Source: a virus
Direction: 5' to 3' (one strand)
IMG/VR virus record: IMGVR_UViG_3300023179_000096
Location: 5,935 to 69,934 of that record
DNA: 64,000 bases
Shown: in pieces, positions 1 to 64,000 of the stretch
Position numbering within the stretch: position 1 is the stretch's first letter
Layout of the letters: each line of letters begins with the position of its first letter
Notes under the pieces: model-generated
What the model saw: only the letters and a program-made list of their open reading frames with translations
The model's database searches: none
Told to the model about the DNA's origin: nothing
Translations under genes and position numbers: made by a program

Positions 1-2
1 CT

Positions 3-317
3 TCTTTTATTCGAGGCATGTCATTTGACGATGCTATCATTATAGTAGATGAAATGCAAAACATGACGTTTGAAGAAATTGATACAGTTATGACTCGTGT
101 GGGTTATCGCTCTAAAATTATATGGTGCGGAGACTACAGACAAACAGACCTAAATAAAAAGAAGAATGATGTGAGCGGTATTCTTAAATTTTTTGATGTA
201 GCACATCATATGTCAGCTTTTACTAGAATAGAATTTGAGCCTACAGATATTGTGAGAAGTTCCTTAGTAAAAGACTATATACTAGCAAAACTTAAACACG
301 AGGATCACGAAAGTTAA
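3..317 (+). CDS. phoH: PhoH-like ATPase, 5'-truncated by window edge
   Basis: Frame open from window start: SFIRGMSFDDAIIIVDEMQN...GDYRQTDL...DIVRS, the PhoH C-terminal motifs. Confidence 0.92.
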   Translation, partial: SFIRGMSFDDAIIIVDEMQNMTFEEIDTVMTRVGYRSKIIWCGDYRQTDLNKKKNDVSGILKFFDVAHHMSAFTRIEFEPTDIVRSSLVKDYILAKLKHEDHES

Positions 318-727
318 TGGCATATTCAGATAGAGTAGTAGATCATTACGAAAATCCTAGAAATGTCGGGTCTTTTAATAAGGAAGACCCGACTGTAGGT
401 ACAGGCATGGTGGGAGCCCCTGCTTGCGGGGATGTTATGAAACTACAAATAAAAGTTAATGACCGTGGAATTATCGAAGATGCAAAGTTTAAGACTTATG
501 GTTGCGGAAGTGCTATTGCGAGTAGCTCATTGGTTACAGAATGGGTCAAAGGAAAAACACTTGACGAAGCTGGACAAATTAAAAATGTCCAAATTGCGGA
601 AGAACTTGCTTTACCTCCAGTCAAGATCCATTGTTCGATTTTAGCAGAAGATGCAATAAAGGCTGCTATCAATAACTACAAAGAAAAACATGCTAACAGT
701 AACACAGAATGCGCATGCGCAAATTAA
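317..727 (+). CDS. iscU: Fe-S cluster scaffold protein IscU
   Basis: VVDHYENPRNVG, GAPACGDVM, FKTYGCGSAIASSS, LPPVKIHC. Confidence 0.97.
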   Translation: MAYSDRVVDHYENPRNVGSFNKEDPTVGTGMVGAPACGDVMKLQIKVNDRGIIEDAKFKTYGCGSAIASSSLVTEWVKGKTLDEAGQIKNVQIAEELALPPVKIHCSILAEDAIKAAINNYKEKHANSNTECACAN

Positions 728-998
728 AGAGATTTTAACAGGTGAAAACTCTAAATATGTAAGAGCTTTTATTTCCGGTGGCGGTTGCGCTGGATTTAAT
801 TACGGTTTTTCATTAGAAGATGAAATGAGTGATGACGACTTTGTAATAGAAAATTTAATTGTTGATGCTATGAGTATGCAATACTTCGATGGCGCAACAA
901 TCGATTATAAAACGGATAAACTATCTGGATCACAGTTTGTTATTTCTAATCCAAATGCAAAGACCACTTGTGGCTGTGGTTCAAGTTTTTCAGTATAA
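690..998 (+). CDS. erpA: A-type Fe-S carrier (ErpA/IscA, HesB family)
   Basis: GGGCAGFNY and C-terminal NPNAKTTCGCGSSF. Confidence 0.9.
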   Translation: MLTVTQNAHAQIKEILTGENSKYVRAFISGGGCAGFNYGFSLEDEMSDDDFVIENLIVDAMSMQYFDGATIDYKTDKLSGSQFVISNPNAKTTCGCGSSFSV

Positions 999-1012
999 AA
1001 AAGGAGACATTA

Positions 1013-1651
1013 ATGTCGTTTCAGTTTGACTTCACTATCGAAAAATTAAAACAACTAATTCCTAATGCTGCAGGCGGAATACAAGCTTGGTATGATGGTC
1101 TATACGAAGCTCTCCCTCAATATGAAATTATTACTGTACCTAGAGTAGCGTCTTTTATAGCACAGTGTGCTCATGAATCGGGCGGTTTCAGACTCATGGA
1201 AGAAAATCTTAATTACAAAGCCGCAACATTAACTAAGCTATGGCCTAAGCGTTACCCCCCAGGTATAGCAGAACAGTATGCTGGAAAACCAGAAGCTATT
1301 GCTAATAAATCTTATGGGGGTAGAATGGGTAATGGTGATGAAACCTCAGGAGACGGTTGGAAATATCGTGGCCGAGGTATTCTTCAATTAACCGGAAAAG
1401 ATAACTATCGTGCTTGCTCGAAGTATCTTTTTAGTGATGATACCTTGTTAGACAACCCCGACATACTTCTTGACCCTTATTATGCTACTCATTCAGCATG
1501 CTGGTTTTGGAATCAGAACAAATTAAATCAGTTTGCCGACTCAGGGGATATTCTTACTATGACTAAACGAATTAATGGTGGAACCATAGGTCTAGAGGAT
1601 CGCATTAAACATTACAAACATGCAATGGATGTTTTAGAAGGAAGCCATTAA
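1013..1651 (+). CDS. GH19 chitinase-like endolysin
   Basis: FIAQCAHESGGF, EENLNY, GDGWKYRGRGILQLTGKDNY, TKRINGG; start moved to ATG 1013 behind AAGGAG. Confidence 0.9.
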   Translation: MSFQFDFTIEKLKQLIPNAAGGIQAWYDGLYEALPQYEIITVPRVASFIAQCAHESGGFRLMEENLNYKAATLTKLWPKRYPPGIAEQYAGKPEAIANKSYGGRMGNGDETSGDGWKYRGRGILQLTGKDNYRACSKYLFSDDTLLDNPDILLDPYYATHSACWFWNQNKLNQFADSGDILTMTKRINGGTIGLEDRIKHYKHAMDVLEGSH

Positions 1652-1660
1652 AATATTATT

Positions 1661-2341
1661 ATGAGTTTTAATCATGTACAGCTTGAATTAGAAGCACCTA
1701 AACTGCAGCAGATAAACGAAGATGGAACTCGTTATTATGTTACCCCGGAAGGTAACAAGTACCCTTCTGTAACTACCGTTTTATCTGCGTACAATAAAAA
1801 AGCAATTTTTGAGTGGCGTAAGCGTATAGGGGAAGAAGAAGCTAACAGAATATCAAAACAGGCATCTTCACGGGGTACTCGAATACATTCTTTATGTGAG
1901 TATTACTTAGCTAATAAGCAGCCGGAATTTAAATCTCCGCATGATTTAGAACTATTTAATAGTTTTAAACCGGTTCTACACCGCATCAATAATATTTACG
2001 CTCAAGAAATCAGAATGTATTCTGATCATCTTCGTATAGCTGGTACGGTTGATTGTATAGCAGAATTTGATAGAAAGCTGTCTGTAATAGATTTTAAAAC
2101 CGCACGGAAACCTAAACGAGAGGAAGATATTGAGAATTATTTTATGCAGGCAACTGCTTACGCCATTATGTTTGAAGAGCGGTTTGGTATTCCTGTAAAT
2201 AGAACCGTTATAGCAGTTGCTGTTGATGAAGATGAACCTCAAGTGTTTATAAACAAAAGAGATAGTTATGTAGAGCCTTTAATTTATTTTCGGGATCTTT
2301 ATGAAAGTAAATCTGGATTTACATACGAGAATTCCTTATAA
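1661..2341 (+). CDS. PD-(D/E)xK exonuclease
   Basis: YPSVTTVL, RGTRIH, AGTVDC, IDFKT, YFMQATAY. Confidence 0.85.
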   Translation: MSFNHVQLELEAPKLQQINEDGTRYYVTPEGNKYPSVTTVLSAYNKKAIFEWRKRIGEEEANRISKQASSRGTRIHSLCEYYLANKQPEFKSPHDLELFNSFKPVLHRINNIYAQEIRMYSDHLRIAGTVDCIAEFDRKLSVIDFKTARKPKREEDIENYFMQATAYAIMFEERFGIPVNRTVIAVAVDEDEPQVFINKRDSYVEPLIYFRDLYESKSGFTYENSL

Positions 2342-2382
2342 TTATAATATGTTAATATTTAACCTAAGCCTATATATTTTAT

Positions 2383-2695
2383 TGCTGTATGAAGCGAAAA
2401 GAAAAGTGTTCTGGACGCGAGTTCGAATCTCGCCTGGTCCACCAAAAGGAGATATGATGAATCCAGCTTATGTAATATCAGGTATACTGTTATTAACGGC
2501 TATTCTTGTACATGTCTTTTTTTGATGGGCCAGTCATGGTTTCGACAGGGCAAAGAGTAACAGAGTGGACAGCACGGTAGGCGATGACCGTAAATCAAGC
2601 AAAACCACAGTCGCAAACGATGAAGTTTACGCATTAGCAGCTTAAACACTGCTTAGGGTTTCGATGGGTTTCCTCGTAACAGAATAACCCATCAC
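2383..2695 (+). ncRNA. ssrA: Circularly permuted (two-piece) tmRNA
   Basis: Acceptor piece first: T-arm GCGAG-TTCGAAT-CTCGC, then CTGGTCC-A-CCA (2417-2444). Coding piece starts GGGCCAG (2527-2533), which pairs with CTGGTCC including G3:U70. CAGGGCA/TGTTCTG and ACAGCA/TGCTGT pair the two pieces. Tag ANDEVYALAA* at 2613-2645. Outer ends approximate. Confidence 0.93.
2454..2525 (+). CDS. 22-23 aa hydrophobic peptide inside the tmRNA intervening segment
   Basis: AAGGAG at 2446-2451, ATGATG at 2454-2459, MMNPAYVISGILLLTAILVHVFF, TGA ending 2525. Confidence 0.55.
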   Translation: MMNPAYVISGILLLTAILVHVFF

Positions 2696-2729
2696 AATAC
2701 AACACTCATAACACACAAAGGAGATTAAA

Positions 2730-2999
2730 ATGAGTAATATGACCCCGTTCGAGATTCGCCTAGAACTTTTAAAAATGGCGAAAGAAATGCTTTCAGAGGC
2801 TTATTATGGTGAAAGAGAGCGTATTTCAAATGACTGGTCAACGAAAGTAGATTCAGCCAAACACGCAGGGCAACCCGTCCCTGATCATCCAGGCTTTCCA
2901 GCCTATCCTACTGAATCCGAAATTATAAGCAAAGCGCAAGCTTTGAATGGATTCGTTTCACAAATCCCACTAGATACAAAAACTTCTACCAAGAAGTAA
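2730..2999 (+). CDS. Hypothetical phage protein
   Basis: Strong AAGGAG RBS after a CA-rich leader; MTPFEIRLELLKMAKEML N-terminal helix. Confidence 0.8.
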   Translation: MSNMTPFEIRLELLKMAKEMLSEAYYGERERISNDWSTKVDSAKHAGQPVPDHPGFPAYPTESEIISKAQALNGFVSQIPLDTKTSTKK

Positions 3000-3011
3000 T
3001 CTGATGGTGTG

Positions 3012-3044
3012 GGGAGGTATTGTTTATTTTAAATTTTACCTCCC
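3012..3044 (+). terminator. Stem-loop, possible terminator or processing site
   Basis: GGGAGGTA / TACCTCCC inverted repeat; weak U-tract. Confidence 0.4.
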
Positions 3045-3062
3045 TTCAAATAAGGAGAACCA

Positions 3063-3599
3063 ATGGTAAATTATATTTTTTACTGGGTACTAAGAATTGC
3101 AGCTGGTATTGCGGTATTTTATGCTGTGGTGCTTGTTACAAACTATAGATTTGATAATTTAAAGACCAACAATAGTAATCAAAAATATGTAACAATGGCT
3201 GAGAGAGAAAAACAACTTGTTTGTTTAGCTAAGAATATATATTTTGAAGCAGCTACAGAGCCCTTCGAAGGTAAAGTAGCCGTAGCTCAAGTAACATTAA
3301 ATCGCGCTGAGTCTGGAAAATTTCCTCAAGATATTTGCGATGTAGTTTTTCAAAAGACACGATTTTTAGATAAGGTGGTATGTCAGTTTTCTTGGTATTG
3401 TGAACCTGGGCCTAAGGTAGTAAGGTCTAATCAAAATTACACGGAATCTGAACTAGTAGCAAAGAAGGTGCTTCTTGAAAATTTTAGACTCCCTTCATTA
3501 GAAAAAGCTATGTATTATCATGCTGACTATGTTAACCCTAATTGGAACAAACCTAAAATTACTAAAATTGGCCGACATATTTTTTATGGAGAACGATAA
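3063..3599 (+). CDS. SleB-like cell wall hydrolase with N-terminal TM segment
   Basis: CLAKNIYFEA, VAQVTLNR, CQFSW, YYHADYVNPNW, IGRHIFY. Confidence 0.9.
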   Translation: MVNYIFYWVLRIAAGIAVFYAVVLVTNYRFDNLKTNNSNQKYVTMAEREKQLVCLAKNIYFEAATEPFEGKVAVAQVTLNRAESGKFPQDICDVVFQKTRFLDKVVCQFSWYCEPGPKVVRSNQNYTESELVAKKVLLENFRLPSLEKAMYYHADYVNPNWNKPKITKIGRHIFYGER

Positions 3600-3943
3600 T
3601 GACAGAGTTTAATAAAGAAATTTCTACTAAATTTGAAGAAAACCTAAATAATATCAGAGAAGGTGTTGTAAGGTTTTTTGAAAATTTTAGTAAAACCACG
3701 GCTGATACGTTTGCATGGCTTTCCGTTATCGTGCTTCATGCTGCAACTATACCTAGTTTTTTAGCGGTTAAAACCGGGTTATCTGATAGACTCCCCTCTT
3801 TAGATTTAATTGTATTACTTTGGGCAGGACTATTGCTTTATTTCATACGTTCAGCTATAATTAAAGATATGCTGCAAGTGATTACCATTGGCATTGGATT
3901 TGCAGTTCAAGCTCTACTACTAGGATTTATATTTTTTCAATGA
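3599..3943 (+). CDS. Three-TM membrane protein
   Basis: Three hydrophobic segments; coupled to the upstream gene by TAATG. Confidence 0.75.
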   Translation: MTEFNKEISTKFEENLNNIREGVVRFFENFSKTTADTFAWLSVIVLHAATIPSFLAVKTGLSDRLPSLDLIVLLWAGLLLYFIRSAIIKDMLQVITIGIGFAVQALLLGFIFFQ

Positions 3944-4209
3944 ATGATGAAGATGATTTAAAAGGGTTAACGGATACGCTTGTAATAACCAAGCGTTTTC
4001 GTTCCCCTAATGAATTTAGTATCTATATAGATGAGATAGTTAATCGGTTAAAAATTCCATATATGGAAGCTGTTATTAATTATTGTAATGAGGTAGATAT
4101 TGATATTGAATCGGTTGGTCCATTAATTAATCTTAAACTTAAAGAAAAAATTCAAATGGAAGCTGAGCAATCTAACTTGATAAAACCAAGAGGCCATCTC
4201 CCGGTATGA
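3940..4209 (+). CDS. 33: Late transcription coactivator gp33
   Basis: YMEAVINYC...LKEKIQMEA; gp33-gp59-gp32 gene order. Confidence 0.85.
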   Translation: MNDEDDLKGLTDTLVITKRFRSPNEFSIYIDEIVNRLKIPYMEAVINYCNEVDIDIESVGPLINLKLKEKIQMEAEQSNLIKPRGHLPV

Positions 4210-4823
4210 ATATGGAACCATTTGAAGTCTATAGATATTACCTTGCCCTGAGACTTCACTTTACAACTGACAAGTATGATGCAATTGAACAACAAGGTCG
4301 AGTCAAAGCTTCTAGACATGCCTTTCTAAAGCGTAATGACTTATTAGCTATACGTCGCGTTGCAGAAACCTATTCCGATAAAGAAATTGTAGATTTTTTA
4401 GTATCTAATTTTACCTCTGGTGATCGCTGGGGTGGAGTATTTGATTTAGAAGCCAAAGAAAGATACATGGGTTGGAAGAAACGTATCGAATCTCTTTCCT
4501 ATACTTTTGAAAAAGAGATACAAAAAGTATTACATTTATGTGATAAAAATGGTATACTTTTTAAAAACTGCTTAGAAGCTAACACAAAATCTCAACATCC
4601 ATATATAATTAAGATGTATCTTCGCGGAGATGTGTCTATTGAAACTTTGGTTATATTAAATCAGCTGGTAAATTTTTCTAATAAACTTGACGAACAGCTG
4701 GTAGGTGATTTAGTTTGGCCAGATGTCTCTAGAATTATTAAAAAATATACCCCTTTCCTTGGGATAAAAAAAGAAAAGTATGATAGAATACTACGACGAG
4801 CAATTGGATCAAACCAAGAATAG
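4206..4823 (+). CDS. 59: Helicase loader gp59
   Basis: YRYYLALRLHFTTDKYD, VSIETLVIL, IIKKYTPF. Confidence 0.85.
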   Translation: MNMEPFEVYRYYLALRLHFTTDKYDAIEQQGRVKASRHAFLKRNDLLAIRRVAETYSDKEIVDFLVSNFTSGDRWGGVFDLEAKERYMGWKKRIESLSYTFEKEIQKVLHLCDKNGILFKNCLEANTKSQHPYIIKMYLRGDVSIETLVILNQLVNFSNKLDEQLVGDLVWPDVSRIIKKYTPFLGIKKEKYDRILRRAIGSNQE

Positions 4824-5001
4824 AATTATTGAATTAGAAAAAAATATTTCAGTAATGCATGATAATGTTATGACCGTTGCAGAACAAATTAAAGAAACTC
4901 AACTTTTTTTAATTAAGTTAGCTAAAAATCAGGCTGAGATATCTAAACGACTCTCACAATGGCCTTATATTGCAGTACCCTCAAGAGAAGAAGGAGAATA
5001 A
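4780..5001 (+). CDS. Hypothetical coiled-coil protein
   Basis: Heptad pattern; overlaps the end of gp59. Confidence 0.65.
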   Translation: MIEYYDEQLDQTKNRIIELEKNISVMHDNVMTVAEQIKETQLFLIKLAKNQAEISKRLSQWPYIAVPSREEGE

Positions 5002-5003
5002 CG

Positions 5004-5123
5004 ATGTTAGAAACTTTTTTTTGGATTTTAGTTGGTGCATTTATTGGATGGCACATACCACAACCCCAATGGGCTGTCGTCCTTAAGGAAAAAATGTTGG
5101 GGCTATTTCGATCGAAAACGTAA
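5004..5123 (+). CDS. 39-aa membrane protein (not in ORF track)
   Basis: AAGGAG 4991-4996, MLETFFWILVGAFIGWHIPQPQWAVVLKEKMLGLFRSKT*. Confidence 0.7.
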   Translation: MLETFFWILVGAFIGWHIPQPQWAVVLKEKMLGLFRSKT

Positions 5124-5139
5124 ATAATCGTAAAAATTT

Positions 5140-5340
5140 ATGAATCGTAAGTCTAACCCCGATAACTCAGATTGGGAAAAGAAGCCTAAAAAACCAGTAA
5201 AAGGTACCAATAAAGCTGGTAAATATCGCAAAAACATATATAATATGTTATCAGACTACTACGAAGAGGATGATTTCTCTGATGAAGAGTTTGATAGCAA
5301 TGTTAACGTGAGAAATACCCGTCACTATGATAAACGTTAA
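5140..5340 (+). CDS. Hypothetical basic/acidic small protein
   Basis: Fills the gap before gp32. Confidence 0.6.
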   Translation: MNRKSNPDNSDWEKKPKKPVKGTNKAGKYRKNIYNMLSDYYEEDDFSDEEFDSNVNVRNTRHYDKR

Positions 5341-5372
5341 TACAACGCATATACTTTAATACAACGCTATAC
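5337..5372 (+). promoter_or_regulatory. Direct-repeat leader, candidate gp32 translational operator
   Basis: TTAATACAACGC at 5337-5348 and 5356-5367, directly before the gp32 RBS. Confidence 0.5.
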
Positions 5373-5383
5373 GGAGATTATAA

Positions 5384-6307
5384 ATGGCACTAGATTTTTC
5401 TGCTTTGAAAAAGCAACGTGGATCTTTCGACAGTCTAATGAAGGAAGTTGAAAAGATTGCAACTCCTCAGACTACTGAAACTCAAAAAGATGATCGCTTC
5501 TGGTCATTAGAAGTAGATAAAGCCGGCAACGGTTATGCAGTTATTCGATTCCTCCCACCTACTAAAGGTGAAGACCTCCCATGGGTTCGTATCTGGAATC
5601 ACGGCTTTCAAGGCCCTACCGGTAAGTGGTATATTGAAAATTCCCTTACAACCCTGAGTAAACCTGACCCCGTTTCTGAACTGAATACCGAGCTTTGGAA
5701 TTCAGGTACAGAAGCTAATAAGGAAATTGCTCGAAAACAAAAGCGACGTCTTACTTACATTGCGAATGTTTATATTGTTAAGGACCCAGCCCACCCTGAG
5801 AATGAAGGTAAGGTCATGCTTTATAAATTCGGTAAGAAAATCTTTGATAAGATTAAGGACGTAATGCAACCTCAATTTGAGGATGAAGATCCAATTAACC
5901 CGTTCGATTTCTGGAAGGGTGCAAATTTTAAACTTAAGGCTCGTAACGTCGAGGGATATCGCAACTATGATAAGTCTGAGTTTGAAACTTCTTCTCCTTT
6001 GTCGGAGGATGATGCATCTCTAGAAAAGATTTGGAATAAGCAATATTCTTTGAGTGAGTTTCTTGATCCTAAGCACTTCAAGTCGTACGAAGAACTAAAA
6101 TCAAAGCTTGAACAGGTGCTGTCAGCTTCTGGCTCTGCACCAGCTCGGGTTGATCGAGTAGAACTAGATGAAGATATTTCTCGTCAAGTATCTACAGGTT
6201 CTAAAATGACCTCTAAACCTATTAAAGCCGTTAAGCAAGAAGAAGTAGACCTTGATGACGAGGATGAGTCATTATCCTACTTTGCTAAATTAGCAAACGA
6301 CGAGTAA
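5384..6307 (+). CDS. 32: Single-stranded DNA-binding protein gp32
   Basis: DKAGNGYAVIRFLP, HGFQGPTGKWYIENS, FDFWKGANFKLK, acidic C-terminal tail. Confidence 0.97.
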   Translation: MALDFSALKKQRGSFDSLMKEVEKIATPQTTETQKDDRFWSLEVDKAGNGYAVIRFLPPTKGEDLPWVRIWNHGFQGPTGKWYIENSLTTLSKPDPVSELNTELWNSGTEANKEIARKQKRRLTYIANVYIVKDPAHPENEGKVMLYKFGKKIFDKIKDVMQPQFEDEDPINPFDFWKGANFKLKARNVEGYRNYDKSEFETSSPLSEDDASLEKIWNKQYSLSEFLDPKHFKSYEELKSKLEQVLSASGSAPARVDRVELDEDISRQVSTGSKMTSKPIKAVKQEEVDLDDEDESLSYFAKLANDE

Positions 6308-6318
6308 ATTATTACATT

Positions 6319-6346
6319 AAAAGGGGTTTAAAAACCCCTTTTTTTT
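6319..6346. terminator. Bidirectional intrinsic terminator
   Basis: AAAAGGGGTT-TAAA-AACCCCTTTTTTTT between convergent genes. Confidence 0.85.
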
Positions 6347-6536
6347 ATTTCTTTTTTTCTATCTTTTTAAGCTCGTGACAGTTATCCTTTTTAGGATCCT
6401 GACCGTCTTTACACGGCTTTTTTACCTCAGGTTTCTTTTGAGCTGTTACTGGAGGTTTTGATTCATCTCTTTTAGCATCTGCTAATGCAACTGAAGCTGA
6501 AAAGACTAGGGTTAGAGCGATAAGTAAGGGTTTCAT
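6345..6536 (-). CDS. Small exported protein (signal peptide, two Cys, Lys-rich)
   Basis: MKPLLIALTLVFSASVALA signal; GGAG RBS. Confidence 0.7.
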   Translation of the reverse strand: MKPLLIALTLVFSASVALADAKRDESKPPVTAQKKPEVKKPCKDGQDPKKDNCHELKKIEKKK

Positions 6537-6545
6537 ATTTTCTCC

Positions 6546-8867
6546 TTAATAAGCGGCTATTCTATCATTATAACGATCTAGTGAAGAGCCGGTCCTTTCT
6601 GGTCTAGGACTTGGTTTAATTGGAACAAACGATTGAGTATTTACATTATTTACACTACTGGACACAATTGGAGTTGCAGCAGGCGGGGGTCTGCTAGCTG
6701 AACGAGTAAGATCGGCATTATCCGTAGATTCTTTTGCAACAACCGGTCCAGTTGATGGAGCTGCAGCTGGTGCAATAGAAGCTTGTTTTTGCTTGGCGTA
6801 TTGAGCTTCTATTTCTGGTGAATACTTGTTGCCACTACCTTTAGATAATTCAATAGCAGCCATTTGATTTTTTGAAAAAGGTTTGCCGGGTACAACCGGT
6901 TCATCCGCTATTGATATGCTTTCGGAAGATTTTTTTCTATTTAATTCTACTGGCCCAGTTTTAGGTAAAGCTGTTTCTGTCCCAGTTTTAGGGGTGACTG
7001 CTTTTTGAGACTCTGAAGAGCTTGGTGTTAGCTTTTCACCTTCACGTTTAGTTTCAATTTTACCAGCGCCAGCAGTTTCTATTTCCTTTTGAAATTTCTT
7101 AACTGCTTCTATTTTGGCTTTAGCTCCGGCCATTTCTCTAACTGTTTCTAATATTTGTGGGGGTGATTTTTCTGTAAGTTTTCGATCTTCGAGTATTTTT
7201 TTATAAATTTCTTCAGTTTTTTGTTCTCTAAATTCTACAAACTTTTTATAATTTTCCGGGTCTTTTTTGGCAAATTCCATCTCACTAAATTGAATGTTAG
7301 TAGATTCTGTACCTGAAACCGCCTGTTTAGTTTTAGTACCTAGCTCTTCTTCCTTACCTAAGCCAAAAAAGCTTTTAACTGCATTTATACCCTCACCAAC
7401 TTTTTCTCCTACTACTTTACCTGCTTTTGAACCTGCAAAAGCACCGAGCGCACCGCCAGCAATAGTACCAATACCTGCCCCTACAACTGTACCTGCCGGG
7501 CCTCCAACAAAGGTACCAATAGTAGCACCTAATTTTGCACCGGCAAGTCCCCCAGCAACAGCGCCTGCTGCCATCCCAGAGCCTTCTCCAACCGCTCCTG
7601 ATTTTTCAACCGTAGCAGTGTTTCCTATTTTTTTTCTTTCTGCAGATGCTTCTTCTGTAGATAACTCCCCTGAATCCACTTTCGCTTGTACTTCTTCTAA
7701 CTTAGCTTGTTTGGAATCTTCTGCTGCAGAATAGCCTTTATAAGCTGTGTATGCTCCTATACCTACAGCGGCTGCTGCACCTAACATTCTACCGGCGCCA
7801 GAGCCAGCAAATTTAGCCACTGTACCACCTAGAGATAATGCCCCTCGGCCTAACGACTTTGCACCACCTAGTAAAGTTCTACCGGATTTTTTACCTAAAT
7901 CACCTACATTCGATAAAATATCACCTAAACCTGATCCCTCTCCGCCTTCTGCTGCAGCTGATGCGGGCGAAGGTTTAAGCCTACCTTCCGGAAGATCGGA
8001 AGGAATTTTAGGCTCTAGAGCAGCACTTATTTTTTTTAATTCTGCGAGCTGCTGTTCTAATATGTTTTTATTTTCTTTGGTTAATTCGAGATCTTTTTCA
8101 GAAGAATCTGCTATGATTTCTTGAGAGGATTGAATATTATCAGCTTCCGGGTTTACACCTCTAACGCCTGGATCAGGTTCTTGCTTGTCTTTTTTTTCAA
8201 CTTTATTAGTCATAAAGTCAAAAATACCTTTTACTCTTGAACCTATGGCTTTAGCTAAATCAATAGGTGTACCAAAACCGGTTATTTCTTCATCACCTTC
8301 TTTATTTTTTTCTTCTTTTTTAGGTTCAATACTCCCCGGAGTACCTTTTATAGCAGTTTTAGTACCAAGTTCTAAAGGCTTAAGTTTAATTTTATTAGTT
8401 TCTGACTCTCGCACTCTTTTACTTTGACCTGCTAATCTATTCCCTGCAGTTTCAAAATCAATGTAACCACCTTCTTTAATAGTCTTACCAGAAACATCAC
8501 TAGTTATTTCTCTACCGGAAGTATTTCTGTACTGAGCACTTTTTTTATCATATTCTAGACTACCTTCGGATATTTTACGAGCCAAAGTCTGTTCTTCTAA
8601 AGATTTTTTTAGTATTTGTGTTTGATTTTCTAAAGAAGATAAAACCGGTTTAAAATTTATACTAACACTTAGCCCTGTAATAGCATTTTCAATTTTTTCT
8701 AAACATTTAGCAATATCAGCAATTTGATCAGTTCGCTCTTCATTATTTTGCTGTACTGCTTCTTTTTCATCTTTAGAATGAAAAGCTTGGAATGCAAGAC
8801 CTTCTTTATTTTGATCTAAAACTTTTTCTAGAAACTTTTGAAAAGCCTCGTCTTTGTTATTATACAT
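6546..8867 (-). CDS. Tape-measure-like protein (gp29-like)
   Basis: 773 aa, helical, Gly/Ala zipper segments; downstream of gp26/gp51. Confidence 0.6.
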   Translation of the reverse strand: MYNNKDEAFQKFLEKVLDQNKEGLAFQAFHSKDEKEAVQQNNEERTDQIADIAKCLEKIENAITGLSVSINFKPVLSSLENQTQILKKSLEEQTLARKISEGSLEYDKKSAQYRNTSGREITSDVSGKTIKEGGYIDFETAGNRLAGQSKRVRESETNKIKLKPLELGTKTAIKGTPGSIEPKKEEKNKEGDEEITGFGTPIDLAKAIGSRVKGIFDFMTNKVEKKDKQEPDPGVRGVNPEADNIQSSQEIIADSSEKDLELTKENKNILEQQLAELKKISAALEPKIPSDLPEGRLKPSPASAAAEGGEGSGLGDILSNVGDLGKKSGRTLLGGAKSLGRGALSLGGTVAKFAGSGAGRMLGAAAAVGIGAYTAYKGYSAAEDSKQAKLEEVQAKVDSGELSTEEASAERKKIGNTATVEKSGAVGEGSGMAAGAVAGGLAGAKLGATIGTFVGGPAGTVVGAGIGTIAGGALGAFAGSKAGKVVGEKVGEGINAVKSFFGLGKEEELGTKTKQAVSGTESTNIQFSEMEFAKKDPENYKKFVEFREQKTEEIYKKILEDRKLTEKSPPQILETVREMAGAKAKIEAVKKFQKEIETAGAGKIETKREGEKLTPSSSESQKAVTPKTGTETALPKTGPVELNRKKSSESISIADEPVVPGKPFSKNQMAAIELSKGSGNKYSPEIEAQYAKQKQASIAPAAAPSTGPVVAKESTDNADLTRSASRPPPAATPIVSSSVNNVNTQSFVPIKPSPRPERTGSSLDRYNDRIAAY

Positions 8868-8870
8868 TGC

Positions 8871-9077
8871 TTACATATTCCTGGCGTTTTGTTGTAACAT
8901 TCTTAACTTTTCATTTTCTTTTTTAATATGGTCTATTAATAAACCTACATAGATGTCCCTTTCCCAAGGCATCATTTCTTCGAGCTCTGTTAAACTATAA
9001 TTATGATGTTGCATTAGAGAAAAATTTAAAGTATAGTGGTTAACGAGACTGTCTTGAGAAAGGGTTATACGAAAAAA
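8871..9077 (-). CDS. 51: gp51-like baseplate hub assembly chaperone, probably reached by -1 frameshift from gp26 (not in ORF track)
   Basis: FFRITLSQDSLVNHYTLNFSLMQHHNYSLTELEEMMPWERDIYVGLL...NM*; the frame opens at the TTTTTTC heptamer; first ATG is at 9014. Confidence 0.8.
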   Translation of the reverse strand, partial: FFRITLSQDSLVNHYTLNFSLMQHHNYSLTELEEMMPWERDIYVGLLIDHIKKENEKLRMLQQNARNM

Positions 9078-9760
9078 TTACTAAGACCCTCGAGTTTAGA
9101 AATATTATGTCGCTTACACTTCGGGCAGTCGCTTTCTATTTCTTGAACTATTTTAGGTGCAGTAACAAAGAAATTTTCTATTTTATCAAATTGTTCTTTA
9201 GTTAGAGAATAAACAAACTCTTCTAGCTCTTCTTTGGTTTGTTCTTTCGCATCCCAGTAATTTTCATTATCAAACACACCCTTAATACAATTAATAATTA
9301 ACTCTACTACTTTAGATGTATTATTAGATGCAAACACTCCTACCACATCTTCAAATACAGGGTAGTTCATTTCTACACCGTACATATCAGTTAGCATAAT
9401 CTTATTAGAATGTGTAGAATCTCTAACTACTTTAAGATTATCTATAGTAAAATTAGCATCTATTTTATTACCACATTCGCAGTTAACAATAACATCTACA
9501 GTTTCACTAATTGATTTTGCTCTAAGTTGTAAAAAAATATATTCAATATCAAAATGAGGGAGTGCTTGGACGTTAAGTTTATTAAATGTACATACATCTA
9601 CTAATTCTGCAACTATTCTTGCTACTTCGGTATTATCTGCTTCTGCCATAGTTAAGAGAACTTTATGCTCTTTTACTAAAAAAGGACGATATTTTATCTT
9701 TTTTCCAGTTGATGGTAAAATCAACTCAAATGTGGGTGTATTTAACTTTGGTAATGACAT
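9065..9760 (-). CDS. 26: Baseplate hub subunit gp26
   Basis: IKYRPFLVKE, FDIEYIFLQLRAKS, CECG and CPKC, ends NFFV. Confidence 0.9.
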   Translation of the reverse strand: MSLPKLNTPTFELILPSTGKKIKYRPFLVKEHKVLLTMAEADNTEVARIVAELVDVCTFNKLNVQALPHFDIEYIFLQLRAKSISETVDVIVNCECGNKIDANFTIDNLKVVRDSTHSNKIMLTDMYGVEMNYPVFEDVVGVFASNNTSKVVELIINCIKGVFDNENYWDAKEQTKEELEEFVYSLTKEQFDKIENFFVTAPKIVQEIESDCPKCKRHNISKLEGLSNFFV

Positions 9761-9775
9761 AATAACTCCTAATAA

Positions 9776-10465
9776 TTAAGCCGATGGAGGCAAATCTGAC
9801 CCAGGCGCATCATCAAGAGTGCCGGTTTGCCAATTCCATTGTTTTTTAACTTGTGGTAGATCAACATCATAAGATGGTACTTGAGGGTTAATTATTACCC
9901 TAGGTATATCTACCGCTGTTGTTTCTCGATTGTTGTTTACCCAATATCTATAGGCAAATAATACATTCAGCCTATGAGTTTGATTAGATGAGCTGTTATT
10001 CAAATCCATTAAATTAAGATTTCTAGGGAAAGCTTCTATTAATTTAACTTCATTGGTAATATTGTCTTGCTCATCTAATTGGCGTATTAAAATATCAGTA
10101 ATATAATTTTCTTGATAATTTACCGTAAATGTGTCTGGATCTATAATTAAATGCATCCAGTCTTCAAAAAATCTTCTAATTCTCATATTCTGATCAACGT
10201 GAAAAGTAATAGGTATACCTTCACCCCCATATTCAGAAGAAATTGGTCTTTGATAAGTTGGACCGAATATTTTAAATTGTTTTGAAAAAATATTTAATAA
10301 CGGTATACTAGCTTGTTCAACATATAAACTTGCAAGTTCTGCATCACTAAAGCTACTAGCTAGCCCTAGAGGGGGCGTGATAATTACTTCAAATCTATTA
10401 TTTCTTGCTAACCCTGCTCCACTAAGAACTTGGGATCTAAAACGATCTAAGCTAAAATTAGCCAT
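9776..10465 (-). CDS. 54: Baseplate tail-tube initiator gp54 (tube-fold)
   Basis: GLARNNRFEV, FFEDW, LIEAFP, FAYRYW. Confidence 0.75.
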   Translation of the reverse strand: MANFSLDRFRSQVLSGAGLARNNRFEVIITPPLGLASSFSDAELASLYVEQASIPLLNIFSKQFKIFGPTYQRPISSEYGGEGIPITFHVDQNMRIRRFFEDWMHLIIDPDTFTVNYQENYITDILIRQLDEQDNITNEVKLIEAFPRNLNLMDLNNSSSNQTHRLNVLFAYRYWVNNNRETTAVDIPRVIINPQVPSYDVDLPQVKKQWNWQTGTLDDAPGSDLPPSA

Positions 10466-11040
10466 TAATATTTCTCTCTAGTATCTTGCCAAACTTTTTG
10501 TTTTGAAGCACCTTCAAAACGCTCTACTGGTAACAAAGAAGCCACTACCCAATCAGGATATTTTATATTTAAAAATCTGGACTGAACATGATCATCTAAG
10601 TAATGTTTAACACACCCTTTAACGGGTGCGATTCTTGATAGATTTACAAGTAATTTCCAATTAATTCTTAATCTGGTTTCCTCATTTAACTTATCATCTG
10701 ATGCATATTGATGCAAAGCCCCTAGAAGTTTAAATCTTAAAGGATACGGCAAATAATGGAGATTAATCCCATAAAACCCACCAGGTACTTTTCTAAAAGG
10801 AAGTACTAGTGGAAACTTATCCCAGTATGGGAGTTTATCTTTTAACTTAGCATCGTAAAAAAACATATACATCTTACCAGGAATTAAACGTGTAGTAAGA
10901 TCAGGCACATTTTGCATTAATTTATTTGGGTTAGTTGCAGCAGACGCCAAAGCTTTTACCTGCACTTGGTACCAATTAAGAGATTTATCTGTATCTCCCG
11001 CTTTATTTCTAATATTTAAAAAAGGATTGGATGTAGCCAT
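10465..11040 (-). CDS. 2: DNA end protector gp2
   Basis: YDAKLKDKLPYWDKFPLV, GINLHYLP, VKHYL. Confidence 0.88.
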   Translation of the reverse strand: MATSNPFLNIRNKAGDTDKSLNWYQVQVKALASAATNPNKLMQNVPDLTTRLIPGKMYMFFYDAKLKDKLPYWDKFPLVLPFRKVPGGFYGINLHYLPYPLRFKLLGALHQYASDDKLNEETRLRINWKLLVNLSRIAPVKGCVKHYLDDHVQSRFLNIKYPDWVVASLLPVERFEGASKQKVWQDTREKY

Positions 11041-11051
11041 TTAAATATTTA

Positions 11052-11501
11052 TTATGATGAAATTCCTAGATCATTTTCCGTAAGAATTAAAAATTTCATA
11101 CCTTTCCTCTCACAAAATTCATTCGCAGCTTTCCATTTAGCTTGATTAGTACCATACAAGAAAACCTCTTCAATAAACTTTTTTGTTTGTTTTTTAGGTA
11201 TAGAAGGGGGTTTAGTAAATCGATCCGGTTTAATTTCAACTAAATACTTTGTAAGATAACCTTTTTTATCCTTAATCTTTACATAAAAGTCAACAAAATA
11301 CCTATGAATTTTAGAATCTACAGGAGATTTATAGGGAATAATAACTGTTTCTGACCCCCATTCTAAAACCGAGTGGTTGGTATCGCACCACTTCATAAAT
11401 TTAAGTTCCCAGGAAGAACGATAAACAACCTCATTAAGATCACCTCTATACTTAGATGGGTTGATTACTCTATAACGCCCTTTAAAAACACCTTTGTACA
11501 T
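11052..11501 (-). CDS. 4: Head completion nuclease gp4 (TnsA-like)
   Basis: YRSSWELKFMKWCD, HRYFVDF, VEIKP, NQAKWKAA. Confidence 0.92.
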   Translation of the reverse strand: MYKGVFKGRYRVINPSKYRGDLNEVVYRSSWELKFMKWCDTNHSVLEWGSETVIIPYKSPVDSKIHRYFVDFYVKIKDKKGYLTKYLVEIKPDRFTKPPSIPKKQTKKFIEEVFLYGTNQAKWKAANEFCERKGMKFLILTENDLGISS

Positions 11502-11502
11502 G

Positions 11503-11510
11503 GATAAATA
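11503..11510 (+). promoter_or_regulatory. T4-type late promoter for the baseplate operon
   Basis: GATAAATA upstream of gp48. Confidence 0.6.
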
Positions 11511-11530
11511 TTAAATTAAATTCTACTTAC

Positions 11531-11538
11531 TATTTATC
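11531..11538 (-). promoter_or_regulatory. T4-type late promoter for the gp4-gp2-gp54-gp26 block
   Basis: GATAAATA on the minus strand, 30 nt before the gp4 ATG. Confidence 0.6.
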
Positions 11539-11545
11539 GGGAAAT

Positions 11546-12682
11546 ATGGCTATAATAAATGACATCCAGAAAAGACTTGCCCAACAAGTTGTAGGTACAA
11601 CTCCAAATGGAGAATCCAGTCGTTCGTCTGGGGGTGCTAAAGATAGGTTTAGCATAAATGTTTTTCAGTATCCTTCCGACCTAGGTTCTCAAGACCTTCT
11701 TCACTACATTGAATTTGGTATAAATGTTCGGGGTAAATCTGAATTTGATAAGACTAAACGATTATTTGAAGTAAGACGTAACCCAGATGCTGCTAATTTA
11801 TCTCAAGAGCAGATAGGTACAGTAGCTACAACTGCTGGTGGGGTAGCGGCTGGTGTTGTCGCGGGTGGTATTACTAAAACTATTTTAGGTAAATTTGGAA
11901 AGACCGGTGCCGTAGCAGGTAATACTAAAACTCTCGGAACAACTAAAGCAGCGGATACCGCTATAGCAACCGGGGTGGGTGTAGGTGTAGGCTTAGCTAC
12001 AGGAGCGGCTATTAACGCTAATAAGCTACTTAAACCAGATACATCCTATAGAATTTCTGATGTCATAGCGCTATATGTAGATGGTCCTCCAACTGTTAGG
12101 TATTCTATGAATTATGCTAACAAAGAACTAGGGACACTTGCGGGTCTTGTTAGTGGGGGCTTGGTTGAATCTTTAGGTGCTTTAAATCCATTAGGGGAAC
12201 AGGGTGCGGCAGCATTCGCTGCTTTTGCTAAATTACCAGGTGCATTTGGAACGGTAGACGTACAATCTGCCTTAAGCGCTTCTTCAAAAACATCTTTAAA
12301 CCCCTTTAAAGAAGTTATATTTGAATCGGTAGATTTTAGATCGTTTAATTTTAAATATAAATTTTTGCCTAAAAATAAACAAGAATCTGAAGCTGTTAGA
12401 AATATAGTTAAATTATTTAAATTTCATATGCACCCAGAAATGTCAGAGGGTAAATTATTTTTTATTTACCCTTCTGAGTTTCAAATAACCTATTACTTTA
12501 AAAGTGCTAATAATACTTACTTCCATAAATTAGCACCATGTGCATTGGAATCCATGGAAGTGTCTTATGGTGGTGAACAATTCTCATCATTTGATGATGG
12601 TAACCCTACTGAAGTAAATATGACTTTAACTTTCCGTGAACTAGAAATACTGACCAAGAAGATGATCGAACAGGGATATTAA
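11546..12682 (+). CDS. 48: Baseplate tail-tube cap gp48
   Basis: LNPFKEVIFESVDFRSFNFKYKFLPKN...FKFHMHP, LTFRELE. Confidence 0.85.
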   Translation: MAIINDIQKRLAQQVVGTTPNGESSRSSGGAKDRFSINVFQYPSDLGSQDLLHYIEFGINVRGKSEFDKTKRLFEVRRNPDAANLSQEQIGTVATTAGGVAAGVVAGGITKTILGKFGKTGAVAGNTKTLGTTKAADTAIATGVGVGVGLATGAAINANKLLKPDTSYRISDVIALYVDGPPTVRYSMNYANKELGTLAGLVSGGLVESLGALNPLGEQGAAAFAAFAKLPGAFGTVDVQSALSASSKTSLNPFKEVIFESVDFRSFNFKYKFLPKNKQESEAVRNIVKLFKFHMHPEMSEGKLFFIYPSEFQITYYFKSANNTYFHKLAPCALESMEVSYGGEQFSSFDDGNPTEVNMTLTFRELEILTKKMIEQGY

Positions 12683-12683
12683 A

Positions 12684-13181
12684 ATGTATTTTGAAAGATT
12701 TCCAACAACCTATTATACTTTAGATGATCAAAAATCGGTTCAAACGGTGCGAAATATTTTTCTTCGCATTGTAATAAATGATTCTATTAAAAATAATTTT
12801 AGTTTATTTGACGAATATGATATAGTAGAAGGCGAAACACCAGAAATAGTTGCAGATAGATTTTATAGAAATCCTCAATATCACTGGTTAATCTTACATA
12901 TGAATGACATATTAGATCCAAGATATGACTGGCCATTAACAACTAATAATCTAGTAAAATATTGTGAGGGTAAGTATACTAATATTTACGCAACCCATCA
13001 TTATGAAAATGAAAACGGAGACCAGGTTAATTCAAACTACCCTAATGCGACAGCTATATCTAATTATACTTACGAAGATAGAATAAATGAAAGTAAACGT
13101 AGAATTAAAATCTTAAAGCCACAGTACGTAGAAGCAGTATTACGTGAATTTACTAATAAACTTGAAGGTATAAATGGCTGA
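12684..13181 (+). CDS. 53: Baseplate wedge gp53 (LysM-like)
   Basis: MYFERFP, GETPEIVADRFY, NESKRRIKILKP. Confidence 0.9.
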   Translation: MYFERFPTTYYTLDDQKSVQTVRNIFLRIVINDSIKNNFSLFDEYDIVEGETPEIVADRFYRNPQYHWLILHMNDILDPRYDWPLTTNNLVKYCEGKYTNIYATHHYENENGDQVNSNYPNATAISNYTYEDRINESKRRIKILKPQYVEAVLREFTNKLEGING

Positions 13182-14529
13182 AGATTCAGTGCAAAAAGCA
13201 GGCTCAGTAAAACTAACTGAGTTAAAGCTTATTTCTAATAATAACTCAATTTGGGATCTAACAGAATTTTTGGTAGAACTTAATATCTATGAAGATATGT
13301 TTTCTAATTATCTTTACGGTAGTATGGTTTTGTCAGATAGCAGAAACCTAATAGAAAATGTACCGCTTATAGGTGAAGAGTATTTAGTAGTAAAGGTTAA
13401 CACCCCTACTTTTGATTCTAGAATTTCTAAGACATTTAGAGTGTTTAAAATAAGTGATAGAAATATAGTAAGAGATAATAACACTCAGGTGTTTACTCTT
13501 CACTTTGCTTCTATAGAATTATTTTATGATATTCTTTTACCACTATTTGTACCTTTTCAAGGCAATATTACCGATGTAGCGGGTGAGATATTTTCTAATT
13601 ATATTGCAACTAGCCGTGAATTTCAAATTAGTGAATCTACAGATGAAATTAAAGAACTAGAAACCGAAACACCTCTTGTTGTTCTTAACGATACCTCTAA
13701 TAAAGTTAAATTTGTGGCACCCGGGTGGACCCCGTTTAAATGTTTAAACTGGCTAGCATCTAAAGCAATTCCAAAGGATGGTAAAGCTAAAAACTTTCTA
13801 TTTTTTGAATCTAATAAAGCTTTTTATTTTGGTTCTATTGAGCGCATTTTTAAAGAAGCAGTTCAAAATGAATTAGTAATCGGTAAATATTCTATTTCTG
13901 CCTCAAATATACGTGATGGAGAAAATATCCCCGATATTAATAGAGAATATTTCATTGCTAAAGATGTGGAAATGGTTGAAACAACCGATCACATTAAAAA
14001 CTATACCAACGGCTATCTTGCAAACCGGCTTATAACTTTAGATGTGTACAATAAAGAATATAAAATTACAGATTATGATTATGTTAATGAGTATAAGAAT
14101 CAATTTCATACCTCAGGATCTGGGCCAACTTCGATACCCCCTTTTTCTTCAGATAGCTTAAGAAATTTTGCTACCAGTATTAGTTTTTATCCAATTAACC
14201 CTAAATTGCACGATTCGTTTGAAAACAATATTAACGAAAAAATGCCTGAAATCTATGGTAATAGAAAATCAAGTCTGTTAGATTTAACCAATATAAAAAT
14301 GCATATTACAGTACCGGGTCGAACAGATATAGAAGTAGGCAGAGTTTTGTATTTCTCTTATCCTGCTTTAGGCCCTAAAAATGATACTAATGAAGAGGGT
14401 AAAGAAGATAAGAGCTATTCTGGTTATTATTTAATAACAGCAATTCACCATAAAATTAATAAAATAGATCATTCAATGAGAATGGAAATTATTAAAGATT
14501 CTCTTTATACAGACCCTGAGGCCAAATAA
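13174..14529 (+). CDS. Baseplate hub protein (gp27-like)
   Basis: LNIYEDM, P.IGEE, FLFFES, VPG, SGYYLITAIHH; directly before gp5. Confidence 0.7.
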   Translation: MAEDSVQKAGSVKLTELKLISNNNSIWDLTEFLVELNIYEDMFSNYLYGSMVLSDSRNLIENVPLIGEEYLVVKVNTPTFDSRISKTFRVFKISDRNIVRDNNTQVFTLHFASIELFYDILLPLFVPFQGNITDVAGEIFSNYIATSREFQISESTDEIKELETETPLVVLNDTSNKVKFVAPGWTPFKCLNWLASKAIPKDGKAKNFLFFESNKAFYFGSIERIFKEAVQNELVIGKYSISASNIRDGENIPDINREYFIAKDVEMVETTDHIKNYTNGYLANRLITLDVYNKEYKITDYDYVNEYKNQFHTSGSGPTSIPPFSSDSLRNFATSISFYPINPKLHDSFENNINEKMPEIYGNRKSSLLDLTNIKMHITVPGRTDIEVGRVLYFSYPALGPKNDTNEEGKEDKSYSGYYLITAIHHKINKIDHSMRMEIIKDSLYTDPEAK

Positions 14530-15629
14530 TGCAAAGAATTTTTAACAAAGACGGGTTCAATTGGTGGATAGGTGTTGTAGAAAACAGACATGATCCAGAA
14601 AAATTAGGTCGCTGCAAAGTAAGAATATTTGGCTATCATACTGATAGCAAAGAGCTTTTACCTACAAAAGACCTCCCCTGGTGTATACCAATACAACCAA
14701 TTACATCGGCTGCTACTTCAGGGCTTGGGTCTTCTCCTCTAGGTCCAGTCGAAGGTACCTGGGTTATAGGGTTCTTTCTTGATGGGGAGGATGCCCAGCA
14801 ACCGGCGATGTTTGGAACTATTTCTACAAAAGCAGCTAAACAAGCTTTTGCGGCTGAAAGTGCTGTAAGTAAGCCGAGAGAAGAAACAAATAATCCTAAT
14901 GACGGAACCTTAAAAGACGGTCAGGGGAAGATAGTAACCGACTCTCAAGGGGAGCCAGTTAGAGCAGGTACACCAAAAATAGAAGGTTGGGAGTTAGGAA
15001 AAACTTCAGAAAAATATGAGTCTGGGGGCAAAGGACCTGGTGTAATAAATGATTATAACGGCGCCGCGGAAGGCGACTTAGGGGGTGCTTCTTACGGTAC
15101 CTACCAGCTAGCTTCCTTTTTACCTGAAATGAGAAAAAACGGTAAAGCTAGACCCTCCTCTAAAAATTCACCAGTTGAACAATTTATAAAAAATAGTAAA
15201 TTTAAAGATAAATTCGACGGGCTTACCCCTGCTACTCCAGCTTTTGATAACAAGTGGAAAGAAGTTGCATCACAAAATTCAAAAGATTTTAAAGATGATC
15301 AACACGATTACATACAACGTAAATATTACAATGTAATGATAGCTAACCTACAGCGTGCTGGTTTAGATTTAACCAAATATGGACCGGGAGTGCAAGATCT
15401 AGTCTGGTCGACTGCAGTACAGTTCGGTCCAGCTCGTGTTTCAATATTTACTGATCCTTTAAAAAATAAGAGCGAGTTGTCGGAAAAAGATATTATTAAT
15501 TTAGTTAGTGATTATAAAATTGCAAAGGTAGAAGATCTGTTTAAATCCAGTTCACCGGATATAAGAGCAGGTGTTAAAAAACGTTATGAAACAGAAAAAA
15601 AAGATTTACTCGGGTTGGTTAAGTCATGA
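14529..15629 (+). CDS. 5: gp5 N-terminal part: OB-fold plus putative muramidase domain
   Basis: WWIGVVENRHDPEKLGRCKVRIFGYH...GFFLDGEDAQQP; then SEKYESGG...GGASYGTYQ...WSTAVQFG. Confidence 0.85.
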   Translation: MQRIFNKDGFNWWIGVVENRHDPEKLGRCKVRIFGYHTDSKELLPTKDLPWCIPIQPITSAATSGLGSSPLGPVEGTWVIGFFLDGEDAQQPAMFGTISTKAAKQAFAAESAVSKPREETNNPNDGTLKDGQGKIVTDSQGEPVRAGTPKIEGWELGKTSEKYESGGKGPGVINDYNGAAEGDLGGASYGTYQLASFLPEMRKNGKARPSSKNSPVEQFIKNSKFKDKFDGLTPATPAFDNKWKEVASQNSKDFKDDQHDYIQRKYYNVMIANLQRAGLDLTKYGPGVQDLVWSTAVQFGPARVSIFTDPLKNKSELSEKDIINLVSDYKIAKVEDLFKSSSPDIRAGVKKRYETEKKDLLGLVKS

Positions 15630-17938
15630 TTGATATTCTTTCCGCTCAAATTAAAGGTGTTATTGAAAATTCTGTTTTTAATCAAGTAAACGGTCTAGGT
15701 TTAGGTGTTTCTAATCCTATTCTTAGAGCTATATCTTCGAGAGCTGCAGAAGAACTATCTGTTATAGTTGCTCAATCAGTAAATTTAGGTACCAATAGAC
15801 AGATTAATACTATACCTCAAAATCTTATTGGACCTAAAAACCCGGTAAATCTTACCACGGGTAATTTAGGTAGTACAGGTGTAGCAGGTAACCTTGGTAA
15901 CCTTCTTAATACTCAATTAAATTTACAGCTGACCGATAAATTAGTTACTATAATAGAAAGAGAATTAAAACTTTCTCTTCCCGCGGATAAACGAGGTATA
16001 ATTAATTTTTCCGCCGTAGCAGCTACTTTAACCCAAGTACTAACCCCTACAGTAAGCAGCTCTATAGATACTGTTTTAAATGGTGTAACTGGGGCTATTT
16101 TTAGCAGAAATCAATCTACACCATTAACCCTGCCTAACGCTTCTAGTCTGTTTAGTTCTTTTTTGGGTGGGAGATCAGGATTATCTTTTAATCAATTACA
16201 AGGTCAAATTACTAGACAATATTCTCAGTCCACAGCTACAAAGTATCTTGGTCAGGCAAAAACTTTTAATATAAACAATTCTCTTAACCAAGAAAAATTA
16301 GTTTCTTTAAAACAAGGTTTTATCGATCCTGAAGCTAATTACCCTACAAAAGAATACGCAGGGTTATCTGAGACAAATAAACTAGCTCAAGGGGATGTCA
16401 AAGGTACTATAGTTCAATCAAAGAATTTAAATCGAATGATTGGAGCTAAACTTCCGGGAGGAGAATCCTGGGAGCAACCTGAATCTCCTTACAAAGGGGA
16501 ATACCCTTACAATAAGGTCACACAAACAGAAGGTGGCCATATTTTAGAAATGGACGATACACCAGGTGCAGAAAGAATTCATTTATATCATAAATCTGGA
16601 ACTTTCGTAGAAATAGATGTAAACGGCTCAGTTGTGATGCGTACTAAGGGTTCAAAATATGAAATAATTGATCGCAACGGTAAGATAGCTATAACTGGAA
16701 GTGCCGATATCTCTGTAAATGGTGCTTGTAATATTTTTGTAGGCAATGATGCAAATATAGAAGTTGAGGGCGATACCAATATAATTTGTCATAACGATAT
16801 TACCGCTCAAGCCGGTGGAACATTTAACTTGTCAGCTGTTGAAGAATTTAATATTTCTTCAGGTAATGTAAATATAGAAGCTTATAATGCTATGAATGTA
16901 AAGTCTAACGTTGCACTTATAGTAAGTACAACAAAAGATTTGTCGTTTCGTTCAAACACTAATGCATATTTGCAAGCTACAACATTATTTCAAAATACTA
17001 CCAACAGCTATCATCAAACTATAGCAAGTATATATGAAAAACTCGGTGGTTCGAAATTTACTCAAACTGTAGGCGCAGTTAACTATCAAATAGGTGAAAA
17101 TTTTAATGCTGACACCGGAGGAGAAATATATCTCAACTCTGGTAACGCTGTTGACTCTAAGGACAGTAAATCTGCTAATGTTGCTGGACCATCAAATATA
17201 GGTATTATTTCTGGCAGAAGAGATGTTACTGATAATTCTATTGATGATCCTGTAACTTTAACACTTGCTGACCCATATGCTTTAAAATTAGAAGAAGAGC
17301 CCGCTGCATCTGGGGAATATTCTGCTCATAAGGATCTGATACTTACATCAGGGTTTGCTACTGCAGAAGAATTTGATACTGAACCAATATCTATTGAAAC
17401 ATTTAATGAATCTAGCACACAAAGTGAATTAATAACTCCATCAGAAGATATTAAGAAATTTACTGATCTCCCGGGTAATTTTAATTTATCACCTAATTTT
17501 ACAGTAGAGATGCTTTCCTCTAAAGCTGCGCTTACAAAGAATTTTATTGAAGAAGATCCTCAAGGTCTTAAATTTGGTGAGATAATTTACAATCTTGCTT
17601 CTGTTTCTTTAAATATTTTAGAACCAGCATATAACATTTATCCTAAACTATTCGTAGCATCCGGATATAGATCAATCACGGCAAGCTCAAAGAATTCTTC
17701 CCATCCTTTAGGTAAATGTGTTGATATACAGTTTCAGGGTGCAACGAAAGATGACTATTATATCTTTGCTAAAGAACTAGTTAAAGTTTTAAATTATGAT
17801 CAGTTGATTCTCCATTATTGTAACTATACTAACAACCCATGGATTCATATTTCCTTTGATGGTTCTAATAATAGAAAAGAAGTATTAACGTTTTGGAATA
17901 ATAAGAAATTTTCTAGCGGATTGGCAAAGTTAGTGTAA
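15626..17938 (+). CDS. gp5 C-terminal part: beta-helix spike plus peptidase M15-like domain
   Basis: YPYNKVTQTEGGHILEMDDTPGAERIHLYHKSGTF; later SGYRS, SHPLGKCVD, WIHIS. Confidence 0.8.
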   Translation: MIDILSAQIKGVIENSVFNQVNGLGLGVSNPILRAISSRAAEELSVIVAQSVNLGTNRQINTIPQNLIGPKNPVNLTTGNLGSTGVAGNLGNLLNTQLNLQLTDKLVTIIERELKLSLPADKRGIINFSAVAATLTQVLTPTVSSSIDTVLNGVTGAIFSRNQSTPLTLPNASSLFSSFLGGRSGLSFNQLQGQITRQYSQSTATKYLGQAKTFNINNSLNQEKLVSLKQGFIDPEANYPTKEYAGLSETNKLAQGDVKGTIVQSKNLNRMIGAKLPGGESWEQPESPYKGEYPYNKVTQTEGGHILEMDDTPGAERIHLYHKSGTFVEIDVNGSVVMRTKGSKYEIIDRNGKIAITGSADISVNGACNIFVGNDANIEVEGDTNIICHNDITAQAGGTFNLSAVEEFNISSGNVNIEAYNAMNVKSNVALIVSTTKDLSFRSNTNAYLQATTLFQNTTNSYHQTIASIYEKLGGSKFTQTVGAVNYQIGENFNADTGGEIYLNSGNAVDSKDSKSANVAGPSNIGIISGRRDVTDNSIDDPVTLTLADPYALKLEEEPAASGEYSAHKDLILTSGFATAEEFDTEPISIETFNESSTQSELITPSEDIKKFTDLPGNFNLSPNFTVEMLSSKAALTKNFIEEDPQGLKFGEIIYNLASVSLNILEPAYNIYPKLFVASGYRSITASSKNSSHPLGKCVDIQFQGATKDDYYIFAKELVKVLNYDQLILHYCNYTNNPWIHISFDGSNNRKEVLTFWNNKKFSSGLAKLV

Positions 17939-18600
17939 TGACAATTTTAGGTGCATCCATCAGTGGCGGTTTTTCGGATCCAGAACTATTTGGAACTGAG
18001 CCCCCTGGTACAAATTTAAATGCGGTATATGAGTATAGTGATTTTGTAGATAAAATAACCGTTACGTTAATTAATGAAGATCCTTTGTTACCCCCGTATA
18101 CTAGACTGGATAATCTAAGAGCTAATGTTTCTGTTAATGGGACTCCCATCACTCTAGGAGAAATATCTGCTAATGGAAATGTAGTGTTGAATATAACTTA
18201 CAATTCCCCTAATACTAACTCTGTTAGTGGGTTGTTCGTTACAACGACTATAGAAAGCTCCAATACTATAGGTAACATTTATATTACAGGCAACATACAA
18301 AATGCTTTTCCGGACAAGTACTGGGAATATAAAGATTTTGTAAGTAAAGAAAGCATAGTTGTTGACTCTACATTTGATATTCCAGATAGCGATGTAGGCA
18401 TTTATACCTATAAACCCTCTTTCATGCGGTATATTAATATTGAATTTAATGTAGTTGCAGGGTTTAATTCTGGGACTGTATCTAAAACTATTCTTAAAAA
18501 AGTTTATAATGATTGGGATATAAATAGAATAGCCCTTATTTCCCAGGTAACAAGAGAAGAAAGTTATCGATCCAATAATTACCCGAAGGGGGGAATTTAA
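17938..18600 (+). CDS. Hypothetical baseplate-associated protein
   Basis: Translationally coupled between gp5C and PAAR. Confidence 0.7.
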   Translation: MTILGASISGGFSDPELFGTEPPGTNLNAVYEYSDFVDKITVTLINEDPLLPPYTRLDNLRANVSVNGTPITLGEISANGNVVLNITYNSPNTNSVSGLFVTTTIESSNTIGNIYITGNIQNAFPDKYWEYKDFVSKESIVVDSTFDIPDSDVGIYTYKPSFMRYINIEFNVVAGFNSGTVSKTILKKVYNDWDINRIALISQVTREESYRSNNYPKGGI

Positions 18601-18899
18601 TGGCAGCTGCATCTAGAAGAGGGGATATGAGTGCCGGGCACGGTTGCTTCCCGCCTACTGCATGTGTAGATGCTTTAGCATCAAAAACATATATTAATGG
18701 TATTCTTGCACAAAAGCTAGGTTCAAAATTTAATACTCATCGTTGTGGTAAAACCGTTCATCCTACATCAGCAAGAACGACCTCATCAGGTTCTAGCAAG
18801 GTTTTTATAGAAGGATCACCTGCGATTAGAATAGGAGACCCCATAACTTGTGGGGATACAGTAGCGCAAGGTTCCCCTAACGTTCAAATTGGTGGATAA
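18600..18899 (+). CDS. 5.4: PAAR spike-tip protein gp5.4
   Basis: RRGD...GHGCFPP, H, PAIRIGDPITCG, GSPNV. Confidence 0.9.
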   Translation: MAAASRRGDMSAGHGCFPPTACVDALASKTYINGILAQKLGSKFNTHRCGKTVHPTSARTTSSGSSKVFIEGSPAIRIGDPITCGDTVAQGSPNVQIGG

Positions 18900-18902
18900 A
18901 TA
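18895..18902 (+). promoter_or_regulatory. Possible late promoter before gp25
   Basis: GATAAATA ending 5 nt before the gp25 ATG. Confidence 0.4.
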
Positions 18903-18907
18903 ATTAA

Positions 18908-19309
18908 ATGTCAACCATTAATAGAAAAACAAGACAGTTCACGGATATAAATTTGTTATTTTCAATACATCCGTCAACTGCTGATATCACTAAAAAAACA
19001 GACGAAGAGGCTGTTAAGGCTTCTATACGTAATTTAATTCAGACAAAAAATTATGAAAGACCTTTTCACCCGGAAATTGGATGTCAGGTTTTCAGCCTAT
19101 TGTTTGAAAATTTTACCCCTATTACAAAACAGGTAATGAAAAAAACGATTTTTGATGTTATTGATAAATTTGAACCCAGAGCTCAAATAATAGATGTAAT
19201 AATTAGAGACAGGCAGGATAATAATTCTATAGATATTGACATTATTTTTAAACTTCTTAATTCCGAGAAGCCCGTTACCCTAAGAACCGCAATTTCACGA
19301 GTAAGATAA
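18908..19309 (+). CDS. 25: Baseplate wedge gp25
   Basis: AVKASIRNLIQT...ERPFHPEIG, FEPR. Confidence 0.93.
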   Translation: MSTINRKTRQFTDINLLFSIHPSTADITKKTDEEAVKASIRNLIQTKNYERPFHPEIGCQVFSLLFENFTPITKQVMKKTIFDVIDKFEPRAQIIDVIIRDRQDNNSIDIDIIFKLLNSEKPVTLRTAISRVR

Positions 19310-21150
19310 TGGCCAACCTTAGAATATCAGAGTTAGATTTTGACACTATCAAAACTAACCTAAAAACCTATTTACAATCTCAAAACGAATTTTCCGATTA
19401 CGATTTTGAAGGTTCGGGTCTTTCTATTCTAATTGACCTATTAGCATATAACACCCACTATAACGCATATCTTGCTAATATGTTAGCAAATGAAATGTTT
19501 TTAGATTCAGCGGTAAAAAGATCCTCAGTTGTTTCTATTGCCAAGCATTTAGGATATACGCCGCGGTCAGTAACGGGTTCAAAAGCATTTCTTAATATTG
19601 TAGTGAATAATCCTACCGGTACACCGGCAACTCTAACTATGGATAGATATACTTCTTTTACTTCGTTAATAAACGGTACATCATATACGTTTTTAACAAC
19701 AGAGCCTTATACTATTCAACCGTCTGGAGGGATATACTCTTTTTCCAATATTCCTGTTAAAGAAGGAAAAATACTTGAATATTTTTATACTGTTGTTACA
19801 CCAGGACCAGATGAAAAATATGAAATACCCAACTCTGCAGTAGATACGTCTACTATGTTAGTAACGGTTCAAAATTCCTCAACGGATAATTCTACAATAA
19901 CTTATACGTTAGCAACTGATATAACTACAATCACCGACGTATCTACCGTTTATTTTTTAGAAGAAAATCCGTTAGGAAATTTTCAGATTTATTTTGGAGA
20001 TGGGATATTAGGTAAGAAACTAACTGCTGGTAATATTATAAAAATTCAATATCTTACAAGTTCTGGATCAATATCTAACGTTTCGGGTAATATTTCTCAA
20101 AGCTTTACTGCTGATAATACTATTGGTGGTTCAAGTAATATAGTTGTAACAACCGTTTCAAATTCTACCGGGGGCACAGAAAGAGAACCTATTTCATCAA
20201 TTAAATTTAATGCTCCTAGATCAAATATAGCTAAGAGCAGAGCGGTGACTAAAGCTGATTATTCTTCTATAATCAAAGCTCAATACTCTTCGGTAGAATC
20301 AATATCAGTGTGGGGTGGAGAAGAGAACGATCCTCCAGTATACGGTAAAGTTTTAATTTCTCTAAAACCCTATGCAGGTTTCTTTATTGATGATATAACT
20401 AAGACAAATATTAAAAATACTATACTTAAAGATAGAAACGTACTTACTGTTTTTCCGGAATTCGTTGACCCAGATTATATCTATGTTAACCTGACAGCTA
20501 ACGTAAACTATAATAAAAATATAACGACTCTTAATCAATCTCAAATAAGTAATTTAATAAGACAACAAATTAATACCTATTTTAATCAAAATTTACAACA
20601 GTTTGAAAAACCTTTTTATTATTCTCAATTAATTGAAGCTCTTAATAATGTAAATGATTCGGTTTTATCTGTTTTATTAAATATAAAAGTACAAAAACGT
20701 TTAGTCCCTATACTAAATGTTCAAAATGCTTATATTAATGAAAATGTTTTAAGGTTTAATAACAAATTAGAACCAGGTAATATCGAATCTACTAGATTTT
20801 TTATTGTAAGAAACGGTACTACAATAACCACCAGAATACATGATGTACCTGATATAATGCCTCCTGATAGTAACGGAACAGGTACTTTAAGAATTTATAA
20901 TGTTGCTGATAATACCGATCTAGGTGCTATAGGAACGGTCAATTATTCCTCCGGGATAATGTCTATTACTGGGATAACACCTGTAGGCTATCCTGCCAAT
21001 CAGTTTGAAATAATTATTACTGCTAGTGCTCAAGAAGACAGCTACAATATTTCTTCAGCGCGCAATCAAATTATTGTTGTTGATGACAGTACAGAAAACC
21101 CATCTTCTAGTCGATTGCCTGGAATTACAATTAATGTAACTGCAGTATAA
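19309..21150 (+). CDS. 6: Baseplate wedge gp6
   Basis: ELDFDTIK, DYDFEGSGLS, LAYNTHYNA, RAVTKADY, VWGGE. Confidence 0.95.
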   Translation: MANLRISELDFDTIKTNLKTYLQSQNEFSDYDFEGSGLSILIDLLAYNTHYNAYLANMLANEMFLDSAVKRSSVVSIAKHLGYTPRSVTGSKAFLNIVVNNPTGTPATLTMDRYTSFTSLINGTSYTFLTTEPYTIQPSGGIYSFSNIPVKEGKILEYFYTVVTPGPDEKYEIPNSAVDTSTMLVTVQNSSTDNSTITYTLATDITTITDVSTVYFLEENPLGNFQIYFGDGILGKKLTAGNIIKIQYLTSSGSISNVSGNISQSFTADNTIGGSSNIVVTTVSNSTGGTEREPISSIKFNAPRSNIAKSRAVTKADYSSIIKAQYSSVESISVWGGEENDPPVYGKVLISLKPYAGFFIDDITKTNIKNTILKDRNVLTVFPEFVDPDYIYVNLTANVNYNKNITTLNQSQISNLIRQQINTYFNQNLQQFEKPFYYSQLIEALNNVNDSVLSVLLNIKVQKRLVPILNVQNAYINENVLRFNNKLEPGNIESTRFFIVRNGTTITTRIHDVPDIMPPDSNGTGTLRIYNVADNTDLGAIGTVNYSSGIMSITGITPVGYPANQFEIIITASAQEDSYNISSARNQIIVVDDSTENPSSSRLPGITINVTAV

Positions 21151-23201
21151 TGACAAATAGAATTAAAGAAAAAATATCAACTTTAGTTTCATCACAACTG
21201 CCGGAATTTGTCCGGAGTGATTACACTACTTTTGTTACTTTTTTGGAAGCATACTATGAATTTCTTGAACAAGATCAGAATGCTCAAGAACTTATTCAAA
21301 ATGCAAGATCTTATAGTGATATTGACAGAACTGTCAATAGTTTTGTAGAATATTTTTTAAAGCAATTTTCTAATGACATTCCTAGATCGGTACTAGCTGA
21401 TAAAAAGTCTTTAGTTAAACGAATAAAAGATCTTTACGAAAATAAAGGTAACGAAAAGTCATATAAGTTACTTTTTAGAATTTTATTTAACAAACCTGTT
21501 GAAGTATTTTACCCATCCACGCAAATATTAAAAGCATCAGATGGTAAATGGGTTCAAGAAACTTCTATATTTTTGCAAACTGTTGTAGGTAATCCTAATT
21601 TAGCTGTAGGAAAAAATGTTGAGGTAATCTCTCCTTCTTCAAAGTACCCGTTATTTGTTCAGAAAAAAAGAATAGCGTCCAACTATCAAGGTATTATCCC
21701 TAATACATTTGAATTTATTATTAATAATAATAAAAATATTCCTATAAATGTAGGTGATTTTGTTGAAGTATATGGTTTTAAAGGTGTGGTTATAGGAGTA
21801 CCGGCTGCAGCTACCATAATACAAAAAGGCTCGGGGTTTAAGGTTGGTGATATTTTACCTCTTACATCAGGTCTAGGTATAGGGGCGAAATTAAAAGTAA
21901 CTAAAGTAGATGGAAACGGTGGTGTACTTAACGTTCAACTTCTAAGTTTTGGTGCAGGCTACGCCGGGGATTTCTATAATTTTTTCTCTGCCGAAACAAA
22001 TTCAGTTTCTAATACTTCATTTACTTTTGGAGGCGGGGTTGCAACTTTAAGAGATTCACTTTCAGGTTTTGTTGAGAGAGGATCTATAACTAAACCGTCA
22101 TACTCAGCAAGCAATTATTTTGCTGAAGATTATGATGGTTCTTTAATTTCAGAATTTTTTAATAGTACCTCTTTGACTTCATCGACAGGGAGACAGTCAG
22201 GTTCTATATCAGCATCTTCAGGGTTACCTTCCGATTGTGCGGTTTATATAAGAATAGGGTCAAAAGCTTTTTACCCTGGTCATTACCAAAATAATGATGG
22301 ATTTTTAAGTGATGATATATTTCTTGAAGATGGAGTATACTATCAGCCATTTACTTATGTAATAAAAGTAGAAGAGACTATTGAAAATTATCGAAAAGCT
22401 GTGCTCGATATATTGCATCCAGCAGGTACTAAATTATTAGGGGAGCTTACTTTAGATACCAACATAGATGTGAGCTCGACTATTACAGCAGCTATTCGCT
22501 ACCTAGTCAGTCATTTTCAAGATGTTTCAGGTGTCTTAGATAGTGGCGACTCAAAACATATCTTTAAAAATCTAGCAAATAATTTTTCTACCAGTGAATT
22601 TATTGCTAAAGATATTACCAAGCCGCGATCCGATATTATTAATGAAATACTAGATAATACTGCGCTCTTATTATCTAAATCTTTATCAGATAGCACCTCT
22701 AATGCTGATTCAGACAATAAAGATTATGATAAACGGTTAGGTTTTGGAGAAGGGTTACCTTATTCACAAGCAGGTTATTTTGCTGAAGATTACACCGAAG
22801 TTGCTGGTTTTAATTTAATTGTTTTAGAGGATAATTATTTTGAAGCGGTATTAGGTCGATTGCTGGATAATAACTTTTCATTATCTGAAGTAGTTGAGAT
22901 AGAGCATGTTATACCGTTACCAGAAATCTCATTATCAGTTGAAGATATAAGTCAAAACACTTTAGTTAATAAAAATTTAAATAACACAGCGAATATAATA
23001 GATACAGATATTCAAATCACTGGAGCGATTAATTACTTTATTAATTTTAGTACAGCTTCAGATACAAATGTGGTATCTTACTTGGATAAATATTCTGAAA
23101 TAGAACAGATAGCAGACTCAGGAACTATTTTTGTAACTGATTATGCTGATTTTACTTACTTTGCCGATGATTATGTCGGTACTACGCTCTATACCTTTTA
23201 A
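21150..23201 (+). CDS. 7: Baseplate wedge gp7-like
   Basis: QLPEFVR, FLEAYYEFLE, YYQPFTYVIK, LHPAG; lies between gp6 and gp8. Confidence 0.7.
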   Translation: MTNRIKEKISTLVSSQLPEFVRSDYTTFVTFLEAYYEFLEQDQNAQELIQNARSYSDIDRTVNSFVEYFLKQFSNDIPRSVLADKKSLVKRIKDLYENKGNEKSYKLLFRILFNKPVEVFYPSTQILKASDGKWVQETSIFLQTVVGNPNLAVGKNVEVISPSSKYPLFVQKKRIASNYQGIIPNTFEFIINNNKNIPINVGDFVEVYGFKGVVIGVPAAATIIQKGSGFKVGDILPLTSGLGIGAKLKVTKVDGNGGVLNVQLLSFGAGYAGDFYNFFSAETNSVSNTSFTFGGGVATLRDSLSGFVERGSITKPSYSASNYFAEDYDGSLISEFFNSTSLTSSTGRQSGSISASSGLPSDCAVYIRIGSKAFYPGHYQNNDGFLSDDIFLEDGVYYQPFTYVIKVEETIENYRKAVLDILHPAGTKLLGELTLDTNIDVSSTITAAIRYLVSHFQDVSGVLDSGDSKHIFKNLANNFSTSEFIAKDITKPRSDIINEILDNTALLLSKSLSDSTSNADSDNKDYDKRLGFGEGLPYSQAGYFAEDYTEVAGFNLIVLEDNYFEAVLGRLLDNNFSLSEVVEIEHVIPLPEISLSVEDISQNTLVNKNLNNTANIIDTDIQITGAINYFINFSTASDTNVVSYLDKYSEIEQIADSGTIFVTDYADFTYFADDYVGTTLYTF

Positions 23202-23213
23202 CAGGAGAATTAA

Positions 23214-23675
23214 ATGAATTTCGTCAGCAATGATTTTACCGGGGTAATTAATTTAACTGGTGATCTAATTATTACAAAAACAGCAGAAGATGGTACACAA
23301 GAAATTTTTGAAAGAAAAAATCTAGTAGTCTCAACCGGAAAAACAAATATTGCAGCAAGAATGGCTGGTAATACCGTTGCAGTTATGAGTCACATGGCTG
23401 TAGGAACTGGTAATACATCTGCAGTGGTTGGGGATACAACCCTTGCAACTGAACTTGCTCGAGTAGCTTTGACAGTTCAAGGCGGTACACCATCATCTAA
23501 TACAGTAACTTACTCTGCTGCGTTTCCGGCTGGTACCGGTACAGGTGCATTAGCTGAAGCAGGTGTTTTTAATGACCCGGCATCAGGTACTATGCTATGT
23601 AGAACGGTATTCCCTGTAATTAATAAACAGGCTGCAGATAGCATTACTATTACATGGGTAATTTCTATCACTTAA
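23214..23675 (+). CDS. Baseplate/fibre-attachment structural protein
   Basis: NLVVSTG, MAVGTG, EAGVFN, SITITW. Confidence 0.7.
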   Translation: MNFVSNDFTGVINLTGDLIITKTAEDGTQEIFERKNLVVSTGKTNIAARMAGNTVAVMSHMAVGTGNTSAVVGDTTLATELARVALTVQGGTPSSNTVTYSAAFPAGTGTGALAEAGVFNDPASGTMLCRTVFPVINKQAADSITITWVISIT

Positions 23676-23676
23676 T

Positions 23677-26241
23677 ATGCCAGTTTCTACTTTAGTTAAG
23701 CCGCTTCTTCATAATAGTATTGCGGATGCAGTTTTTAGCGAAATAAGCTCTAGAACTGGGAGATACTATTATTTTTTAGGGTCTGCTATCGATTGGGTAG
23801 ATCCTTTGAATCCCCCCACCCCTGTAGATTCATATAAGTACGAGCTTGATACTCGTGCAAATATTATTATTATAAAAGAAATACAATCCAATGATGTTTC
23901 ATATATTATTGATAGAGTGGATTGGACATCTGGTACCGTTTATGATATGTACGATGATATTTACTCAACTCAATTGGTTGGTATAAACCTAGAACAGGGT
24001 GGAGTTAACTATAGCTCAAATACTACAGTTTCAATAAGCGGTGGGGGTGGTTCCGGTGCTTCAGCTAATGCATCGATTTCAAATGGTAAAGTAGTATCTA
24101 TAACTCTTAATCAACCGGGTATTAATTACACTTCTAAGCCTAATGTTACAATAACAGATAGTTTTGGAAGTGGGGCTGTAGCTAATGCTGTTTTAGGTTA
24201 TTCTTACACCGGAGAGTCTAACCTTCAAAATTCTTTATTTTATGTAATAACAGATGATTTTAACATATATAAATGTCTAGATAACAGTAGTAATAGCCCC
24301 TCTACTGTAAAACCTGTAGATGTAGGAGCTGATGCGTTTGTTACTGATGACGGGTACAAATGGAAGTTTTTAGGTAATGTGCCTGTTTCATTAAGAAATA
24401 AATTTTTAACTTCATCTCAAGTACCGGTAACAACTGCTCTAAATTCACAATTTTATTCCCGCGGTGAAATAAAAAATTTAATAATTAAAAACACCGGTAA
24501 TAACTATAATTATGCAAGACTGGTAGTACAAGGAGATGGTTATTTAGAAGATGAACCATATATTGTTGTTCAAGCTAATATAATTTCCGGTGGTTCTGGG
24601 TACACTACAGCAAACATAATTATCGATCCACCAGTAGAAGGTGCTATAGATTGGGAAAGTCTAGTTCAGTATAATCAGGGTGAATTATTACAGCATGAAA
24701 ATAACATATATGAAGTAATTTTAGGGGGAACTACGGCGAGTTACCCCCCGGTTCATACCAAAGGTATATATTCAAATGGAACCGTAGCATTAAAGTATCG
24801 AGGTACACAAATTACTGCTAATGCAAACGTGTCTGGGGGATCTATAATATCTCTAGATAATTTAAATGGTATGGTAAAAGAAGTAGTAATTACAAATAAT
24901 GGCGCAGGGTATATTCAGGCTCCAAGTATAAATTTTTCAGGAGACGGGTCAAATGTTTCCGCATACTGTACTCTGTCAGGTAATACTATTAATAGAATTT
25001 ATTTTATAGATTATGGAAAAAACTATTCCACTGCTCCTACAGTTACTTTTGGAGAGCAGTGGCAGGCTAATACTACATACACTTTAAATAGTCAAATATT
25101 TTATAATGCTCGACTTTACACAGTGACAACTGCTGGTACAACTAATACCACGGCTCCTACCCATGTTACCGGTACTCGATTACTAGGTACAGCTAATCTA
25201 ACTTATGCTGGTGTACAAGCAACTGGTTATTCAGTTTTAAAATACGGGTCCGGGTATACAAAAGCGCCCTCCGTATCGGTTAACGGGGTCAGTCTATCTG
25301 CAGCTAATATTAAATTTGAAGCGGAGAAAACCGAAGCTATTCTTTACCCTTATATAGAAGATGGTAAGATTATTAATGTAATTATTGAAAACGGGGGTAC
25401 CGGATATACTTACGCAACTATAACTACCGTAGGTGATGGAACTAATGCGGAATTTTTGGTTAATTTATCTCAAGGGGATTTAGATACAATACAATCAACT
25501 AGTGAGTTGCTTTCTGTTTCAGGGGCTATTCATGCTATAAAAGTTGTCTCAGGGGGGTATGACTATACTGGGGCTAATGTAACTATTTCCGGTGATGGGT
25601 CTGGAGCAACAGCAAATGCTACTATAGTGAATGGTAAAATAACTAAAGTAAATGTTTTAAGTGAAGGTTCTGGTTATACTAAAGCCAATGTTTCTATTTC
25701 AGGCACTGGTAATGGTGCGACAGCCCGTGCAATAATTTCTCCCATAGGAGGGCACGGCAGGGACCCTATATCAGAACTTTATGCTAAGAAACTTGCTTTT
25801 TATTCAAATATTAATAGAGAAAAAAACCAAGGGTTTGACGTTACAAATGATTACAGACAGTTTGGAATTATTAAAAATATTAGAAACTATTTAAATAACA
25901 AATACTATGCAGGTTTGACCGGGTCTGCTTGCTGGTTAGTGAGCGGTAATGTAGATATAAATTTATTCACACCTGATACAGTTATTTCATCAGAAGGTAA
26001 AAAATATATAATAATTGCTTCTGATAACAACGGTATTTTAATAAGCTCTATTGACGGTAATACTAATCCTCCAAGTACAGGGGTCTATACCCACCCACAA
26101 GGTACTACTTTTACATCAACAGGAATTGTTGAGCCAGACGTAGATAAATACTCTGGTGAACTTTTATTTATTGATAATCGACAAGCATTTACATCTACTG
26201 AAGATCAAGCAGTATCTATTAAGACAGTATTTAATTACTAA
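23677..26241 (+). CDS. 8: Baseplate wedge gp8 with inserted repeat domains
   Basis: WTSGTVYDMY, YKCLDN, DGYKWKF, GGHG, DYRQFG, SGELLFIDNR; G(S/T)GYT repeats. Confidence 0.85.
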   Translation: MPVSTLVKPLLHNSIADAVFSEISSRTGRYYYFLGSAIDWVDPLNPPTPVDSYKYELDTRANIIIIKEIQSNDVSYIIDRVDWTSGTVYDMYDDIYSTQLVGINLEQGGVNYSSNTTVSISGGGGSGASANASISNGKVVSITLNQPGINYTSKPNVTITDSFGSGAVANAVLGYSYTGESNLQNSLFYVITDDFNIYKCLDNSSNSPSTVKPVDVGADAFVTDDGYKWKFLGNVPVSLRNKFLTSSQVPVTTALNSQFYSRGEIKNLIIKNTGNNYNYARLVVQGDGYLEDEPYIVVQANIISGGSGYTTANIIIDPPVEGAIDWESLVQYNQGELLQHENNIYEVILGGTTASYPPVHTKGIYSNGTVALKYRGTQITANANVSGGSIISLDNLNGMVKEVVITNNGAGYIQAPSINFSGDGSNVSAYCTLSGNTINRIYFIDYGKNYSTAPTVTFGEQWQANTTYTLNSQIFYNARLYTVTTAGTTNTTAPTHVTGTRLLGTANLTYAGVQATGYSVLKYGSGYTKAPSVSVNGVSLSAANIKFEAEKTEAILYPYIEDGKIINVIIENGGTGYTYATITTVGDGTNAEFLVNLSQGDLDTIQSTSELLSVSGAIHAIKVVSGGYDYTGANVTISGDGSGATANATIVNGKITKVNVLSEGSGYTKANVSISGTGNGATARAIISPIGGHGRDPISELYAKKLAFYSNINREKNQGFDVTNDYRQFGIIKNIRNYLNNKYYAGLTGSACWLVSGNVDINLFTPDTVISSEGKKYIIIASDNNGILISSIDGNTNPPSTGVYTHPQGTTFTSTGIVEPDVDKYSGELLFIDNRQAFTSTEDQAVSIKTVFNY

Positions 26242-26249
26242 GGTAAAAT

Positions 26250-29200
26250 ATGGCAATTGATTTTAATACAGCACCGTATTACGATGATTTTGAAGAATCA
26301 AGTAATTATTATCGCATTCTGTTCAAACCAGGAAGGGCTGTACAGGCAAGAGAACTAACCCAGCTTCAATCTATTTTGCAAAATCAAATTGAACAGATGG
26401 GTAGGAACGTATTTAAAGATGGTTCCCTTATCACCGGGGGCAAGTCTTTTTTGAGTACTGGTTCGTATATTAAAGTACAGGAAACCTCAGATATTAGTAT
26501 TTTTGAAGGAAAAACCGTTATAGGTGCAATATCTGGCGCTAAAGCTATTGTTAGAAAAATAACACCCCTGCAATCTATAAATTCTGTTTCTTATCCCGCT
26601 GCTTTGCATTTAGTTTATATTTCAGGAAAATTCTCTGAAGGGGAAACTATTACTATTGATGGCACTACAACATCAGTAACAGCTATTGCATCTCCTTCAG
26701 TATATACTGGTCAAACTTTATTTTATAGTATAGATACTGGGGTATTTTTTACCAAAGGTCATTTTGTCTATTGTCCACAACAAACGGTAGTCGTATCCCC
26801 AACTTTTAAATTTCAGCCTTCAGCCAGAATTGGTTTAAAAATTTCTGAGGGTATTAAAACATCAGAAGATGACTCTACTCTATTAGATCCGGCGGTTGGT
26901 ACCAACAATTATTTTGCACCAGGGGCAGATCGTTATTATATTGATTTAACCTTAGACACTATTGAATATGATGCTACTATTGAAGATTCAGATACTACAG
27001 TTATAGAAGAGTTTATAGAAATTTGTAATGTAAGACGTGGTGAAATCTCGTCAATAAATGCTGTAACTCAATTTAATGAAATAGAAAACGCGCTAGCTAG
27101 AAGAACTTATGATGAGTCTGGAGACTATACTATCAGACCTTTCGTTGCAAAATTAAAAGATCATTTGTTTGGTAATCCAGAATTGCTAACTATGGAAGTT
27201 TCTCCTGGAAAAGCCTACGTAAGAGGGTTTGAATTTGAAACCATATCTCCTTCGTATATTTCTCTAGGGAGAGCAAGAGATGTAGATACCAAGAATGGAT
27301 ATTCTTTATCTTTAGATTACGGGAGCTATATTACCGTATCTAATGTTCGTGGGTTTTTTAATTTTACTAACGCACAAGAAGTTGTACTACACCGTGTTTC
27401 GGATAATTTAGCTAATGCTGCTACTTCTCAATCTTACTATGAAACTTCTGTAGGAAACGCAAGAGTGCGGTATGTAGAATATGAAAATAGCAACATCTAT
27501 AATCTATATTTATTTGATGTGCGTCTTAATTCTGGTAATACATTCAGTGAAACAAGATCTCTTACTGTTGCCAACCTTACATCATCTGCTGTTGTAAGTA
27601 GTTGTAATGTTTATGGTAATACTGTAATTACATACGGTGTGGATGATACGTTTTTATTCCGCGTACCTCAAGAAAATATTAAAACTTATGCGAACGTTAA
27701 TGGCGCAGGCTCGGGTGTTACTGATACTACTTATCAAGCCGCTCGTAATTTTTCAAGCATAAATTTTGCTCCTGGTACTGGTGCTTATTCAGGTAATTCA
27801 GTAGCTACTATTTCTGTAACGGGAAATGACAGTTTTCTCGGTTCTGGAATTTTATCTGATATTTCAATTAAAGATCGATTCTATGCTGTTGTAACGGCTG
27901 TAAGCGGTGGGGCTACTCATCCTGCTGTGGGTCAGGTGTTAGATTTTTCCGGAGCAAACGGTGAGATTGAAATTTCTGGACAAAATGCTTTATTAAGATA
28001 TAAATCTGGCAATACATTTAGTGCTAACGTAATTACAATTATCTCATCTTCTCAAGCTACTTCAAAAGTAAAAACTTTAACTTCAGCTAACGTAGAATGG
28101 CTAGCTGCCAACGGTAATGCTTATATTAATCTTTTCCGTTCAGATATCTATGATATTGTAAGTATTCAAGATGCTACAGGTAACAATTTTCTTTCCGCTT
28201 ATCAGCTCGATAACGGTCAAAGAGATGATTATTATGATCATGGTAATTTAATACTTAGAGCCGATGCTATCGGCCCGGTTTTAGGGAATACTAATCCTAA
28301 TGTTGTAGTACAATTTAGATATTTTGATCATTCTGGATCCGGATATTTTGATGCAGATTCTTATACTAAGGGCGGGTTAGATTGGGGTGATATTCCTACC
28401 TTTAACCGAACAAAAGGTAATCCTGTTAGATTATCTGACGTGATTGATTTTAGACCGGTTCGAGCTCCTTTTAGTTCCGAATTTTTAGCTGGCAGATCAC
28501 CTAAACCAGGAGCAATTTTTACTGCTGATTTTGAATATTATTTACCTAGAAGAGATAAATTAGTTCTTACTAAAGAGCGCAAGCTTGCAATAGTAAAAGG
28601 AGTTCCATCTCAATCTCCCTCTTTACCGGCTGATTTAGTTGATTCGATGACGCTGTATACGCTTGACATACCTCCCTACACTTCTAAACCTGGGGATGTA
28701 AAGCTTACTTATGTAGATAATAAACGGTATACCATGCGTGATATTGGTAAAATAGACAAACGTGTTGGTCGACTAGAATATTATACCGCATTAAGTTTAC
28801 TTGAAAAAATCGCAGCAGATGAAAAGATACCATCTGCTATTCCTGGTATAGATAGATTTAAAAATGGTATTTTAGTAGATTCTTTTGCGGGGCATTCAGT
28901 TACCGACGTTAATAACGGTGATGTTAAATGTTCGATTGATTTTGAGAATAGAATTTTAAGACCCCGTTTTGTTTCTGAATCTTATCTTTACTCTGTAAAC
29001 ACAGTAGAGTCTATTGACTATAGGAAAGCTTTTGATATTCTTACAATGGATTATACTGAAGAGCCATTTATTTCTCAAACTAAAGCTACTAATACCGTTT
29101 CACTAGTACCGTTCGAAGTTTTTACTTGGAACGGTACCATGACTCTTACTCCTTCGACCGACATATGGGCTGATACTGTTACCAATCCAGCGGTAACAGT

Positions 29201-32200
29201 TAATTTAAATGGGGAAAATGACGCATTTACACAAATAACCCTAGATTCAACAGGGCTTACTCCATGGGGTACGCGTTGGAATGATTGGCAATCGGTATTT
29301 AGGGGATTAACAGATGTTAATGTAGATGTTCAATCGTCAACTTTTGTTGATAACAAGGTATCTGTTGATGAAGCAGGTACTATTTCCGTAACTCCTACTG
29401 CTAGAACTGAAACCACAACTTCGGTTACTAAAACTTATGAGGAGTCTTTTGCAAGATCGGGCTTACAATTTAACTCTAAAGCAAAAACTATTACTGCCAG
29501 GCTCGGTGAAAAAGTAATTGATTCTTCTATTATTCCTTATATTAGATCAAGAACAATTAACTTTGTAGCTAAAAATTTAAAACCAGACACACCTTTGTTT
29601 GCAACTTTTGATGGGTATGAAGTTACATCTTATTGTACACCGGGGGTGTATGTTAAGCTAGCTGGAAATATAGCTGGAAATATTTCAACTCTCACTGTTT
29701 CATCTGGTGGGACTACTCGAAGTCAAGGTTCCGTTATATTTCAAAAAGGTAACGTTTTATATTTAAACCCGAGTATACAATTGAACTTACCTGAAGTAGG
29801 TAATGTAGCAACACTGGTTTCTGCAACAACTACTACTACCGCAAATATTATAGATGTAGAAACATATACTAATCTAATTACCAATTCTTCAGGGGATATT
29901 GCGGGTACTTTTAGAATACCCAACGATGATAATCTAAAATTTAATTTAGGTGAACGCGCGTTTAGATTAGCTGATAGCTTGGATAAAAGGTTTATCACAA
30001 CAGTAGCAGAAACAAAATATTTGGCGTATGGTCTTTCTCAAACTAAAGAAGATACTATTCTTGCTACTAGAATGAATTTAGTATCTATAGACCCATTATT
30101 AGAAGTTAGAAAAAGCGGTGCTTCTACTTCAACCAGTCAAAGCTTTAATCAAGGCGTTTCTACTGTAGGTACATCTAATCAAGGGCAGATTGTTACTAAT
30201 ATAACAAATATTACTAATGAAATACAAAATATTACTAATAATGTAGTAAATAATATTACAAATAATATTATTAATACACCTCCTGCAGTAGACGAAAATG
30301 TACAGACATTATTCTGTGGTGAAACTGTAAAGACTACTGGTAAAAATGGCGTTCATCACTTTAAAATAAACTTAGGATCAGGTGTCGGCCCGGCTAATGT
30401 AATTTGTAAAACCGGTACCATACCAGACAGATTTACACTCAATTATAATGGACAAGAAATAACTTCTGGATTCCAAACTAGTACTAATAGCAATAATGAT
30501 ATTTCTAATTTTAATCAGAGATTAAAAAACTTAGGGTACCCTGAAATCACTCGAAAAAATGTGGGTAGCTATAAATTAGAATTTGTTAAACAAAATGCTG
30601 GTGTTGAATATGCATATTTAACTGTTGACGCTCCCCTGAAAGGTACAGGGTGGAATATTGAAGTTAAATGCCCATCTGGTACTGCAAATCCGGCTCCTGG
30701 TAATCTATCTCTTTCTCTTACAGACACCATAATAGCTTTAGTTGATACCGATACAGGGAGACAAGGCTGGGCAGATACCATTCTCACACAAACTGCAGCT
30801 ACTGATATAGGAATTAGAGGAACAATTACTAATACCTCTAATAACAGCAGATGGACAAAAGATGGTATTGATAAAACAGTATATATTACTAGTATAAGTC
30901 TAGATAAAACTGACCTATTGCTTGATGAAGGAACCTTAACCGTTGTTACAACTGGAACCGGGCAAGGTTTATATAACGGGCAATATCCAAATAAAACTAA
31001 TAGAACTTATAATAATACCCCTCTCCCTGTTCTTTTACAACCAGGAGAAGAAGCAACATTTACAATTAGAGTTCAAAAAGGTGCTACAAATCGTATATCC
31101 GGTTCAGTAAAAGTTTTAGTAACTGCTGTGGGCCCGGGTGCGGGGGGTACTCAAACTGTTTCAGTAAATGTGCCTGTGGTTGAATTTACTACTACTGGGC
31201 CCCCTCAATATGTTCATCAAGACCCTCTTGCACAAACTTTCTTTGTTAATGAGAGGACATTTCCAAACGGGCTATTTATTTCATCTGTAGATCTTTGGTT
31301 CTACGAAAAAGATAATATACTCCCTGTTTCCTTAGAATTAAGACCCGTAGTTAACGGTTATCCTAGCTCAACAGAATTGATACCTTTCGCGTATAAAGTA
31401 TTAGATTCTCAAGATATTATAACTTCAACTACTTTTGAAAAAGACAAGTATACAAGATTTTCATTCCCAGCACCGGTTTATTTACCTAGTGGGCAGTATT
31501 CTATGGTGTTGAGAGGAAATTCTAAAAAATATAAAGTTTATTCAGCTATACTTGGAGAATTTAGACTAGATGAGCCTGATATTAGAGTATCTGAACAACC
31601 ATATATTGGTTCATTATTTAAATCTCAAAACGCGTCTACTTGGACAGCAGAACAATTAGAAGACTTGACTGTTAGATTTAATAAGTGTAAATTTAGTACT
31701 GATAACCCTACCGTTGTAACCTTGAACGCAGTCGCACCGTCAAATAATGTTGAGTACGATGTGTTCTTTACAACTGGTGAAACGGTTGAATTTGCAGATA
31801 CTGCTATCACATATGCATATCGAGGAACAAGTGAAGCTACTGGTATTGTTGACGGTTCGTATAGAAGATACTTGCTAGGCTCAAATCTACCATTAGAAGA
31901 GCGCAAAATAGTTAAAGCTAACACCGGTGACACACTTAAATTTAATGCGGTTCTTCAAACCTCAGATTCTTCAATTACACCGGTGCTGGACCTAGAACGC
32001 CTAAGTTCAGTACTTATTCGTAATATCATTAATAATGATTCTACTGGGGAAGATAGCTATTCAGGTGGTAATGCTTTAGCTAAATATATAACTAGAAGAG
32101 TAACTCTTAATCCTGGTTTCGAAGCTCAAGATCTAAAAGTTTATTTAAACGCTTATTGTCCAGGGCCATCGAGTATTAAAGTATATTATAAGGTTAATGC

Positions 32201-32435
32201 TCCAGGAACAATTCAGTTTGATGCAGAGAATAAATACGTAGAGATGGCTGTAACAGGTGTAAGCGGAGATACAAAAGCTGGTTTTGCTGAATATACATTT
32301 GAAAATTCTACAGATACTTGTTTACCTGACGGGGCTCGTTTTAATACATTTACAATTAAAGTTGTAATGTTATCGTCAGATACTACTCAAGTTCCAATTA
32401 TCAGAGATCTTAGAGTGTTAGCGTTAGATGGATGA
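26250..32435 (+). CDS. Large virion structural protein (VrlC/DUF4815-like)
   Basis: PYYDDF, FKPGRAVQARELTQLQS, APGADR, RRTYDESG, RYTMRDIG, DPLAQTF, FKSQNASTW. Confidence 0.85.
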   Translation: MAIDFNTAPYYDDFEESSNYYRILFKPGRAVQARELTQLQSILQNQIEQMGRNVFKDGSLITGGKSFLSTGSYIKVQETSDISIFEGKTVIGAISGAKAIVRKITPLQSINSVSYPAALHLVYISGKFSEGETITIDGTTTSVTAIASPSVYTGQTLFYSIDTGVFFTKGHFVYCPQQTVVVSPTFKFQPSARIGLKISEGIKTSEDDSTLLDPAVGTNNYFAPGADRYYIDLTLDTIEYDATIEDSDTTVIEEFIEICNVRRGEISSINAVTQFNEIENALARRTYDESGDYTIRPFVAKLKDHLFGNPELLTMEVSPGKAYVRGFEFETISPSYISLGRARDVDTKNGYSLSLDYGSYITVSNVRGFFNFTNAQEVVLHRVSDNLANAATSQSYYETSVGNARVRYVEYENSNIYNLYLFDVRLNSGNTFSETRSLTVANLTSSAVVSSCNVYGNTVITYGVDDTFLFRVPQENIKTYANVNGAGSGVTDTTYQAARNFSSINFAPGTGAYSGNSVATISVTGNDSFLGSGILSDISIKDRFYAVVTAVSGGATHPAVGQVLDFSGANGEIEISGQNALLRYKSGNTFSANVITIISSSQATSKVKTLTSANVEWLAANGNAYINLFRSDIYDIVSIQDATGNNFLSAYQLDNGQRDDYYDHGNLILRADAIGPVLGNTNPNVVVQFRYFDHSGSGYFDADSYTKGGLDWGDIPTFNRTKGNPVRLSDVIDFRPVRAPFSSEFLAGRSPKPGAIFTADFEYYLPRRDKLVLTKERKLAIVKGVPSQSPSLPADLVDSMTLYTLDIPPYTSKPGDVKLTYVDNKRYTMRDIGKIDKRVGRLEYYTALSLLEKIAADEKIPSAIPGIDRFKNGILVDSFAGHSVTDVNNGDVKCSIDFENRILRPRFVSESYLYSVNTVESIDYRKAFDILTMDYTEEPFISQTKATNTVSLVPFEVFTWNGTMTLTPSTDIWADTVTNPAVTVNLNGENDAFTQITLDSTGLTPWGTRWNDWQSVFRGLTDVNVDVQSSTFVDNKVSVDEAGTISVTPTARTETTTSVTKTYEESFARSGLQFNSKAKTITARLGEKVIDSSIIPYIRSRTINFVAKNLKPDTPLFATFDGYEVTSYCTPGVYVKLAGNIAGNISTLTVSSGGTTRSQGSVIFQKGNVLYLNPSIQLNLPEVGNVATLVSATTTTTANIIDVETYTNLITNSSGDIAGTFRIPNDDNLKFNLGERAFRLADSLDKRFITTVAETKYLAYGLSQTKEDTILATRMNLVSIDPLLEVRKSGASTSTSQSFNQGVSTVGTSNQGQIVTNITNITNEIQNITNNVVNNITNNIINTPPAVDENVQTLFCGETVKTTGKNGVHHFKINLGSGVGPANVICKTGTIPDRFTLNYNGQEITSGFQTSTNSNNDISNFNQRLKNLGYPEITRKNVGSYKLEFVKQNAGVEYAYLTVDAPLKGTGWNIEVKCPSGTANPAPGNLSLSLTDTIIALVDTDTGRQGWADTILTQTAATDIGIRGTITNTSNNSRWTKDGIDKTVYITSISLDKTDLLLDEGTLTVVTTGTGQGLYNGQYPNKTNRTYNNTPLPVLLQPGEEATFTIRVQKGATNRISGSVKVLVTAVGPGAGGTQTVSVNVPVVEFTTTGPPQYVHQDPLAQTFFVNERTFPNGLFISSVDLWFYEKDNILPVSLELRPVVNGYPSSTELIPFAYKVLDSQDIITSTTFEKDKYTRFSFPAPVYLPSGQYSMVLRGNSKKYKVYSAILGEFRLDEPDIRVSEQPYIGSLFKSQNASTWTAEQLEDLTVRFNKCKFSTDNPTVVTLNAVAPSNNVEYDVFFTTGETVEFADTAITYAYRGTSEATGIVDGSYRRYLLGSNLPLEERKIVKANTGDTLKFNAVLQTSDSSITPVLDLERLSSVLIRNIINNDSTGEDSYSGGNALAKYITRRVTLNPGFEAQDLKVYLNAYCPGPSSIKVYYKVNAPGTIQFDAENKYVEMAVTGVSGDTKAGFAEYTFENSTDTCLPDGARFNTFTIKVVMLSSDTTQVPIIRDLRVLALDG

Positions 32436-32649
32436 CACTAAATTTTTGCCTGTAATAGATAACAAAGATTTAGTTAGAGATACTGAATCTAAGGCGTTGC
32501 TTTTTACTAATAGAAATAAGTTAGAAGAGCACAGACAAAAAATATTGTTTTTTTCAAAATTATCAAGTCAGACCGAAGAAATAGAAAATATTAAAAGTGA
32601 TATTAAAGAAATTAAAAACCTTCTTTATACTCTTTTAAATAATAAATAA
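32428..32649 (+). CDS. Hypothetical small protein
   Basis: LVRD...SKA and a C-terminal coiled coil. Confidence 0.7.
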   Translation: MDDTKFLPVIDNKDLVRDTESKALLFTNRNKLEEHRQKILFFSKLSSQTEEIENIKSDIKEIKNLLYTLLNNK

Positions 32650-32680
32650 ATAATTAAAGCTCAATGTAGAGAGACCACAC

Positions 32681-33523
32681 ATGGCAACATTAGTTCTTAG
32701 AACAGTTAAAGGTACCCCGTTAACTAACACGGAGGTGGATGGAAATTTTGCAAATTTAAATTCCGATATCGGATTCGTATTTACCCGTGCAAATACTATC
32801 AATTCGAGCGTTGGTGTTCTTTCTAATTTAGCTACTACTGAAAAATCTAATCTAGTTGCTGCAATTAATGAGGTGGCTTCTGAGTCTACATCTAATGTTG
32901 CTATTACTGCAGGCACTGTTTCCGGTGTTGTAATTAGTAATTCAACATGGTCTGGTAATACAATAGCTATTGCTCAAGGAGGAACAGGGCAAACAACCAG
33001 AGCAGCAGCTATTAATGCCCTATTACCCTCTCAAACATCTAATACTAATTATTTTTTAAGAACCGATGGTAGCGATCTAACCTGGGCCCAGGCTGCTATT
33101 ACTATAACTGATGATACGACAACAAATTCAACATTCTATATTCCTCTAACAACTGCATCAACTGGAACCATTACCACTGCTAACGTTTCTACCACCAAAT
33201 TATTTTTTAATCCTAGCACAGGATTGCTATCTTCTACTGACTATAATTCAACTTCTGATATTTTATTAAAAGAAAACATAACTTCTATAGAAAATCCTCT
33301 TGAAACAATTTCAAAATTAAATGGAATTAAATTTAATTGGAAAGATTCCGGTAGCGAAGCCTTCGGTTTATCAGCTCAAGAAGTAGAAAAAATTATACCA
33401 GAAATTGTTAGAACTAACCCTAGTGGTTACAAAGGTATTAATTACCTAAATATTATAGCTTTCTTAGTAGAAGCAATAAAAGATTTAAAATCACAAGTAC
33501 AAGAGCTTAAAAACAATAAATAA
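32681..33523 (+). CDS. Tail fibre protein with C-terminal S74-type intramolecular chaperone
   Basis: KGTPLTNTEVDGNF at the N-terminus; SDILLKENI...GLSAQEVEKIIPE...LVEAIKDL. Confidence 0.8.
   Translation: MATLVLRTVKGTPLTNTEVDGNFANLNSDIGFVFTRANTINSSVGVLSNLATTEKSNLVAAINEVASESTSNVAITAGTVSGVVISNSTWSGNTIAIAQGGTGQTTRAAAINALLPSQTSNTNYFLRTDGSDLTWAQAAITITDDTTTNSTFYIPLTTASTGTITTANVSTTKLFFNPSTGLLSSTDYNSTSDILLKENITSIENPLETISKLNGIKFNWKDSGSEAFGLSAQEVEKIIPEIVRTNPSGYKGINYLNIIAFLVEAIKDLKSQVQELKNNK
33515..33522 (+). promoter_or_regulatory. Possible late promoter for the Cys-rich fibre cluster
   Basis: AATAAATA ~35 nt before ATG 33557; AT-rich context lowers specificity. Confidence 0.4.
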
Positions 33524-33556
33524 TAAATTAAAAAGCTGAGTTCTTAAGGAGCGAAG

Positions 33557-36046
33557 ATGGCAATCAAAATAGGCGGAATAACCGTCATCGACGACAGTCG
33601 TAATCTATGTAATGCTGCAAATGTTAATGCAACTTCAATTTGCGCAACTAATTTTTATGGAAGCGGTGCAGGTCTTACTGGGCTAGCTACAGCAGGTGGG
33701 GGAGAACTAGTATGTGGTACCACCAGATACACTCTCACTAGTAGTAATCAACGTAGCGTTTCAATTTGTCTTACATCCACACCTTCCTCGGGGGATATAA
33801 CCCTACCTAACGCAACTACACTGTCAAAAGGTTCACCGACCTTTACAATTAAAAATGTAAATTGTGCAACATCTATGGTTATAAGGGATGCAAATAGTTG
33901 CATATTAGCGGTTGCTCCTGCATGTTCAACTGTCCAGTTATCGTTATACGATAACTCCTTCTGTCAAGGTAGGTGGCAAGTCGGCTCTTTTACTTCTCAA
34001 GCCCAGATTGTTGATGTTACCTGTGCAAGTTATGGTAATCCTTTCTCTTGTTATTGTTATTATGTAGACGAAAATTGCAATTGGCATGGTATCTTTTTTA
34101 ACCCTAATTGCTGCTGTATTTGTTATAGAGCAGTAAAGAAATCTGCTTCAGGCTTCACAGTTAACAGTAATACATTTACTATACCAGCCACATATTCAAC
34201 AATTCCTTTTACCATATACTGTGCTTGTTGTAAAGGTGGTTGGATCCTTATACAAGGCTCTAGTTGCCATACCGGGGGTGGTACTTTAGGATGTAACGCT
34301 GTATACTACATAGTAACCAATTGTGACGGTACGTATAGTAGTGCTCCATTCTATGACTGCACAAAACAATGTTGTTATGTTGCTCTGGGTTGTAACTCTT
34401 CTTGTGGGGAATGGTGGTCAGGTTATAATGGTATATGCCATTTTTTAAATAAGTGGGTGGTAAATTATGATACCATTATGAATAACACCACGGATACCTG
34501 GTTCTCTACTCGCATTCATTGTTATAATAATCAAACTACGGGTGTCCCAACTATTTGTCAGGCTCTTTATAGAGGAGGAGCTTACCCTTCCGGTTCATGT
34601 AGACTTTGTAGTGCTAGTTTTGGTTGGCAATCACTTTGCTATGATGAAGGATATTTTTTCAATAGAACATATGGTTATACGCAGGATGGTACTAATAGGG
34701 TAGCAGATTATTTCTGCTTCTGTAATAATGGAAATGTCTGTTACTACTGTTTGTGTGGTGCAAACGCTGCAGCTTTGAGTACATTTACTGACTACATGAT
34801 TACCTATATTACATGTGCACATAGAATAGGGTGTGGTGTAAATGCTAGACCACTAGTAACTATAACTAAATTTAACCCTGGCCAGGATGGTTTCCAAAAC
34901 CAGATGGCATTTTCAGCTAATATTTGTGGTACTACTGCACTCTCAGGTTGCTTATTCTGCCCAACAGGTCTATGTTTTACTCATTCCGGTCAAGAAGGTA
35001 ATCGTGGAAACGCAGTCTTTTATAGAGTATCCTGTGGATTATTTGCAATTTCAGATTGTGATTGCGTTACTCAATCATACAAAACAGGTTTCTCTTGGCT
35101 TGCAACTGTTTGCCCCCTAACCTTCTGTCCAACCGGTACTTGTTGCACATATGCTTATTATGATATGGTAAATCAAAATTGTTGGAGGGCGTTTAATTGC
35201 GGCTGTAAAATACCAGGTGATTATAATCAACAAGTATGTGATATGGATTGTGGATTTACTATTGCACCATTTGCCTTTAAACAATATCATCTTGTCTGTA
35301 ATTCGTCCTGCTGTACTATTTACTGGTCACGTGGGTGTGTTATTGGTGACACCTGCTGGCACCTAGTAAGAATGGGTCATTGTACGGTAGCTGGTGCTTC
35401 TGCTTTAAATTGTGTTTGTAGATGGATTATATGTACCTCACCTCATGTCCCCGGTGCTACATCTTGTTCTTCATTTTATTGCATGGGTACTGCCGATTGT
35501 CTATGTTTATATACCTTAAGCGGTATTAGGTATAGATTCTGTGTTTCTGGAGGAGGTACATGGGCTACCAACTGCTGTATATCATATGATTGCTGTTTAT
35601 GTTGTAATTATGGATGTACTAGTTCATGCCCTATTAATGCTTGCTATACCTTCTGCGCATGTGGGGGTGATAAAGGGGTAACATTTGGTTGTAATACCAA
35701 TTGTGCAGTACACTATTATGATTTTGCTACATGGCCAGCTGTAATGGCTATAGCAGGATGTATTGATAATAAAACCAGATATTCTATTGCCTCATACGAC
35801 AAAGAAACTTGTCGATTTATGTCGGTTTATAACTGTTGTTCAGCTAGTGGTGCTTTAGATACGGAAGTTGCTGTAGGTTCCTGGGATCCTAGCACATGTA
35901 GTCTTTCTTACCAAAAGGGTGTGCTTATATCTTCATTATCTTTTAATTGGGATACCCTTATACCGTGTACTTATTCAATACTTTATTCTTGTTCCAATGC
36001 TTCATTACTTTTTACTAGAACACTTGGAAAGGTAACATTACTATGA
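33557..36046 (+). CDS. Cysteine-rich tail fibre / receptor-binding-like protein
   Basis: Fibre-type N-terminus (MAIKIGGITVIDDSRN, FYGSGAGLTG, ITLPNATTL); about 90 Cys in 829 aa by hand count; AAGGAG RBS. Confidence 0.75.
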   Translation: MAIKIGGITVIDDSRNLCNAANVNATSICATNFYGSGAGLTGLATAGGGELVCGTTRYTLTSSNQRSVSICLTSTPSSGDITLPNATTLSKGSPTFTIKNVNCATSMVIRDANSCILAVAPACSTVQLSLYDNSFCQGRWQVGSFTSQAQIVDVTCASYGNPFSCYCYYVDENCNWHGIFFNPNCCCICYRAVKKSASGFTVNSNTFTIPATYSTIPFTIYCACCKGGWILIQGSSCHTGGGTLGCNAVYYIVTNCDGTYSSAPFYDCTKQCCYVALGCNSSCGEWWSGYNGICHFLNKWVVNYDTIMNNTTDTWFSTRIHCYNNQTTGVPTICQALYRGGAYPSGSCRLCSASFGWQSLCYDEGYFFNRTYGYTQDGTNRVADYFCFCNNGNVCYYCLCGANAAALSTFTDYMITYITCAHRIGCGVNARPLVTITKFNPGQDGFQNQMAFSANICGTTALSGCLFCPTGLCFTHSGQEGNRGNAVFYRVSCGLFAISDCDCVTQSYKTGFSWLATVCPLTFCPTGTCCTYAYYDMVNQNCWRAFNCGCKIPGDYNQQVCDMDCGFTIAPFAFKQYHLVCNSSCCTIYWSRGCVIGDTCWHLVRMGHCTVAGASALNCVCRWIICTSPHVPGATSCSSFYCMGTADCLCLYTLSGIRYRFCVSGGGTWATNCCISYDCCLCCNYGCTSSCPINACYTFCACGGDKGVTFGCNTNCAVHYYDFATWPAVMAIAGCIDNKTRYSIASYDKETCRFMSVYNCCSASGALDTEVAVGSWDPSTCSLSYQKGVLISSLSFNWDTLIPCTYSILYSCSNASLLFTRTLGKVTLL

Positions 36047-36474
36047 TAATTACAGCTTTAGTCGATAATTCTAGAGTAATACAAAAAATAAAAACAGATA
36101 ATACACCTTTTTTCATAGAGAAACCAGGTCAAGAAAATGTTTTAATTAATACTGAACATATGCCTGATGATTTAAAAGAAAGATATAATTATGCAATTCC
36201 GTTTCATTCTATGATGTCTAACACCGGCTTTGTTACTCCTCTCTTTGATTTAAAAGATACTGAAACAATAACGGAATTATTAAAGGATGAATTTATAATT
36301 TTACGTTCTATTCGTAATTTGAAATTATCCGAATCCGATTGGACACAACTTGGTGATGTGCAGTTTACTGAGGAAAAAAAACAAGAATGGTTAAATTATC
36401 GTCAAGCACTTAGAGATTTACCAGGTAATACACCAAATCCACATTTAGTCGTGTGGCCTGAAAAACCGCTTTAA
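36043..36474 (+). CDS. Tail fibre assembly chaperone
   Basis: RNLKLSESDWTQLGD...W.NYRQALRDLP...WPEKP. Confidence 0.85.
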   Translation: MIITALVDNSRVIQKIKTDNTPFFIEKPGQENVLINTEHMPDDLKERYNYAIPFHSMMSNTGFVTPLFDLKDTETITELLKDEFIILRSIRNLKLSESDWTQLGDVQFTEEKKQEWLNYRQALRDLPGNTPNPHLVVWPEKPL

Positions 36475-36527
36475 TATATAATAACGTTATTATTCGTTTT
36501 GTTGAAATATTGTAATAAGGAAAAAAA

Positions 36528-37460
36528 ATGCGTAAAGTGATCGTTATTGACGGAGGCGCAGGCCGCGCCATCGCCGCAATCCCCTCCTTAGAAAAATACG
36601 TACGTAATCACCCAGATGAAGACGTACGTATTTTGGTTTTTGGTTGGGATAACTTATACTGGGGTAATACTCTCTTACAAGACATTACATATAGTGCCGA
36701 CACAAAAGGTATCTTTGATAGTTTTATAAAAGATGCTGATGTTATTATATCTCCTGAACCATACCGCATACCTGGTTATTTTAATCAAAAATTAACTCTT
36801 GCTCAAGCTTTTGATAAAGAAATTAATAATACTGACGACCACTCAGATATAGGTCCTCCTAAACTTTATCTTAGTAAGGGTGAGGAAAAAAATGCTGCTA
36901 ATATCATTGCTGACTGTAAGGCCCAGCAAAAAAAACAAAAAACTATAGTTATTCAGCCATATGGTCGTTCAGCTAGAGTTGATAGGGGAGATGTAATTGA
37001 TGACAGTACCCGAGGGCTTGATTCTAGATCTTACCTTCAGCTAGTAAAGAAATTATCTACAAAGTATAATCTTATTTTATTTGCAGAAAAACAATTTCAT
37101 ATCCCAGAAGACACTTACACTCAAAAATTAGAAGCCGATCTTCGCATATGGTCAGCTATTATTGAGGGCTGTGATTATTTTGTAGGATGTGACTCTGTTG
37201 GACAGCATATAGCGCGTGCCTTCAATAAACCAGGTACCGTTATTCTTGGTTCTACTTTTGCAATTAATGTTACCTACCCGGACTGGTTTAATATAATAGA
37301 AAAAGATGATCTTCCTAAAAAATACTCCCCTATACGGCTTTGCGGTCTTGACTGTCACTTAGCTGACAGATATAATGATAAGTTGATGGATTTTTCAGAA
37401 AAAGAAATCGATCAAATCTTTATGGCAGTTGTTAATGATATAGAAAAAAAGGTTAAATAA
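36528..37460 (+). CDS. GT-B glycosyltransferase, GT9/heptosyltransferase-like
   Basis: IDGGAGRAIAAIP, IVIQPYG, FVGCDSVGQHIA, VILGST. Confidence 0.75.
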   Translation: MRKVIVIDGGAGRAIAAIPSLEKYVRNHPDEDVRILVFGWDNLYWGNTLLQDITYSADTKGIFDSFIKDADVIISPEPYRIPGYFNQKLTLAQAFDKEINNTDDHSDIGPPKLYLSKGEEKNAANIIADCKAQQKKQKTIVIQPYGRSARVDRGDVIDDSTRGLDSRSYLQLVKKLSTKYNLILFAEKQFHIPEDTYTQKLEADLRIWSAIIEGCDYFVGCDSVGQHIARAFNKPGTVILGSTFAINVTYPDWFNIIEKDDLPKKYSPIRLCGLDCHLADRYNDKLMDFSEKEIDQIFMAVVNDIEKKVK

Positions 37461-39244
37461 TGGCATATAATATTTTAGCGGTTAACCCTGGACATAATGG
37501 AGCCGCAGCATTACTATCAGATGGAGAAGTTGTTTATTATTTGGAAGAAGAGCGTCTTTCAAGGTTAAAATACGATGGTAACCCGTTCAGAGCAATTTTA
37601 GACATTGTTAGTAAATGGCATGTTGATGAGATTGTAATAGGTGGTACTTCAGGACAATTACCTCAGTTACCATGGACAGGAGAAGATCCTTACACAGCCC
37701 TAGTGCGTAAATTTTACCCCGATGTAAAATCGGTTAATCTAGGTAATGAACATCATCTCGGTCACGCAGCATGTGCGTTTTATAATTCAGGATTTGACAA
37801 AGCTATTATTTTAGTGGTTGATGGTGCGGGTTCATATCGGGTTGAACAGCTAGACGAGGAAGGGAAAGTAAAGGCAGAAGGATTTGAAACTGAGTCATTA
37901 TGGGTAGGGAGTATAGAAACTCCCCATATATTTGATCTACTTTATAAAGTGTATGGAAATAACACTGGTATAAAGACGAGTAATGGTAGATTAGAATTTG
38001 ATAATGCTGTTACGGTTACAAAAGCATATGAGGCTGTAAGCCACTATTTAGGTTTTGGTTTTATAGAAGCAGGTAAAACAATGGGATTGGCTCCTTATGG
38101 AAAAGAATCTTCTGAAATTCCACCTATGTTTGTAAGTAATAGAGGCTCAAAAGATATTTTTGTTCCTAGTTATCCTGCAGGCGCATTTATAGATACTGCA
38201 CGATTCCCACATCTACAACAAAAAAATGATCCTAGAGAGTGGCATACGGACCCTAGTTCTCTTTCTGAAATAGAAAAAGATATTGCATGGCGGGTACAAC
38301 AAGATACTCAACGTATTGTAGGTGACTACATTGATCTAGCAGTTAGATCCACAGGAATAAAAAAAGTCGCTATTGCTGGAGGTTATGGTTTAAATTGCGT
38401 AGCTAATTATTATTTCCGAAAACGTTTTCCGGATGTAGAATTTTATTGTGAACCTATCGCACACGATGGGGGTACAACAATAGGTTTGGCAAAAATGGCA
38501 TGGTATCAAAATGAAGGAAGTAAAACCCTACCTACATCACCTCAAACTTCTATTTATTATGGGCCTACTTACTCCAAAGAGTCAGTTCAATCTGTTTTAG
38601 ATAGTAATAAAGATAAAATAAAAATAAAAACAGTAACAACAGAAGATATAGCGAAATTAATCGAAGAAAAGAATATTGTAGCTCTTTACCAGGGAAGATC
38701 TGAAGCAGGGCCTCGAGCTCTTGGTAATAGATCTATACTTTATGACCCACGGGATATTAATGGTAAAGAGATAGTTAATAAAGTGAAAGGCAGAGAATGG
38801 TTCAGACCTTTTGCGGGTACTATTCTTAAAGAACATGCAAACGATTGGTTTGATATGGCAGGCATGGAAGAATCCCCATTCATGATGTATGCTGTTAATG
38901 TGGCTGCAGATAAAATTTCAGAGATACCGTGTATTACACATGTAGATGATACCTGCAGGGTTCAAACAGTTACGATAGAGCAGAATTTTCATTATTATAA
39001 TTTAATACAAGAATTTTATAAACTTACAGGTGTGCCAGTCTTGTTTAATACTTCTTTTAATCTTGCGGGTGAGCCGTTAGTTGAAAAAATAGAAGATGCT
39101 CTTGATGCATTGTATAATTCTGAGCTTAAATATCTCTATTTACCAGAATTAGAAGTATTAGTAACTAAAACAATAGAGGATCCAGTAAAAAATAAAAAAG
39201 TAAATAGTATCGATGAACTTTCTGATATTATTATAACTGATTAA
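37460..39244 (+). CDS. Carbamoyltransferase (NodU/CmcH/TobZ family)
   Basis: EEERLSRLK, HHLGHA, VVDGAG, GKTMGLAPYG, GPRALGNRS, REWFRPFA, FNTSFN. Confidence 0.95.
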   Translation: MAYNILAVNPGHNGAAALLSDGEVVYYLEEERLSRLKYDGNPFRAILDIVSKWHVDEIVIGGTSGQLPQLPWTGEDPYTALVRKFYPDVKSVNLGNEHHLGHAACAFYNSGFDKAIILVVDGAGSYRVEQLDEEGKVKAEGFETESLWVGSIETPHIFDLLYKVYGNNTGIKTSNGRLEFDNAVTVTKAYEAVSHYLGFGFIEAGKTMGLAPYGKESSEIPPMFVSNRGSKDIFVPSYPAGAFIDTARFPHLQQKNDPREWHTDPSSLSEIEKDIAWRVQQDTQRIVGDYIDLAVRSTGIKKVAIAGGYGLNCVANYYFRKRFPDVEFYCEPIAHDGGTTIGLAKMAWYQNEGSKTLPTSPQTSIYYGPTYSKESVQSVLDSNKDKIKIKTVTTEDIAKLIEEKNIVALYQGRSEAGPRALGNRSILYDPRDINGKEIVNKVKGREWFRPFAGTILKEHANDWFDMAGMEESPFMMYAVNVAADKISEIPCITHVDDTCRVQTVTIEQNFHYYNLIQEFYKLTGVPVLFNTSFNLAGEPLVEKIEDALDALYNSELKYLYLPELEVLVTKTIEDPVKNKKVNSIDELSDIIITD

Positions 39245-39266
39245 TAGATCAAATTTTAAACTTGCC

Positions 39267-39306
39267 AGGGGAAATGATTTTTATAAAAGATCTTTCCCCT
39301 TTTTTC
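39267..39306 (+). terminator. Intrinsic terminator between convergent genes
   Basis: AGGGGAAA...TTTCCCCT followed by TTTTT. Confidence 0.6.
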
Positions 39307-39397
39307 GATTTTTCTGAACTAGATACAGCTTTTAATACTTTTTTTAATGGGAATGTGGGTACTTTAAATAATCCGTTAGACTCTATTTGCTATAATA

Positions 39398-40042
39398 TTA
39401 GCTGAGAGTTGCAACAAACTTTTGTAAGTTATCGAACATATTTACTTTGTTTTTTAATTCTTTATTTGCAAAAGTGTCGAGTTTTTTAAGCACTGTATCT
39501 TGTTTTTCAGAGTTTATTAAAATAGGTCTAGCGCCTACTGAGTAGCCTGCTTTTATTCCGTTGTAATTATTTGTAACGAAATACCCCCCTTTATAGTTTT
39601 GATTAAATTCTTTTTCGGCTCTTTTTAGCATTCCAGCGTTAGGAAATGCAAATAAATCCTCTTTAAAATGGGTGGTAGAATATAAAATACCTTCAATTGA
39701 AAGTATGCCAGCTTGACCAAATATTTGCATTAGATGCTGAATCCGAGCATCTACATCGTTTTGAGTAAGTCTACCTTTAGAAATAAGCGGTTCGTTAAAG
39801 TATAAGAAAACTTTATAACCGTTTAGTCTCATATTTCGTACAGCTTCTAGCGAACCTGTAATAATACTAATATCAGTAGGATTCAATATTTCTTTATCAT
39901 CCCATACAACCCCTGGTAACTCGATACCGATAGATTCCTTTGAAAAGACTTGCGGCCAATTGGTTAAAAAGTTAGGTGTACCAGGTTGTGAATTAGTTTG
40001 TTGAGGGTTGTTCAAGCTTTTTTCAATAGAAAAACGTCCCAT
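39398..40042 (-). CDS. GmhB/HisB-like HAD-fold protein with degenerate active site
   Basis: GSLEAVRNMRLNGYKV, FPNAGML, IKAGYSVGARPILI; HAD catalytic Asp and Lys residues absent. Confidence 0.65.
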   Translation of the reverse strand: MGRFSIEKSLNNPQQTNSQPGTPNFLTNWPQVFSKESIGIELPGVVWDDKEILNPTDISIITGSLEAVRNMRLNGYKVFLYFNEPLISKGRLTQNDVDARIQHLMQIFGQAGILSIEGILYSTTHFKEDLFAFPNAGMLKRAEKEFNQNYKGGYFVTNNYNGIKAGYSVGARPILINSEKQDTVLKKLDTFANKELKNKVNMFDNLQKFVATLS

Positions 40043-40166
40043 AAAATCTCCATAGTTTAGTTTAGAACATTATAATTGCAAAGTTAATACATTGCTACTA
40101 AATATATAGGTAATCAAAAAATTTACAAAAAAGTTAATCTACATCTCATTTCTATTTTTCGTTTCT

Positions 40167-40174
40167 TATAAATA
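40167..40174 (+). promoter_or_regulatory. T4 late promoter
   Basis: Consensus TATAAATA. Confidence 0.75.
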
Positions 40175-40195
40175 AAGGGTAAATTAAGGACTACT

Positions 40196-40531
40196 ATGGC
40201 AGCTTATTCTAATCTATTCATTGATCAGGGCGCTACTTTTACTTTATCATTTACTGTTTATGATGATGATGGGTTGCCAAGAAATCTTACCAACTTCACA
40301 GTCAGATCACAGATGAGGCGGTCGTATTATTCTTCCGCTAACACAACAATTACAGCCACAGTTTCAAATCCTGCAGAGGGGGAAGTAATGTTAGATCTTT
40401 CCGCTACACAGACAACTGTTCTTAAACCTGGGAGGTATGTTTATGATGTTGAGCTGGTCAGTACAAATTCTTTAGTTGTTGAAAGACTTGTTGAAGGCAT
40501 TATTACAGTATATCCAGAGGTGACTAGATAA
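40196..40531 (+). CDS. Small virion structural/adaptor protein
   Basis: IDQGATF, QMRRSY, GRYVYDVE, RLVEGIITVYPEVT. Confidence 0.75.
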   Translation: MAAYSNLFIDQGATFTLSFTVYDDDGLPRNLTNFTVRSQMRRSYYSSANTTITATVSNPAEGEVMLDLSATQTTVLKPGRYVYDVELVSTNSLVVERLVEGIITVYPEVTR

Positions 40532-40758
40532 TGGTAACACGTAGAGCAAATTCAGTAAATATAAATATAAAGAAGTCTTCTGGGGGTACTCTTCAGTCGT
40601 TATCTAATGTGATATCCACGGATCTTCAAAACGGTGACACACTAGTATATGACTCTAACACTAATAAATGGATATCACAGCCTGTTGCAGAAATTGTAGC
40701 AGGTGCGCTCGGAAACACCGTGCCTATTCCATCTCTTTTGGATGGCGGGGCATATTAG
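40531..40758 (+). CDS. Small fibre-associated protein
   Basis: NGDTLVYDSNTNKW; ends LDGGAY. Confidence 0.7.
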   Translation: MVTRRANSVNINIKKSSGGTLQSLSNVISTDLQNGDTLVYDSNTNKWISQPVAEIVAGALGNTVPIPSLLDGGAY

Positions 40759-40784
40759 TACAATGACTTAAAAAAAGGACTAAA

Positions 40785-42203
40785 ATGGCAACAATTTTTC
40801 AAATTAAACGTTCAGCGAACGTAGCTTCCCCAACAACAAGCGACCTAGCTGAAGGCGAATTAGCATACTCGTTTGATAAATCGAACGACGGTGCAGGTGC
40901 TAAGCTTTATATTGAAGCGAAAGATAATTCTAACACCCCCGTTATTCATGCAATCGGTGGTAAATATTATACAGACGCTATTGACACTGCTACGGCTTCA
41001 AATACTGGTGGTAAAATTGTTAAGCGTGACAATAACGGTAACTTTTCTGCTAACGTAGTTACTGCTACAACATTATATGGTAATATTTATGGTACAGTTG
41101 TCGGGGAAGCTGCATCGGCTGCAGTTGCTAGCACTGCTAATGCTCTTACCACTGGTAGAGTTATTAATTTAGCAGGTGATTTACAAGGTAACGTCACATT
41201 TGACGGTAGCTCGGATGTTACCATTTACGCAAACGTTATTTCTGATTCTGTCGTTCTTGGTACCGATACTACAGGCGATTACGTTGCTAACCTTTCTGCT
41301 GGTACAGGTATTACTATTTCTGGTTATGCCGGGGAAACATCAACCCTTACAGTTGGTCTAGATTCTACTGGGGTATCAGCTGGTACGTATGGTACCGCTT
41401 CTTCGGTTGCTCAAGTTGTAGTTGACGCTCAAGGTCGAATCACATCTGCTTCAAACGTTTCTATTTCAATCCCTTCTTCAGCTCTTAATACTGATGTTGC
41501 CCTAGGTTCACAAACTTCAGGTGACTATGTTGCTAACATTACCGCTGGTACGGGTATTGGAGTTACTAACGGTACTGGTGAAACATCGCAACCTACCATT
41601 ACCAACCTTGGTGTTACATCTCTTTCAGGTACAGCAAACGAAATTACTGTTTCAGCTGCTAACGCTGCTGTAACTATCGGGTTACCTGCTGACGTTACCA
41701 TTCAGAACAACCTGACCGTTTCTGGAGACTTAATTGTTACTGGTAATACTACCACGGTAAATACCGCTACCATTACTCTCGAAGATCCTCTAGTTAAGTT
41801 TGGTAATGCTAATCCTACTGATGTTCTAGACCTTGGTTTCTACGGTGAGTATTCAAGCAGCGGCACAAAATACGCCGGTTTGTTTAGAGATGCTTCTGAT
41901 TCAGGCAAATTTAAACTTTTCGTTGATTTAACAACTGACCCTACAACTAATGTCGTTAATAGCGCTAATTATACTGTAGCTACTTTAGTTGCCAACCTAA
42001 CCGGTGGAACAGTTACCAATCTAACATCAGCAATTGCTGTAGCTGATGGTGGTACTGGAGCTAATACATTAACACTAAACGGTGTTGTTTATGGACAAGG
42101 TACAAGTGCTGTTGCTACTGCAACCGGTACATCTGGTCAAGTTCTTCAGATAAATGGTTCAGGTGTTCCTGTATTTGCTGATCTTGACGGTGGTTCTTAT
42201 TAA
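40785..42203 (+). CDS. Tail fibre-like protein
   Basis: IFQIKRS...LAEGELAY; LGTDTTGDYVA repeat; VDAQGRITSA; ends LDGGSY. Confidence 0.8.
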   Translation: MATIFQIKRSANVASPTTSDLAEGELAYSFDKSNDGAGAKLYIEAKDNSNTPVIHAIGGKYYTDAIDTATASNTGGKIVKRDNNGNFSANVVTATTLYGNIYGTVVGEAASAAVASTANALTTGRVINLAGDLQGNVTFDGSSDVTIYANVISDSVVLGTDTTGDYVANLSAGTGITISGYAGETSTLTVGLDSTGVSAGTYGTASSVAQVVVDAQGRITSASNVSISIPSSALNTDVALGSQTSGDYVANITAGTGIGVTNGTGETSQPTITNLGVTSLSGTANEITVSAANAAVTIGLPADVTIQNNLTVSGDLIVTGNTTTVNTATITLEDPLVKFGNANPTDVLDLGFYGEYSSSGTKYAGLFRDASDSGKFKLFVDLTTDPTTNVVNSANYTVATLVANLTGGTVTNLTSAIAVADGGTGANTLTLNGVVYGQGTSAVATATGTSGQVLQINGSGVPVFADLDGGSY

Positions 42204-42227
42204 TATTGTTTAATATTGGAGTTTTAA

Positions 42228-42416
42228 GTGGAAATTGATCAAATTAAATTTATGAACTTGGTTATGGAAAAAACCAATAAAAAACTAAACGAGCTTCAGG
42301 CACAAGTAATTGTGCTTGAAGCTCAACTCCAGCTAGCAGTTGATATAAATAAACAACTTCAGGAGCAAGCTGAAAAGATTAAAAAGAAAGAACCAAAATC
42401 AGAATTTACAAACTAA
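42228..42416 (+). CDS. Small coiled-coil protein
   Basis: GGAG RBS with GTG start; heptads. Confidence 0.7.
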   Translation: MEIDQIKFMNLVMEKTNKKLNELQAQVIVLEAQLQLAVDINKQLQEQAEKIKKKEPKSEFTN

Positions 42417-42458
42417 GTATATACTTAGTAACAGCTACATAGCAAGGGTTTGAGCCAC

Positions 42459-43151
42459 ATGGCAAATATTGTTCAATTAAAAAGATCTTCTGTATCAGGA
42501 AGAATACCTGATGCATCTAATGTTTCTATCGGTGAACCGGTTATTAATTTAGCCGATAGAATCATCTTTACCAAGAGTGGTACAGGTAATGTTATCATTA
42601 TAGGTGCAGGAACTACATCTAATATTTCCGAAGGTACAAATCTTTATTTTACAAATACCCGCGCTATATCAGCTTTTACCAGCGGTTCTGGTATAGATAT
42701 TAGCTCTAACGGCTTAATTTCAGCAGAAATAACTTCATCATATTTTCAATCCATTGGTGGAAATGTTGTACCGTCTATTGATAGTGCATATAATTTAGGT
42801 TCACCAACTCATCGCTGGAAAACTCTTTATCTGGCAAATAATACCATCGATCTAGGTGGTGCTCTTATCAGCTCGGATGGTACCGGGGCTATACAAATCT
42901 CCGCAAACGGAGCAGTTCTCCCTCCCAATTCAAGAGTTGATATTGGAAATTTTCAAAAAGAAATTGCTACTATAAGTGGAAAAGGTGCTACTCAAAGAAT
43001 AGTACCTTTTTATACTCGTGATACTGGATTAAATTCAGTAGCTAAACTTTTTGAATTTTCTGTCAATAACGACTTTTATGTATTTAAATCATTTACTCTT
43101 GCAAACGGTTCTTCTGTTGCAGAAACTAATACAACCCTATTTAAATTCTGA
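42459..43151 (+). CDS. Tail fibre-like protein
   Basis: MANIVQLKRSS, ISEGTNLYFTNTRA, YNLGSPTHRWKTLYL; ATG 42459 preferred over TTG 42450. Confidence 0.75.
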   Translation: MANIVQLKRSSVSGRIPDASNVSIGEPVINLADRIIFTKSGTGNVIIIGAGTTSNISEGTNLYFTNTRAISAFTSGSGIDISSNGLISAEITSSYFQSIGGNVVPSIDSAYNLGSPTHRWKTLYLANNTIDLGGALISSDGTGAIQISANGAVLPPNSRVDIGNFQKEIATISGKGATQRIVPFYTRDTGLNSVAKLFEFSVNNDFYVFKSFTLANGSSVAETNTTLFKF

Positions 43152-43160
43152 GTGTAAAAA

Positions 43161-45869
43161 ATGACCGTAAAAATCCCAATTAGAACAGTTTATGATGCTC
43201 AAAACGACCCTACAGGTCTTGCTGAGTTTCAAGTCGGTGAAGTTATAGGTATTGAGACCGGAGGAACGGGTGCTAATACCATAGCTGGTGCTAAAACTAC
43301 TCTAGGCGTTGATAACAGTAATATTCGAAATTTATTTAGCGTCACCGGGAGCGGATCATATAATAGCACCACCGGGGTTATTACTATAAATGGAGGCGTG
43401 TCTTCTGTTGGAGGTGTATCCGGAGAAGTATCTAATGCACAACTTTCAGCTGCTATTTCTACTTCTGGAATTTTAAATACTTCAAATGTAGCGGAAGGAA
43501 CAAATCTTTATTACACTAATGCAAGGGCAAGACAAGCTATATCAGTATCTGGTGCGGGTACTTATGATTCTTCCACCGGTGTAATAACCGTTACTGGAGG
43601 AGTAACGTCTGTTGGGGGTGCTACAGGCGCGGTTTCCAACGTTCAACTAGCTTCTGGAATAAGTCAAACTGGTGTTTTGACTACTGCTAACGTTTCAGAA
43701 GTTTCCAATCTATACTTTACTGATACAAGAGCTAGAAACGCGTTAAGCCAGGGTACTGGTATTTCATACAACCCTAGTTCTGGTTCTATATCCGCTAATG
43801 TAACTTCAGTTGCTGGAAAAACTGGAGCGGTTACCCTAACTAATGCAGATATTTCGGGATTAACCACTGCTAACGTATCAGAATTAAATAATCTTTATTA
43901 TACAAATACAAGAGCTAATTCAGCTATCGACGGAAAAGTAACTAAAGCTTTTGTTGAAAATTTAAGTATTAATATTGCTAACTCTAGTATTACTGGTAAT
44001 ATAATTGCATCACAATTGCAACCTACCGGGGTTTCTGCTTCAACATATGGTGGGTCAGGGAATGTTGGTGTATTTGTTGTTGACCAACAAGGTCGTTTAA
44101 CTTCTGCTTCTAACGCTGCTATTGGAGGCTCACTAACAGGTATTACTGGTGTTGGTACTATAGCAACCGGTACCTGGCAGGGCTCGTCTATCTCAACTGC
44201 GTATACCGATGCAAAGGTAACTTCTGTAAACGGAGATACCGGTGCTGTTTCTGGGTTAGCAACTACTGCTGCTAATTTAAGACAATTTGCTTCTACCACA
44301 TCAGCAGATCTAGCCGCAGTAATTTCTGATGAAACTGGCTCCGGGGCATTAGTATTTGCTAATACCCCTACGCTAACCACTCCTAATATAGGGGCTGCTA
44401 CTGGTACCTCTCTGGTTCTTTCAGCTAATGTGGTTGCAAAAGATGTAGTCGTACAGGGTAATCTAGTTGTTACCGGTACTCAAACAATTATTAATACTGA
44501 AACTATTGAATTAGCAGATAACAAAATTGTATTAAATTCTGATTTAACTGGAATACCTACACAAGATGCAGGTTTAGTTGTAAACCGAGGCTCATCTGCT
44601 AATGTAGAGCTATTCTGGGACGAAACAAACGATCGGTGGTCGATTAATACTGGCGCCGCTACTCACATTTTACATAATACCGGAAGAGATGTTGTTTTAG
44701 GTACTGAAACTTCTGGCGCGTATATAGGTAACATTACTGCAGGTACAGGTATAACAACCACAGGAACACCCGAAGAAGGGTGGTCTGTTGCTGTTGCATT
44801 AGCCACATCTGGTGTATCTGCATCTACTTACGGAGGTGCCGCTGTACAACCTGTAATTACTGTCGATACCTACGGTAGAATTACATCGGCATCTAATGTT
44901 ACTAGTACGGTTGCTAATTCCCAAATAACCGGTAACATTATTGCATCACAAATCCAACCTACCGGTGTTACAGCAAGTACTTATGGTGGTGCGGCTTCGG
45001 TACCGGTATACACCGTTGATGCGCAAGGTAGATTAACCAGTGCAGCAAACGTTAGTATTGCAATTGCTTCTGGAGCGGTCTCTGGATTAGCAACATCTGC
45101 GACTACTGATACTACAAATGCAACTAATATTAGTTCTGGTACTTTAAATGCAGCCAGACTAGATACATCTGGTGTAACTGCCTCAACATACGGTGCAGCA
45201 GCAGTTCAAACAGTTATTACTGTTGACACCTATGGTAGAATTACTTCTGCTGCTAACGTTACATCTACTGTTGCTAATAGCAATATTACTGGTAATATTA
45301 TTGCAAGTCAAATTCAGCCTACAGGTGTTACATCTGGCACTTATGGTAATGCAACTATTATTCCTATTATTACTATTGACCAGCAAGGTAGAATAACTTC
45401 TGCTGCTAATGCTTCCGTTTCAAGCGGTACAACTATAACTGATGATACTTCTACTAACACTACACATTACGTTCCATTTACAACAGCTACCAGCGGTTCG
45501 ATTTCTTCCGCGAAAGTTTCAAGTTCTAAACTAACTTTTAACCCATCTTCTGGACTTTTAACTTCAACAGATTATAACTCATCATCTGATAAGAGACTTA
45601 AGAAAGAAATTAAAACTTATAAGGATGCATTAAGTAAAGTAACTCAGTTAAGAGGTGTAAGTTTTAAATGGAAGGAGTCGGATCAGACGGGATTTGGTTT
45701 ACTAGCTCAAGAAGTTTTAAAGGTGATTCCCGAAATTGTTGTTAAGGATGAATCTGGTTACCTTGGTATTAAATACATGAACTTGATCGGGATTTTAGTT
45801 GAAGCTATTAAAGAACAACAAGACCAAATTGATACTCTTAAAGATCAAATTAATAAATTAAATGGCTAA
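43161..45869 (+). CDS. Repeat-rich tail fibre with C-terminal S74-type chaperone
   Basis: NLY(Y/F)T.(A/T)RA and GV.ASTYG...VD..GR.TSA.N repeats; SDKRLKKEI...GLLAQEV. Confidence 0.85.
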   Translation: MTVKIPIRTVYDAQNDPTGLAEFQVGEVIGIETGGTGANTIAGAKTTLGVDNSNIRNLFSVTGSGSYNSTTGVITINGGVSSVGGVSGEVSNAQLSAAISTSGILNTSNVAEGTNLYYTNARARQAISVSGAGTYDSSTGVITVTGGVTSVGGATGAVSNVQLASGISQTGVLTTANVSEVSNLYFTDTRARNALSQGTGISYNPSSGSISANVTSVAGKTGAVTLTNADISGLTTANVSELNNLYYTNTRANSAIDGKVTKAFVENLSINIANSSITGNIIASQLQPTGVSASTYGGSGNVGVFVVDQQGRLTSASNAAIGGSLTGITGVGTIATGTWQGSSISTAYTDAKVTSVNGDTGAVSGLATTAANLRQFASTTSADLAAVISDETGSGALVFANTPTLTTPNIGAATGTSLVLSANVVAKDVVVQGNLVVTGTQTIINTETIELADNKIVLNSDLTGIPTQDAGLVVNRGSSANVELFWDETNDRWSINTGAATHILHNTGRDVVLGTETSGAYIGNITAGTGITTTGTPEEGWSVAVALATSGVSASTYGGAAVQPVITVDTYGRITSASNVTSTVANSQITGNIIASQIQPTGVTASTYGGAASVPVYTVDAQGRLTSAANVSIAIASGAVSGLATSATTDTTNATNISSGTLNAARLDTSGVTASTYGAAAVQTVITVDTYGRITSAANVTSTVANSNITGNIIASQIQPTGVTSGTYGNATIIPIITIDQQGRITSAANASVSSGTTITDDTSTNTTHYVPFTTATSGSISSAKVSSSKLTFNPSSGLLTSTDYNSSSDKRLKKEIKTYKDALSKVTQLRGVSFKWKESDQTGFGLLAQEVLKVIPEIVVKDESGYLGIKYMNLIGILVEAIKEQQDQIDTLKDQINKLNG
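44020..45420 (+). repeat. Degenerate coding repeats in the fibre gene
   Basis: Five GV(S/T)(A/S)(S/G)TYG...(V/I)D..GR(L/I)TSA(S/A)N units; ITGNIIASQ(L/I)QPT occurs three times; bounds approximate. Confidence 0.8.
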
Positions 45870-46809
45870 ACCTTCCTCAAGACAAGAACTTATTGATTAT
45901 TGCCTTAGAAAACTAGGACATCCAGTTCTTGAAATTAATATTGATGACGATCAATTAGAAGATCGAATCGATGAGGCGTTCGAGTACTATAGAAACTTTC
46001 ACTTTGACGCGGTTGAAAAAGTATATTTAACAGAAAAAATTACTTCTTCAACAATTTTAATAAGTGGGGTAAATGCCTCATCTTTTAGTGATGGTACTCA
46101 AATAACCGGAGCAACATCCGGGGCCAAAGCTATAGTTAATGGTAACTTATCTACCAACAAAATTTCTGTATTTAAGGTTTCAGGGACATTTACTTCCGGT
46201 GAGACAATTACGAATGGTAATGCTTCTGCCACTCTTACAACTATTACCCTAGGTAATTATGATAACAAATATCTTACTTTAAACGACGCGGTAATTAGTG
46301 TATCAAGAGTACTCCCCTTTACATCTCGTACACGTGGTATAGATTTATTCGATGTTCGTTATCAAATTTTACTTAATGATTTATATTCAATACAATCTAC
46401 TGATATAATTTATTATTCTCAAGTAAAAACTCAATTACAATTAATAAATGATTTATTAGTAGGTATTAAACCAGTTAGATTTAATAGACATCAAAATCGA
46501 TTGTATATTGATATGAGTTGGGAAGATGATGTAGCTATCGGTGAATATATTATTGTAGAGGCTATGAGAGTTTTAGACCCTAATACTTTTACAGATATAT
46601 ATGATGATGACTGGTTAAAAAAGTATGCTACAGCATTAATCAAGCAGCAATGGGGTACGAATCTTAAAAAATTCGAAGGCGTACAACTTCCGGGCGGAGT
46701 TACCTTAAACGGGCAAATCATATATAACGAAGCAACGGAAGAAATTAATACTCTTAAACAAGAAGTACAGAATACCTATCAAGAACCTATCGATTTCTTC
46801 ACTGGATAG
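45862..46809 (+). CDS. 13: Neck protein gp13
   Basis: YCLRKLGHPVLEIN, QWGTNLKKFEG.QLPGGVTLNG. Confidence 0.93.
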   Translation: MAKPSSRQELIDYCLRKLGHPVLEINIDDDQLEDRIDEAFEYYRNFHFDAVEKVYLTEKITSSTILISGVNASSFSDGTQITGATSGAKAIVNGNLSTNKISVFKVSGTFTSGETITNGNASATLTTITLGNYDNKYLTLNDAVISVSRVLPFTSRTRGIDLFDVRYQILLNDLYSIQSTDIIYYSQVKTQLQLINDLLVGIKPVRFNRHQNRLYIDMSWEDDVAIGEYIIVEAMRVLDPNTFTDIYDDDWLKKYATALIKQQWGTNLKKFEGVQLPGGVTLNGQIIYNEATEEINTLKQEVQNTYQEPIDFFTG

Positions 46810-46833
46810 ATTTTCTCAACCGCCCACATATGC

Positions 46834-46862
46834 ATTTTACTATCAAAGCAATAGCTAATCAA
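46834..46862 (-). promoter_or_regulatory. Sigma70-like promoter antisense to gp13
   Basis: TTGATT-17 nt-TAAAAT on the minus strand in the gp13/gp14 gap. Confidence 0.5.
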
Positions 46863-46879
46863 TAAGCAGTTTACCAATT

Positions 46880-47620
46880 ATGCCTACGAACTTTTATTTT
46901 CAGTCCGGTGTGCCGGGTGGGCGAACATCCGAACAACTGCTTATGGAAGAAATTATTATAGAATGTCTAAAAATTTATGGTTTTGATGTTGAGTATATTT
47001 CTCGGCAAAGCGCAAGCCCTGATGAAATACTTAATGAAGATGTTTTAAATACCTACGAAGATGTTGTACCATTAGAAATGTATTTAAGTAACGTAACGGG
47101 ATTTGAAGGTGAGGGGGATCTTTTAACAAAATTTGGTGTTGAAATAAGAGACACCGCTACATTTATCTTATCTGTAAGAAGATGGGAAGAAGCGGTAGCG
47201 AGAAACATACACTCGACACTACTTACAAGACCTTCGGAAGGGGATGTTTTATATTTTCCGCTTACCCAATCTTATTTTGAAATAAGAAGAGTAGAGACTA
47301 GAGACCCGTTTTTTCAAGGCGGTCATTTATATGTTTACAAGCTAGAATGTGAACTGATGCAATTCTCTTCCGAGCGCTTCACTACAGGGGAAGGCGTAGA
47401 TGATCTTGCAAACTCCTACTCCCTTGATATGACGTCATATGAAATTTTACTTGAAAACGAAAAAGGTTTCCTATTAGAACATTACACCCCATCAAAACTT
47501 ATATTAGAAGAATTTAAGTTATCTGATATAGACCCCTCCGCACAAAACGATGCATTTAAGAAAGAAATAGATATTCTTGACTTCTCTGAACGCAATCCTT
47601 TCGGTGAAATAAATGCCTGA
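46880..47620 (+). CDS. 14: Neck protein gp14
   Basis: GFEGEGDLLTKFG, RPSEGD, DFSERNPFG. Confidence 0.93.
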   Translation: MPTNFYFQSGVPGGRTSEQLLMEEIIIECLKIYGFDVEYISRQSASPDEILNEDVLNTYEDVVPLEMYLSNVTGFEGEGDLLTKFGVEIRDTATFILSVRRWEEAVARNIHSTLLTRPSEGDVLYFPLTQSYFEIRRVETRDPFFQGGHLYVYKLECELMQFSSERFTTGEGVDDLANSYSLDMTSYEILLENEKGFLLEHYTPSKLILEEFKLSDIDPSAQNDAFKKEIDILDFSERNPFGEINA

Positions 47621-47640
47621 AAACATAAAGGAGAGCTAAA

Positions 47641-48393
47641 ATTTTACAACAAAAATTTTACTGGGGTACAATTCGCAAATCTATAGTGGCATTCGGTAAC
47701 CTTTTTAACAATATTCATATTGATAGGAGAGACTCTCAAGGAAATGTTGTTCAGACATTAAAGGTACCTTTATCATATGCACCACGCCAAAAATTCTTAG
47801 CCAGAATTGCGGCTGAACCTAACCTTCCTGAAGAAACATTTCAAACCATAATTCCTAGAATGGGTTTTGAAATGATAGGTATTACATATGATCCTAACAG
47901 AAGAGTTAGCTTAGTTCAACAGAATAGAGCTATAAACAATACTACTACCACATTAAATACGCAGTATGCCCCGTCACCCTATAACATTGATGTAAATCTG
48001 TACGCGTACACAAAAAATCAAGATGATGGGTTACAAATTATAGAACAAATACTCCCATATTTTAATCCTGATTTTAATCTTTCCATAAACGCAATACCAG
48101 CATTAAACATAAAAAATGATCTTCCAATTTTATTAAATAGTGTAAATTATGATGATGATTACGAGGGAGATTTTAGAAACAGACGTGCTATTATTTGGAC
48201 ACTTAATTTTACTCTTAAACTTAATTTCTTTGGTCCTATTAATAAGCAAGGTATAATTAGAACATCAATAGCTAATACATTTACAAATGAAGAATTAACT
48301 CAGCGTCTTCAACAATACAACGTTACCGTAGACCCTAATAACGCAATACCTGGAGATAATATTGACTTTGTAGAAACGTTTGAGGATTTCTAA
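47641..48393 (+). CDS. 15: Tail terminator/sheath stabiliser gp15, probable ATT start
   Basis: FYWGTIRKSIVAFGNLFN, VPLSYAP, QIIEQILPYF; AGGAG 47629-47633 then ATT 47641. Confidence 0.9.
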   Translation: MLQQKFYWGTIRKSIVAFGNLFNNIHIDRRDSQGNVVQTLKVPLSYAPRQKFLARIAAEPNLPEETFQTIIPRMGFEMIGITYDPNRRVSLVQQNRAINNTTTTLNTQYAPSPYNIDVNLYAYTKNQDDGLQIIEQILPYFNPDFNLSINAIPALNIKNDLPILLNSVNYDDDYEGDFRNRRAIIWTLNFTLKLNFFGPINKQGIIRTSIANTFTNEELTQRLQQYNVTVDPNNAIPGDNIDFVETFEDF

Positions 48394-48821
48394 TGAAAAT
48401 GGATGATAATTTGAATAAGCTATTTAATATTGAACCTATTCAAGAAATAAAAAAAGAAGATCTTCTTCCAATAGCAACCGTGGACAGCGTTGAACGCAAG
48501 GAAGATGATTTTGATCTTGCTCGCAATACCATGCGAAATCTAATTCATAAAAATGAAGCTGTATTAACTGATTTAGTAGATTTGGCTAGAAATTCTGAGA
48601 GTGCAAGAGCTTATGAAGTTGCGGGACAATTAATTAAGACACAAGCTGAAATGGCTAAAGATCTTATGACACTCCACAAACAAAAGAAAGATATAGACGG
48701 GGAAAGATCCGACAGTCAGCAAAATATTAAAACTCAAAATAACATAGTTTTTGCAGGATCAACAGCTGATCTAATGAAATTGATAGCATCTGAAAGAGCA
48801 AAAACAATTGACTCAAAATAA
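48393..48821 (+). CDS. 16: Terminase small subunit gp16
   Basis: ARAYEVAGQLIK, NNIVFAGSTADL. Confidence 0.92.
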   Translation: MKMDDNLNKLFNIEPIQEIKKEDLLPIATVDSVERKEDDFDLARNTMRNLIHKNEAVLTDLVDLARNSESARAYEVAGQLIKTQAEMAKDLMTLHKQKKDIDGERSDSQQNIKTQNNIVFAGSTADLMKLIASERAKTIDSK

Positions 48822-50469
48822 AAATTCCTATAATGGTAATAGATCTCTCAAGCAAATAGGTTTTGAGATTGAATATACTGTTGATGAAATCAAAGAAGTT
48901 TTAAAATGTAAAGATGATCCTATCTTCTTTATTAAAAAATATTGTAAAATAATATCGCTAGATAGCGAGCAGCTTGTACCGTTTGATCTTTTCCCATATC
49001 AAGAAAAATTTATTAATACACTTCAAGATAATAGAAGAGTAATAAGCATGCAACCCAGACAAATGGGTAAATCTCAAACTGTAGCTGCTTATATTCTTTG
49101 GTATACTCTATTTAATAACAATAAAACAGTAGCTATTTTAGCGCATAAATCAGATGCAGCTATGGAAATTTTATCCCGCTATCAATTAATGTATGAGAAC
49201 ATTCCTTTATGGATGCAACAAGGAATAAAAACTTGGAATAAAGGTGATGTGGAATTAGAAAATGGATCTTCTGTATTTACAGCTGCAACATCATCAGCAG
49301 GTATTCGTGGTAAATCAGTAAACTTATTATATGTAGATGAAGCGGCTATTATTCCTAACAATATAGCAGAAGCATTCTTCACATCTGTTTATCCTGTAGT
49401 TTCTGCAGGTGAGACTACAAAGATCGTACTTACGTCCACACCACTAGGTTACAACCATTTTTGGAAATTCTGGAATGACGCTGAAACCGGAACTAATGGT
49501 TTTAAAACTCTACGCGTGGAATACAACGAGCATCCAAAACGCGATGAAAAGTGGGCTGCAGAACAAAAGGCTATTCTTGGTGAACTAAAATTTAACCAAG
49601 AAGTACTATGTGCCTTTCTAGGTTCATCTAATACTCTCATAAGCCCCGATACAATTGCAAGACTCTCACCAAAACCATATGCATATTCAAAAGACGGTCT
49701 TGACATTATAGAAGAACCGGATAGAAAAAAAGCCTACTTTATAACTGTTGATACATCTCGGGGTGTTGGAGGAGATTACTCTGCATTTACAGTGGTTGAT
49801 ACAACCACTTATCCATTTTCAATAGTTGCTAAATATAGAGATAATAAAATTTCTCCTCTCCTATTCCCAACCATTATTCATAAAGTAGCTAAAGATTACA
49901 ATAACGCTTTTATTTTAGTAGAGATTAATGATATTGGACAACAAGTAGCAGATATTATTTACAATGAACTTGAATATGAAAACATGATTTGGGTAGGAAG
50001 TGACTCAAGATATGGGCAATATCTTTCTGGTTCAGGTAAGAATGCTAATCTTGGGGTAAGGACAACAAAACAGATTAAACGAATCGGGTGCGCTTCTTTA
50101 AAAACACTGGTTGAAAATAATAAACTTCTAGTGTTCGATAAAGATATTATTTCAGAATTCTCAACTTTTATTGAACATCATGGATCATTTGAAGCTGATG
50201 AAGGATATAACGACGATTTGACTATGACCCTTGTTCTATTTGCATGGGCTTCAAATGATCCTCTCTTCAAAGATTTAATGAATAGTAATAATCGAGAAGC
50301 CTTATTTAAGCAACAAATGATTAATATAGAAGAAGAACTTACTCCATTTGGATTTATAAATGATGGGTCGCCAGATGACTTTAAACCCGAAGTAATTGAT
50401 GGTGATCTTTGGTTAACTGAAAAATATCAAGGTGATTTAAAAGATTTTATCAAAGAACAGTCGTGGTAG
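48808..50469 (+). CDS. 17: Terminase large subunit gp17
   Basis: PRQMGKS (Walker A), LLYVDEAA (Walker B), STPLG, VDTSRGVGGDYS. Confidence 0.97.
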   Translation: MTQNKNSYNGNRSLKQIGFEIEYTVDEIKEVLKCKDDPIFFIKKYCKIISLDSEQLVPFDLFPYQEKFINTLQDNRRVISMQPRQMGKSQTVAAYILWYTLFNNNKTVAILAHKSDAAMEILSRYQLMYENIPLWMQQGIKTWNKGDVELENGSSVFTAATSSAGIRGKSVNLLYVDEAAIIPNNIAEAFFTSVYPVVSAGETTKIVLTSTPLGYNHFWKFWNDAETGTNGFKTLRVEYNEHPKRDEKWAAEQKAILGELKFNQEVLCAFLGSSNTLISPDTIARLSPKPYAYSKDGLDIIEEPDRKKAYFITVDTSRGVGGDYSAFTVVDTTTYPFSIVAKYRDNKISPLLFPTIIHKVAKDYNNAFILVEINDIGQQVADIIYNELEYENMIWVGSDSRYGQYLSGSGKNANLGVRTTKQIKRIGCASLKTLVENNKLLVFDKDIISEFSTFIEHHGSFEADEGYNDDLTMTLVLFAWASNDPLFKDLMNSNNREALFKQQMINIEEELTPFGFINDGSPDDFKPEVIDGDLWLTEKYQGDLKDFIKEQSW

Positions 50470-50486
50470 CTTAAAAATCTTGTATT

Positions 50487-50494
50487 TATAAATA
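50487..50494 (+). promoter_or_regulatory. T4 late promoter
   Basis: TATAAATA upstream of gp18. Confidence 0.8.
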
Positions 50495-50544
50495 TAGAAG
50501 TAGAGATTTTTGTTATGCACGAATAACATTATAAGGAGAATAAG

Positions 50545-52218
50545 ATGGCATTTCAGCTTTCACCAGGTGTGGTGGTAACAGAGAGAGACCTTACTGCGGT
50601 CGTTCCTGCGGTTGCTACTACAGCCGGCGGTTTTGCTGGCGCCTTCCAATGGGGACCCGTTGATCAGGTTGTTACTGTAGATTCGGAAAATCAGTTAGTA
50701 GAAAGATTTGGCAAACCAAACGATACCGTTTTCAAGTCATTCTTTACTGCAGCTAATTTTTTATCTTACGGTAATAATCTTCAAGTAATCCGCGTTGTGA
50801 ATAAAGCCACAGCAAAAAATTCAGCAGTCGTTTCCGCCAACGCTGTACTAATTACTAACGAAGATAATTATCTATTAACTTACGCAGACGGTTCTGGAAC
50901 ATTCGGAGAATTTGCTGCAAAGTACCCCGGAGTGCTAGGAAACTCTATTAAAGTTTCTGTAGCTGATGGTAACGTATATTCAGGCTGGGCTTATTCAGGT
51001 CAGTTTGATGCAGCCCCTAATACTTCTGACTATACCGCTGGGTTAGGCGGTTCCAATGACGAAATGCATATTATCGTTATTGATAATGACGGGTTATGGA
51101 CAGGGACTGCCGGCACAGTTCTAGAAAAATTTGCTTATGTTTCTAAGGCATCGGATGCTAAAAAAGCAGACGGTTCATCAGCATACTATAAAGACATTAT
51201 TAATAATTCATCTAAGTACCTATGGTGGGGTGATCACCCAACTATTGGTGCTAACTGGGGATCGTCAGCTAAAAGCGTTGCATTTGCTAACCTAGCCGCT
51301 AACGTTACAGTGACTTTAGCAGGTGGTGTTTCTGCTGATTCCCCCACCGATGGAAATATCACATCGGCACTGTCAGTTCTTTCTAATGATGAAAAATATG
51401 ATATCTCGCTGCTACCTCTAGGAGCCGCTTCTTCAACCGTTGTTACCTACGCCATTAATTCAGTAGCAGAAGTTCGAAAAGATTGCGTAGTATTCGCTTC
51501 GCCTGAACTTACCGATGTTTTAGATAACGTAGGTGATGAAGCAAACGATGTCGTATCTTTCCGTGAGTCATTACCGTCAAGTTCATACGCGGTTCTTGAT
51601 TCAGGTTGGAAATATCAGTACGACCGCTACAACGATGTGTATCGCTGGATCCCATTAAACGGGGATACTGCAGGTACAGCTGTCAGAACTGATTTTACTG
51701 CTGACCCTTGGTTCTCTCCCGCAGGCTTTAATCGCGGTCAAATTAAGAATGTAGTTAAGTTAGCTTACTCTCCATCTAAGACAGACCGTGATACTTTATA
51801 CAAGAAAGGTGTTAACCCTATAGTTTCATTCCCTGGGTTAGGCACTATTCTTTATGGTGATAAGACTCTTCTGTCGAAGCCCTCGGCATTTGATAGAATC
51901 AATGTTCGTCGCCTGTTTATAGTTCTTGAAAAAGCAATTGCTACAGCGGCTAAATATCAATTATTCGAATTTAACGATCCTTTCACTCGTGCTCAATTCC
52001 GTAATCTGGTCGAGCCATTCCTTAGAGACGTTCAAGGTCGCCGTGGTATTACTGATTTCAAGGTAGTATGTGATGAGTCTAATAACACAGGGGAAGTAGT
52101 AGATAGAAATGAATTCGTAGCTGATATCTATGTTAAACCTGCTCGCTCCATCAACTTCATTCAACTTAACTTCATCGCGACCCGTTCGGGAATCTCGTTT
52201 GAAGAAGTTGGCGCTTAA
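50545..52218 (+). CDS. 18: Tail sheath gp18
   Basis: QLSPGV, FQWGP, PWFSPAGFNRG, FDRINVRRLF. Confidence 0.97.
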   Translation: MAFQLSPGVVVTERDLTAVVPAVATTAGGFAGAFQWGPVDQVVTVDSENQLVERFGKPNDTVFKSFFTAANFLSYGNNLQVIRVVNKATAKNSAVVSANAVLITNEDNYLLTYADGSGTFGEFAAKYPGVLGNSIKVSVADGNVYSGWAYSGQFDAAPNTSDYTAGLGGSNDEMHIIVIDNDGLWTGTAGTVLEKFAYVSKASDAKKADGSSAYYKDIINNSSKYLWWGDHPTIGANWGSSAKSVAFANLAANVTVTLAGGVSADSPTDGNITSALSVLSNDEKYDISLLPLGAASSTVVTYAINSVAEVRKDCVVFASPELTDVLDNVGDEANDVVSFRESLPSSSYAVLDSGWKYQYDRYNDVYRWIPLNGDTAGTAVRTDFTADPWFSPAGFNRGQIKNVVKLAYSPSKTDRDTLYKKGVNPIVSFPGLGTILYGDKTLLSKPSAFDRINVRRLFIVLEKAIATAAKYQLFEFNDPFTRAQFRNLVEPFLRDVQGRRGITDFKVVCDESNNTGEVVDRNEFVADIYVKPARSINFIQLNFIATRSGISFEEVGA

Positions 52219-52237
52219 TAGATAAGGGAGAGAAAAA

Positions 52238-52819
52238 ATGACAACATTTAATGTAGAGCGTTTTAAATCAGCTCTTACTAACGGTGGTGCTCGCCCTAAT
52301 CAGTTTGCGGTTCAACTTTCGTTTCCAACGTACGTTGCATCGCAATCTATTGCAGTAGCTCGTGCTCCGTTTTTAGTAAGTATTGCAGAACTACCCGGTC
52401 AAACCGTTAACCCTGCTATTGTTCAATACCGCGGTCGCGAAGTAAAATTCGTAGGCGATCGTATTTTTGCACCCTGGACTATTACTGTATTAAACGATGC
52501 AGAAATGTCAATCCGTAACGCTGTTGAGCAATGGATGGGGGGAATGGAAGACAACGCAGCTAAATTCGGAAGATTACAACCTTCCGAATATCAACGCGAC
52601 CTAGATGTACTCCAGCTAGATCGTAATGGTAATATACTTAAATCTTATAAACTAGTTAATGCCTTCCCAGTTGATTTATCACCTGTAGGTTTAGATTTTG
52701 GTGCTAATGATCAAATTTCAACATTTCAAGTGACCTTTCAATATCAGCATTTTACAACTTCTTCTAATCCTCTAGGCGGTATAGTTAACTTTGGTGGTAT
52801 TTTTAACGGCATAGCTTAA
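52238..52819 (+). CDS. 19: Tail tube gp19
   Basis: GGARPNQF, GDRIFAPWTITVLND, QLDRNG. Confidence 0.95.
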   Translation: MTTFNVERFKSALTNGGARPNQFAVQLSFPTYVASQSIAVARAPFLVSIAELPGQTVNPAIVQYRGREVKFVGDRIFAPWTITVLNDAEMSIRNAVEQWMGGMEDNAAKFGRLQPSEYQRDLDVLQLDRNGNILKSYKLVNAFPVDLSPVGLDFGANDQISTFQVTFQYQHFTTSSNPLGGIVNFGGIFNGIA

Positions 52820-52834
52820 GACTAAAAGTATATT

Positions 52835-54412
52835 ATGGCGATTAATTTATTTGGCTTTACAATCGGGCGTGAAGATAAGCAACCGGAGTTAAAAAGGCAA
52901 TCTTTTATAACTCCGGTTTCAGAAGACGGTGCAAGTACCGTACAAGCCGGTGGATATTACGGTACTTATGTAGATATAGACGCATCAGCTCGGAATGAAT
53001 CCGAGCTGATTACTCGTTATCGTGAAATATCAAACTACCCTGATTGCGATAATGCTATTGAAGAAATTGTTTCTGATGCCATCGCTGCTGTAGACAGCGA
53101 GGCCCCCGTATATATAAATCTCGATGACCTTGAGCAGCCTAATAATATAAAAGAGGCTATAAGAGATGAGTTCGATGAGATCTTATCTCTTCTAGACTTT
53201 AAAGATAAAGCGCATGATATTTTTAGACGTTGGTATGTAGATGGGAGAGTTTACTATCAAAAAGTAATCAATCAATCTAAGCCTAAATTAGGAATACAAG
53301 AACTTAGATATATTGATCCTAGAAAGATTAGAAAAGTACGTGAAGTTAAGAAAGAACGTCTTAATGATACTGGGGTAGAAGTAGTAAAAGAAATAAATGA
53401 GTTTTTCATCTATAACGAAAAAGGACTTAACTACACTCCCGGTGTATCTCCTACAAACGGTAATCAGACAGGGTTAAGAATAGAAACCGATACTATCGCT
53501 TTTTGTCCTTCTGGTTTGCTAGATCTAGATCGTAATGTAATTGTAGGATATTTACATAAAGCAATTAAACCTGTAAATCAATTAAAGATGATGGCCGATT
53601 CTTTAGTAATTTATAGATTATCTAGAGCACCAGAAAGAAGAATATTTTATATTGATGTAGGTAATCTACCTAAAATCAAAGCCGAGCAGTACATGAAAGA
53701 CATAATGGCTAGATATCGTAATAAAATAGTTTATGATTCTGCCACTGGTGAAATTAAAGACGATCGTAAGTTTATGACCATGTTGGAAGATTTTTGGTTA
53801 CCTCGACGTGAAGGAGGTCGCGGAACAGAAATCACTACTCTCCCAGGTGGAGAAAATCTAGGTCAAATTGCTGATATAGAATATTTTCAAAATAAAGTAT
53901 ATCAATCTTTAAATGTACCGGTTTCTAGATTTCAGCAAGGCTCAGGATTTAATTTTGGAAGAGCAGCAGAAATTTCACGCGATGAATTAAAGTTTGCAAA
54001 ATTTATTTCTCGAATTCGCAGAAAATTTAATGTTTTATTTGACGATCTACTTGAAACTCAACTAGTCCTTAAGGGAATTATAACCCCTGAAGACTGGGTT
54101 GGAATGAAAGAAAAAATTAACTACGAGTATGCACAAGATCAATATTATGAAGAAATTAAAACTGCTGAAAATTTGCGCAACAGAATTGATGTGCTTAATC
54201 AAATGAGTCCATATGTTGGAGTATATTTTAGCAAAAACTATATTCGTAAGAACATTTTAAAGCTAACCGATCAAGAGATAGAACAAATAGAACAAGAGAA
54301 CGAAAAAGATCCTGATTCTATTCCAGGAGGTGCTCCTGGTTCACTGCAAGCAAGCGAATTGTCAAGAGAATTACAAGGCAATCCAACTGCAGATCAACAG
54401 TTACAGCGATAA
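52835..54412 (+). CDS. 20: Portal protein gp20
   Basis: YRLSRAPERRIFYIDVGNLP, EDFWLPRREGGRGTEITTLPGG. Confidence 0.98.
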   Translation: MAINLFGFTIGREDKQPELKRQSFITPVSEDGASTVQAGGYYGTYVDIDASARNESELITRYREISNYPDCDNAIEEIVSDAIAAVDSEAPVYINLDDLEQPNNIKEAIRDEFDEILSLLDFKDKAHDIFRRWYVDGRVYYQKVINQSKPKLGIQELRYIDPRKIRKVREVKKERLNDTGVEVVKEINEFFIYNEKGLNYTPGVSPTNGNQTGLRIETDTIAFCPSGLLDLDRNVIVGYLHKAIKPVNQLKMMADSLVIYRLSRAPERRIFYIDVGNLPKIKAEQYMKDIMARYRNKIVYDSATGEIKDDRKFMTMLEDFWLPRREGGRGTEITTLPGGENLGQIADIEYFQNKVYQSLNVPVSRFQQGSGFNFGRAAEISRDELKFAKFISRIRRKFNVLFDDLLETQLVLKGIITPEDWVGMKEKINYEYAQDQYYEEIKTAENLRNRIDVLNQMSPYVGVYFSKNYIRKNILKLTDQEIEQIEQENEKDPDSIPGGAPGSLQASELSRELQGNPTADQQLQR

Positions 54413-54439
54413 TAAATATTACATTATTCGGAGAAAAGA

Positions 54440-54634
54440 ATGGAAAACATACAAGTTTCAAGCTTAATTGATAAAATTATTGCAGGGGATAGTGTCTCAG
54501 CTAAAGAAGATTTTGATGCTCTTTTAGCTAATAAAGTAACCGCTGCATTAGAGGTAAGAAAACAAGAAATAGCACAGTCACTTTATGTAGATCAAGTATC
54601 TAACACAGAGGAAGAATCTGAAGAAAATGTCTAA
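54440..54634 (+). CDS. Prohead core protein-like (gp67-like)
   Basis: Small acidic ORF after the portal gene; AATAAATA at 54411 and GGAG RBS. Confidence 0.6.
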   Translation: MENIQVSSLIDKIIAGDSVSAKEDFDALLANKVTAALEVRKQEIAQSLYVDQVSNTEEESEENV

Positions 54635-55649
54635 TTTAAAAGAGACCAAATCAGCACCTAAGGGTTTTCATTTTACTAAAGATGGTAAACTTAAAAGAGG
54701 TGATGCAGATAGGGATGGGCCAGGCGGCCCTATGTTTCGTTCTGACCCTCTCGACAAGCAGCGCTCCAAAGTTCCTCCTGTTTCAGAAGCTACTTCTCGT
54801 GCCCAGCAAGCAGCGATAGCTATTGCTTTACAGAAAGCAGGAAAAAAACCAAAAAACGAAAGTACATTTAAAAACTTTAGAAATAGTTTAGAAGAAAAAA
54901 CTCTAACCCCTGCAGAAAAGAAAAAACGTGAAGAGGTTGCTAAAGCTATTGAGCGAGAGAATCCAAACATGCCTATGGGTATGAAAATGGCTATAGCTAC
55001 TAAGACGGCTAAAAGAGTTGCAGAAGACTCTGAAGTTATAGGGGAAGTATCTTCTAAAATGGCTTTATCTTATTCTAAAGCCGCTCAACAAGACATGGCC
55101 AACAGTGCCTCGCTCGCTAAACTTTCTAGAATTAGCAAAGGTCCAGGTAGTGAAGAAGAAAAAAAGCATGAATTTGAAGGACAGCGCCGGGAAAAAGGTC
55201 TTGAGATGGCGATGAAAAAAATTAAAGAAGATATAGATGAAGAAGGTAAAATGGCGAGAGGTCAATTAATGCGTATGGCTAATCAAGCCTCTGCTCTTGC
55301 TCAAATGATGGATGATGATAAGCAGTTGGACGGCTGGGTACAATCTAAGCTTACTATGGCATCCGATTATCTTGATTCTGTTCATGATTACCTTATGCAT
55401 AATAAGCAAGATGTAGATGAAATGGATGAAGAGACCCATTTTTGTGCTAAGCATGTCTACTCATCTATGCTTGGAGAAGGTATAGTATTAGAAGCCCAGC
55501 ATGCTGATCCGGATGAATATGGAGATATTGAATGGTATCTAGTTGAGTTTAAAAATGGAATCCATAAAGTTTACACTGAAGATTTGCAAATAATGGTTGC
55601 AGAATATCACGGTAATCATAAAAAGAAAAAGAGAATGACAAATGGCTGA
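54627..55649 (+). CDS. Mosaic putative internal head protein
   Basis: Lies between portal and protease; modules separated by (L/I/V/M)xE sites. Confidence 0.6.
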   Translation: MSNLKETKSAPKGFHFTKDGKLKRGDADRDGPGGPMFRSDPLDKQRSKVPPVSEATSRAQQAAIAIALQKAGKKPKNESTFKNFRNSLEEKTLTPAEKKKREEVAKAIERENPNMPMGMKMAIATKTAKRVAEDSEVIGEVSSKMALSYSKAAQQDMANSASLAKLSRISKGPGSEEEKKHEFEGQRREKGLEMAMKKIKEDIDEEGKMARGQLMRMANQASALAQMMDDDKQLDGWVQSKLTMASDYLDSVHDYLMHNKQDVDEMDEETHFCAKHVYSSMLGEGIVLEAQHADPDEYGDIEWYLVEFKNGIHKVYTEDLQIMVAEYHGNHKKKKRMTNG

Positions 55650-56031
55650 TAAAAGAATATTAAAAGTAACAGCTAGACAAGCCGCTGTAGCTGTGGTGGG
55701 TACCGGCACCGCTACCATTAGTGTTTACGATCTAATACATACCCGTCAAACTATCGACGCAGCTAACGTTGTACTTACTATTTCTGATATTGCATATGAT
55801 GTTGGTAATTCAGCTAATATTAAAAGAGGTGGTAATTTAGTGTTCGCGGCTAGCGCAGGATCTGGTGAGCATAATTTTACTGATAATATGGGGTTAGTTC
55901 TAAATGATAAACAATCATCTAACGTAGATGTAAATTTAGGAGCTGTAGAAGGCACTATGGTAATTCAGTTTACCAAGGGCGATGGCTACCTAGACCCCGA
56001 TAGACAAAATCAAGGACCAGGTTCACTATGA
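55642..56031 (+). CDS. Hypothetical head-region protein
   Basis: Coupled to the neighbouring genes; beta-rich. Confidence 0.7.
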   Translation: MADKRILKVTARQAAVAVVGTGTATISVYDLIHTRQTIDAANVVLTISDIAYDVGNSANIKRGGNLVFAASAGSGEHNFTDNMGLVLNDKQSSNVDVNLGAVEGTMVIQFTKGDGYLDPDRQNQGPGSL

Positions 56032-56672
56032 AATTAATAAAAGAAATTTCACAAGACCTTAACTATCTTACCGAAGCTAATGAAAATGGTAAGAAAGGTA
56101 TCTATATCGAAGGCATTTTTATGCAAGCCGATAAAGAAAATAAAAATGGTCGAATCTACCCCAAGCGTATTATGGAAACTGAACTAGGTAGATATCAAAA
56201 CCTTATTAAGGAAAAAAGATCCTTAGGTGAGTTAGGCCATCCTCCTAACCCCGCTATCAATTTAAATCAAGTCTCACACCTTATAACTAGTTTAAAATTT
56301 GAAGGTAATGACATTATAGGTAAAGCTAAAATTTTAGATACTCCTATGGGAAAAATCGCTCAAAATTTTATTGAAGAAGGTGTAAGATTAGGAGTATCTT
56401 CACGCGGTTTAGGTTCTTTAAAAGAAAGAAATGGTGTTAACGAAGTTCAAGATGACTTTCATCTAGCCACAGTTGACATAGTAGCTGACCCGTCAGCTCC
56501 TGATGCTTTTGTGCAAGGAATAATGGAATCAGCAGAATGGATTTTAGAGAACGGTGTGTGGAAATCAATTGATGTTGAAAGCGCACAAAATACTATTAGA
56601 AAAGCCTCAAAAATTAATTTACATGAAGCTAAATTAAAAATATTTGAGCAATTCTTAGGTAGTATCAAATAA
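56028..56672 (+). CDS. 21: Prohead protease gp21
   Basis: NKNGRIYP, GELGHP, GVSSRGLGS, DIVADPSAPDA. Confidence 0.97.
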   Translation: MKLIKEISQDLNYLTEANENGKKGIYIEGIFMQADKENKNGRIYPKRIMETELGRYQNLIKEKRSLGELGHPPNPAINLNQVSHLITSLKFEGNDIIGKAKILDTPMGKIAQNFIEEGVRLGVSSRGLGSLKERNGVNEVQDDFHLATVDIVADPSAPDAFVQGIMESAEWILENGVWKSIDVESAQNTIRKASKINLHEAKLKIFEQFLGSIK

Positions 56673-56680
56673 TTCAACCT

Positions 56681-56688
56681 TATAAATA
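56681..56688 (+). promoter_or_regulatory. T4 late promoter
   Basis: TATAAATA upstream of gp22. Confidence 0.8.
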
Positions 56689-56722
56689 TTAACGTTAAAC
56701 AAAACCTCTTAGGAGAATACGG

Positions 56723-57823
56723 ATGTCAGTCGAACAAAAAATTAAAGAGTTGCTTAGCCGTTCTGGTGCTAAGCAACAACTGACTGAAGAATCTAAAGAA
56801 GACCTTACTGCAAGCGGTATGGCCGATACAGGTGCAATGGCTGCTATGAAAATGTCTCGTGACACATCAAAAGCAGGAAAACCAGCAAATGCAGGTGACA
56901 CAACAGCACCTAAGCAAGGTTCTTCACAAGATGCTTCATACAGTGAATGGGATGAAGACGAGGCTAATCAAGGCGCAAAAGCTTCAGCATCAGTTTCAAA
57001 AGATAACACACTTCCAATGTCAAAGGGTGACGCAAAGTCGGTAAAAGTCCCAGCTATGGAAGAACAAGAAAATGAAGGTGAGATTGTTGTTGAACAAGAT
57101 ATTGATGTTCAATCGCAACTTAATTCCATTTTTGGCGAAGAACTTTCTGAAGAATTTAAAACTAAAGCTTCTTCTATTTTTGAAGCAGCAGTTATTGCTC
57201 GTGTAAATAACGAGATGGAAAAGGTAACCGCTCGTTTAGAAGAGCAAGCAAATCAACAACTACAAGACTATAAAGATGGTCTAGTTGAAAAAGTCGATTC
57301 ATATCTCAATTATATTGTTGAGCAGTGGATGGAAGAAAATTCTTTAGCTGTTGAGTCAGGTTTACGAACCGAAATAGCTGAAGATTTTATTTCAGGCCTT
57401 AAGACTCTATTTAAAGAACATTATATCGAAGTACCTGATGAGAAGTTTGACGTACTAGAGGAGCTTCAGACGAAAGCTCAAGAACTAGAAGATAAACTGA
57501 ATGAAGAAATTGAAAAAAATGTTTTAGCTTCCAAAGAACTTAGTTCAGTAAAACAATCTAAGATTTTTGAAGAGCAGACAAAAGATCTAGCGGCTACAGA
57601 AGTTGAAAAACTAAAAAAGCTAGTTGAGGGAGTAGAGTTTGAAAATGAAGATCTTTATCGTGAGAAAGTTGCCGTAATTAAGGAAAACTATTTCCCTAAA
57701 GCTGCTTCAAAATCACCTGAAAAAGTTTTAGTGGAAGAAAGCGGTACTAACCCAGCTGCTTTTGATAATTCTGTCATGACAAAGTACGTTCAGGCTTTAT
57801 CTAGAACAGTCAAAACTCGTTAA
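56723..57823 (+). CDS. 22: Prohead scaffold gp22
   Basis: LSEEFKTKASSIFEAA, KVDSYLNYIVEQW, acidic coiled coil. Confidence 0.92.
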   Translation: MSVEQKIKELLSRSGAKQQLTEESKEDLTASGMADTGAMAAMKMSRDTSKAGKPANAGDTTAPKQGSSQDASYSEWDEDEANQGAKASASVSKDNTLPMSKGDAKSVKVPAMEEQENEGEIVVEQDIDVQSQLNSIFGEELSEEFKTKASSIFEAAVIARVNNEMEKVTARLEEQANQQLQDYKDGLVEKVDSYLNYIVEQWMEENSLAVESGLRTEIAEDFISGLKTLFKEHYIEVPDEKFDVLEELQTKAQELEDKLNEEIEKNVLASKELSSVKQSKIFEEQTKDLAATEVEKLKKLVEGVEFENEDLYREKVAVIKENYFPKAASKSPEKVLVEESGTNPAAFDNSVMTKYVQALSRTVKTR

Positions 57824-57825
57824 TT

Positions 57826-57833
57826 TATAAATA
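57826..57833 (+). promoter_or_regulatory. T4 late promoter
   Basis: TATAAATA upstream of gp23. Confidence 0.8.
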
Positions 57834-57863
57834 TAACAGAACATTTCCATAAAGGAGAAGGTA

Positions 57864-59201
57864 ATGTACCTATCAGAACAACTACAAGATAAATGGGGCG
57901 CAGTTCTCAATCATACTGAGCTTCCAGAAATTAAAGACAGCTACAAGCGCACAGTAACTGCTGTTCTTCTAGAGAACCAAGAAAAGGCTCTCCGTGAAGA
58001 TCGTCAGATGCTATCCGAATTAGCTCCCGCTAACAACTCGTTTGAAACAGCCGGTATCGATCGTTACGATCCAATTCTAATTGGTTTAGTACGCCGTGCT
58101 ATGCCTAATCTAATGGCATACGATATCTGCGGTGTTCAGCCTATGACTGGACCAACAGGTTTAATTTTCGCAATGCGTTCAGTATATGGCAATACTCGTA
58201 CTGATTCTGGCTTGACTGAAGCTCTTTACAACGAAGCAGATACAGACTTCTCGTCTTCAGGCTTCTCATCACCTCTTGCCGGAGATGGTACACCTAAGAA
58301 CGGCACTCACGTTGGCAGCAACCCTGTAGATGGTTCATACACAACCGGTAAGGGTATGACCACAGCTGAAGGTGAAGCGATAGGTGACTCAGCTTCAAAT
58401 GCTTTCGGTCAAATGGCATTTGCTATTGACAAGACTACCGTTACAGCTCGTACCCGTGCTCTAAAGGCTGAATACACCTTAGAACTCGCTCAAGATCTTA
58501 AGGCTGTACATGGTCTGGATGCCGAGTCAGAGCTTTCAAACATCCTTTCACAAGAAATCATGTTTGAAATTAACCGTGAAGTTGTTCGTACAATCTACAC
58601 CGTAGCTAAGCCTGGCTCACCTGCTACTGCAACCGCTGGTACTTTCAACCTAGACGTTGACTCAAACGGCCGTTGGTCAGTCGAGCGCTTTAAGGGTCTA
58701 TTGTTTAATATTGAGCGTGATGCTAATCACATCGGTCAAGATACCCGTCGTGGTAAGGGTAACTTTATCGTCTGTTCAGCAGACGTTGCTTCAGCCCTAT
58801 CAATGGCTGGCGTTCTTGATTATGCTCCTGCTCTATCAACCAACTTAAATGTTGATGATACAGGTAACACCTTCGCTGGTATTCTAAACGGACGTTATCG
58901 TGTTTATGTTGACCCATACTCTGCTAACCTAGGAGCTGCTTCTCAGTTCTATGTTGTTGGTTACAAGGGTACATCACCATACGATGCTGGTATTTTCTAC
59001 TGCCCATACGTTCCTCTACAAATGGTTCGTGCAGTTGATCCTAACAGCTTCCAGCCAAAGATTGGTTTCAAGACACGTTATGGCATGATCGCTAACCCAT
59101 ACGTTACAACTAACGCTAATGCTGCTACTGCTGATGCTGATACATTTACAGCTAACCGCAACCAATACTATCGTCGTTCAAAGGTTGTTAATCTGATGTA
59201 A
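57864..59201 (+). CDS. 23: Major capsid protein gp23
   Basis: GVQPMTGPTGLIFAMR, ELAQDLKAVHGLDAE, FQPKIGFKTRYG. Confidence 0.99.
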   Translation: MYLSEQLQDKWGAVLNHTELPEIKDSYKRTVTAVLLENQEKALREDRQMLSELAPANNSFETAGIDRYDPILIGLVRRAMPNLMAYDICGVQPMTGPTGLIFAMRSVYGNTRTDSGLTEALYNEADTDFSSSGFSSPLAGDGTPKNGTHVGSNPVDGSYTTGKGMTTAEGEAIGDSASNAFGQMAFAIDKTTVTARTRALKAEYTLELAQDLKAVHGLDAESELSNILSQEIMFEINREVVRTIYTVAKPGSPATATAGTFNLDVDSNGRWSVERFKGLLFNIERDANHIGQDTRRGKGNFIVCSADVASALSMAGVLDYAPALSTNLNVDDTGNTFAGILNGRYRVYVDPYSANLGAASQFYVVGYKGTSPYDAGIFYCPYVPLQMVRAVDPNSFQPKIGFKTRYGMIANPYVTTNANAATADADTFTANRNQYYRRSKVVNLM

Positions 59202-59231
59202 TTGATAAAACCGACGAAGATCGGTGTTTAG

Positions 59232-59258
59232 AGAGGGAGCATAGCTCCCTCTTTTTTT
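59232..59258 (+). terminator. Intrinsic terminator after gp23
   Basis: AGAGGGAGC-ATA-GCTCCCTCT then TTTTTT. Confidence 0.9.
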
Positions 59259-59259
59259 G

Positions 59260-59267
59260 GATAAATA
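59260..59267 (+). promoter_or_regulatory. Late promoter for gp3
   Basis: GATAAATA right after the terminator, 5 nt before the ATG. Confidence 0.55.
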
Positions 59268-59272
59268 TTACC

Positions 59273-59860
59273 ATGGCATACACATCTAATCTATCTACAC
59301 TTCTTCTAGACGTTACTAACGGCTCCCCGGCTGTATATAATTATCTAAGACCGAATGCGTTTAGGTTTTCTATTAAAGATCTCCCTAACGTGGCCTATAC
59401 GTGCCAATCTGCAAACCTTCCTGCTCTCCAGTTAGGGTTTACAATTCAACCCACACCTTTTCAAGATCTTCCAAGAATTGGAGATAAAAATGATTTTGGT
59501 GAATTCACTATTCGGTTTCTTATTGCCGAAGATATGTCAAATTATCTGGAATTATTTGAATGGCTTATTGCACTTGGCTTCCCTGACGACTATAATCAAT
59601 ACAGATCATTCACTGGAAATAGATTAAATCGTTTTCCTTTTTATAAAAATAACCGTGGGGATACCGAAGCTTTGGCATATTCAGACGGAACGCTTACCAT
59701 TTTAGATAGCAATAATGTACCTAAAACTAATATAATACTTCATGATTTGTTTCCGGTTTCTTTAGAGGCGCTGGACTTTGATGTAACATCTTCCGCAGTT
59801 GAATATTTTGTTGGGATAGCTTCTTTTAAGTATACATCATTTACTATTGAAGCTTTATAA
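59273..59860 (+). CDS. 3: Tail completion protein gp3
   Basis: CQSANLP, FLIAEDMSNYLE..W, SDGTLTILDSN, LFPVSL. Confidence 0.85.
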   Translation: MAYTSNLSTLLLDVTNGSPAVYNYLRPNAFRFSIKDLPNVAYTCQSANLPALQLGFTIQPTPFQDLPRIGDKNDFGEFTIRFLIAEDMSNYLELFEWLIALGFPDDYNQYRSFTGNRLNRFPFYKNNRGDTEALAYSDGTLTILDSNNVPKTNIILHDLFPVSLEALDFDVTSSAVEYFVGIASFKYTSFTIEAL

Positions 59861-59880
59861 TTTAATAAATTGGAGTTAAC

Positions 59881-60756
59881 ATGACACGACAAGTGAAATT
59901 GAGCCTTGAAGAGGTTCGTAAAAATAAATTTTTCGTAGCCACGCCCTGTTACGGTGGGCAGTTGATGGAGCCTTACTTTAGATCAACTGTCAAACTTATG
60001 ACATTTTTTAATCAACATCAGATTCCTCTAGCATTCGGCACTATTGCTAACGAATCTCTAGTTACTCGGGCTCGAAATGTGCTTCTTGCATACTTCTTAA
60101 ATTCCGATTACACACATCTACTTTTCATTGATGCAGATATTGAGTTTCAGGTAGAAGATGTACTAAAGCTTTATGCAGCAGATAAAGATGTTGTTGTAGG
60201 GGCATATCCTAAGAAGGGCGTTGCATGGCAACGTATTAAGGAAAATATTCTTGCTAAACCAAGTCAGCCGCTGTCAGACAAAGATATTGCTGCCCATGGC
60301 TCAGATTATGCCGTTAATTTTAAATTTGTTAGCAAAGAAACAAAAACCATCGCGGTAGAAAACGGCTTAGTTAAATTGCATGACGCAGGTACTGGCTTTA
60401 TGATGATAAAGCGTGAAGCTATTCTTAAACTTCTCAAAGCGTACCCTGATCTCAAATATAATAATGACGTAAATATTAATAATTCTCAAATGGATAATCA
60501 ATTCTATGCTCTTTTTGATACCATGATCGATCCTATTGATAAGCGTTACTTATCAGAAGATTATACTTTCTGTCGCAGATGGCAGGAAATAGGGGGAGAT
60601 ATCTGGCTAGATCCATCAATTTCTCTAAACCATTACGGTCATTTCTGTTTTCAAGGCAACCCTAATGCTATTATTAACTGGGGTGAGCCTGTCCCTCTTC
60701 CATCGGAAGAAAAGCAAGAAGTTAAAACTATTGACCTCCCTGATGAGGTAGAATAA
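59881..60756 (+). CDS. GT-A fold glycosyltransferase-like protein
   Basis: VATPCYGG, NESLVTRARN, HLLFIDAD (DxD), GTGFM, YLSEDYTFC. Confidence 0.8.
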   Translation: MTRQVKLSLEEVRKNKFFVATPCYGGQLMEPYFRSTVKLMTFFNQHQIPLAFGTIANESLVTRARNVLLAYFLNSDYTHLLFIDADIEFQVEDVLKLYAADKDVVVGAYPKKGVAWQRIKENILAKPSQPLSDKDIAAHGSDYAVNFKFVSKETKTIAVENGLVKLHDAGTGFMMIKREAILKLLKAYPDLKYNNDVNINNSQMDNQFYALFDTMIDPIDKRYLSEDYTFCRRWQEIGGDIWLDPSISLNHYGHFCFQGNPNAIINWGEPVPLPSEEKQEVKTIDLPDEVE

Positions 60757-60783
60757 AACGGTATGTAGATAATAATTTTTATT

Positions 60784-61224
60784 ATGAAACTATCTGAACT
60801 GCAAGAAGAATGGAACAAGGACTCTGCGATCGACGAAACTAATCTAGGTCGCGAGTCCACGCGCGTTCCCACCTTGCATGCAAAATACCTTAATCAATTA
60901 TCTAAAGCAAAACTCCAGCTGCGAAAAGCTGAATCCGATTACTTTAATACACGCAGATTAAAGTATCGATATTACCGTGGGGAAATGTCTAATGAAGAAC
61001 TCTCTGTTCTAGAGTGGGAACAATTTCAAGGTAATAAACCACTTAAAAATGAAATGGATGAATTTCTTCAATGCGATAAAGATCTAATCGAACTGCAAGA
61101 TAAAGTGGAATATTTTAAAACAGTTATCTTCACTCTCGAACAAATACTACGGTCAATTAATTCAAGAACCTGGGATATAAAAACCGCTGTAGAGTGGCAT
61201 AAGTTTACTAATGGTATGATGTGA
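60784..61224 (+). CDS. uvsY: Recombination mediator UvsY
   Basis: W.KDS.ID, LHAKY, YYRG, RTWDIKTAVEW. Confidence 0.9.
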   Translation: MKLSELQEEWNKDSAIDETNLGRESTRVPTLHAKYLNQLSKAKLQLRKAESDYFNTRRLKYRYYRGEMSNEELSVLEWEQFQGNKPLKNEMDEFLQCDKDLIELQDKVEYFKTVIFTLEQILRSINSRTWDIKTAVEWHKFTNGMM

Positions 61225-62705
61225 TGGGCGACATTCAATTACAAAAAAAGAATGAAGTTTACCTAAAGGTTCTTTGCGATCCTTCTATAGGTCAAGAACT
61301 TTCAGATCATTTTTGTTTTGAAGTACCTGGGGCAAAATTCAATCCACTGTTTCGTAATAAAATGTGGGATGGTAAAATAAGGTTATATTCTATTCTTACC
61401 AAAGAGCTTTATGTAGGGTTATTGCCATATCTGGAACACTTTGCAGAAGTTAATAACTACAGTATAAATTATGAACAGTACCACCAACAAGCAGACTCTG
61501 TTACCCCGGAGCTGGTCAAACAGTTTGTGGAAGAACTTAATATATCATTACCCGGGGACCAATTAGTTAGAGACTATCAACTTGATGCAATATACAGAGC
61601 AATTACTGATGCAAGACGGTTGCTTCTTTCACCAACAGGATCGGGTAAATCATTAATTATATACTGCTTACTCCGGTGGAATGAAAGGTATGGGAGAAAG
61701 CAACTTATCCTAGTTCCTACAACCTCTCTTGTGGAACAAATGTATTCTGATTTTCAAGCTTACTCCGCAGACAATGGATGGAAAGTGTCGTACAATTGCT
61801 CGCGCATTTACTCAGGCCACACTAAAGATAATCTCTTACCAATTGTAATATCAACCTGGCAATCGGTGTACGATCTTCCTAAAAAATGGTTTGAGCAATT
61901 CGAATGCATTTACGGTGATGAAGCGCATAATTTTAAGGCTAAATCTTTAACCAGCATTATGCATAAAATGGTTAACACCCCGTACCGAATAGGTACAACA
62001 GGCACCTTAGACGGCACCAAAACACATAAACTAGTGCTTGAAGGTTTGTTTGGACCGGTTTATAAAGTTACTAATACCAAAGCTCTAATGGATAATGATC
62101 AGTTAGCCGAACTTAAAATATTTGGTCTAATTTTAGAGTATAAGGACGATGTTAAGAAAGCTAATAAAGAACTAAAATATCAGGAAGAAATGGATTTTCT
62201 TTGCACATATGAGCCTAGAAATAAGTTCATACGCAATTTAGCTTTATCTCAAAAAGGTAATACCCTAGTTCTATTTCAGTATGTAGAAAAACATGGAGTA
62301 GTACTCCACGATATGATTAAAGAAAAGGCGGAAGAAGGTCGAAAAATATTTTTTGTTTACGGGGGTACTGATACGGAACAAAGAGAACAAATTCGCCACA
62401 TTACAGAAAAAGAAAATAGCGCTATTATAGTAGCGTCATACGGTACTTTTTCCACAGGCATAAATATTCGAAACTTACATAATGTTATATTTGCTTCACC
62501 CACAAAGTCAAGAATCAGAAATCTTCAATCGATAGGTCGAGGGTTGCGCTTAGGGGATGATAAGACTCATTGTAATCTATACGACATTGGAGATGACATG
62601 ACGTGGAAAGCAAGGAAAAATTTTACCCTGCTTCATATGATTGAAAGAATTAAAATTTATAATGACGAGCATTTCGACTATAAGCTTGTTAAGGTACAAA
62701 TTTAA
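61221..62705 (+). CDS. uvsW: DNA helicase UvsW
   Basis: RDYQ, SPTGSGKS, GDEAH, FSTGINI, QSIGRGLR. Confidence 0.96.
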   Translation: MMGDIQLQKKNEVYLKVLCDPSIGQELSDHFCFEVPGAKFNPLFRNKMWDGKIRLYSILTKELYVGLLPYLEHFAEVNNYSINYEQYHQQADSVTPELVKQFVEELNISLPGDQLVRDYQLDAIYRAITDARRLLLSPTGSGKSLIIYCLLRWNERYGRKQLILVPTTSLVEQMYSDFQAYSADNGWKVSYNCSRIYSGHTKDNLLPIVISTWQSVYDLPKKWFEQFECIYGDEAHNFKAKSLTSIMHKMVNTPYRIGTTGTLDGTKTHKLVLEGLFGPVYKVTNTKALMDNDQLAELKIFGLILEYKDDVKKANKELKYQEEMDFLCTYEPRNKFIRNLALSQKGNTLVLFQYVEKHGVVLHDMIKEKAEEGRKIFFVYGGTDTEQREQIRHITEKENSAIIVASYGTFSTGINIRNLHNVIFASPTKSRIRNLQSIGRGLRLGDDKTHCNLYDIGDDMTWKARKNFTLLHMIERIKIYNDEHFDYKLVKVQI

Positions 62706-63151
62706 TGCACTGTAAATTTTTAAAGTTAACTAACGGTGAAGATATTATAGTACAAACTGATGATATATGTGATACATTTAAAGATAAAGAATTTATTAAT
62801 ATAATTGATCCTGTTTTAATAGCGTCAATGAGAATTCCTCGTGGTGCAGTAATTATAGAGTCCTATATAATGCAACCTTGGATAAAAATGGCCAAATCTG
62901 ATGTTGTTCAACTCCCTACAAAAAATATTATTGTAGCTGTTGATATTCATAAAGAGGCGGAAGAACAATATTTAAAATATGTCGAGGAATCTAATTCTCA
63001 AGAATTAGATTCTGCTAATGAAATTCAATTTGAAGAAGAGGAAGAAACTGAAAATGTTACTCTAGAGGATTATATTAATTCGCTAGGTGACGATACAGAA
63101 GAAGAAGATGACCGATTACCAAGAACCAGAGTTGGAAGAATACTCCACTGA
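62705..63151 (+). CDS. Hypothetical protein
   Basis: LKLTNGEDII, M.PW; lies between uvsW and gp55. Confidence 0.75.
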   Translation: MHCKFLKLTNGEDIIVQTDDICDTFKDKEFINIIDPVLIASMRIPRGAVIIESYIMQPWIKMAKSDVVQLPTKNIIVAVDIHKEAEEQYLKYVEESNSQELDSANEIQFEEEEETENVTLEDYINSLGDDTEEEDDRLPRTRVGRILH

Positions 63152-63704
63152 AACAAAACCCGCTCATTACGTTGATAATAAGAAATTTTTAGCAGCGTTA
63201 ATTGAATACCGTCAGCAAGTACTAGATGCTCAAGCCAAAGGGTTAGATAAACCTATAGTAAGCCGGTATCTAGGTGAATGCTTTATAAAGATTGCAACTC
63301 ACCTATCTTATAAAGCTAACTTTATTAACTATACCTTTAAAGACGATATGATTTCGGACGGTATAGAAAATTGTCTAACTGCTGTAGAAAAATTTGACCC
63401 CTCAAAATCTGCAAACCCTTTTGCATACTACACTCAAATTATATATTTTGCTTTTGTTAGACGAATACAAAAAGAAAAAAAACAGCAAGCTACTAAGTAT
63501 AAATTTTTAGAAAACATCGACATTGATCAAATTGTATCTCAATCGGAAGATAATGAAGAGATAATCAATCATTTAATGGAAATGGTTCGTAAACAATCAG
63601 ATCAAATTGATCCTGATAGAAAAATTATTAAGGGTAAACCGGGTAGAAAGAAAAAAATTAAGGAAATACCAGAAACACCGGAAACACTTGATAAATTTGA
63701 TTAA
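63108..63704 (+). CDS. 55: Late sigma factor gp55
   Basis: HYVDNKKF, NFINYT, MISDGIENC, NPFAYYTQI; ATG 63108 preferred over GTG 63087. Confidence 0.95.
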   Translation: MTDYQEPELEEYSTETKPAHYVDNKKFLAALIEYRQQVLDAQAKGLDKPIVSRYLGECFIKIATHLSYKANFINYTFKDDMISDGIENCLTAVEKFDPSKSANPFAYYTQIIYFAFVRRIQKEKKQQATKYKFLENIDIDQIVSQSEDNEEIINHLMEMVRKQSDQIDPDRKIIKGKPGRKKKIKEIPETPETLDKFD

Positions 63705-63716
63705 ACCTTATATAAT
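63688..63716 (+). promoter_or_regulatory. Sigma70-type early promoter for queE
   Basis: TTGATA-17 nt-TATAAT. Confidence 0.8.
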
Positions 63717-63719
63717 CAC

Positions 63720-63785
63720 CGTGCCATTCCACGTAAACTATGCAGCTGTCCTTCCAGCTGTACAATAACTAGGAGTTATCGTTGT
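63720..63785 (+). promoter_or_regulatory. Structured 5' leader of queE
   Basis: Two hairpins with pyrimidine-rich hexaloops, plus pairings that can occlude the SD. Confidence 0.45.
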
Positions 63786-64000
63786 CTAAAATTAAAATTG
63801 CGGAGTTATTTTACTCCATTCAAGGCGAGGGGCGCTATATGGGTGTACCTTCTGTCTTCCTTAGAACTTTCGGCTGTAACTTTACATGTGATGGTTTTGG
63901 AATGCCTCCAGGTAATAAAAGTCAGGAGCGTCATGATGTTGCAGCTAAAGTTGATCAAATCAAAACTTACAAAGATCTTCCTCTTGTATCATCTGGGTGT
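63782..64000 (+). CDS. queE: Radical SAM 7-carboxy-7-deazaguanine synthase, 3'-truncated (not in ORF track)
   Basis: AGGAG 63771-63775 with TTG start; ELFYSIQGEGRYMGVPSVFLRTFGCNFTC. Confidence 0.9.
   Translation, partial: MSKIKIAELFYSIQGEGRYMGVPSVFLRTFGCNFTCDGFGMPPGNKSQERHDVAAKVDQIKTYKDLPLVSSGC

Follow-up and report, generated by a model that had tools for sequence, protein, structure and literature searches.

Organization of the tmRNA locus

The window, a stretch of 64,000 nucleotides of viral DNA, contains a permuted (two-piece) tmRNA gene at 2383-2708, in which the acceptor piece lies upstream of the coding piece (this and all features below are on the + strand). Two methods agreed on the permuted class: ARAGORN called a permuted tmRNA at 2352-2736 with the tag ANDEVYALAA, and the Rfam covariance models RF04321 (136.1 bits, cut-off 47, 2383-2645) and RF01850 (120.4 bits, cut-off 84, 2338-2708) both scored above their gathering cut-offs. 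The acceptor piece (2383-2444), which starts where the RF04321 match begins, includes the 3' half of the tRNA-like domain (2406-2444; positions 55-93 of the ARAGORN gene beginning at 2352), comprising the T-arm, the acceptor 3' strand CTGGTCC (2434-2440), the discriminator A and the CCA end (2442-2444). The coding piece (2527-2708), placed by ARAGORN, Rfam and the sequence itself, begins with GGGCCAG, the start of its 5' tRNA-like strand (2527-2553), and carries the tag reading frame (2613-2645), which encodes ANDEVYALAA followed by a stop. Pairing of GGGCCAG (2527-2533) with CTGGTCC yields an acceptor stem whose third pair is G3.U, the pair that confers alanine identity. Endolysin-like genes flank the locus.

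An intervening segment of 82 nt (2445-2526, delimited by the sequence and ARAGORN), referred to below as the spacer, separates the CCA end from the start of the coding piece. It holds AAGGAG at 2446-2451, ATG codons at 2454-2456 and 2457-2459, and a micro-ORF (2454-2525) of 23 codons from the first ATG or 22 from the second, plus TGA, whose frame is intact in homologues (see below). Translation of 2454-2522 gives MMNPAYVISGILLLTAILVHVFF. The TGA (2523-2525) is followed by a single T (2526) and then by GGGCCAG from 2527, placing the stop 1 nt before the GGG 5' end. An earlier note on this DNA had described each of these elements, and all of them were confirmed. The ATG at 2457 is the better spaced of the two, 5 nt past AAGGAG, with that at 2454 only 2 nt past it; the former distance falls within the 5-10 nt expected between an SD and a start codon, and the ORF has an in-frame stop. 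AAGGAG also stands upstream of at least 5 of the window's long ORFs, 23 of 57 of which have a core SD. The predicted product is a single-pass hydrophobic (predicted membrane) peptide of 22-23 residues, with a GRAVY of 1.86 and a 19-residue run that has no D, E, K, R, N, Q or P. Upstream, the frame stays open as far as an ATG at 2301 (ORF 2301-2525). The ORF by itself is not significant, since ~7.7% of 300 dinucleotide shuffles of this spacer gave an ATG-ORF covering at least 80% of its length.

A further frame of 22 codons (2389-2457) runs from the conserved GTATGAAG of the acceptor piece to a TGA at 2455-2457 and overlaps the ATGATG; it is probably no gene in this locus. The equivalent frame carries an Oxidored-like domain in sister spacers. 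The ATGA overlap of its stop with ATGATG recurs in L139- and L202-type spacers, not in the L190 and L044 types.

The spacer is closed by a stem shared across the family

The spacer is predicted to fold into a hairpin of -19.8 kcal/mol (z-score -3.05), and 0 of 200 shuffles folded as well. In both the MFE and centroid folds, a 5' strand, AAAGGAGATATG (2445-2456), holding AAGGAG and the first ATG, pairs with a 3' strand, CATGTCTTTTTT (2511-2522), which encodes the peptide's terminal His-Val-Phe-Phe in the four codons before the stop; the CAU among them pairs with AUG. The predicted fold places the SD and both AUGs inside this 12-bp stem, so the spacer is not a simple open mRNA, and their sequestration would hinder initiation. 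Through base pairing, the SD/AUG strand dictates the C-terminal His-Val-Phe-Phe, which is therefore no sign of constraint on the peptide.

Among 118 unique spacers, the same register gave pairs in 91% of cells at the first 10 positions, compared to 46-54% with a shifted register. The closing stem of the family measures 10-12 bp, abuts the acceptor stem and shows covariation (GATATG/CATATC in L139 versus GACATG/CATGTC in L194). The TGAT at 2523-2526, which combines the ORF stop with the nucleotide just before the presumed RNase P cut (-1), is conserved family-wide as well: the four nucleotides before GGG are TGAT in 92 of the 118 spacers, TAAT in 8 and TGAC in 6. Most of the 118, coding or not, begin with NAAG, and most have T(G/A)A(T/C) before GGG. 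Because AAG and TGA are common to non-coding spacers, these two features of the apparent exact fit are not specific to a gene. The earlier claim that an RBS and ORF exactly fill the spacer was therefore accurate as to coordinates, but the fit is partly a by-product of the family-wide closing stem and the conserved TGAT.

Such observations raise the alternative that the spacer is a non-coding processing hairpin, whose AAGGAG, ATG and open frame are by-products of a purine-rich 5' strand facing a U-run, of the conserved TGAT and of a U-rich loop. The presence of the stem and TGAT in plainly non-coding spacers, a window fold that beats every shuffle, a single-sequence ORF probability of ~0.08, the predicted sequestration of SD and AUG, and a peptide that matches no Pfam or PHROG family are all consistent with this alternative. 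We nevertheless regard it as quite unlikely, for it leaves unexplained the codon-level patterns described in the next two sections; moreover, the predicted fold is less stable per nucleotide in ORF-bearing spacers (median -0.222 kcal/mol/nt) than in the remainder (-0.246 kcal/mol/nt; p=0.009).

The hairpin and U-run of the spacer were not flagged as an intrinsic terminator, and a consensus scan found no promoter within 2445-2526; its sole site, at 2318-2345, lies upstream of the acceptor piece and was not above chance. These scans bear on a second alternative, in which each tmRNA piece is transcribed on its own and the ORF is a conventional small gene lying in the intervening gap, outside any precursor RNA. 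Some relatives do possess gaps of 159-304 nt holding one or two ORFs, each with its own SD, in keeping with such an arrangement. It is nonetheless very improbable given the lack of a promoter-like site inside this spacer by consensus scan, the pairing of the gap ends directly beside the acceptor stem in 91% of cells, and the existence of gaps of 3-11 nt, which are too short for a promoter. In addition, PMC9004378 (citing Keiler 2000) describes two-piece tmRNAs as made from a single precursor.

Relatives of the window peptide retain the reading frame

Homologues of the window peptide were found in ~20 distinct spacers of 79, 81, 82, 83, 84 or 93 nt, with the frame intact in all; they share the hydrophobic core and an H-(V/I/F)-(F/Y)-F end. 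In a scan anchored on the 5' end alone, 14 of 14 tmRNA matches kept the ORF through to the TGA. T occupies codon positions 1, 2 and 3 at 28, 69 and 47% among these relatives, and the start codon of the length variants is in frame with the fixed TGA in 6 of 6 cases (5 ATG, 1 TTG); neither this 3-nt periodicity nor the in-frame starts are explained by a non-coding hairpin. The same holds for the differences between L402 and L412, which are exclusively synonymous (3 synonymous, 0 non-synonymous; tiny counts). The window differs from L390 by 4 synonymous and 4 conservative changes (pN/pS 0.31, again on tiny counts). At larger distances within the window subfamily, pN/pS for 8 sequences was 0.86 compared to 0.49 and 1.09 in the other frames, so that the frame is not singled out, and for the 4 nearest it was 0.61 compared to 0.66 and 2.26, close to one other frame.

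Identity of the window to its three nearest relatives was 90, 80 and 80% in the spacer, 79, 70 and 70% in the acceptor piece, and 64, 59 and 49% in the coding piece. Among these nearest relatives, the spacer is thus better conserved at the nucleotide level than the mature tmRNA (80-90% vs 49-79%). Initiation signals vary between types: L139-type relatives have a poor SD (AAAAAAGAT), and the L202 type (6 loci in one set of spacers and 9 in the 5'-anchored scan, some sharing a contig) has no in-frame ATG, only TTG, its ATG opening a 5-codon frame.

Searches with the window peptide returned 0 Pfam families at E<=1, including PF05635, 0 PHROGs at E<=0.01, and no tblastn match among isolate phages. 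Blastn of the tmRNA region against isolate phages gave three weak partial matches only, with no cultured relative in the collection. An Atlas look-up of a 38-residue relative returned only unnamed clusters with scores of at most 0.83, and the cluster names read 'hypothetical protein' only. In metatranscriptomes, 6 runs contained no more than 7-8% of the sampled words; the contigs of the 4 that were examined cover conserved tmRNA parts rather than the window spacer, and evidently come from relatives or hosts. In one RNA-library contig, X16 (record 9), an acceptor piece and a coding piece enclose a different spacer of 81 nt. Because contigs carry no information on RNA ends and may stem from carried-over DNA, we draw no conclusion from these RNA libraries.

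Spacer ORFs are enriched across the family, with purifying selection in sister spacers

An unbiased sample of 158 related viral tmRNA loci, with spacers of 4 to 211 nt, supplied 126 unique spacers, and spacers of at least 60 nt formed 75 sequence clusters. An ATG-ORF covering at least 80% of the spacer was present in 21 of the 75 clusters, whereas dinucleotide shuffles predict 5.9 and the reverse strand has 2; k-mer clustering is crude, and the 21 collapse to ~14 solid families. An SD-like 4-mer within the first 10 nt was found in 14 clusters, 11 of which have a long ORF (Fisher p=1.6e-5), an association that a non-coding hairpin likewise fails to explain. Two of the three SD-bearing clusters without a long ATG-ORF are Oxidored-like spacers. 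In 19 of the 21 ORF-bearing clusters the ORF reaches the last 4 nt of the spacer or beyond, and 11 of the 21 have no stop codon before the presumed cleavage site. Outside the solid families, four of the ORF-bearing clusters (L151, L092, L082 and L137) lack an SD and have their ATG at nt 2-8, with shuffle frequencies of 0.18-0.26.

Many relatives have non-coding spacers or spacers of 4-11 nt, and a scan of 20 loci for known RNA families in the non-coding spacers gave only tmRNA matches. Of the 24 permuted tmRNAs found in a genome collection, 23 possess ORF-free spacers of 3-38 nt; the remaining one, L284, is apparently on a phage contig. Spacer ORFs therefore look to have been added in the viral lineage. 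About a quarter of spacer variants hold small SD-led ORFs, and the rest hold structured hairpins or almost nothing: the spacer in this uncultured aquatic phage tmRNA lineage is a hypervariable cargo slot closed by a conserved stem.

Several sister families have ORFs that evolve as proteins. In the coding frame, pN/pS was 0.22 for the Oxidored-like ORFs (1.24 and 1.06 in the other frames), 0.26 for the 159-nt family (0.86 and 1.73), 0.32 for the 98-nt family (0.93 and 1.55) and 0.29 for the 93-nt relatives of the window peptide (0.42 and 2.33). By this comparison of frames, sister spacer ORFs are under purifying selection at the protein level. Some belong to recognizable protein families. The Oxidored-like ORF at L004:1023-1157, of a 109-nt spacer class distinct from that of the window, matches PF09791 (E 6.2e-9, 35.9 bits, cut-off 24), and one sister ORF matches phrog_4098 (E 1.1e-10). 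For the 159-nt-family peptide, 72 representative homologues reach E<=1e-3, and its relatives lie outside any tmRNA in 15 of 15 fetched viral loci; tblastn of this peptide against isolate phages gave no match. Oxidored-like spacers have no start codon of their own but are in frame with an AUG at the acceptor-piece 5' end.

The earlier note had proposed a dual-function pre-tmRNA, in which the excised piece is a mini-mRNA for a small membrane protein or ribosome loading couples tmRNA production to translation. SD-like starts, conserved ORFs and synonymous-biased substitutions were indeed found in several families of related spacers, a comparison that lends support to the former branch and is neutral on the latter.

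Akin to the latter branch is an alternative in which the ORF is translated and its peptide is incidental, translation acting as a cis gate on pre-tmRNA folding and processing such that tmRNA output tracks ribosome availability. An initiating ribosome would cover the CCA and the acceptor 3' strand, and a ribosome at the UGA would cover the acceptor 5' strand. Consistent with this, start and stop signals sit at both processing sites, the SD/AUG strand and the last codons make up the closing stem, ORFs run to the last 4 nt or past in 19 of the 21 clusters, and amino acids of the window subfamily are loosely constrained beyond hydrophobicity (pN/pS 0.86). That hydrophobicity, with T at codon position 2 (69%), is nevertheless kept across diverged relatives, and sister ORFs are under protein-level selection and fall in protein families also found outside tmRNA genes. 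Furthermore, most family members are non-coding and the spacers of sampled bacterial relatives span 3-5 nt, indicating that a gate or coupling is presumably unneeded for making tmRNA. We therefore consider an incidental peptide to be rather unlikely.

A nested micro-gene as the favored explanation

The spacer probably carries a genuine nested micro-gene, encoding a 22-23-residue membrane peptide, that is co-transcribed with the tmRNA and has its SD and AUG locked in the closing stem. Observed in its support are the anatomy of the locus, the family-wide enrichment of ORFs, selection at the protein level among sister families, a frame that stays intact in homologues, and a spacer better conserved than the mature tmRNA. 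We infer single-precursor transcription, excision, translation, membrane insertion and gating, in the following manner. The cargo ORF and tmRNA would be transcribed from one promoter; an RNase P cut 5' of G2527, together with maturation of the acceptor piece 3' of A2444, would set free an RNA of 82 nt closed by the hairpin, with the SD and AUG in its 5' strand and the last four codons and stop in its 3' strand. Because the SD and AUG lie in a stem with the last codons, translation would be gated, and could take place either during transcription, while the 3' strand is yet to be made, or once the stem has opened. A given transcript could be translated, or its tRNA-like domain could fold and be processed, but not both, since initiating and terminating ribosomes would cover both acceptor-stem strands. 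We take the window peptide to be a phage accessory membrane peptide of moron-like or type-I-toxin-like format. A holin or lysis role, suggested by the flanking endolysin-like genes, is unsupported, as relatives with the same neighbors carry quite different spacers.

A different possibility, which we hold to be unlikely, is that spacer messages are built-in substrates of the flanking tmRNA, to be tagged with the phage tag or released untagged. After RNase P cleavage, the window message would end ...UGA-U-3'. With the UGA 1 nt from the RNA end here, and no stop in 11 of 21 clusters, the precursor would yield one tmRNA and one non-stop or near-non-stop mini-mRNA, and tagging or release would depend on processing and tmRNA activity. 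Were this so, the arrangement might act as a timer or protease decoy, or might deliver the membrane peptide to FtsH or ClpXP. As a further part of this possibility, ribosomes might start at the acceptor-piece AUG and read across the tRNA-like domain of uncut precursors to translate the Oxidored-like spacers.

The spacer of permuted tmRNAs is customarily regarded as discarded processing waste, and gene callers skip ORFs within it because they are tiny and lie inside an RNA gene. If such ORFs are translated, a stable-RNA precursor would double as an mRNA, with tRNA-processing enzymes as its punctuation, and a hidden reservoir of aquatic-phage micro-proteins, including membrane peptides, an Oxidored-like domain, and zinc-ribbon-like and basic peptides, would lie at a predictable place. 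Stops at, or missing before, the RNase P site would likewise provide a natural system for competition between ribosome, release factor and tmRNA at an RNA 3' end. With respect to annotation, tmRNA finders could list spacer ORFs and small-protein surveys could cover the interiors of RNA genes; the 2025 tmRNA database contains 11,946 permuted tmRNAs.

Comparison with known systems

A literature search found no protein-coding spacer; in their accessible parts, 'ORF' does not occur in PMC11915505, nor 'intervening' in PMC9004378. PMC11915505 does describe intron-form tmRNA genes with homing-endonuclease genes within group I introns. Both cases place protein-coding sequence in a segment of a tmRNA gene that is absent from the mature RNA. 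However, that intron is self-splicing, lies in the T-loop and encodes a protein that serves intron mobility, whereas the carrier described here is the permutation spacer, is presumably removed by tRNA-processing enzymes, and holds tiny and diverse cargo. PMC11915505 also reports inserts in permuted-tmRNA spacers, namely a tRNA-Ala gene and a repetitive element, and according to PMC9004378 phage Melnitz has a two-piece tmRNA gene that carries a glutamine riboswitch. These examples resemble ours in that tmRNA genes tolerate foreign inserts and those of phages carry extra functional elements, but these inserts are RNAs and the window-type cargo is an ORF.

Genes for 23S rRNA contain intervening sequences that can hold ORFs (the '23S rRNA-intervening sequence protein', Pfam PF05635) and are processed by RNase III. 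They too place an excised, stem-closed insert with a small ORF in a stable-RNA gene, although the host RNA, the processing enzyme and the protein family differ from those of the tmRNA spacer. Type I toxin mRNAs (hok, ibs, aapA1) encode tiny hydrophobic peptides of ~20-50 residues, with an SD locked by 5'-3' pairing of a short RNA. The likeness is limited to peptide format and 5'-3' closure: there is no sequence similarity, and the locking stem of the spacer is common to non-coding spacers, where, as here, it probably serves processing. Finally, SgrS/SgrT and RNAIII/delta-haemolysin derive a functional RNA and a small peptide from one transcript, as proposed for the pre-tmRNA. In those systems the same mature RNA does both, whereas the coding part of the tmRNA spacer would separate physically from the functional RNA.

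Results

Reading of the window sequence bore out in every detail an earlier note that the spacer of the permuted tmRNA gene is filled by a ribosome-binding site and a membrane-peptide ORF. On the + strand, the acceptor end TCCACCA ends at 2444, the 82-nt spacer (2445-2526) reads AAAGGAGATATGATG...CATGTCTTTTTTTGAT, and the coding piece starts as GGGCCAG from 2527. The micro-ORF, also on the + strand, runs from ATG 2454 or ATG 2457 to the TGA at 2523-2525 and encodes the peptide MMNPAYVISGILLLTAILVHVFF; ATG 2457 is better spaced from AAGGAG than is ATG 2454. The peptide has a GRAVY of 1.86, with 19 consecutive residues free of charged or strongly polar side chains. ARAGORN placed a permuted tmRNA with the tag ANDEVYALAA at 2352-2736, and Rfam, which is independent of ARAGORN, returned tmRNA_permuted at 136.1 bits (cut-off 47) and beta_tmRNA at 120.4 bits (cut-off 84). 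The third pair of the acceptor stem GGGCCAG/CTGGTCC is G.T, and the CCA is encoded.

The source record, a virus genome fragment, spans 69.9 kb; near the tmRNA lie genes for a PD-(D/E)XK-type exonuclease (phrog_298) and an SSB, together with two endolysin-like genes. The endolysin-like genes, at 968-1648 and 3063-3596 (phrog_181, phrog_938), lie on either side of the exonuclease-tmRNA pair, and an 89-codon ORF with a strong Shine-Dalgarno-like motif (SD) and no PHROG match follows the tmRNA directly (2730-2999). A frame from the conserved acceptor-piece ATG (2389-2457) ends in a TGA that overlaps the ATGATG of the spacer ORF; this ATGA-type overlap also occurs in two variant forms of related spacers (L139 and L202 types) and is absent from two others (L190 and L044 types).

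Taken alone, the window ORF is not more than chance, as an ATG-ORF over at least 80% of the spacer arose in ~7.7% of 300 dinucleotide shuffles. The frame is also open upstream as far as 2301. Part of the apparently exact fit arises because two of its features are properties of the spacer family and not of a gene. Among the 118 unique spacers that measure 40 nt or more, 76 start with AAAG, TAAG or GAAG, while the last four bases are TGAT in 92, TAAT in 8 and TGAC in 6. In the same set, 91% of cells were paired between spacer positions 1-10 and -5 to -14, compared with 46-54% when the register was shifted, and the paired ends carry many compensatory changes. Pairing and compensatory changes together indicate that a 10-12-bp stem closes every spacer, coding or not; it adjoins an ACCA/TGAT internal loop beside the acceptor stem. 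In the predicted fold of the window spacer (-19.8 kcal/mol, z = -3.05), AAAGGAGAUAUG (2445-2456) pairs with CAUGUCUUUUUU (2511-2522), so that one side of the stem holds the SD and first AUG and the other the His-Val-Phe-Phe codons.

With the upstream exonuclease gene as query, we recovered 68 related viral loci, 53 of them with a permuted tmRNA just downstream. The acceptor-piece pattern alone gave at least 120 more (permuted tmRNA in 104 of the 120 listed), and Rfam supported the tmRNA call at each of the 20 loci scanned. Among the matches listed, at least 158 loci, including the window's own, yielded at least 126 unique spacers, ranging in length from 4 to 211 nt. Spacers are hypervariable, also among phages whose neighbouring gene is 70-82% identical to that of the window, and their content is of three kinds: almost nothing (4-11 nt), long near-perfect hairpins, or SD-led small ORFs. 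The same cargo families were found with several different acceptor stems. A genome collection contained, among the matches listed, at least 24 permuted tmRNAs, mainly from Accumulibacter and other Rhodocyclaceae, with spacers of 3-5 nt in 19 of the 24 and hairpins of 28-38 nt in 4; the sole ORF-bearing spacer among these matches (L284, 84 nt) is binned as Haliscomenobacter. Because its tmRNA is of the phage-type beta form (tag ANDEQFALAA) and its spacer encodes a peptide of the window type, L284 probably represents a phage contig placed in a Bacteroidota bin.

Several other arrangements were observed. Non-coding spacers at three loci (L079, L080 and L161) contain GGGTTCGANNCCC-like stretches resembling tRNA T-arm fragments; an Rfam scan of L079 matched only the tmRNA itself. 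An abundant 44-nt hairpin spacer (L058 type, 13 loci) starts with AATG and contains a 16-codon open frame that is probably fortuitous. At nine non-tmRNA loci (L386 type), TCCACCA is followed by AAAGGAGATATG and a ~24-codon ORF.

Spacers of the unbiased sample were grouped by crude greedy k-mer clustering, and 18 of the 93 clusters (<60 nt) were dropped, leaving 75. Of these 75, 21 carried an ATG-ORF spanning 80% or more of the spacer, compared with 5.9 predicted by shuffles and 2 on the reverse strand. These 21 are not all independent, with L041/L136, L144/L153 and L001/L139 forming homologous pairs, and four (L151, L092, L082 and L137) lack an SD, have their ATG at nt 2-8 and show shuffle frequencies of 0.18-0.26; we count about 14 solid families in the 21. 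An SD-like 4-mer lay within the first 10 nt in 14 of the 75 clusters, 11 of which carry a long ORF (Fisher p = 1.6e-5); two of the three SD-bearing clusters without one are spacers encoding an Oxidored-like domain. Coding spacers typically start NAAGGAGATT, like the ribosome-binding sites of ordinary window genes. The shared closing stem and the stable predicted fold of the window spacer would suit a purely structural hairpin, a reading that we consider unlikely given the association of an SD-like 5' end with a long ORF; per-nucleotide fold stability was lower in ORF-bearing spacers than in the rest.

In the window-type spacer, both the frame and the spacer are conserved. A 3'-anchored scan (spacer end plus coding-piece start) found 26 viral and 35 metagenome loci (34 of the latter usable), and in all usable loci the ORF ends Phe-Phe-stop, although the anchor dictates the final three codons and not the remainder. 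A 5'-anchored scan found 29 loci, 14 with a permuted tmRNA (12 by ARAGORN; L402 and L412 by Rfam, which scored both as alpha-type); ARAGORN found no tmRNA in the other 15, and Rfam no match in the 5 of these that were checked. The hydrophobic ORF reaches the TGA in 14 of 14 tmRNA matches. Homologues of the window peptide occupy spacers of 79, 81, 82, 83, 84 and 93 nt; they have 22-25 residues and have in common a hydrophobic core and the C-terminal motif H-(V/I/F)-(F/Y)-F. The frame lacks stops in 8 of 8 unique short-type spacers, in which frame +1 contains 3-6 stops and frame +2 contains 0-1, and 69% of second codon positions in these sequences are T. The 93-nt sister group has a pN/pS of 0.29 (other frames 0.42 and 2.33). 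Close pairs are few: the window and L390, its nearest relative by spacer, differ at 8 of 69 ORF positions, where 4 of the changes are synonymous and the other 4 conservative (pN/pS 0.31), and L402 and L412 differ by 3 synonymous and 0 non-synonymous changes. Three observations count against a micro-gene: at larger distances pN/pS is not frame-specific (0.86 vs 0.49/1.09; 0.61 vs 0.66/2.26), the SD is poor in the L139 type, and in the common L202 type the only in-frame start is a TTG 6 nt after GGAG, its ATG opening a 5-codon frame. In favour of a function, identity of the window to L390, L402 and L412 is 90%, 80% and 80% in the spacer, 79%, 70% and 70% in the acceptor piece, and 64%, 59% and 49% in the coding piece. 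This better conservation of the spacer than of the mature RNA points to selection of its own or to a cassette moving between tmRNA genes. According to ARAGORN, the L390 tmRNA has an unusually long tag of 28 residues ending VALAA.

Sister spacers encode other proteins. In the coding frame, pN/pS was 0.22 for the 109-nt Oxidored-like class (11 unique, 17 loci; other frames 1.24 and 1.06), 0.26 for a 159-nt class encoding a 38-residue membrane peptide (6 unique; 0.86 and 1.73), 0.32 for a 98-nt class (4 unique; 0.93 and 1.55) and 0.20 for a 97-nt class (5 unique; other frames undefined for want of synonymous changes). The 109-nt class matches Pfam PF09791 (Oxidored-like; E 6.2e-9, 35.9 bits, cut-off 24), and the domain is under purifying selection in this class and in L121. 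Examples are L004:966-1160, with its 109-nt spacer at 1022-1130, and the diverged 115-nt spacer of L121; the motif is CCGxGCxxCVW. No ATG, GTG or TTG precedes the domain in either type. Both types start with an SD-like motif and read on into the coding piece. Their frame is that of a conserved ATG, the one in GTATGAAG, which lies ~55 nt upstream and close to where the acceptor piece presumably begins. L003 (L003:3209-3442), which by its neighbouring gene is the nearest relative of the window (82% identity), has a quite different spacer of 186 nt; the ORF in that spacer matches phrog_4098 over the C-terminal 54 positions of that family (E 1.1e-10). At E<=1e-3, a profile of the 159-nt-family peptide matched 72 representative proteins out of 1.84 billion, some visibly reading into or out of tmRNA sequence. 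ARAGORN and Rfam found no tmRNA in 15 viral loci carrying relatives of one protein match (P0030). Taken together, the Pfam and PHROG matches and the free-standing relatives indicate that these spacer ORFs are members of genuine small-protein families, which occur as ordinary genes too.

In 5 of these 15 loci (L381-L385), the free-standing homologue lies ~80 nt after a tRNA-Asp gene (445-521), a further small membrane-peptide gene beside a tRNA-processing site. The longest spacers seen, at 304 nt (L195, L201, L207, L212 and L215), carry two ORFs each, one SD-led with 49 codons and the other a 159-nt-family relative with a longer C-terminus.

In 8 of the 21 ORF clusters the stop is the conserved T(G/A)A that lies 1 nt ahead of GGG, and in 2 it lies further inside. 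The other 11 (including L041, L136, L172, L186, L187, L003, L092, L110 and L070) have no stop ahead of the GGG at which the coding piece begins, and 7 of them read ..GAT-GGG. On excision of the spacer, most messages from the 21 clusters would be non-stop or end at their stop codon, and would be made alongside tmRNA, which acts on message ends of this kind. Stop-codon position makes a direct link to trans-translation testable.

Discussion

Comparison across these loci suggests that the window spacer is probably a genuine nested micro-gene for a membrane peptide. The earlier note had read the precursor as dual-function, its excised piece serving as a mini-mRNA or its ribosomes competing with RNase P and 3' maturation. 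That interpretation gains partial support, on its mini-mRNA side, from the family-level ORF enrichment, the SD association and purifying selection in sister ORFs.

The RNase P site of a tRNA-like domain is at its 5' end. A single transcript would span the acceptor piece, spacer and coding piece, and cleavage 5' of G2527 with maturation after A2444 would release a free 82-nt RNA. Its terminal stem would be protective, yet would lock the SD and AUG; translation could proceed co-transcriptionally, in the ~60-nt interval before the 3' strand exists, or after the stem opens. As a ribosome footprint extends ~15 nt to each side, an initiating ribosome would cover the CCA and acceptor 3' strand and a terminating one the acceptor 5' strand, making translation and tmRNA maturation alternatives on one molecule. 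Such geometry would suit a cis-acting translational gate, which we retain as a minor possibility beside a micro-gene whose sister ORFs show selection on the encoded peptide. Separate transcription units appear highly improbable, two-piece tmRNAs being described as a single precursor cut by tRNA-processing enzymes (PMC11915505, PMC9004378).

Phage two-piece tmRNAs are themselves known (53 of 133 unique phage tmRNAs in one survey, mainly aquatic; PMC9004378). The inserts that these two sources report in tmRNA genes comprise RNAs and introns. Spacers can contain a tRNA-Ala gene or a repeat, and there are group I introns of which some carry homing-endonuclease genes (PMC11915505); the remaining insert is a glutamine riboswitch (PMC9004378). 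We found no report of protein-coding spacers in full-text literature, mostly outside subscription journals, and an earlier mention is possible; the term 'ORF' has 0 occurrences in the main text of the 2025 tmRNA database paper (PMC11915505). That a "waste" segment of tmRNA should be a conserved, widely used micro-gene slot would surprise a specialist. In format alone, the window peptide resembles type I toxins and further membrane peptides of very small size. Precedents for a gene inside an excised part of a stable RNA are the tmRNA intron endonucleases and the ORFs of 23S rRNA intervening sequences, and SgrS/SgrT is a precedent for a transcript that is both RNA and mRNA.
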